A DNA stretch of 29,138 nt from Promethearchaeota archaeon (GCA_004524535.1 SDNY01000040.1:1-29138), one strand, 5' to 3'. Numbered from the stretch's first letter, positions 1 to 29,138 are shown. Program-made: numbers and translations. Notes: generated from the letters alone by a model not told the origin.

Positions 1-1767
1 TCTACCAAACGATTTAAGCAAAAAACTTAAATCTTCAAAAAATAATTATTATTCATGGATAAAAACCAAGAAGATAAGCTAGAAGTTGAAATACGAGAGC
101 ATTCGGACGCCGATTTTTACCCCGAAAACTGTCCCTCATGTGGTTGTAAAGAAATTAATCGCAAAACGTACAAAATAAGGACAATTCAAGATCTTGGTAC
201 GCCAATGATCTGTAGGAGGATAAGATATGAGAAGGTGACATTTATATGCGCGAAATGTAAAAAAACATTCACGATCAGGCATCCATTAATACCGCCCCGC
301 ACATCATTCATGCCAGGAGTAATAAAATATGCGATCAGGGAAAACGGGGCGAATTAAAGGTCGATTTTTCTGACGAAGTCCCTCCTGAAGATTTTTCGGG
401 ATTTATTTCTATTGACGGAATGTTTAAAGCGGCGACTACAAAAAAAAACGATCCCAAGACAAGCAAGAAAAAGGAGCAACCAAAGTAGATAAGAAAGGAA
501 TCCTCGTGGCAAACGACCGAGTCACAAAAAAGAACCTTGCCGGTGCTATAGTTAAAAGCGAAAACGAAGATGATACGGCATTTTTCGTTGAAAAATTAAT
601 AGAATGGTTAGGGTCTATTAATTACGTTACTATTGACTTTTCAGACCGCTTAGAAGCCGGTGTGAGACAATTTTTTGCCGAAGAGCAAATTCTTAAATGT
701 GCTTTCCATGCAGCTCAACTTTTAAACAGAGGGTTGCTAAAAGAGCTAACGAGGCTTAAAAACGAGAAATATCAACATGAAATTAAGGAATTAGCATTCT
801 TAGGACACTTCTCTTTAGAAATTGAAGCGAAAGACGGGATTTTGAACTCAAAAGAATTGAAATTTGCCGGTTCTAAACAAGCTTGGCAGGTCTACTTGAA
901 GCTCCGCTCTATTTTTTCAATTACCAACCCCTCTAAGATACAAGCTGATCTCCTTGCGTATTTAAATAACTTATCCATTACTCCCTGGAAGGGTGCGAAT
1001 CTATTGAAAGAAAAATATTTATCCCTCTTACCGGCACGTGGTCTCACAGCCAAGAGTCTTGAGTCCTTTAAATTGAGAATTTATAGAGCATGGAGAGCAA
1101 TAATCCGTTCGTTTCGTAAGAATTTAGAAGACTTAAAATCTGGATTTCAAGACGCTAAATATTTAGTTTTAATGAACCCGTTAAACATGGATAAATACCA
1201 GAAACGAGCATTACGAAAAGCGTTAAAAAAATTCCCGTGGCTTCGGGCAATCCGAAGGATAATGACGAAATTTTATTATCAGTTTCGTCTTTCCCCATCA
1301 AAAAGAAGTTCTTTAACATTTTTATTGGCATTAGTGACTGAAAATTGCCATTCTTGGCTTAAAAGTGCCGTAAATACGCTAATTAAGTGTGAGGATCAAA
1401 TCTTTCGCTTCCAAGTGTTGATTGAGCAAAATCCCGCATTAAAAGAGTTTAAAGCAATAAGAGTAGTCGATGAGGCCACCATGAGAAAGATCAATAAGCT
1501 GTACCAGACGCAATTCGGGATGCGAACAGTTGAAACTCTTGATATGAGACTGAAACATTATCTGGAGTGCCCTTTCATCATAGCTCCAAGTGTTTTGGAA
1601 GAGTTAAAAAATTAGCTATTATTCAAAGATCATACTCATTAAAAAAAAGAAATTTAATAAAATTTTTTTTATATTTTTTTTATTTTATTATCACTTATCT
1701 TAATTTACTCTGATTTTCCCCTAAAGATAAATTCAGAGTTTTACCGATTTCTTCTTACGGAAAGTCC
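1..1767 (+). mobile_element. ISL3-like insertion sequence, left end probably outside the window
   Basis: Transposase above. The candidate right end ...CTTACGGAAAGTCC at 1767 reads GG-first on the reverse strand, as ISL3 ends typically do, but no partner inverted repeat is visible in the window. Confidence 0.4.
55..1615 (+). pseudogene. ISL3-family-like DDE transposase split across three frames (probable internal deletion plus a -1 slippery site)
   Basis: 55-357 encodes a zf-ISL3-like zinc finger (CPSCG..RTIQDL..CAKC). A second frame (~336-488) reads GKRGELKVDFSDEVPPEDFSGFISIDGMF, carrying the first DDE Asp. The A9C run at 440-449 leads in the -1 frame into the 506-1615 ORF, which has the ISL3-like motif VTIDFS...KCAFHAAQLLN. 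Confidence 0.75.
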
Positions 1768-1783
1768 GGATTGAATATATTAT

Positions 1784-2260
1784 TTGAAAAAATTATTTCT
1801 TGATAAAGCATTTACCCCATTAATTTCAATTTTCAATGTTTCAAAGAATTTTAGGGTATTAAGGATATTAAAGGATTTTCTTATCTCATTGAATATATCA
1901 CACAATAAATCTATTGAGATTCTTAATTCTTACATTGATAGAATTCATATATCAATTGAAGCAAGACTTCAAAAAAAGATAAACATTGATAAATGGAATT
2001 ATGGAAATTATAAAACAAACAATTACGCAGGGCACACCCAAGCCATTCGAATTGGAGATTTAACCCTATACTTTAGTTATAAAACGGTTATAGCATTTTC
2101 TAATTATAAGTATGGATTCGTTATAAGTGAAAACATATGGTCTATGACAACGGGAAAGCATTTGAATTGGTTAGACTCTGATAAGAAAAGACGGATTCCC
2201 CATAAGGAATTTCAAAAGTTATTAAACAATGTGTTAGGCTCATATAACTTAATTTTATAA
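1784..2260 (+). CDS. Hypothetical protein with a phage/MGE-type domain (YFSYxTxIAF ... WSxTTGKHLNW)
   Basis: ORF followed directly by T-tracts. The C-terminal half has the SYxT / SxTTxKH pattern I recall from small phage proteins of unknown function. The TTG start is uncertain. Confidence 0.6.
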   Translation: MKKLFLDKAFTPLISIFNVSKNFRVLRILKDFLISLNISHNKSIEILNSYIDRIHISIEARLQKKINIDKWNYGNYKTNNYAGHTQAIRIGDLTLYFSYKTVIAFSNYKYGFVISENIWSMTTGKHLNWLDSDKKRRIPHKEFQKLLNNVLGSYNLIL

Positions 2261-2280
2261 TTTTTTTTAATTTTTTTTTT
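2261..2280 (+). terminator. Oligo-T archaeal-type terminator
   Basis: T8-AA-T10 immediately after the stop codon at 2260. Confidence 0.5.
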
Positions 2281-2347
2281 CATATTATGTTTATGTTTAA
2301 GGTTTTTTACCATAAATTTCTTTGGAAATGCTTCATTACTAGACCTC

Positions 2348-2548
2348 AGTTATTGTGGGACACTCAAGTCATTATTTTTTTTTAGTCCTCTGTCGAAGCA
2401 GAAGAGACTTTGAAATAAAATTGGCAGGATGGCAATGAGTTGAAAACCCTCCCATCTCATAGACTATTAGGCAACCGTATTAACGGGAAGCCTTTAAATT
2501 AAACTTGGGTATGACCCAGAGAAGCCGTCTAGTGCTCTCACAATAACT
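2348..2548 (+). ncRNA. Candidate IS110 bridge/seek RNA
   Basis: Perfect 10-bp basal helix AGTTATTGTG (2348-2357)/CACAATAACT (2539-2548), extendable to 17 bp with one bulge. It encloses helices 2384-2409, 2428-2456, 2461-2464/2527-2530, 2469-2493 and 2506-2518, directly upstream of an IS110 recombinase. Confidence 0.6.
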
Positions 2549-2578
2549 CTTATGAAATAAATAAGGTGACTAAATGCA

Positions 2579-4084
2579 ATGGCTTCGGAGGGTAAGGTTG
2601 TATCATCTTTAGCGGAAGCTATTACATTTAGACCCGAAGGTGAGTATAAAATGGAATTGGTAGAATTTAAAGTTGATGTTGATTGGAGAACACACCCGTT
2701 TTTTTGCGGGTTAGATGTTCACAAGCATGAGCTCGCCGTTACGATTTGTACGGCAGAGTATAGAGACGCCAAAGTTGTAAGTCGATCTATTTTTTCTGTG
2801 AATTCAGAGGGTTTAGAACAATTTTGGAATTATGTTAAGAAATATCAGCCTGCCGGCTTCGCAATGGAAGCCACAGGAATCTTTCACCATTGGATACACA
2901 AATTTTTAATGCAAAAATTAACTACGGTGGACTGGCATGCTGAGATGATTATCACTAATCCATCAGATGCGCATAGTCTTCCTGGAAGACCAAAAGATGA
3001 TAAAATAGATTCAGAAAGCTTAGCGAAGTATTTAGCAAAAGGAATGCTTAGATGTGGAAAACCAATTATTGAGGTTCAGGAAGATTTAAAAGCTATTTTT
3101 CGGATGATCCTTCGTATCGAAAAAGATAGAACTGCTCTTAAAAATCGAATAATAAAGACCCTTGACCGAGCGGGCATTCGACCAAAAAGAATGTCTCTAA
3201 ATATGAACTGGGTGTGTCGTTTTTTGTATTACTTCACCCATTTTCAAGGCACTTTGGGAGCATTCTTAGATGAAATCTTTACCGACGGACATCCTTTAGA
3301 GCCTCAACACACCGTTATTAAGAAAAATATCGGACGATTTCAGCCATTTTCTCCAATCGCTCTGACTCATATTCAAAGAACTCTTATTCGTCAAGATTTA
3401 ATCGAATTAGATTTTAAAACTGGTCGAAAAGATACCCTTACCATCGAGATTGGTCACATTATAGAACAATATCCTCATCTCAGGCATCATGCGTCTAATT
3501 TAGCTTCGATACCTGGATTGTCAAAAGTTAAGGCGGTATGGATCTTAGCAGAAATTGGTTCCCTTAAACAGTACCCTACTTCCCGTAAATTTGCTGCATA
3601 TTGCGGATGCTGTCCACGAATAGTTTCTTCTGCGGGAAAAGTCTATTCTGCCCATACTATGCGGCATTCTAATAAATATCTACGGACCATTTTTTATAAT
3701 GCTGCGATAGTCATCTGCAATTTGTTAAAACAAGATTCAGAGTTAAAAAGATATGCTACACGCACCATTCAGCGAAAAGGAAGGACTGCTTTCAAGTTAG
3801 CCGTTTGTACGGTAGCCACAAAGCTCACAAAAATAACATACGCAATACTTCGAGATGGGAAACCTTTCGATCCTGAGCATTCACAAAAACTTTTACATCC
3901 TTTAAAAAAGGACAATGAACAAGTATTTACGTTAGTAGAAAAGAAGATTATTAGACATGCTCGAAATGTACTCAAACGGGTATCACAGATGGAGAATACT
4001 CAAGATCTTGGAATCTTAGGAGAAGATCTCAGCATTGTCGCTGAGCATTTAGACTCTCTGCTCGAGGGAAAAAAAATTATATAG
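2579..4084 (+). CDS. IS110-family DEDD recombinase/transposase
   Basis: RuvC-like DEDD residues in GLDVHK, AMEATG and KDDKID. C-terminal Tnp domain SIPGL..ILAEIG..FAAYCGCCP..SSAGK with the catalytic Ser. GGTGA SD at 2565-2569. Confidence 0.95.
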   Translation: MASEGKVVSSLAEAITFRPEGEYKMELVEFKVDVDWRTHPFFCGLDVHKHELAVTICTAEYRDAKVVSRSIFSVNSEGLEQFWNYVKKYQPAGFAMEATGIFHHWIHKFLMQKLTTVDWHAEMIITNPSDAHSLPGRPKDDKIDSESLAKYLAKGMLRCGKPIIEVQEDLKAIFRMILRIEKDRTALKNRIIKTLDRAGIRPKRMSLNMNWVCRFLYYFTHFQGTLGAFLDEIFTDGHPLEPQHTVIKKNIGRFQPFSPIALTHIQRTLIRQDLIELDFKTGRKDTLTIEIGHIIEQYPHLRHHASNLASIPGLSKVKAVWILAEIGSLKQYPTSRKFAAYCGCCPRIVSSAGKVYSAHTMRHSNKYLRTIFYNAAIVICNLLKQDSELKRYATRTIQRKGRTAFKLAVCTVATKLTKITYAILRDGKPFDPEHSQKLLHPLKKDNEQVFTLVEKKIIRHARNVLKRVSQMENTQDLGILGEDLSIVAEHLDSLLEGKKII

Positions 4085-4332
4085 TCCGAAGCAATTTTTA
4101 ATTGCAAGGAGTTTTATTTTATTTTATTTTTTATTTAGGGTATTCTCATTTTTGTCGAATAAGAAGGTGATATTGCTATCACCCCCTCTTCTTGGAACCG
4201 TGCGTGCGAGTTTCCCCGCACACGGCTCGAGCCTCAAGAACCCGTATCACGTCATCGTGTTCCTTTGGTTCATATTTCTCATAATCCCCCCAAGATTCTC
4301 TAAGTTGCCTCAGAGATCTTTATAGGAAATGA

Positions 4333-5790
4333 TCACATTAGCATATTTCCACACCAAGATTTACCATACCGCTTCTCCCAGTACTCATGTAGTGTAGCAT
4401 CATACGGGCTATTATACCCCTTTACAGGTGTATATCTTACACCCGCTCTAAAAGACCGACTAAATAGCAATAAATTATCTCTCCGTTCTCCGAAAATCCA
4501 CTTTCTCTTTCCTATGTTCATAAAGTATCTACGTCTCACCCATTTATTCATTTTATCTGGATGTCTTCTCAGGCACCATCTCCACAGCATATTCCATATC
4601 CGATAATCTATGTAATTAAAAGTCTCCTTAGCAGTACTAAAACGGTAATAGTTAGCCCATCCTCTAATAACAGGATTCAACTCACTTACTAACTCATCTG
4701 CTTTTATTTGTTTATTATTAGAAATCACAGTTTTAATATGCTCCAAATGTCGTTTAATAGATTTCTTTGATGGTTTTGCTAAACAAACCCTTTTAGCTCT
4801 ACCATGATATTGCCGAATATGAAATCCAAGAAAATTAAATCCCTCATCTCGATGGACAATCTTCGTTTTAACTTCGTTCAACTCCATTCCCCTCTCCTTG
4901 AGAAAGGCTCGAAGTTTTGGAAGCACATACCTCACGATTTTCTCCCTTGATGGGGCAATTACTACGAAATCATCGGCATATCGAATCAAGCTCAATCCCT
5001 TATTCTCACCATACCTATTTGACGGACATGTATAATTTCCTTTGGAGTTTTCCGCCCCAAAGAGTCGTTCCATACCGTCCAATGCTATATTAGCAAGCAA
5101 CGGACTTATAATTCCCCCTTGGGGTGTACCTGATTTTGTCCGATAATACTTACCCAGTTCAATAATCCCTGTTTTAAGCCATTTCCTAATGGTTTCCCGA
5201 AAAACGGGAACCTTCTTCAGCAAGGCTTCATGATCAATATTATCAAAACATCCCGATATATCCGCATCTAAAATCCAAGCACTTCGCTTCTGCGTTCCTT
5301 GTATTTTAATTGTTGCCCAAATTTGCCAAATCGCATCCATACATCTACGTCCCGGTCTAAAACCATATGAGTGTGGTTCAAATTTCGCTTCCCATTCGGG
5401 TTCCAATACCATTTTCACGAGCATTTGCATGACTCGATCTTTAATCGTTGGAATACCCAAAGGTCGTTTATCCCCACTTCTCTTAGGAATATAGACACGC
5501 CTAAGCGGTTTACATTTATAATTAAATATATTGGTTTGACGGACATCTTCCACTAATTCGGCACGTGCCCTTGAAGTGGGATAAATCTGTCCATCAATTC
5601 CCGGCGTATATTTGCCTCTATTTTCCTGCGTGACTCTTTTAACCGCTAAAAGCCTCGCAAAATGTGATCCGACAAGGAGTTTTTGAAGGTTCCGTTCTTG
5701 AAGCCGTCTTACATGTCGCTTGGGTTTATCCCATTGGATACTATCCCACTCTACCACATGCCCTTTGGTCTGTTCAATGCTTTCACACAT
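4333..5790 (-). CDS. ltrA: Group II intron reverse transcriptase/maturase (En-minus), outer intron
   Basis: TPGIDG, RRVYIPK..RPLGIPT, SYGFRPGR, DADISGCFDNI, GTPQGGIISPLLAN, RYADD, FNFLG, maturase LNPVIRGWANYY. No HNH domain. Confidence 0.95.
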   Translation of the reverse strand: MCESIEQTKGHVVEWDSIQWDKPKRHVRRLQERNLQKLLVGSHFARLLAVKRVTQENRGKYTPGIDGQIYPTSRARAELVEDVRQTNIFNYKCKPLRRVYIPKRSGDKRPLGIPTIKDRVMQMLVKMVLEPEWEAKFEPHSYGFRPGRRCMDAIWQIWATIKIQGTQKRSAWILDADISGCFDNIDHEALLKKVPVFRETIRKWLKTGIIELGKYYRTKSGTPQGGIISPLLANIALDGMERLFGAENSKGNYTCPSNRYGENKGLSLIRYADDFVVIAPSREKIVRYVLPKLRAFLKERGMELNEVKTKIVHRDEGFNFLGFHIRQYHGRAKRVCLAKPSKKSIKRHLEHIKTVISNNKQIKADELVSELNPVIRGWANYYRFSTAKETFNYIDYRIWNMLWRWCLRRHPDKMNKWVRRRYFMNIGKRKWIFGERRDNLLLFSRSFRAGVRYTPVKGYNSPYDATLHEYWEKRYGKSWCGNMLM

Positions 5791-5856
5791 CGTCTAACTT
5801 CCCCTTCGGTTAAGATTTCTCAATACTTTTCTTTCGTTGAGACCTGCATAGGAAGT

Positions 5857-8162
5857 GTCGAGTAGGTCGGGAGCATTGCTGCCCCTTTCCCCTCTTGGAA
5901 CCACACGTACGGGTTTCCTCGTATGTGGCTCGAGCAGAGAGTTCCAATCGCGTCACCGCGTACCTTTTCACTGTTCCGTGTCACCACCTTCCAGCTAATC
6001 GGGTCAAACGATAAATTATAATAACTTAAATAGTGTACTTAGATGGTTATAACATCGCACATCTGATCTCCTCATATCTCCTTCTTTTCCAGAACTCTTT
6101 AACTTTCGGATCAGGATTTAAAGGGGACATATCACCAACTTTAAATTTATACTCCAATCTCTTGACATCTCTCGCTTTAGTCAATGTATATCCTGTCTTC
6201 GCGACCCGAAATGCCCACCTTCGATCTCCTGTTATCCTGTAATATCTATCGTATATCCAGCGCTTTCCTTTCCTGCCTTTATGTCTTCTTTCGCACCAGC
6301 GCCATACTAATCTCCACACCACGTCATCTACTCTTGAAAACGCTTGATAAGTATCAGAAAATCGATAATACATAGCCCAGCCCCGAATAATCGGATTGAG
6401 CAGAGCTATAAACTTTCCCTGTTCTAACTGCTTATTAGACCAGATGACTAATCTCATGTGGTCTAAAAATCTTTTGATTTTTTCTTTCTGCGGTTTAACA
6501 TATAATTTCTGTCTTGTCTGTTTTATCGTAAAGCCCAGGAAATTGAAACCCTGTCTTTTATCCGTTATTCTTGTCTTTTCCCTTTTCAGAGTTAAGCCCC
6601 TATCCTTCAAGAACTTCGCCATTCTTGGAATTATACGCCTCATTGCATCTCTCGTCCTTGTCATTACAATAAGATCATCCGCATATACTATAGGTAATCC
6701 GTCCGCTCCGAGTGTCTGTTGTAGCCCATGTAAAGCTATATTAGCTAAAATAGGGCTTACAGGACTTCCTTGGACAATTCCCTTAGTCGTCCTATGTTTC
6801 TTTCCGTTGTCAATAATTCCTGCTTTAAGGCATCGTTTAATGACTCTATGGAATATACCTAACTTATCCAAGATCGCATCCTGTTTTATATTATCAAAGA
6901 ATTTATGTATATCTGCGTCTAAAATAACCCTGTCTCCCTTAATTAATTCCGAATATATCATCTGTATTGCGTCTTGTGTACTCCTACCGGGTCTAAAACC
7001 CATAACACCGGGGTCTATCAGTGCCTCCCATTTTGCTGTAAGAGCAAAAGAGATAATCGTTGTCATCACCCTATCCTTAATAGTCATTATTCCTAAGGGT
7101 CGCAGTTCTGTTTTAATATTATTTCTCTTCTTGCGTCCACGTATTACTGCCCTCCAGTTCTCCTGCGCTTTAGGTATATATCGCCTTAGCACAGGTTGGA
7201 ATTTATACGTTCTATAGTCAAACTTTTCTTTACTTAACTCCATTTTATCTTTTGATGTTAAATAAACCTTTCCATCTATACCAGGAGTGATTCGTCCCTT
7301 ATTCCTCTGAGTAATTGTATAAATCGCGAGTAATTTCGCAGATTCAGACCTAACCAGAAGCTTCATGAGGTTATTCGCTCCCTTCTTATCGCCTTTCTTG
7401 GATGCTCTGTAGATCCTACCTTGAAGTCGCCTTACATTCCGTTCTAGCTGGGAGAAGTTAATCTTGCCCCACCAGTTTTCCTGCCTATAGATTTGTTCAA
7501 TTTTCATTGTCTAACATCCTCTTATAGTTAAGGTTTTCTTCATGGTGCTTTCTCAGTCTCCACCACCTTTGAAGTCAGCAGACTTTCGTCTCGGGGTATC
7601 CCTTCTATAAATTATTCTTTCATTATAGAAGCCCCTATCCAATCCATTACAGATTGGCATTCGCTTCCTCTTAGTTCCTATGCCCGCTAAACCTTCCCCC
7701 TCACTTACGCTCGGGATACCATTAATGGAAATCTCTCCATATATGGGGTTTATCGGGTTTACCATGTTTCGTATAATTGACTTTCAATAACCTCCTTAGG
7801 TACTCATTATCCCCCGACTGCGCTACGATTGGAAAGACATTGAGTGCAGACCAATGCCTACTGGCAGTATTGCTATTTTAGCAAGGCGTATCAATGCATT
7901 TCGCCTCCCCGAAATTACGAGGTTTATCATGAGTTCACTTCATTTACCATAGAGGTCTTGACTAGCCCTCGGCAGGAGTGCATTCTCCACCGTCGGTACA
8001 TTGTCCCCAACGCTTAGCACCTCACCGTTACCAGTGACGCACCCATGGGTAGCCACACTTATCCAATTTAAGGTTGATTTCTTGAGGACTTATCTATCGA
8101 TAAGCATACTATTTTAGTAATACTCAAGGTATCATATTCATTTATACGACTTCATGTCACAC
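5857..8162 (-). mobile_element. Group II intron (inner; IIB/CL-like), 2306 nt, inserted in domain I of the outer intron
   Basis: 5' end GTGTGACATGAAGTC at 8162. GAAGTC (8153-8148) pairs with GACTTC (7576-7571), closing DI. Domain V GAGCCACATACGAGGAAACCCGTACGTGTGGTTC (5931-5898), bulged A at 5863, 3' end ..CTCGAC at 5857. EBS1/EBS2 match the flanking sequence. Confidence 0.93.
6047..7507 (-). CDS. ltrA: Group II intron reverse transcriptase/maturase (En-minus), inner intron
   Basis: RRLQGRIYRA..TPGIDG N-terminal extension, GFRPGRS, DADIHKFFDNI, VQGSPVSPILAN, VYADD, FNFLG, LNPIIRGWAMYY. No HNH domain. Confidence 0.95.
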   Translation of the reverse strand: MKIEQIYRQENWWGKINFSQLERNVRRLQGRIYRASKKGDKKGANNLMKLLVRSESAKLLAIYTITQRNKGRITPGIDGKVYLTSKDKMELSKEKFDYRTYKFQPVLRRYIPKAQENWRAVIRGRKKRNNIKTELRPLGIMTIKDRVMTTIISFALTAKWEALIDPGVMGFRPGRSTQDAIQMIYSELIKGDRVILDADIHKFFDNIKQDAILDKLGIFHRVIKRCLKAGIIDNGKKHRTTKGIVQGSPVSPILANIALHGLQQTLGADGLPIVYADDLIVMTRTRDAMRRIIPRMAKFLKDRGLTLKREKTRITDKRQGFNFLGFTIKQTRQKLYVKPQKEKIKRFLDHMRLVIWSNKQLEQGKFIALLNPIIRGWAMYYRFSDTYQAFSRVDDVVWRLVWRWCERRHKGRKGKRWIYDRYYRITGDRRWAFRVAKTGYTLTKARDVKRLEYKFKVGDMSPLNPDPKVKEFWKRRRYEEIRCAML

Positions 8163-8856
8163 CTGCACCCTTTCAGGTCGGGTATCTCTGTAGTTCATAT
8201 GCTACTACAGCCCTATCCACACCATTACAGCATGGCATTCGCTTTTTCCAGCATCCTCTGCCCATTAAACCATCCCCCTTCCTCGCGGTCGGGATACCAT
8301 TCCACATACGTGTATGGGGCTTATTGGGTTTACCAAGTTCCTTATGTCCGACGTTCAACAAAGCCCTTAGGGAGATGCTATCCCCCGGTTGCACAACGGA
8401 TAACAAAGGAATGATAAAAAAGCATTCCTACCTGGCAACTTACCATTTTGGTCTTGGCGTATTAGCTATATTTCGCCAATTTTTAATAACGAGGTTTATC
8501 ACATCTTCACTCTCGTTTCCCATAGGCTTCTTGGCTAGCCCCTCTAGACCACTTTATAGCTAAGTGCAGAAGGAACATTGTCTCCAGAGCTTCACACACC
8601 ATTATTACTAATGATGCATGTCTGGATAGCCACTATCGGTTATCTCAATAGCAGTTTTTGAAAACCACCTTCCTACATATCTGTTTCCAAGTCCTGTATT
8701 CGAACATAAAGCTTCTTGTCGCACTATCTACTTTAAATAATTTACAAATTAAGTGTTTTTAAACCATTATTTTAGTTTTAATTCTACCAATAATTTTAGA
8801 AGATAATAATTGTCTTAAAATTTTATTTCTTTTATATGGTTTAGGAACGTAAAAAT

Positions 8857-10902
8857 ATGTTAAGACTTGAACGGGATCAGGGCCAATTTAAATTATTCTT
8901 CAGAGAATTTGAATTTTTAAGACATTCTAATAAAAATTCTTGTATAGAAATTGGCACAGGTAAAGAAGATTATCGCATGAACGAACAACATTGTGGAATT
9001 TACAGACCTAAAGATAATAACCTGCAAATGCAGGGGCTTAAAGAATTTAAATTTGTAGAAATTAGTGAAATTAGGATAATAGTCGAATTCGACAACTTAC
9101 TTAAATTCCAGTTAAATGTAATATCTGATCATCTTGAAGTTGCTATATCTTTACTGAATAAAAATCAAAATTTCAATCGTTTCACAATCCATATTCCTGC
9201 AATTAAAGATGAATCAATTTATGGGCTTGGTGAACAGTTCTCTGTTTTAAATATGCGTCATCGAAACGTGCCTCTTTTGAGTCGGGAACCTGGTTTTGGA
9301 CGAGATCATTCTAGATTCTCAAAATTGGCAGAATTATATTTGGAGGGAGGTTCAGGCGCTTGGCATACTACATATTACCCACAACCTACTTTTGTTTCTT
9401 CACGAAATTATTTCATACATGTGGAGAGCTATGCATATACAAGATTAAATTTTTGTAGTAGAAACTTCCATAGGCTCCATTTTTGGGAAATTCCAAATCG
9501 AATTATTGTTGATGTTAGACCTACAGCTGTAGAGGTGATCCAATCGCTCTCAGATTATTTAGGACGACAACCCAACCTTCCTGATTGGTCTGTTAATGGT
9601 TTATGGTTAGGAGTAGGAGGAGGTCTTGATGATAATAGTCAGTGGAGTATTCCTCAGAAATTAAAACGAGCGCTTGATGCGAATATAAAGATCTCTGCAA
9701 TTTGGTCGCAAGATTGGACAGGACTCTATAAAATCTCGCGATTTGAAACCCGTTTATTCTGGGACTGGCAATACGATAATCAAAGATACGCCAACCTGCC
9801 AGAATTTATTAAACAATTAAATGCTCAGGGAATAAAATTCTTAGGATATAACAATTGTTTTCTAATGAAGCACGGCGATCAATATAAGGAAGCAAAAGAA
9901 AAAGGTTATCTAATAAAGAAGAAAGACGGAAATGTTTACGATATTTTAATGCTGACGTTTTCTGTAGGGATGATAGATCTCTCAAATCCAGAAGCATGGG
10001 ATTGGATTAAAGAAATTATTAAAGAAAATATGCTTAAGATAGGATTGAGCGGTTGGATGTGTGACTATGCCGAATACATTCCTATGGATTGTGTTTTATA
10101 TTCAGGAGAGGACCCGCGTATTCACCACAACAAATATCCCGTCCTTTGGGCAAAAGTAAACTATGAAGCCACAAAAGAATATGAATCAGAAGAAGGAAAG
10201 GATGAGATTGTTTTCTTCAATCGTTCTGGGGGTATTGGAACTTCGAAATATTCGCCATTAATATGGGCGGGTGATCAACTCGCAAATTTTTCTATTAATA
10301 ATGGATTGGCATCCGTCATTTGTGCCGGATTATCAATAGGTTTTTGTGGAATTGGTCATTTTCATTCTGACATCGGGGGTTTATTTACTTTTTCTGCATT
10401 TAAACGCACAAAAGAGCTATTTATGAGATGGACTGAACATGCAGCTTTCACATGTGTTATGCGATCTCATGAAGGACATGAATATGAAGGGCGTAAAGAC
10501 TGGAAATTTGATTCCGATGAGGAGACCCTAGCACATTTAGCAAAATTTACACGTATTCATTCACACCTAGTACCTTATACCCGTCATATATTAAATGAGT
10601 ATCAAACTACTGGGTTGCCTTCAATCCGACATCCTTATATTCATTATGAAGATGAGCCAATCCTCCATCGTATTAAATATCAATATCTTTATGGAAGAGA
10701 TCTCCTTATTGCTCCAGTATATTCTAAAGATAAAACCACCTGGAAAGTTTATCTTCCAGAAGATAATTGGATCCATCTCTGGTCAGGTAGAAATTACAAG
10801 GGAGGATGGCTAGATATATCCGCACCAATTGGAGAGCCTCCTGTATTTTATAGAGCAAAATCAGAATTTTCCCAACTATTCCATGAACTAAAAAATATTT
10901 AA
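8857..10902 (+). CDS. yihQ: GH31 alpha-glycosidase, YihQ/sulfoquinovosidase-like
   Basis: Colinear with E. coli YihQ as I recall it: WSQDWTG..RLFWDW, GWMCDYAEY (nucleophile), WAGDQ (acid/base), HSDIGG, RSHEG, YQYLYGRDLLIAPV, APIGEPPVFYR. Confidence 0.88.
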   Translation: MLRLERDQGQFKLFFREFEFLRHSNKNSCIEIGTGKEDYRMNEQHCGIYRPKDNNLQMQGLKEFKFVEISEIRIIVEFDNLLKFQLNVISDHLEVAISLLNKNQNFNRFTIHIPAIKDESIYGLGEQFSVLNMRHRNVPLLSREPGFGRDHSRFSKLAELYLEGGSGAWHTTYYPQPTFVSSRNYFIHVESYAYTRLNFCSRNFHRLHFWEIPNRIIVDVRPTAVEVIQSLSDYLGRQPNLPDWSVNGLWLGVGGGLDDNSQWSIPQKLKRALDANIKISAIWSQDWTGLYKISRFETRLFWDWQYDNQRYANLPEFIKQLNAQGIKFLGYNNCFLMKHGDQYKEAKEKGYLIKKKDGNVYDILMLTFSVGMIDLSNPEAWDWIKEIIKENMLKIGLSGWMCDYAEYIPMDCVLYSGEDPRIHHNKYPVLWAKVNYEATKEYESEEGKDEIVFFNRSGGIGTSKYSPLIWAGDQLANFSINNGLASVICAGLSIGFCGIGHFHSDIGGLFTFSAFKRTKELFMRWTEHAAFTCVMRSHEGHEYEGRKDWKFDSDEETLAHLAKFTRIHSHLVPYTRHILNEYQTTGLPSIRHPYIHYEDEPILHRIKYQYLYGRDLLIAPVYSKDKTTWKVYLPEDNWIHLWSGRNYKGGWLDISAPIGEPPVFYRAKSEFSQLFHELKNI

Positions 10903-10988
10903 AATAAATATCTTACCTTAAGGAAAATATAATTAAATATAAAAAATTTAATTTTAACAATATATAGTTTATATTATACCTTTTATTA

Positions 10989-11711
10989 GTGAGAATTATG
11001 GGTTTAACAACGGAAATGATAATGATTGGAATATTTAATTTACTTCTTGTTCTTGTTTTTATAATTGTTGCATTAATTATAATGCTCAAATATTGGAAAG
11101 CTAAGGATAAAACTTTCCTCTTAACTGGAATTGCCTGGTTTGGGATATCAGAACCTTGGTGGCCAGCAACAGTCAGTTTTTTAATCGCGTTATTTACGGG
11201 GAAAGGTCTTTCAATTCATGCTTATTTAATAATTAATGCTGCTTTTCTCCCAATATTCCTAACTTTTTGGTTATGGGTTATGTTACATCTCATGGGTATA
11301 AAGAAGAAAGTAATCTTAATTATCATTCATCTATTAATCTCACTAATCTTGGAGTTACTATTCTTTTATTTCCTATTTACTGATGTTTCAATGCTCGGTA
11401 CAACTACAAAAATGAGTCCTGTGGATATCGATTTTGGGCCAATTGCTCAAGTATTCCTTGCCTATATATTAACTGTTTTTTTAATTTCTGGTTTCTCATT
11501 TGCCATCAAAACATTAAAAATCGACGAGCCCAGACCTAAGTTAAGAGGAAAATTTCTTCTTTTAGCGTTTCTATTATATCTTATTGGAGCTATTTTAGAA
11601 TTAATTATTTATTCAATAATAAACAAATTAATAATTCTTTCTTCTGCTATTGTATTCTACATAGCCTTCGTAATGCCAGAAAAAATTGAAAGACTATTCT
11701 TAAAGAAGTAA
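10989..11711 (+). CDS. Hypothetical multi-pass (~7 TM) membrane protein
   Basis: About seven hydrophobic segments separated by Lys-rich loops. The start may be one of the ATGs just downstream of the GTG. Confidence 0.8.
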   Translation: MRIMGLTTEMIMIGIFNLLLVLVFIIVALIIMLKYWKAKDKTFLLTGIAWFGISEPWWPATVSFLIALFTGKGLSIHAYLIINAAFLPIFLTFWLWVMLHLMGIKKKVILIIIHLLISLILELLFFYFLFTDVSMLGTTTKMSPVDIDFGPIAQVFLAYILTVFLISGFSFAIKTLKIDEPRPKLRGKFLLLAFLLYLIGAILELIIYSIINKLIILSSAIVFYIAFVMPEKIERLFLKK

Positions 11712-11910
11712 AGTTAAATAAGTAGAATGTAAAACATTTTAAAAAAAGAGAAAGCCTTCTTCCCTCCTTAAGGATTTTTAAATATATAATCTGTCATAGA
11801 TATATGGCTACTAAGAAATTTTTATAACAATATTTATCTTTCTTAACTAAGATAATATAATAATAATTAACATGGTTGTATCAAACTATAAAAATAAATT
11901 AAGATGAAAT

Positions 11911-12441
11911 ATGACTAAGAATTCTATAGCTCTTATTGGATTTATGGCTACTGGGAAAACTATAGTAGGTCAAATGTTAGCAGATCATCTTGGAGCGAAT
12001 TATAAATTTATAGAAACTGATCAAATTATTATTAAAGACGCCGGGAAATCGATTCCTGAAATTTTTGCTGAAGATGGAGAAATTAAATTTAGGGAGTATG
12101 AAATTGCTGCTTGTAAAAAAGCTTCAAAATTGAATAATGTGGTAATTTCATGTGGAGGTGGCGTAGTTTTAAATAAAATTAATATTGATTATTTAAAACA
12201 AAATTGCCATATTGTTTTATTAAATGCCTCAGCAGAGGAGATTTACAAAAGGGCAATGAAAGATGGTCAAGAGACTAGACCTGTCATTGATAAAGAAGAT
12301 CCAAAAGCTGAGATAAAAAAGGTATTAGACTTCAGAAAACCTTTTTATGAAGCCGCAGCAGAGATAATTATTGAGACAACAGGAAAAAAAATTGAAGATA
12401 TTGTTATCGAAATCATCTCGAAAACAAATTTAAAAACTTAG
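11911..12441 (+). CDS. aroK: Shikimate kinase (P-loop AroK type)
   Basis: GFMATGKT, SIPEIFAEDGEIKFREYE, SCGGGVV, TRPV, RKPFYE. Confidence 0.93.
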   Translation: MTKNSIALIGFMATGKTIVGQMLADHLGANYKFIETDQIIIKDAGKSIPEIFAEDGEIKFREYEIAACKKASKLNNVVISCGGGVVLNKINIDYLKQNCHIVLLNASAEEIYKRAMKDGQETRPVIDKEDPKAEIKKVLDFRKPFYEAAAEIIIETTGKKIEDIVIEIISKTNLKT

Positions 12442-12505
12442 ATTTATATTTATAAAATCTATCAATTCTTTATACTAATTTTAAATAAAAGAATATATTT
12501 TTACT

Positions 12506-12667
12506 ATGTCAGATTATAAACGAATTAAATGTCCAAATTGTGGAAACGAGAATCCACGAAAATTACATGAGACGCCAGATAAAAATAAAGTACTGTATTA
12601 TTCTATGCAAGGAACACCTGTTTATGCAAAGCAGGTGAAATGTGGAGATTGTGGAATGATTTTCTGA
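12506..12667 (+). CDS. Small CPxCG zinc-ribbon protein, 53 aa (not in ORF track)
   Basis: ATG 12506 to TGA 12667: MSDYKRIKCPNCGNENPRKLHETPDKNKVLYYSMQGTPVYAKQVKCGDCGMIF. Two CxxCG knuckles; T-tracts downstream (~12714-12734). Confidence 0.85.
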   Translation: MSDYKRIKCPNCGNENPRKLHETPDKNKVLYYSMQGTPVYAKQVKCGDCGMIF

Positions 12668-12746
12668 GTAATTCATATTCCGAAACTCTAATTCCACGAT
12701 CCTGGGCGTTGATTTTTTTTTTCCTTTTTTTTTTCTTAACAAACTA

Positions 12747-13949
12747 TTATAACGATAGAATAATCTTATTCTGAGCTTTAAGCATATCCTCCATAATTAA
12801 TTCAAATGCGTCTTTTATATCTGGGGCATTGTCAGGGACACTTCGTTTAGCGTTGACGCTTGCCATTAAAACTTCATTTAATCCTCTTAATATCATGTCC
12901 GGACTGTACCAGGGTCTTTTGCTAGCCCACCATTGTTGGCAACTGTGAATGCCGCGATCCAAAAGATTTCGAGCGTTGTTAAATATCCCTTTTCTTTCTT
13001 CATCCATACTTTCATAGTATTTAGAAGACAAATGGATTAATGTCAGAGCGTACATAAAAAACTTATGTTGTTCTATATGAATTTCATTGTTGGGATCGAA
13101 CCATAATGGAAATGGAACATCATGTGCTATATCATAAGGCATAGTTGACCAACTAGAGGGACGGGTGGATTGTTTTTCTCCCAGAGGAAATCTATCTATA
13201 ATATCAGATACCGTACACATTATCACATCTCCCCTATGGGGTAATGCTTCAAATAATGGTATTAGAAAATTATCAATAGCATGTTTTACATGGTGACCGA
13301 ATGTCTCTCCATCCATTGCGAGAATCACGTAATAATCCTCAGAAGTATGGCGATAATATAATCGACTTATAAATGCATCAACATTATTAATTTTATCAAA
13401 TGCGCAATCAATTGAGATATAATCATCTCGAAAAACTAATTTTAACTTATTCGGATGGTGAGAAATGGAGTTTGTCGGGAATTCAGGCAAAATATTTGCA
13501 ATACCACTCATAATCATCCATTCAAAACCTTCTTTTTTAACTGAAGATATTACTTCTTCATTCACCGCCATTTCTGGAGGAAAAAATCCTCTTGGTTTGT
13601 ATAAATCCCCAAAGAATTTTCGATTAGTTTCATTATTTAATTTTATCTGACGTCTTATTTCTGGTTCGGGAATTAATGGTAATAATGGATGGAATTTAGC
13701 TGAACTTGTAAATTCAATTTGCCCTCTTGAAGCCAAAGTTGTAATGCCCTCTATTAAATCATCATATCCAAAATCGTGTAGCTGTTCAGTAAGAGTCCCA
13801 TTAATATTCAAAGTAATTTTAGCTTCCGGATGGCTTTTTAATGCCTCAACAATAGGTCGATACGATTCGTTTACAATTTGTTTTACAACAGGGGCAATTT
13901 GAACTGGTGGCTGATATATATGAAATAAGAATGAAAAAAAAACGACCAT
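12747..13949 (-). CDS. GH57 glycoside hydrolase (alpha-amylase/amylopullulanase family)
   Basis: FHIYQP, HPLLPLIP, GFFPPEM (nucleophile Glu), AMDGETFGHH, SSWS. Confidence 0.9.
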   Translation of the reverse strand: MVVFFSFLFHIYQPPVQIAPVVKQIVNESYRPIVEALKSHPEAKITLNINGTLTEQLHDFGYDDLIEGITTLASRGQIEFTSSAKFHPLLPLIPEPEIRRQIKLNNETNRKFFGDLYKPRGFFPPEMAVNEEVISSVKKEGFEWMIMSGIANILPEFPTNSISHHPNKLKLVFRDDYISIDCAFDKINNVDAFISRLYYRHTSEDYYVILAMDGETFGHHVKHAIDNFLIPLFEALPHRGDVIMCTVSDIIDRFPLGEKQSTRPSSWSTMPYDIAHDVPFPLWFDPNNEIHIEQHKFFMYALTLIHLSSKYYESMDEERKGIFNNARNLLDRGIHSCQQWWASKRPWYSPDMILRGLNEVLMASVNAKRSVPDNAPDIKDAFELIMEDMLKAQNKIILSL

Positions 13950-14019
13950 AATAAATATTAGAAATGTTTAAATTTCTTTTTTATGATTCATTTAAACAAC
14001 TTGTAATACTTTTAGCTTA

Positions 14020-15528
14020 ATGACAAATAAAAAATCTATTCCAATTATTATAGGTGTAGCTCAGTATACACAACCTAAAGAAACTGCTCAAGCAGTTGAT
14101 CCGCTTAGTTTAATGGTTAAAACGGGCCAAATGGCTCTTAATGATGTTGGAACAGATGATATAAAAGAATTCATAGATACAATCTACATGATTAATATTT
14201 TTAGCTGGTCTTATGAGGATGCTCCTGGTGAACTTAGCAAAATACTGGGAATAAAGCCTGTCCAAAAAGTTTATTTGCCTGATGGTGGCAATACACCTCA
14301 AACGATGGTGAATCGGGCTGCTAAGGAAATTTCCTCTGGAAAAAGCCAAGCAATTCTTATTACAGGTGGTGAAGCTCACTATACAGCTTCTCGAACCAGT
14401 TTAACACCTAGAAATTGGCCTAAACGCAACAAACCTTTATATATGGAAGGAAAACGTTGGAATGGTATAAATAAATTTGAAAATCATTACAAACTGATAT
14501 TCCCTTCTTGTAGTTATGCCATTTTTGAGACAGCTATACGTGCTGCGTCTGGTAGAAGTCTGGAAGAGCATAAACGGTATATAGGAGAACTTTTTGAAAG
14601 ATTCGCTAAAATTGGGTCCAAAAATCCAAATTCTTGGACTAAAAAAGCTTACACGGCTGAAGAAATAACCACTGCTACTCCTGAAAATCGGAATATAAAT
14701 TATCCTTACACTAAACGCATGTGTTCTAATATGTTTGTAGACCAAAGTGCCACTCTAATAATGACGAATGAGAAGATTGCTGAAAAATTGAAAATTGATA
14801 AGAAACGCTGGATTTACCTAATGGGTTGTGCGGATCTTAAAAACATCCACGAGATTACACGGCGTCCACAACTTCACGATTCTCCAGCAGCTAGGGAAGG
14901 ATCACGACTTGCCTTAGAACAAGCTGGTCTCAGACTGGAAAATATTGATAAATTTGACCTATATAGTTGCTTCCCTTCCATTGTAGAAATCATGATGAAA
15001 GAAATTGGCATTCCTGAAAATGATACTCGAGACCTTACGGTAACTGGAGGAAATCCTTTTTTTGGTGGTCCCTGGAGTAATTATACGATGCATGCAATCG
15101 TAACAACTATAAATCTTATTCGTAATAATCCCTCGTTAAAAATAATGGTTGTAGCCAATGGAGGATATAACACTAAACAATCATTTGGAATTTATGGAAC
15201 TGATCCACCTGTTAAATTATGGGGCGATAATGATGATGTCAGGGTACAACAATCAATTTTAGCACAAATTTTACCAGAACCTGTTGAAGAAGCAAATGGT
15301 CAACTTACTATTGAGGGGTATACATTTGCTTACGACAGAAAAGGAAATCCAAGACGAGGTATTGTAATCGGCCATCTTGAGGACGGTCGCCGCACTCTTG
15401 CATATATAGAAGCTAAAACAGAGGTATTGTTAAATCTGGAGCAACAAGAACTCATTGGGCAAACTTTTCCCGTTCATTTTGACTCCAACGACAATTTTAA
15501 TGTAATTTCTATTAATGACCATAATTAA
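14020..15528 (+). CDS. Thiolase-like protein (TLP1 type, with extra C-terminal domain)
   Basis: PIIIGVAQ, GGNTPQ, GGEA, YPYTKRM, VDQSA, DLYSCFP, TVTGGNPFFGGPWSNY, ANGG, plus C-terminal EGYT..G..R domain. Confidence 0.85.
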   Translation: MTNKKSIPIIIGVAQYTQPKETAQAVDPLSLMVKTGQMALNDVGTDDIKEFIDTIYMINIFSWSYEDAPGELSKILGIKPVQKVYLPDGGNTPQTMVNRAAKEISSGKSQAILITGGEAHYTASRTSLTPRNWPKRNKPLYMEGKRWNGINKFENHYKLIFPSCSYAIFETAIRAASGRSLEEHKRYIGELFERFAKIGSKNPNSWTKKAYTAEEITTATPENRNINYPYTKRMCSNMFVDQSATLIMTNEKIAEKLKIDKKRWIYLMGCADLKNIHEITRRPQLHDSPAAREGSRLALEQAGLRLENIDKFDLYSCFPSIVEIMMKEIGIPENDTRDLTVTGGNPFFGGPWSNYTMHAIVTTINLIRNNPSLKIMVVANGGYNTKQSFGIYGTDPPVKLWGDNDDVRVQQSILAQILPEPVEEANGQLTIEGYTFAYDRKGNPRRGIVIGHLEDGRRTLAYIEAKTEVLLNLEQQELIGQTFPVHFDSNDNFNVISINDHN

Positions 15529-17041
15529 TTCCACACAATTCTAATCTTTTAAGATAAGAATCTAAACGTTTTTTAAATGAATTAAAATCCTTTTTCTTTT
15601 TAGGCGTCCATCCTGTTTCTGCTACAGCAATTAGGCGCGGAAATACTTGCCACTCCAAACGCTTATTATTTGGAACCAATTCAGCCCATAAACAAGCTTC
15701 AAGTCCAAGGATATATTGATGATATTTTTCTTCTAAATCATCTGGAATAGGATCATATTGATAAGTTTTACTTAATGGAATTATGTTATAAGGATAATTT
15801 AAATAGACACACGTCATTTCTGACATAATTACATCCCTTCCGTTTCTTACATGATCTATAACTTTATCAAAATTATATGTCCAATATTGGCAGACCGCAT
15901 TTTTAGATAATTTTTCATTTAGAATTTCATTCCAACCCATTAATCTGCGTCCTTGAGAAGATAAGTAATCTGCGATTCTATTTGTGAAGTAAACTTGTAA
16001 ATCTCCTACTTTCTCAAGCCCTTCTTTTTTTAATCGAGTTTGACAATCAGGACATCTTTTCCATCTTCTTGTAGGAGTTTCATCTCCCCCAGTATGAATT
16101 ATGTCAGATGGAAAAATCTCTATGATTTCATTGAAAATATCTTGGACAACTTCAAATGTCTTTTCTTTTCCTATACATAAAACCTCTTTATGAATACCCC
16201 AATGAGTGCTGACCTCGAAGGGTCCACTTGTACAGCTTAACTCTGGATATGAAGCGATAACTGCTGTAGTATGACCGGGAACATCTATTTCAGGAATAAT
16301 TGTAATAAATCGTTCCGCAGCATAATCAATAATTTCTTTTAAGTCATTTTGTGAATAAAAACCAGAAACTGGAATTCTATCTAATCTATTTTGAGGAGTG
16401 ATTGTTCCTTTCCTTTTCGATCCTATCTCTGTAAGAAGAGGATATTTTTTAATTTCCACACGAAAACCCTGGTCATCAGTAAGGTGCCAATGAAACTTAT
16501 TTAATTTTAAACGCGCCATTTGATCAAGCAATTTTTTTACCACTTCTTTCCCAAAAAAGTGTCTTGATTCATCCAACATAAAACCTCGCCAAGAAAATCG
16601 AGGAGAATCTTCTATGTTTACGCACGGAACAAACCATTCTCTATCTATTTTGGAGGAGTTCTCAATTTCAACAGGAAATAGTTGTCGTAAGGTTTGAATC
16701 CCATAAAAAACTCCTGCGGGCGTGAAAGCAGAGATATTAATCTCTGTTGGAGAAACATGAAGAGAATATCCTTCTGGTTTTAATTTTTTATTATTATCAT
16801 TAACTTTAAGGATTATAACATTGGAATCTTTATTTCTTGGGGTGATCTCTTTGATGGGTAGATTAAAACCCGTCGCTTGAGTTCGTATCTGTTTTAAAAA
16901 TTCAGCATTCTTTTTTAATTGAGCATCTGTTAGAATAACCGTCTTATCGGTTAAAATAAATTCTCCATCTTCCGGAATAATCTTTACTGGTTCGGGTATA
17001 ATGGAAAATTCTGAAAATGATCTTTCCTTTTTTTGCGTCAT
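15512..17041 (-). CDS. GH20 beta-N-acetylhexosaminidase
   Basis: IIPEP, PRFSWRGFMLDESRHF, FHWHLTDDQG, PEIDVPGH, HTGGDE, GLEACLWAE, FPRLIAVAE. No signal peptide. Confidence 0.93.
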   Translation of the reverse strand: MTQKKERSFSEFSIIPEPVKIIPEDGEFILTDKTVILTDAQLKKNAEFLKQIRTQATGFNLPIKEITPRNKDSNVIILKVNDNNKKLKPEGYSLHVSPTEINISAFTPAGVFYGIQTLRQLFPVEIENSSKIDREWFVPCVNIEDSPRFSWRGFMLDESRHFFGKEVVKKLLDQMARLKLNKFHWHLTDDQGFRVEIKKYPLLTEIGSKRKGTITPQNRLDRIPVSGFYSQNDLKEIIDYAAERFITIIPEIDVPGHTTAVIASYPELSCTSGPFEVSTHWGIHKEVLCIGKEKTFEVVQDIFNEIIEIFPSDIIHTGGDETPTRRWKRCPDCQTRLKKEGLEKVGDLQVYFTNRIADYLSSQGRRLMGWNEILNEKLSKNAVCQYWTYNFDKVIDHVRNGRDVIMSEMTCVYLNYPYNIIPLSKTYQYDPIPDDLEEKYHQYILGLEACLWAELVPNNKRLEWQVFPRLIAVAETGWTPKKKKDFNSFKKRLDSYLKRLELCGINYGH

Positions 17042-17050
17042 TTCTAAATT

Positions 17051-17803
17051 TTAACTATTAAATAATAATTGATGTAGTTCTCTAATTTTTTTAATATTTA
17101 TTTGTCCTGGTGCAGTTTTATCCTCTAAAGAGCCATAAGTTAAGAGTGAGCCAAACTTTACACATGTTATTCTTGAGAAAAGGCCTAATTCTCCCATACA
17201 AAAACTAATAATGCCCTGATTTTTTTCTTTCGCCAAGATATCTCTACATAGTTTTATTGGAATTAAGTTATCTTCAAAATTTTTAGCAGTAAATATCAAT
17301 TTGTAAGTAAGTTTTTTGAAAGATAAAAAATCAACTAAATGATTATTAAGTAATTTATCTTTAAATTTTTCAAAAATACTAGTTGCCACTTCCAAAGAGG
17401 GGGTTTTATCAAAATCATGATAAGAAAATATGAACTTTACATTTTCATTAGCGAAATTTATAATTTCTCTTAGATTTTCTATTTCTGTGTTCATTTCAAT
17501 ATCAAGATATTCAGGCTGAGCTTCAATCAATAATTTTATTATTTTTATGCGCTCTTCTTTATTTAAATCGCAGTGACCTCCTTCAGAGGGATCCCTAAAT
17601 GTAAAAATGGATAAAATATTAGGTCCTACAAGATCTAGTAAGTTCTTTATAAAATCAGGAGTTAATTCTGAAATTTCATCAATGTAATCAAATCTAAATT
17701 CAATTAGATCAGGCTTAGTTTCTAATACTCTTTTAATTAATTCTTCATTCTCCTTTACTTTTCCTGATTTAATTGGAATTGCAACGCAAATGTTAAATTT
17801 CAT
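17051..17803 (-). CDS. aroD: Type I 3-dehydroquinate dehydratase
   Basis: DLIEFRFD, FTFR..EGG, YLDIE, SYHDF..TP, Schiff-base Lys in YKL, MGELG..SR, APGQ. Confidence 0.92.
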   Translation of the reverse strand: MKFNICVAIPIKSGKVKENEELIKRVLETKPDLIEFRFDYIDEISELTPDFIKNLLDLVGPNILSIFTFRDPSEGGHCDLNKEERIKIIKLLIEAQPEYLDIEMNTEIENLREIINFANENVKFIFSYHDFDKTPSLEVATSIFEKFKDKLLNNHLVDFLSFKKLTYKLIFTAKNFEDNLIPIKLCRDILAKEKNQGIISFCMGELGLFSRITCVKFGSLLTYGSLEDKTAPGQINIKKIRELHQLLFNS

Positions 17804-17825
17804 ATTTTCTCAATTTGATTTTATA

Positions 17826-18485
17826 CTAAACTTCAATTATTTTTTTAATATCACCAGCAGACAAGTCTAAAGTATTTTCGGCGTCAACCTTTTTCAATAA
17901 TTTCTTTTTTTTATAATATTTAATTATCGGTTTGGCATTTTTTTCGTAGGCATCCAGACGATTCTTCAATGTTTCTTCAGTATCGTCGCTCCTTTGCTCA
18001 AATTTTATTTCAGCACCACATTTATCGCAAATCCATTGATCCTCCCCTTTTTCTATTTTAGGTGGTAATGTATATTTATTATATATTTCGCCACATTCAT
18101 TACAACCAAACCTACCTAAAATTCTTTTGGTTATTACGTCTCTACTGACTTCTAATAAAAGGAGTAAATCCACTTGAGTAATCTCACTTAAAGCCTCTGC
18201 CTGAGCCAAGGTCCTTGGGAAACCGTCTAAGATAAAGCCATTTTGTTTAAGATCATCCTTACTCAGCCTATCAGCTACCATATCAATAACTACATCATCT
18301 GGAACTAATTCACCTTTATCCATATATTCTTTAGCTTTTAAACCTAATGGCGTTTCATTTTTCAAATTCTCTCTAAAGATATCCCCAGTGCTTATATGAG
18401 CAATATCTGGTAATACTTTTTTTATTTGTGCCGAGAAGGTCCCTTTCCCACTTCCAGGTGGGCCAAAAAGAACTAATTTTTTCAT
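17826..18485 (-). CDS. adk: Adenylate kinase with Cys4 zinc lid
   Basis: GPPGSGKGT, HISTGDIFR, GELVPD, LDGFPRT, lid CNEC..CDKC, QRSDD. Confidence 0.95.
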   Translation of the reverse strand: MKKLVLFGPPGSGKGTFSAQIKKVLPDIAHISTGDIFRENLKNETPLGLKAKEYMDKGELVPDDVVIDMVADRLSKDDLKQNGFILDGFPRTLAQAEALSEITQVDLLLLLEVSRDVITKRILGRFGCNECGEIYNKYTLPPKIEKGEDQWICDKCGAEIKFEQRSDDTEETLKNRLDAYEKNAKPIIKYYKKKKLLKKVDAENTLDLSAGDIKKIIEV

Positions 18486-18663
18486 ATTTCTTCACTATCT
18501 AATCTATTTTAATTAATGGTCTTTATAATTTTAATAATTAAAAATCTTCTGGATTATATAAATATCTTTAATAGATAAAAAAAAAGGAGAGGTTATAAAA
18601 ATTAAGAGCCTTTTAAGTATTCTAGAAGGTTTCTTTAGTTCAAGATATAAGATTCTCTAAGTT

Positions 18664-18855
18664 TTATTCATCTAAATTTTTTTTAAATTTCTTTTTTGAA
18701 ATTAAAATATAGAATATAAGAATAGAATCGATAAGCGAAGGGATTAAATATACGATGATATGATATCTAATAGAAATAAAATAAAATATCAAGATAAAAT
18801 CAGATATTATTGTAACAATTAGCATAAAAATTACAAAGCTAAGAAGATTAAGCAT
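18664..18855 (-). CDS. Small hypothetical 2-TM membrane protein
   Basis: Two hydrophobic stretches and a Lys-rich tail. Very AT-rich, so possibly spurious. Confidence 0.4.
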   Translation of the reverse strand: MLNLLSFVIFMLIVTIISDFILIFYFISIRYHIIVYLIPSLIDSILIFYILISKKKFKKNLDE

Positions 18856-18914
18856 ATCATAAATTGATTAAATGCTCAGCAAAATTTAAAAACTGTTAGC
18901 AATATTAACTTTAT

Positions 18915-19181
18915 ATGACGGTAGTAAATATAACTAATCATGGTAGAATTACAATTCCATCCGAAATTAGAAAAAAATATGGTTGGAAAGATGGAGATAA
19001 AGTTATAATTATTGATCATCCTTTAGAAGGGATAAAAATATTACCTTTTATTTCTGAAGAGAAAATGAGAGGAATTTTAGATAAGGAAACTGGTATAAAA
19101 ATCATACAAGAAATCTCAAAAGAAAGGCGGTTAGAAATTGAGAAAGAAAAACAAAAGTTATTTAAAGAAGCAATAAGATGA
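18915..19181 (+). CDS. vapB: AbrB/MazE-fold antitoxin
   Basis: NITNHGRITIPSEIRKKYGWKDGDKV; overlaps the PIN gene by 4 nt. Confidence 0.88.
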   Translation: MTVVNITNHGRITIPSEIRKKYGWKDGDKVIIIDHPLEGIKILPFISEEKMRGILDKETGIKIIQEISKERRLEIEKEKQKLFKEAIR

Positions 19182-19579
19182 AAAACACGATAATTCTTGA
19201 TACAGGTATATTGAGCTTATACCAAATTAATGATGAAAAAGTTGTTAACGAAATTATTACTAAAAAGAGAAAAAAAGTTAATTTTTTATCGTCTGAGTTA
19301 AATTTTATCGAACTATTTAACCATTTATGTAGAGAAAAAGGAAAAATTAACGCTCAGATTGTCATGGAAAATCTTCGTAAAGGAGATATTGTAAAATTTA
19401 TACCAGTTCTGAGTAAAATTTCTATATTTGCTGGTGAACTTAAATGTAAATATCACTACTTATCTTTAGTTGATTCGGTGATATGTGCTGAGGCATTAAG
19501 CAGAAAAGCATATGTTTATACTACGGAAACACACTTTAGCGAAGTTAAAAATTTAAAAATTAAGAAATTCGATTTTTAG
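19178..19579 (+). CDS. vapC: PIN-domain toxin
   Basis: IILDTG, FIEL, LSLVDS, YTTETHF; coupled to an AbrB antitoxin. Confidence 0.88.
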   Translation: MKNTIILDTGILSLYQINDEKVVNEIITKKRKKVNFLSSELNFIELFNHLCREKGKINAQIVMENLRKGDIVKFIPVLSKISIFAGELKCKYHYLSLVDSVICAEALSRKAYVYTTETHFSEVKNLKIKKFDF

Positions 19580-19777
19580 AATGGAATATATCATATAAGA
19601 TTAATATTTACTCGCACCAGTCGCGAACTTCCAGTACATACTAATTCTCCATTATCCTTCCAGATATTTAACTAATATAGATTCACACGTAGCTTTTCTT
19701 AAGTCCGTATCACAAGGAACTTTGACAGCTAAAGCTGAGTGTCTCAAGAGTGGAAAGAATATTTGTTTCTGCTCAGA

Positions 19778-19859
19778 AATGAAAATAATTAAATAATTAA
19801 ACGATTAAAATAGAATTTATTATTATAAGTTTTTTATTAATGGAGAAAAAATAGGTCAA
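19778..19859 (+). repeat. Direct repeat copy A (82 bp; partner 23341-23422)
   Basis: Gapless alignment, 74/82 identical by manual count, including 34 consecutive identical bases. Confidence 0.9.
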
Positions 19860-19873
19860 AGGAGGGAAAAATT

Positions 19874-21124
19874 ATGGATAAATATCTCGAACCCGCTAAA
19901 GAAATAGATGTTTTTGGAGAGTATGATGTTATTATAGTTGGAGGAGGTGTAGCAGGGCTTACGGCAGCGATTGCATGCGGGCGAAATAAAGTAAGAACCT
20001 TATTAGTGGAGAGATTTGGATTTCTTGGAGGTACTGCAACAGCATCTTTAATGAATAATATCAACGGTTTTCGTAATCAAGTAAAACCAGATGGATTGCA
20101 AACTGTTAAGGGAATTCCACAGGAAATAATCCTTGAATTAAATAAAATAAATGGATTAGGGAAAAGTCCCTATCCACAAGAAGATTACGATATTAAGAAG
20201 GGTGAATTAAGTTATTCTTATTGTTTTGATCCTGAGAAGTTTAAATATATAACGTTGAAGTTAGTTCATGACGCAGATGTTGATATTCTCTTCCATAGCT
20301 ACTTCTCAGATTGCATAATGGAGGGAGATATCATCAAGGGAATAATTGTTGAAAATAAATCCGGGAGAATTGCTATATATTCTAAGATAATTGTTGATGC
20401 ATCTGGAGATGGAGATGTTGCTGCTCGGGCTGGTGCTCCTTTTTGGCAAGCAGATCCCAATGATAAGGCATTGAAGGATGGCTTAATGTATAAAATCTCT
20501 GGATTAGGAAAATCTAAATCTTCTATATTCGAATGTAGATATGGTGATAGCTCTGTTTTATGGGGCCCCTACTCCGTTTGGGGTCAAAATGATGCATGGT
20601 TAATATCAAAAGCAGAAATAAAGACTCGCCTTAAAGTATTCAAACATTTTAGTAGATATTTGAAAAGAAATCCTCATTTGAAAGATTTAGGAGTACATAT
20701 ATCCGAAACTCCACCTATGCTTGGTATTCGACAGACTCGTTTTATCGAAGGAGAATATAAATTAACCGCTGAGGACGCTATTGAGGGACGGAGATTTGGC
20801 GATGTAATTGCAATAAGTTCAGCACCTATTATTCATTATTATGGATACAGGCGTTATTTAGAACACGAAGGATACGATATTCCCTATAGATGTTTAATTC
20901 CTAAGAAAATAGAAAATTTATTAATTGCAGGACGATGCATATCCTCAGAACAAGAGCCTTATGAGTCTCATAGGTCAATGGCACCTATTATGGCAATAGG
21001 ACAAGCAGCTGGTACTGCTGCAGCTTTATCTGTAATTCATAAATCTAAACCAAGAGAATTGGATATCTCATTGCTCCAGAGAACATTAATTGAACAGGGA
21101 GTAGAGCTTAGAAAGAATATTTAG
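19874..21124 (+). CDS. FAD-dependent oxidoreductase (FAD_oxidored family)
   Basis: DVIIVGGGVAG, ERFGFLGG, VDASGDGD, GIRQTR..GEY, YDIPYRCLIP..NLLIAGRCIS, GQAAGTAA. Confidence 0.88.
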   Translation: MDKYLEPAKEIDVFGEYDVIIVGGGVAGLTAAIACGRNKVRTLLVERFGFLGGTATASLMNNINGFRNQVKPDGLQTVKGIPQEIILELNKINGLGKSPYPQEDYDIKKGELSYSYCFDPEKFKYITLKLVHDADVDILFHSYFSDCIMEGDIIKGIIVENKSGRIAIYSKIIVDASGDGDVAARAGAPFWQADPNDKALKDGLMYKISGLGKSKSSIFECRYGDSSVLWGPYSVWGQNDAWLISKAEIKTRLKVFKHFSRYLKRNPHLKDLGVHISETPPMLGIRQTRFIEGEYKLTAEDAIEGRRFGDVIAISSAPIIHYYGYRRYLEHEGYDIPYRCLIPKKIENLLIAGRCISSEQEPYESHRSMAPIMAIGQAAGTAAALSVIHKSKPRELDISLLQRTLIEQGVELRKNI

Positions 21125-21134
21125 AACTATTAAT

Positions 21135-22040
21135 TCAATCTGCTTTTTTATCGATATCCTCAAGTTGATCTTGTCTATTTCCAAGTATGAAACCAGCACA
21201 TATTACCAGACTCACTCCAAATAAGATATAAAATACCGAAATAATTGAAGTAATCTTTAAAAATAACAAGAAATAAATACAAATAGCTATAATTTGTTTA
21301 GGCACTTCTTGAGTTGGTTGAACTTTACTTGCTTGTGCATACTTATAAGCTTCTTGAGTTTGCTTTATTCCAAGATAATTCCCAAATGCTATAGCTCCTA
21401 TAGCAGCAATTAATATTATTATGTAAATTGCTTGAATTTCACCTTTAAATAAGAAATTTGCAACTATTAAAAGAAAAAATAAATGTATTCCTGCTAATGA
21501 AAACAAAATTCCACCAGCAATTGCCAATGCTATTCCTTTTCGATTAATGTCTTTATTCACAGCTATGGTAATAAGAAACCATAAAAATATAAGGATAAAG
21601 GAAAAGAGAGCCATTCTTATTAACAATCTATAATCTAAATTTTTTATTTCATTCACAGGAATATCTAATTTACTCAACCCAATTAGAAAAACCCCAACTA
21701 TAATAATTAATATCGCTATATATTCAGCTAAGCTTAATCCTTCACCTATTAACTTAGCTGAACCTATTGCTAATACAATCAAACCTGCGGCATACAATCC
21801 TGGAATCAATGCTGGTCCAATATAAAATTGTGCAAGTACGATAAATATTGTACTTACTCCATAGCAAAGAATTGAACCTATTATCCATGATGGAGATTTA
21901 ATCAGAATTCCCATGATATTCTCATCATCTTTTTCTCTCGGTATTTTGTTAACAGCACTTTTTTGAAGTATATTACCTAATGCGGCAACAACACCTGACA
22001 GAATTGCACAAATTACCCCTAATAGGTATATTTCAACCAT
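21135..22040 (-). CDS. DMT-superfamily (NIPA-like) membrane transporter
   Basis: About 9-10 TM segments; GNILQK..., SPSWIIG, KLIGE motifs. Confidence 0.7.
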   Translation of the reverse strand: MVEIYLLGVICAILSGVVAALGNILQKSAVNKIPREKDDENIMGILIKSPSWIIGSILCYGVSTIFIVLAQFYIGPALIPGLYAAGLIVLAIGSAKLIGEGLSLAEYIAILIIIVGVFLIGLSKLDIPVNEIKNLDYRLLIRMALFSFILIFLWFLITIAVNKDINRKGIALAIAGGILFSLAGIHLFFLLIVANFLFKGEIQAIYIIILIAAIGAIAFGNYLGIKQTQEAYKYAQASKVQPTQEVPKQIIAICIYFLLFLKITSIISVFYILFGVSLVICAGFILGNRQDQLEDIDKKAD

Positions 22041-22207
22041 TTTAAATTCTAATTTCTCTAAAGTTGTATAATAATTATTTATTTAACATTTAATATTATT
22101 TTAGTTTGGTACTTTGGAAAACTTAATTGTTAATAAAGATTATTAGCTTCTTACATTAAAGTAATTATATAGATTTTTGAATTATAACAAATAGAATAAG
22201 AAGATTA

Positions 22208-23326
22208 ATGATGAAAAATCTATTAGATGATATTGAAGAGATTTTATTAATGGGACCAGGTCCTTCATGTGTCCCTCCAGAAGTATATAACGCTTTAAGT
22301 TGCAAAACTCTTGGGCATCTTGATCCTTATTTTATCAAAATTATGAATGAGATCCAAGAACTACTTCAAAAAATATTTAATACAAAAAATAAACTGACTT
22401 TACCAATATCAGGCACGGGATCGTCAGGGATGGAAACTTGCTTAGTTAATCTTATAGAATCTCAAGACCCTGTGTTAATATTAATAAATGGAGTCTTTGG
22501 TGTAAGAATGGTTGAAGTAGCTACGAGACTTGGAGCTCAAGTTGATAAAATTGAGTTTGAATGGGGAAAGCCTATAGATATTGAAAAAGTCAAAACTAAA
22601 CTCGAAGAAAAACCTTATAAAATTTTAGCTGCTGTACATGCTGAAACCTCAACTGGAGTTAGGAATCCAATTGGCGAAATCGCAAAAATAATAAAAGGAA
22701 CGGATATTTTATTCTTAATTGATACGGTAACAAGTTTGGGGGGAATTGAAGTGAAGATTGATGAGTGGGGTGTTGATGCAGTATATAGCGGTACCCAGAA
22801 ATGTCTATCAGTCCCCCCTGGATTAGCACCAGTTTCTTTTTCTGATCGCGCTTTTTCTGTGATATCAACTCGTAAATCAAAAGTTCCAAATTGGTACTTA
22901 GATATGTCTTTAATCGGTCAATATTGGAGTGGTGAGAGAAAGCGTGTTTACCATCACACAGCTCCAATTAATATGCTTTATGCACTTTATCAAGGGCTTC
23001 TTTTAATTGTTGAAGAAGGATTTGATAATGTTTTTAAAAGGCATATGGAAAACCATTTAAAGTTAAAAGAGGGTCTTGAAGGACTTGGATTAAACATGTA
23101 TGTTGAAGAACCATATCGACTTCCCATGTTAAATGCTGTTACTATTCCTGAAGGAATAGACGATGTAAAAGTTCGTAGTACTCTACTCAACGATTTTAAA
23201 ATAGAAATTGGAGGAGGATTAGGACCACTTGCAGGCAAGATTTGGCGAATAGGATTGATGGGACACACTGCAAGACCAGAAAATGTGGATCGATTGTTAG
23301 AGGGTCTTGAAAAAGCACTAAAGTGA
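22208..23326 (+). CDS. Class V aminotransferase (alanine-glyoxylate/serine-pyruvate type)
   Basis: LMGPGP, VHAETSTG, DTVTSLGG, SGTQKCLSVPPG (PLP Lys), YHHTAP, WRIGLMG. Confidence 0.93.
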   Translation: MMKNLLDDIEEILLMGPGPSCVPPEVYNALSCKTLGHLDPYFIKIMNEIQELLQKIFNTKNKLTLPISGTGSSGMETCLVNLIESQDPVLILINGVFGVRMVEVATRLGAQVDKIEFEWGKPIDIEKVKTKLEEKPYKILAAVHAETSTGVRNPIGEIAKIIKGTDILFLIDTVTSLGGIEVKIDEWGVDAVYSGTQKCLSVPPGLAPVSFSDRAFSVISTRKSKVPNWYLDMSLIGQYWSGERKRVYHHTAPINMLYALYQGLLLIVEEGFDNVFKRHMENHLKLKEGLEGLGLNMYVEEPYRLPMLNAVTIPEGIDDVKVRSTLLNDFKIEIGGGLGPLAGKIWRIGLMGHTARPENVDRLLEGLEKALK

Positions 23327-23340
23327 AATAATCTATTAAA

Positions 23341-23422
23341 AATGGAAATAATTAAATAATTAAACGATTAAAATAGAATGTATTATCAAGAGTTTTTCAT
23401 TAAAGGAGAAAAAATATGTCAA
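23341..23422 (+). repeat. Direct repeat copy B (upstream region, SD and first codons of the serine hydrolase gene)
   Basis: Matches 19778-19859; contains AAGGAG SD and the ATG at 23416. Confidence 0.9.
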
Positions 23423-24570
23423 GTGAAGTCAAAATAAATGGTTTTTGCGATGATAGATTCGCAAGAGTAAAACAAATTTTTGCTAAAAACTTAAAATCAG
23501 GTTTAGACGTTGGTGCCTCGTTTGCAGCAACAATAGATGGTGAATTTGTAATTGATATGTGGGGTGGTTATGCTGATGCCGCCAAAACTCGACCATGGGA
23601 AGAAGATACCATAGTTAACGTCTATTCAACCACAAAAATCATGACCGTTCTGTGTATACATATGCTGGTTGACCGAGGTCTTCTCGATCTCGATGCACCA
23701 GTGGCTAAATATTGGCCTGAATTCGCTCAAGCAGGAAAGGAGGAGCTACCAGTCCGTTATATTCTTAGCCATACCTCTGGGCTTCCTGGTTTTGACAAAT
23801 CCATCAAATTTAAGGTGTTATACGATTGGGATAGAACTATTAATTTATTGGCAGCCCAGAAACCATGGTGGGAACCTGGAACTAAAAGTGGATATCATGC
23901 TGTAACTCACGGTTATCTCTTAGGTGAGTTGGTTCGTCGTATTACGGGAAAAACAGTCGGTACCTTCTTCCGGGAGAAAGTAGCTACTCCACTTAATGCA
24001 GATTTTCACATTGGTCTACCAGAAAAATTCGATTCGCGTGTTGGTGAATTGATTCCTCCTAATATAGCAGAGTTTACAAAGACCTTAGGAAAAATCAAAA
24101 ATATAGATCTTTCAACAACTACAAAAGTATTGACTAATCCTCTTTTAACTGCAGAGTTATCAAAAACTCGGGAATGGCGCGGTGCTGAGATTCCTGCAGC
24201 AAATGGTCATGGAAACGCTAGATCTGTCACACGAATAACATCTGCATTAGCATGTGGAGGCGAGGTTGATAATATTCGCTTACTTTCGTTAGAGACAATA
24301 GAAAAATCTATAGAAGAACAAATTTATGGTCCTGATCTTGTCCTAATTTTACCAGTACGATTTGGGTTAGGTTGGGGACTCACGAGCAAGGAAATGCCAA
24401 TAGGGCCAAATCCAAGAACTTTTTACTGGGGTGGATGGGGTGGTTCGAGGGCCGTAATGGATCTTGATGCCAAGCTGAGTTTTTCCTTTGTTATGAATAA
24501 GATGGATATGGGTCTTACAGGTGATCCCCGTACATTGAGACTCACCAGAGCAATGTATAAAGCGTTGTAG
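23416..24570 (+). CDS. Beta-lactamase-fold serine hydrolase (family VIII esterase-like)
   Basis: SxxK as STTK, LSHTSGL, PWWEPG..GYH, WGGWGGS. Confidence 0.92.
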   Translation: MSSEVKINGFCDDRFARVKQIFAKNLKSGLDVGASFAATIDGEFVIDMWGGYADAAKTRPWEEDTIVNVYSTTKIMTVLCIHMLVDRGLLDLDAPVAKYWPEFAQAGKEELPVRYILSHTSGLPGFDKSIKFKVLYDWDRTINLLAAQKPWWEPGTKSGYHAVTHGYLLGELVRRITGKTVGTFFREKVATPLNADFHIGLPEKFDSRVGELIPPNIAEFTKTLGKIKNIDLSTTTKVLTNPLLTAELSKTREWRGAEIPAANGHGNARSVTRITSALACGGEVDNIRLLSLETIEKSIEEQIYGPDLVLILPVRFGLGWGLTSKEMPIGPNPRTFYWGGWGGSRAVMDLDAKLSFSFVMNKMDMGLTGDPRTLRLTRAMYKAL

Positions 24571-24617
24571 GTTGTTTAGGTCTGGTGGTCCAAATATTAA
24601 TAAATATAGAAAAGACT

Positions 24618-25211
24618 TTAATCCATAGAATAAGAATTTTCAATCTTTTTAATTAGAGATTCAATAACTCGCTTTTCCTTTAAACTAAAAAGACTTGTAA
24701 AATCACGTTTTATTGAAGAACCATAATAAGTATTTCCAAAAAATGTGTTTGCTTTCTTAATTGCTTCTAATAAAAGTTTTTTACTCCCTAGATGAAGATA
24801 TATTGATATATCATTAATTATAAGAATTGAAGTAGGTTTTTCATCGTAAATTTCTAATATCTCGTGGGTTTTTTTATAGTTTTTACAGGCATTTTCAAAT
24901 AGTTCTTTTTTATTACTTGCCCTTAGCCTTGGTGGTATGATTTCTCCTGTAAAATTAATATTATTACATTTTATACTCTGAGGATAAAAATCGTCTATTT
25001 TACCACCAATTTTTATGTTATAATATTTAAACAACTTAGGGGCAAAATCTAAGATACTTATATCTTTAGGGTTAAATTTTTTAATTTTTAGAAGAAATTG
25101 GACAAACCGCGCAGTATAATAAGTTTTTTTTGTGTTGGTTTCTCCATATAATATCGTTTGATGGCCAATAAACTCGTTGAAATCTAAACTCTCGGAAAAT
25201 AATCTTCCCAT
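24618..25211 (-). CDS. Hypothetical P-loop-like protein with degenerate Walker A
   Basis: TILYGETNTKKT and Walker B-like ILIIND; overlaps the thiW 3' end by 28 nt. Confidence 0.65.
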   Translation of the reverse strand: MGRLFSESLDFNEFIGHQTILYGETNTKKTYYTARFVQFLLKIKKFNPKDISILDFAPKLFKYYNIKIGGKIDDFYPQSIKCNNINFTGEIIPPRLRASNKKELFENACKNYKKTHEILEIYDEKPTSILIINDISIYLHLGSKKLLLEAIKKANTFFGNTYYGSSIKRDFTSLFSLKEKRVIESLIKKIENSYSMD

Positions 25212-25774
25212 GTGATATCTGCTCTTTTTAAGATTCTTAACATTAAATACCCTAAAATACAGCCAGGTATACAGCTCATAGCAAATAAACCCCAGTAAAA
25301 AAATAAGCCCTCAATACCTCCTAGTGGAACGATTAAATATGCAATTGTACCTCCTATAAATACCGTGCCTATTGGTTCAGTTAAAGCTGCTAATTCTACG
25401 TATTTAGGATATTTTTTTCGCAAAATATATGCAGATAAGCCGACGACAAAAGCTCCAGAGATTCCTCCATGGAAAGCGTGGATTGTACCTAGACCTATAA
25501 CAAATCGCAAAATAGCAATCCCCAAAGCAACCGTACAACCAAATGACATTCCAATCAGAACTCCCGCCATGGCATTAATAAAATGTGCGAAAGGATTGAT
25601 CTTAGTACCAAATATCGTGAAATAAGCAAAAGGATTTAGATAGCTTAAAAGTAATCCAACTGCGATCAATATTCCAGCAGTCGCTACTCTTTTAGTGAGA
25701 ATTGTTTGTAGAACTGTTTTTTCTCCAGCTCTTTTTTCTGCTTGATCAGAACTCTCTTCATTCATGGTTTTCAC
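25184..25774 (-). CDS. thiW: ECF transporter S component, ThiW family
   Basis: PFAHFINAMAGVLIG, LR..GLGT..AF.G.I.GA, EPIGTVFIG, S.IPG.ILG. Confidence 0.8.
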   Translation of the reverse strand: MKTMNEESSDQAEKRAGEKTVLQTILTKRVATAGILIAVGLLLSYLNPFAYFTIFGTKINPFAHFINAMAGVLIGMSFGCTVALGIAILRFVIGLGTIHAFHGGISGAFVVGLSAYILRKKYPKYVELAALTEPIGTVFIGGTIAYLIVPLGGIEGLFFYWGLFAMSCIPGCILGYLMLRILKRADITWEDYFPRV

Positions 25775-25874
25775 ATGATTTAATTTTAATTTTTGTAAAT
25801 TAATTATTAACCTTATTTTAATATTTTTTAAATTTGTATGAAGTTTTTACATCTTATAAAATTGTTTTTATCTG

Positions 25875-26555
25875 TTGAAAAAAATGATACAAATTGGAAA
25901 TAAAACAATTAATCCGACCAAAATTATATGTTTGGGTATTAATTATATGGACCATATCGAGGAAACGAAGAGAGAAGTTCCAAAAGAACCTCTTATTTTT
26001 CCTAAAACTTTAAATTGTCTTATAACAGACGGAGAACCAATTATTTATCCAAAATTATTATACAATAATCGCAAATACAACAGAGTTGATTACGAAGTAG
26101 AATTAGCGTTCATTATAAAAGATAAATGTAAAAACATCCCTTCTAGTGAAGTCTACGAGCACATCTTAGGGTATACCGTTTTTAATGATGTGACAGCTAG
26201 AAAAATGCAAATAAAAGATATATCTGCGCAACAACCATGGTTCAGATCGAAATCGCTAGATACTTTTGGTCCTATTGGTCCTAGAATTGTTGAAGAAATA
26301 GAAGACCCTCATAATCTAAATATCGAATTAAAAGTAAATGGAGAAGTTAAACAATCTTCAAATACGAAACATTTACTATTCAAGATTCCAGAAATACTTG
26401 AATTTATCTCACAATTTTTCACGATGGAGCCAGGAGATATTATAGCTACGGGTACACCTGGGGGAATAGGGGCTATTAACCCAGGAGATTTAATTGAAGC
26501 AACTATTGAAAAAATAGGGACACTTACTAATAAAGTAGTCTTAGAAGGAGATTAA
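25875..26555 (+). CDS. Fumarylacetoacetate hydrolase family protein
   Basis: KIICLGINYMDH, DYEVEL, NDVTAR, KSLDTFGPIGP, PGDIIATGTP. True start may be the ATG at 25884. Confidence 0.93.
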   Translation: MKKMIQIGNKTINPTKIICLGINYMDHIEETKREVPKEPLIFPKTLNCLITDGEPIIYPKLLYNNRKYNRVDYEVELAFIIKDKCKNIPSSEVYEHILGYTVFNDVTARKMQIKDISAQQPWFRSKSLDTFGPIGPRIVEEIEDPHNLNIELKVNGEVKQSSNTKHLLFKIPEILEFISQFFTMEPGDIIATGTPGGIGAINPGDLIEATIEKIGTLTNKVVLEGD

Positions 26556-26584
26556 ATATTTTAATATTTAAAACTAATTATTAT

Positions 26585-27490
26585 TTAGAAATCTAAATAA
26601 CCTTTATTCTTTTTCATTGTAATAGTATGTAACCGCAACCAAGCTTCAATGACGATATTCATAAACAAATTTGGATCAAGAATCTTGGAAGGCATATTTA
26701 TCAATACACCATTTTCATTTTCCGTGAGTTTTAAATGTCCTTCTTTAATATCTTTCACATTTGATGCAACGATTCGAACCTGATTATTATCAAATAGCTC
26801 TGGACGATTAAGAAAGACAGGTACAAGGACATCCCATATGTAGATAAGATCGAGGCCAGTGTGTTCATTGTACGTTGAGAAAAGGCTTTCAATAAGGTGC
26901 CTAATATTTTTAGGCCAAAAATTAACTCTTTCCAAATGCTCTTTTGTAAACGGAACTTGTTTACAAATTTCACTATTTATCACTGTTACAGGGCACTCTG
27001 CATGAAAAACACGGAAAGCTGCTTTTGGATCGCGTTTTAAATTCACATCAGGAAGAGTAAAATTCCCCATTGTAAATGGATGCTCAATATGACCCCCCAT
27101 CAAGATGATTGCCTTTAAATTTCGAAAAAAGTTAGAATCAATTTGAGCTGCATATTGTAAATTCCCTAGCGTGCCTGCTGCTAATATGACTAATTCTCCC
27201 GGATTAGAAGCAGCATTTTTAGCAAGGAAATGTGCGGCTTCAGTTGGAGCGGCACCTCTCTTACTTGCTCCTTCTTTCAATGGAATATCCTCTCTACCTA
27301 TAGCCTTAAGAAGATTTTTTGTATATCGCATAACATTCTCAATTTTTCCATTACCAAATACGGTTGTAATTCCCAAAAGCTCGAGATCGGAGGAACCAAG
27401 AATATAAAAGAGAGCGAGTCCATCATCCAACTCCCAACCAATCTGTCCCATAGTATTATCGCAATCAAAAATAACCTTTGTTCTCATCAT
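26585..27490 (-). CDS. Nucleoside hydrolase family protein
   Basis: VIFDCDNT..DDGLAL, GITTVFGN, LMGG, N..RDP.AA, IWD. Confidence 0.85.
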   Translation of the reverse strand: MMRTKVIFDCDNTMGQIGWELDDGLALFYILGSSDLELLGITTVFGNGKIENVMRYTKNLLKAIGREDIPLKEGASKRGAAPTEAAHFLAKNAASNPGELVILAAGTLGNLQYAAQIDSNFFRNLKAIILMGGHIEHPFTMGNFTLPDVNLKRDPKAAFRVFHAECPVTVINSEICKQVPFTKEHLERVNFWPKNIRHLIESLFSTYNEHTGLDLIYIWDVLVPVFLNRPELFDNNQVRIVASNVKDIKEGHLKLTENENGVLINMPSKILDPNLFMNIVIEAWLRLHTITMKKNKGYLDF

Positions 27491-27608
27491 TTATGACCTC
27501 TTTTAGAATTAAAAGAAATTATTTAATTTAAAAGAAATCTTTATTATCAAGTTCTAATTACACGAAAAATAATAAATATCGGTTTAAAGCAAACTGAGGT
27601 TTGAATAA

Positions 27609-28675
27609 ATGTCTGATGAGCCCTATTTAAAATTAAGAGAATTTTTAGATCGTTTCCCTATAGGATACCCTAAAACATCAAGCGGGATTGAAATCAAGAT
27701 TTTAAAAAGACTTTTTACAGAGGAAGAAGCTAAGATTGCCGTATTGATAAATCCATTACCTGATACTCCTGCTAGAATTGCAAGACGCGCTAAAATGGAC
27801 AAAAAGGAAATGGAAAAAAAATTAGATTTGATGTCTAAAAAAGGACTCATATTTAGAGTCCAAAGGGGGGTAAAATATTTTATAATTCAGCACCTTACAT
27901 GATTGGATTGTATGAATATTCTGTAAATAAAATCGATAAGGATCTTGCAAAAATGTTTAAAGAGTATTATGATTTAGCTATGGTGGATGAAATGGGAGCT
28001 AGCAATGTACCTGGATTCAAAGTACTTCCTGTAGATGAATCAATTGAAGCTAACACGGTACTCTATCCATATCATGAACTTAAGAAGAGTATAAAAAATG
28101 CTAGAAAAATAGCAGTTTATGATTGTGTCTGCCGAAAAGAATCCCGATTACTCGGAGAGGGATGTGAGTATCCGATGGAGGAAACTTGTTTGGCCTTCGG
28201 AGCTGCTGCTGAATATTATATTGAAAATGGATGGGCACGAGAAATTACTCCGGAAGAATGTATAAAAATTATTGAAGAAACTGATAAGGCAGGATTAGTT
28301 CATGCGGGAGTTAATTCTAAACATTTATCAAATATATGCAACTGCTGTCCATGTTGTTGTGCTACAATGCGCGGAATAACAAAAAAGGGATATGATAAAC
28401 ACATGTACCTAAATGCCTTGTTTGAATCCATAATTGACCAAGAATTATGTGTTGGATGTGGAAACTGCGTTGAAAGGTGTCCTGTCGATGCAATTACATT
28501 AGATGATATTGCTACTGTTAATAGAGAGATGTGCCTCGGTTGTGGTTTATGTGCTGGAGTCTGTCCAGAAGAAGCTATAACTTTACATTTAAGAGAAGAC
28601 GAAGAAGAGCCCTTTGAAAGAGTTCTTGAGTTAGGGAAAGCTATCTTTGAAGGTAAAAGGAAGAGTTCTAATTAA
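27609..28675 (+). pseudogene. Fe-S protein (N-terminal wHTH-like region, Cys-rich core, 2x[4Fe-4S] ferredoxin), frameshifted at a G6 tract
   Basis: Adding one G to the G6 run at 27865-27870 joins the two ORFs as RVQRGGKIFYNSAPYMIGLYEY. Motifs CVCR, ICNCCPCCC and two CxxCxxCxxxCP. Could be a sequencing error. Confidence 0.75.
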
Positions 28676-28736
28676 TTTATTCTATTTATTAGATTTAAAC
28701 TAAAAATTAAAATAAGGATAATATATCTACAACTTA

Positions 28737-28922
28737 ATGACAGAAGAAGTTAGTGAAGAAATTAAAAAAGAAATTTTTGAATTAATCACTACACCTGGAG
28801 TTGAGATTGAAGATATTGTGGAAAAACTGAATCTCGATTATGATAAAGTTATGGATATTTTAGCAAATGAATATTTAAGAAACAATCTCGACCACGGTCG
28901 TAGATTATGTTGCAGATTTTAA
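28737..28922 (+). CDS. Small acidic HTH-like hypothetical protein ending RRLCCRF
   Basis: 61-aa ORF with an IEDIVEKLNLDYDKVMDIL helix-turn-helix pattern. Confidence 0.7.
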   Translation: MTEEVSEEIKKEIFELITTPGVEIEDIVEKLNLDYDKVMDILANEYLRNNLDHGRRLCCRF

Positions 28923-29138
28923 ATGTAATTCCTCTTTTTCTAATTAAAGAAAATTTTTAATAAAATTTTTTATATTTGCTTTATTTTATAACACACTAAG
29001 TTCAAAATATCTTTTTTGAAGGACTTAGGACGCAATATTAAGCGGTTTCAATATAGTCAAGATATTGAAAAGTAAGAAATTATACTGTTAGCATTTTATT
29101 TGCGTTCCTTGACCTTTAGAAACAGGTTTTGAATAAAA

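Follow-up and report, generated by a model that had tools for sequence, protein, structure and literature searches.

A probable group II twintron in a Lokiarchaeal genome, with its inner intron inserted in domain III of the outer one

The window, i.e. the whole stretch of 29,138 nt of DNA analyzed, carries two complete RT-encoding group II introns on its minus strand between an IS110-family transposase gene and a glycoside hydrolase family 31 gene (Table 1). One intron lies wholly inside the other and its excision gives back an uninterrupted outer intron, which defines a twintron. The composite is intergenic, antisense to both neighbors, and adjoins the transposase gene. Its splicing is not required by any host gene and it behaves as a selfish element inside another selfish element. 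An earlier note on this DNA had claimed a twintron with two sets of intron ends and two RT ORFs, and our analysis agrees. The sequence reads GTGCG from 8724 and GTGTG from 8162, and ...CGAC ends at 5857 and 4154. Both ORFs encode a protein with RVT_N, RVT_1 and GIIM domains, which score above their cut-offs in the inner one, and the two proteins share 38% identity. Furthermore, the Rfam model of DI (RF02012) matches both the outer intron (8516-8652, minus strand) and the inner one (7897-8073, minus strand, 41.9 bits), as does that of DV/DVI (RF00029, gathering score of 40). The outer intron has a 5' GUGYG end and a DV/DVI with a bulged A, and the inner one combines a 5' GUGYG end, a DV/DVI, a match to the DI model and, in DIV, an intron-encoded protein (IEP) with RT and maturase (X) domains. 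The domain search gave no match to an endonuclease domain in the inner IEP.

Table 1. Position of the introns, their domains and their neighbors, counted from the first letter of the window
Feature	Position	Strand	Remarks
IS110-family transposase gene	2579..4084	+	flanking, context only; opposite strand to twintron
Whole twintron (outer intron and nested inner intron)	4154..8724	-	4571 nt
Outer DV/DVI	4154..4230	-	RF00029, 63 bits; bulged A 7 nt from 3' end
Outer DIV	4230..5844	-	basal stem GGTCTCAA (5837-5844) with TTGAGGCT (4230-4237)
Outer IEP	4333..5790	-	485 aa; RVT_N+RVT_1+GIIM; YADD present
Outer DIII, 3' part	5845..5856	-	ACTTCCTATGCA
Inner group II intron	5857..8162	-	2306 nt; 5' GTGTG; 3' end ...CTCGAC
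Inner DV/DVI	5857..5933	-	RF00029, 51.3 bits
Inner IEP	6047..7507	-	486 aa; RVT_N+RVT_1+GIIM; YADD present
Inner DIII	about 7565-7675	-	domain layout
Inner DII	7683-7757	-	domain layout
Inner DI	7763-8156	-	domain layout
Inner EBS1 loop	7842..7852	-	pairs with both flanks of insertion site
Outer DIII, 5' part	8163..8253	-	basal helix, GGAA strand, three distal hairpins, then GCAG; ends at insertion point
Outer DII	8261..8328	-	follows DI
Outer DI	8334..8718	-	closed by two covarying helices
Outer EBS1 hairpin loop	8414-8422	-	within DI
Outer 5' exon	8725..8745	-	ends ...TTTAAAGTAGATA
Glycoside hydrolase family 31 gene	8857..10902	+	flanking, context only; opposite strand to twintron

The attribution of the host to the Asgard archaea (Promethearchaeota/Lokiarchaeia), already suggested in the earlier note, is borne out by the nearest relatives of the outer RT (75-82% identical), which are found on contigs of Promethearchaeota/Loki MAGs. 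Relatives of this RT are present in 27 out of 399 genomes of the same phylum. No further copy of either intron was found when the contigs of this genome were searched.

The six-domain layout of the outer intron is backed by covariation, the DIII of the window itself being split by the insert. The structure of DI and DII includes 121 pairs, with 96.6% of pairing versus 37-47% when slid, and 83 of these pairs show compensatory change. For DIII, modeled from 61 distinct sequences, 90.1% of pairing is obtained for 24 pairs (versus 31-51% when slid) and 23 of the 24 changed on both sides. One of the alignments, A4, was fitted to the structure model and is thus biased toward that structure. In the 3' part of DIII, TTCC is paired with the GGAA strand, and the basal helix involves the GCA strand. 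The basal stem of DIV shows a compensatory change in one relative (L038), and immediately 5' of the ATG of the outer ORF lies a hairpin resembling DIVa, with a motif of the GGAGG type. The TATTTAAAG-type motif of the 5' exon is also found in the 5' exons of the five relatives (5/5). The EBS1-IBS1 pairing of the outer intron is limited to 4 bp (TATC/GATA) versus 5-9 bp in its uninterrupted close relatives.

The inner intron is inserted between positions 8163 and 8162, in outer DIII, where it interrupts the 3' strand of an internal loop, 12 nt before DIV. The motif targeted hardly varies and immediately follows a hairpin capped by a GAAA tetraloop, one of the three distal hairpins of the 5' part of DIII. 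The outer ATG (5790) is 66 nt further downstream; as the earlier note held, the insertion hits the ribozyme RNA and not the ORF. A nesting of the Methanosarcina type, with insertion inside the IEP reading frame, is ruled out by this position. The domain had been misplaced in that note, which located the site in DI. Indeed, DI closes at 8334, 171 nt (~230 alignment columns) 5' of the site, and DII lies between them. The two closing helices of DI (columns 7-10/411-414 and 16-27/397-408 of alignment A2) show compensatory changes for 12 of their 16 pairs, and 96-99% of the cells are paired.

According to the former version, the inner intron would split the basal stem of DI by separating a CUUC 3' strand from the 5' GAAG. 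The AAG at intron positions 11-13 and the CUU that follows the site are complementary in all 11 sequences, and the GAAG/CUUC pairing reaches 5-7 bp in some of them and 7 bp in the inner intron itself. However, this pairing does not show any compensatory change (0), its pair 16-646 is broken in 5 of the 11 sequences, and columns 16-17 already covary with columns 408-407 in the 12-bp helix of DI. Moreover, a full DII separates the closure of DI from the site, and the 12 nt that remain before the stem of DIV would be too few for DII and DIII to follow a DI that ended at the site. The CUUC strand covaries instead with DIII's own 5' strand across the 61 distinct sequences, and its helix is included in the DIII model. 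A split of the basal stem of DI is therefore very improbable, while the invariant AAG and CUU triplets might nevertheless make a tertiary contact.

The uninterrupted state of this site is found in nature. Without 5857-8162, the sequence is continuous with that of the relatives, ...TGCTG^ACTTCC... being uninterrupted in 6/6 and 9/9 loci of outer relatives (15 loci that include places fetched twice, i.e. about ten distinct ones). The restored stretch is homologous to the corresponding stretch of the inner intron (alignments A1 and A3), as the earlier note had stated. Furthermore, a contig of run X2 that is ~97% identical joins 8165 straight to 5856 and is thus a natural empty site. The nesting could also be viewed as an artefact, the metagenome assembler having fused two separate related introns. 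In favor of this view, the genome was assembled as a fragmented MAG (198 contigs), other contigs of which are broken by related introns at their ends. Logan contigs of run X1 span both inner junctions with 0 differences and an even depth of about 55; they come from a different assembler but, as X1 may be the source run of the window, they are not independent data. However, each junction coincides with a canonical intron end, the flanks join up as a conserved DIII without a nucleotide gained or lost, and the EBS1 loop of the inner intron fits these flanks over 8+3 bp. In addition, an independent metagenome contig (L141), 84% identical, shows the same nesting at the same site. A false nesting is hence hardly credible.

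The fit between the inner intron and its site involves CTGCACTC of EBS1 (7849-7842), which makes 8 contiguous bp with the 8 nt directly 5' of the site, and GGT of the same loop (7852-7850), which pairs with ACT 3' of the site (3 bp across the junction). Only 0.6% of the positions of the window reach at least 8 pairs with the inner EBS1. In 9 of 12 family members, at least 5 bp are formed between the same hairpin loop and the 5' exon, even though the exons differ. In L141, IBS1 is GTGCTG and EBS1 is CAGCAC, versus GTGCAG and CTGCAC in the window. This compensatory change indicates that selection maintained the pairing of the inner intron with the DIII site, whether for splicing, for homing or for both. 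The inner introns of the window and of L141 are sisters (support of 96/98 in the tree), whereas the outer tree, built on 410 columns, does not resolve the sisterhood of the two nested outer introns. Since two nested copies are known versus about ten distinct empty outer copies, site-specific homing into DIII is indistinguishable from one old inherited insertion.

The gene of the outer protein is damaged in both nested copies. In the window, the outer IEP carries an in-frame deletion of 14 aa in the N-terminal RT0 region that is absent from all 7 relatives covering it, and loose ends of X3/X4 at 5691 carry the missing segment. The outer intron of L141 is ORF-less, with a remnant of about 40 codons. 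This shared damage speculatively suggests that the protein of the inner intron may serve both introns. With 14 aa of RT0 gone and an EBS1/IBS1 pairing of 4 bp, the outer intron of the window may no longer splice or move.

Taken as a whole, these data are best explained by a genuine Lokiarchaeal group II twintron with its inner intron in DIII of the outer one, a reading that we consider probable. The inner intron, which encodes an RT/maturase without endonuclease, would have invaded the DNA of a related intron already resident there by reverse splicing, at a target sequence complementary to its EBS1 loop. The 2.3-kb insert parts the two strands of the basal helices of DIII, so that the canonical outer DIII would be regained only after excision of the inner intron, and inner-first splicing is expected, in line with the reasonable inference of the earlier note. 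This order is the textbook expectation for twintrons in the part of the review consulted (PMC4424553). For the present element, we lean toward excision of the inner intron followed by that of the outer one; this order and the current activity of either intron are inferred from their sequences.

The inner-first order is not obligatory in the published 'zombie' twintrons, whose outer intron splices around an unspliced inner one even in DI; for instance, in lycophyte sdh3i349g2, the outer intron is spliced with the inner one unspliced (passages of PMC7049729). Likewise, the architecture described here could be real but partly dead, the removal of the inner intron being no longer needed or possible: either the outer intron would splice and tolerate the insert as a large appendage of DIII, or neither would splice and the locus would be a decaying non-coding relic. 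In a folded group II intron, the 5' end is brought near the 3' end; therefore, the strands of DIII could still meet despite the insert. The RT0 deletion and the short EBS1/IBS1 pairing of the outer intron point in this direction, as do the single A.C mismatch in the upper helix of the inner DV, the lower Rfam score of the latter and the finding of each intron just once in the genome. Moreover, the intergenic position of the twintron, antisense to both neighbors and beside IS110, implies that no host-gene selection acts on its splicing. However, neither ORF is interrupted over its 485/486 codons and both keep an intact YADD, all catalytic hallmarks exceed the Rfam thresholds, and the compensatory EBS1/IBS1 change implies that the pairing of the inner intron with its site was selected after the two nested copies diverged. 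The empty-site copy of run X2 may be read as mobility of the outer intron after excision of the inner one or, equally, as a copy that was never invaded. All in all, a partly dead twintron is rather unlikely, and we favor a twintron whose splicing would be ordered.

Twintrons are known, in the parts of the literature consulted, from Trichodesmium, Euglena, Methanosarcina and plant mitochondria, those of Euglena chloroplasts being cited in PMC4424553 and PMC4476101. As such, the arrangement is not new, since twintrons, the insertion of an inner intron in a ribozyme domain and sequential splicing have been reported from bacteria, organelles and methanogens. In Trichodesmium erythraeum, the inner intron of Tr.e.I7/Tr.e.I8 is inserted in DI and splicing is sequential in vivo (Pfreundt & Hess 2015, passages of PMC4649490), which weakens any claim to novelty. 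As in this cyanobacterium, the ribozyme part of the host intron is interrupted and not its ORF, and the composite is about 5 kb. However, the Trichodesmium inner intron lies in DI beside theta and its twintron in a conserved protein-coding gene, with splicing seen in vivo, whereas the Lokiarchaeal one is inserted in DIII, is intergenic, is known from DNA and belongs to an Asgard archaeon.

According to passages of two reviews (PMC4424553, PMC2882425), Methanosarcina acetivorans harbors arrays of up to five nested introns. These share with our element an archaeal host, homing into related group II introns, flanking exons without coding ORF and the use of an intron as a 'perpetual homing site', but the Lokiarchaeal twintron has a single inner intron located in the RNA of DIII. 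In Thermosynechococcus elongatus (Mohr et al. 2010, passages of PMC2882425), TeI4/TeI3 resembles it in that a conserved site of one family is targeted by another, the outer copies have diverged and predate the inner ones, and a single IEP works for both introns, which is speculative for the present element. The inner intron of TeI4/TeI3, which lacks an ORF, is found between two start codons within DIV, the working IEP being that of the outer intron. Conversely, in the nesting described here, the inner IEP is intact, the outer one is damaged (window) or lost (L141), and the site is structural (DIII). Plant mitochondrial twintrons, which show serial splicing or tolerate a dead inner intron (Zumkeller, Gerke & Knoop 2020, passages of PMC7049729), are organellar, mostly ORF-less or degenerate and their splicing was assayed, whereas both ORFs of the present twintron, known from DNA, are open.

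In the literature searched, we found neither a report of twintrons in Asgard archaea nor a title or abstract describing an inner intron in DIII, and the words 'twintron' and 'nested' have 0 occurrences in the passages of bioRxiv 10.1101/2024.12.10.627823 consulted. Euglena chloroplast twintrons reportedly (Copertino & Hallick) include internal introns that interrupt functional ribozyme domains and hence impose sequential splicing, some of them carrying a maturase. They are said to be organellar, degenerate group II/III introns located in protein genes and not mobile retroelements with a full RT. The Lokiarchaeal twintron shares with them the interruption of a ribozyme domain and a maturase in the inner intron, but its introns are RT-encoding and intergenic. 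For M. acetivorans, homing into intron ORFs is reportedly described by Dai & Zimmerly (2003), going by the title of their paper.

Spliceosomal introns presumably descend from group II introns, and no known relatives of the eukaryotic host are closer than the Asgard archaea. Therefore, the life of these introns in Asgard genomes is of real interest, although this locus gives nothing direct on the ancestry of the spliceosome. Lokiarchaeal group II introns invade each other, and the nesting in DIII has been kept, or has arisen again, in two diverged copies, with a compensatory change of the guide pairing and a decay of the invaded intron's own protein gene in both. This twintron provides a compact natural system in which to test whether splicing is ordered and whether an intron-encoded protein is shared. 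It is also conceivable, though doubtful, that a Lokiarchaeal sublineage specialized in homing into the nearly invariant DIII motif of related introns (a GNRA hairpin, then GCNG^ACUUC), with an obligately ordered two-step splicing and an outer intron that loses its RT and depends on the protein of the inner one. If true, this would illustrate in nature, within the archaeal lineage closest to eukaryotes, how introns evolve to depend in trans on a common splicing factor.

[quoted passage not shown] Two sets of Rfam modules, two pairs of intron ends and two reverse transcriptase (RT)/maturase ORFs were found (see the table), in the order 5′ outer, 5′ inner, 3′ inner and 3′ outer that the earlier note had read. 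Since both neighbouring genes lie on the other strand, the twintron is intergenic and antisense to both. The source genome (3.66 Mb) comprises 198 contigs, of which the window is C114. For the outer RT, the nearest relatives (75-82% identity) are encoded by contigs of Promethearchaeota archaeon or uncultured archaeon, and a relative at E ≤ 1e-40 was detected in 27 of 399 genomes of the same phylum.

Features of the twintron and its neighbours (window coordinates) and of the second nested copy L141 (coordinates of its own contig)
Feature	Position	Strand	Basis or description
Outer intron ends	5′ GTGCG from 8724; 3′ ...CGAC at 4154	-	sequence reading
Inner intron ends	5′ GTGTG from 8162; 3′ ...CGAC at 5857	-	sequence reading
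Outer intron, DI	8516-8652	-	RF02012, above gathering score
Inner intron, DI	7897-8073	-	RF02012, above gathering score
Outer DI	8718-8334	-	A2 columns mapped to window
Outer DII	8328-8261	-	A2 columns mapped to window
Outer DIII start	8253	-	third domain
Outer intron, DV/DVI	4154-4230	-	RF00029, 63 bits, above gathering score
Inner intron, DV/DVI	5857-5933	-	RF00029, 51.3 bits, above gathering score
Outer RT/maturase ORF, 485 aa	4333-5790	-	RVT_N, RVT_1, group II maturase domain
Inner RT/maturase ORF, 486 aa	6047-7507	-	RVT_N, RVT_1, group II maturase domain
IS110-family transposase gene	2579-4084	opposite to twintron	neighbour
GH31 gene	8857-10902	opposite to twintron	neighbour
L141 inner intron	129-2418		2290 nt, intact 491-aa ORF
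L141 outer remnants	1-128 and 2419-2710		outer ORF down to ~40 codons

The nested arrangement claimed in the earlier note holds, since relatives of the outer intron are empty at the site, assembled contigs span the junctions and a second nested copy (L141, see below) exists. In BLAST comparisons with four outer-intron relatives (L041, L042, L043 and L045), the 5′ outer piece stops two bases ahead of the start of the 3′ piece. The site is uninterrupted in all six relatives compared side by side and in nine of nine further outer-family loci retrieved from 153 genomes of the order, these 15 loci corresponding to about 10 distinct places because several were fetched twice. The empty copies include those of G250 (90% identity) and of G169, a genome of the same genus. 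Furthermore, two contigs of the sequencing run X1, possibly the source run of the window, cover 5769-7424 and 7408-8878 and span the outer 5′ junction as well as both inner ones with 0 differences; no X1 contig covers 4331-5746, and such gaps prove nothing. An 882-nt contig from X2 (same study, other sample), ~97% identical, runs from 8165 straight to 5856, the two letters in between amounting to one substitution, and is a natural empty-site copy. The same 8165/5856 joint is present in X4, where the short side has just 24 letters. All these contigs derive from DNA; the public runs listed as containing the stretch included no RNA run. In its own genome, the outer intron is single-copy and the inner intron is otherwise represented by distant fragments at contig ends (81-82% identity over 144 nt). 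A junction probe run over the 153 genomes of the order gave no junction-spanning match outside this genome.

The earlier note had placed the insertion in outer domain I. This assignment has to be corrected: covarying helices close DI, and then DII, ahead of the site, which lies in DIII. DI and DII were delimited by consensus folding and pair counting on A2, an alignment of 12 intron family members. Two helices close DI, one of 4 bp (columns 7-10/411-414; 2 compensatory pairs) and one of 12 bp (columns 16-27/397-408; 10 compensatory pairs), both with 96-99% pairing, and the entire DI+DII structure is 96.6% paired versus 37-47% when the partners are slid. For DIII, a covariance model of 24 pairs matched 69 stretches (61 distinct) immediately upstream of RT genes in 95 sources, bacterial relatives included. 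In the resulting alignment, which is fitted to the model, 90.1% of cells are paired versus 31-51% when slid, and changes on both sides affect 23 of the 24 pairs. The UUCC strand directly after the insertion point covaries with a GGAA strand that belongs to the 5′ half of DIII (for instance, GC 33, AU 12 and CG 4 at one pair and GC 41, UA 8 and CG 5 at another). On the other side, a short GC-rich helix 5′ of the insertion point closes three distal DIII hairpins. The inner intron is thus in the 3′ strand of a DIII internal loop, between this GC-rich helix and the UUCC strand. The basal stem of DIV starts 12 nt beyond the site, its 3′ strand being the segment immediately ahead of DV; the family member L038 has a compensatory change in this stem. 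DIII is considered to act as a catalytic effector, enhancing the chemistry.

The pairing proposed in support of domain I, between CUUC and the 5′ GAAG, fails as well: it has three invariant pairs, 0 compensatory changes and one pair that is broken in 5 of 11 sequences, and two columns of its 5′ GAAG strand covary instead with partners in DI. The invariant AAG and CUU may be in tertiary contact, which would not be the DI stem. Another pairing, between GACUUC and a GAAGUU located just before the ATG, was proposed by alifold on an 11-row alignment. It was set aside, being incompatible with the covarying DIII helix and having two almost invariant strands, which leave no covariation by which to judge it.

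The guide loop of the inner intron was sought in A2. Near the 3′ end of DI, one hairpin has a loop that, in 9 of the 12 members, forms at least 5 bp with the final bases of the 5′ exon although their exons differ, and was therefore identified as EBS1. In the inner intron, 8 contiguous pairs form between this loop and the 5′ flank; the three preceding bases pair with the 3′ flank. At least 8 pairs are reached at just 0.6% of all window positions. The EBS1 of the outer intron forms just 4 bp with its own 5′ exon. At target position -2 (window 8163-8166 (-)), most relatives have U, the window and the relative L018 have A and the X2 empty-site contig has C; the nominal partner of this position is an invariant A, and it is paired in only 31 of 61 sequences.

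EBS2 was inspected by eye and two candidates were discarded. The 14-nt loop of a GGCG...CGCC hairpin fits AUAUUU-type exons in some outer-family members, not the inner intron or L018. The other candidate, CUUUG/CUUUC 3′ of the EBS1 hairpin, fits UAAAG/GAAAG upstream of IBS1 for both window introns, and is kept whatever the exon in L018 and L038. Besides, all six outer-family introns have in common, 6-8 nt upstream, a TATTTAAAG-like motif with an A-rich run after it, located at 8731-8745 (-) in the window and in the 5′ exons of L041-L045. It resembles an archaeal TATA box or, alternatively, may be the IBS2/IBS1 target of the outer intron family.

Metagenome contigs were scanned for the DIII motif directly followed by an intron 5′ end, and two loci matched. 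One of them, L142, has no group II Rfam match and was taken as a chance match. The other, L141, is a 2833-nt contig with 84% identity to the window twintron over 2.6 kb, two DV/DVI matches and the same insertion point, and its 3′ exon differs. Where the window has A in IBS1 and U in EBS1, L141 has U and A, respectively, i.e. a compensatory pair. The inner introns of the window and L141 form a sister pair (96/98), followed by L121, which is not nested. L141 shows similar identity, 82-89%, to all outer relatives. In a 410-column tree of outer introns, from which L057 (truncated) and L038 (one part unmatched) were left out, five empty introns form a clade (91/91) without both nested ones, whose mutual relation this tree does not fix. 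Hence, these sequences would fit either one old insertion that was inherited or a sublineage of inner introns homing into the DIII site.

The two intron proteins share 38% identity, and the domain search gave no endonuclease match in either. The outer protein of the window lacks 14 N-terminal residues of the RT0 region that are present in all seven relatives covering that stretch. This results from an in-frame deletion of 42 nt at 5691 (-), codon 33 of the ORF; the missing 42 nt are present in related contigs of X3 and X4, in the form of loose ends at this position. The outer ORF is thus damaged in both nested copies. In uninterrupted relatives, it is mostly full-length, the exceptions noticed being the L045/L017 copy (one stop) and L047 (matching only residues 1-288). 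With n = 2, the association of damage with nesting is only an anecdote. A DIVa-like hairpin precedes each ATG and its stems are nearly identical between the two window introns, which makes it conceivable that the inner protein serves both.

Twintrons are known from several systems. The inner intron is often required to splice before the outer one, according to a review that also presents, for Methanosarcina, arrays in which as many as five introns are nested with no coding exons (PMC4424553). A Trichodesmium twintron has its inner intron in DI and was shown to splice sequentially in vivo (PMC4649490). Serial splicing and 'zombie' twintrons, one of them in DI, are described from plant mitochondria (PMC7049729). 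In the T. elongatus twintrons, the insertion is in DIV (PMC2882425), in contrast to DIII here. For Asgard archaea, the presence of group II introns is described in a preprint (bioRxiv 10.1101/2024.12.10.627823) whose available text contains neither 'twintron' nor 'nested', and a literature search for twintrons in Lokiarchaea found no paper. The element is a twintron of known type, its DI assignment being corrected to DIII.

Related introns also interrupt other kinds of targets. The inner-intron relatives L121, L122, L138, L124 and L125 occupy other sites, none of which is a DIII site; the boundaries of L122 and L138 may be off because exon pairing is poor (2 and 4 bp). The 5′ flank of L121 and the 3′ flank of L124, from two different genomes, have in common a structured-looking motif, GGAAGGTCTATAG..GTGCCAGCGAAAGG.., which may be another repeated RNA element serving as target. 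In the window's own genome, related introns cut by contig ends are found in-frame in paralogous protein genes at the ends of C189 and C94 and at the start of C95 (L005, L002 and L003). Their 5′ exons end with ...EFWAHCS, and their 3′ exons continue with NMQVWVENNY... (leucine-rich-repeat protein) and NLQAWYEHDY.... Hence, some group II introns of this Lokiarchaeon are located inside protein genes. Beside the intron-bearing gene of C94, an ORF at ~60-900 of L002 has a gelsolin/villin-like N-terminus, recognised by eye.

Moreover, two loci of another genome, G161, contain nested introns. L044, on contig C58, is an orthologue of the outer intron that carries a different RT-encoding intron inside DI, at ~854-3082 of the locus. 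This insert begins with ATGCG, not GTGYG, and follows GGGAAA, a flank matched by its EBS1-like loop TTTCCC. On contig C36, at L123 (DIII match 3656-3747 (-), DV/DVI 3236-3309 (-)), an inner-intron relative is interrupted in its 5′ part by a small group II intron that apparently has no ORF, a third case of nesting in this genome family. Intron nesting is therefore not rare in these genomes.
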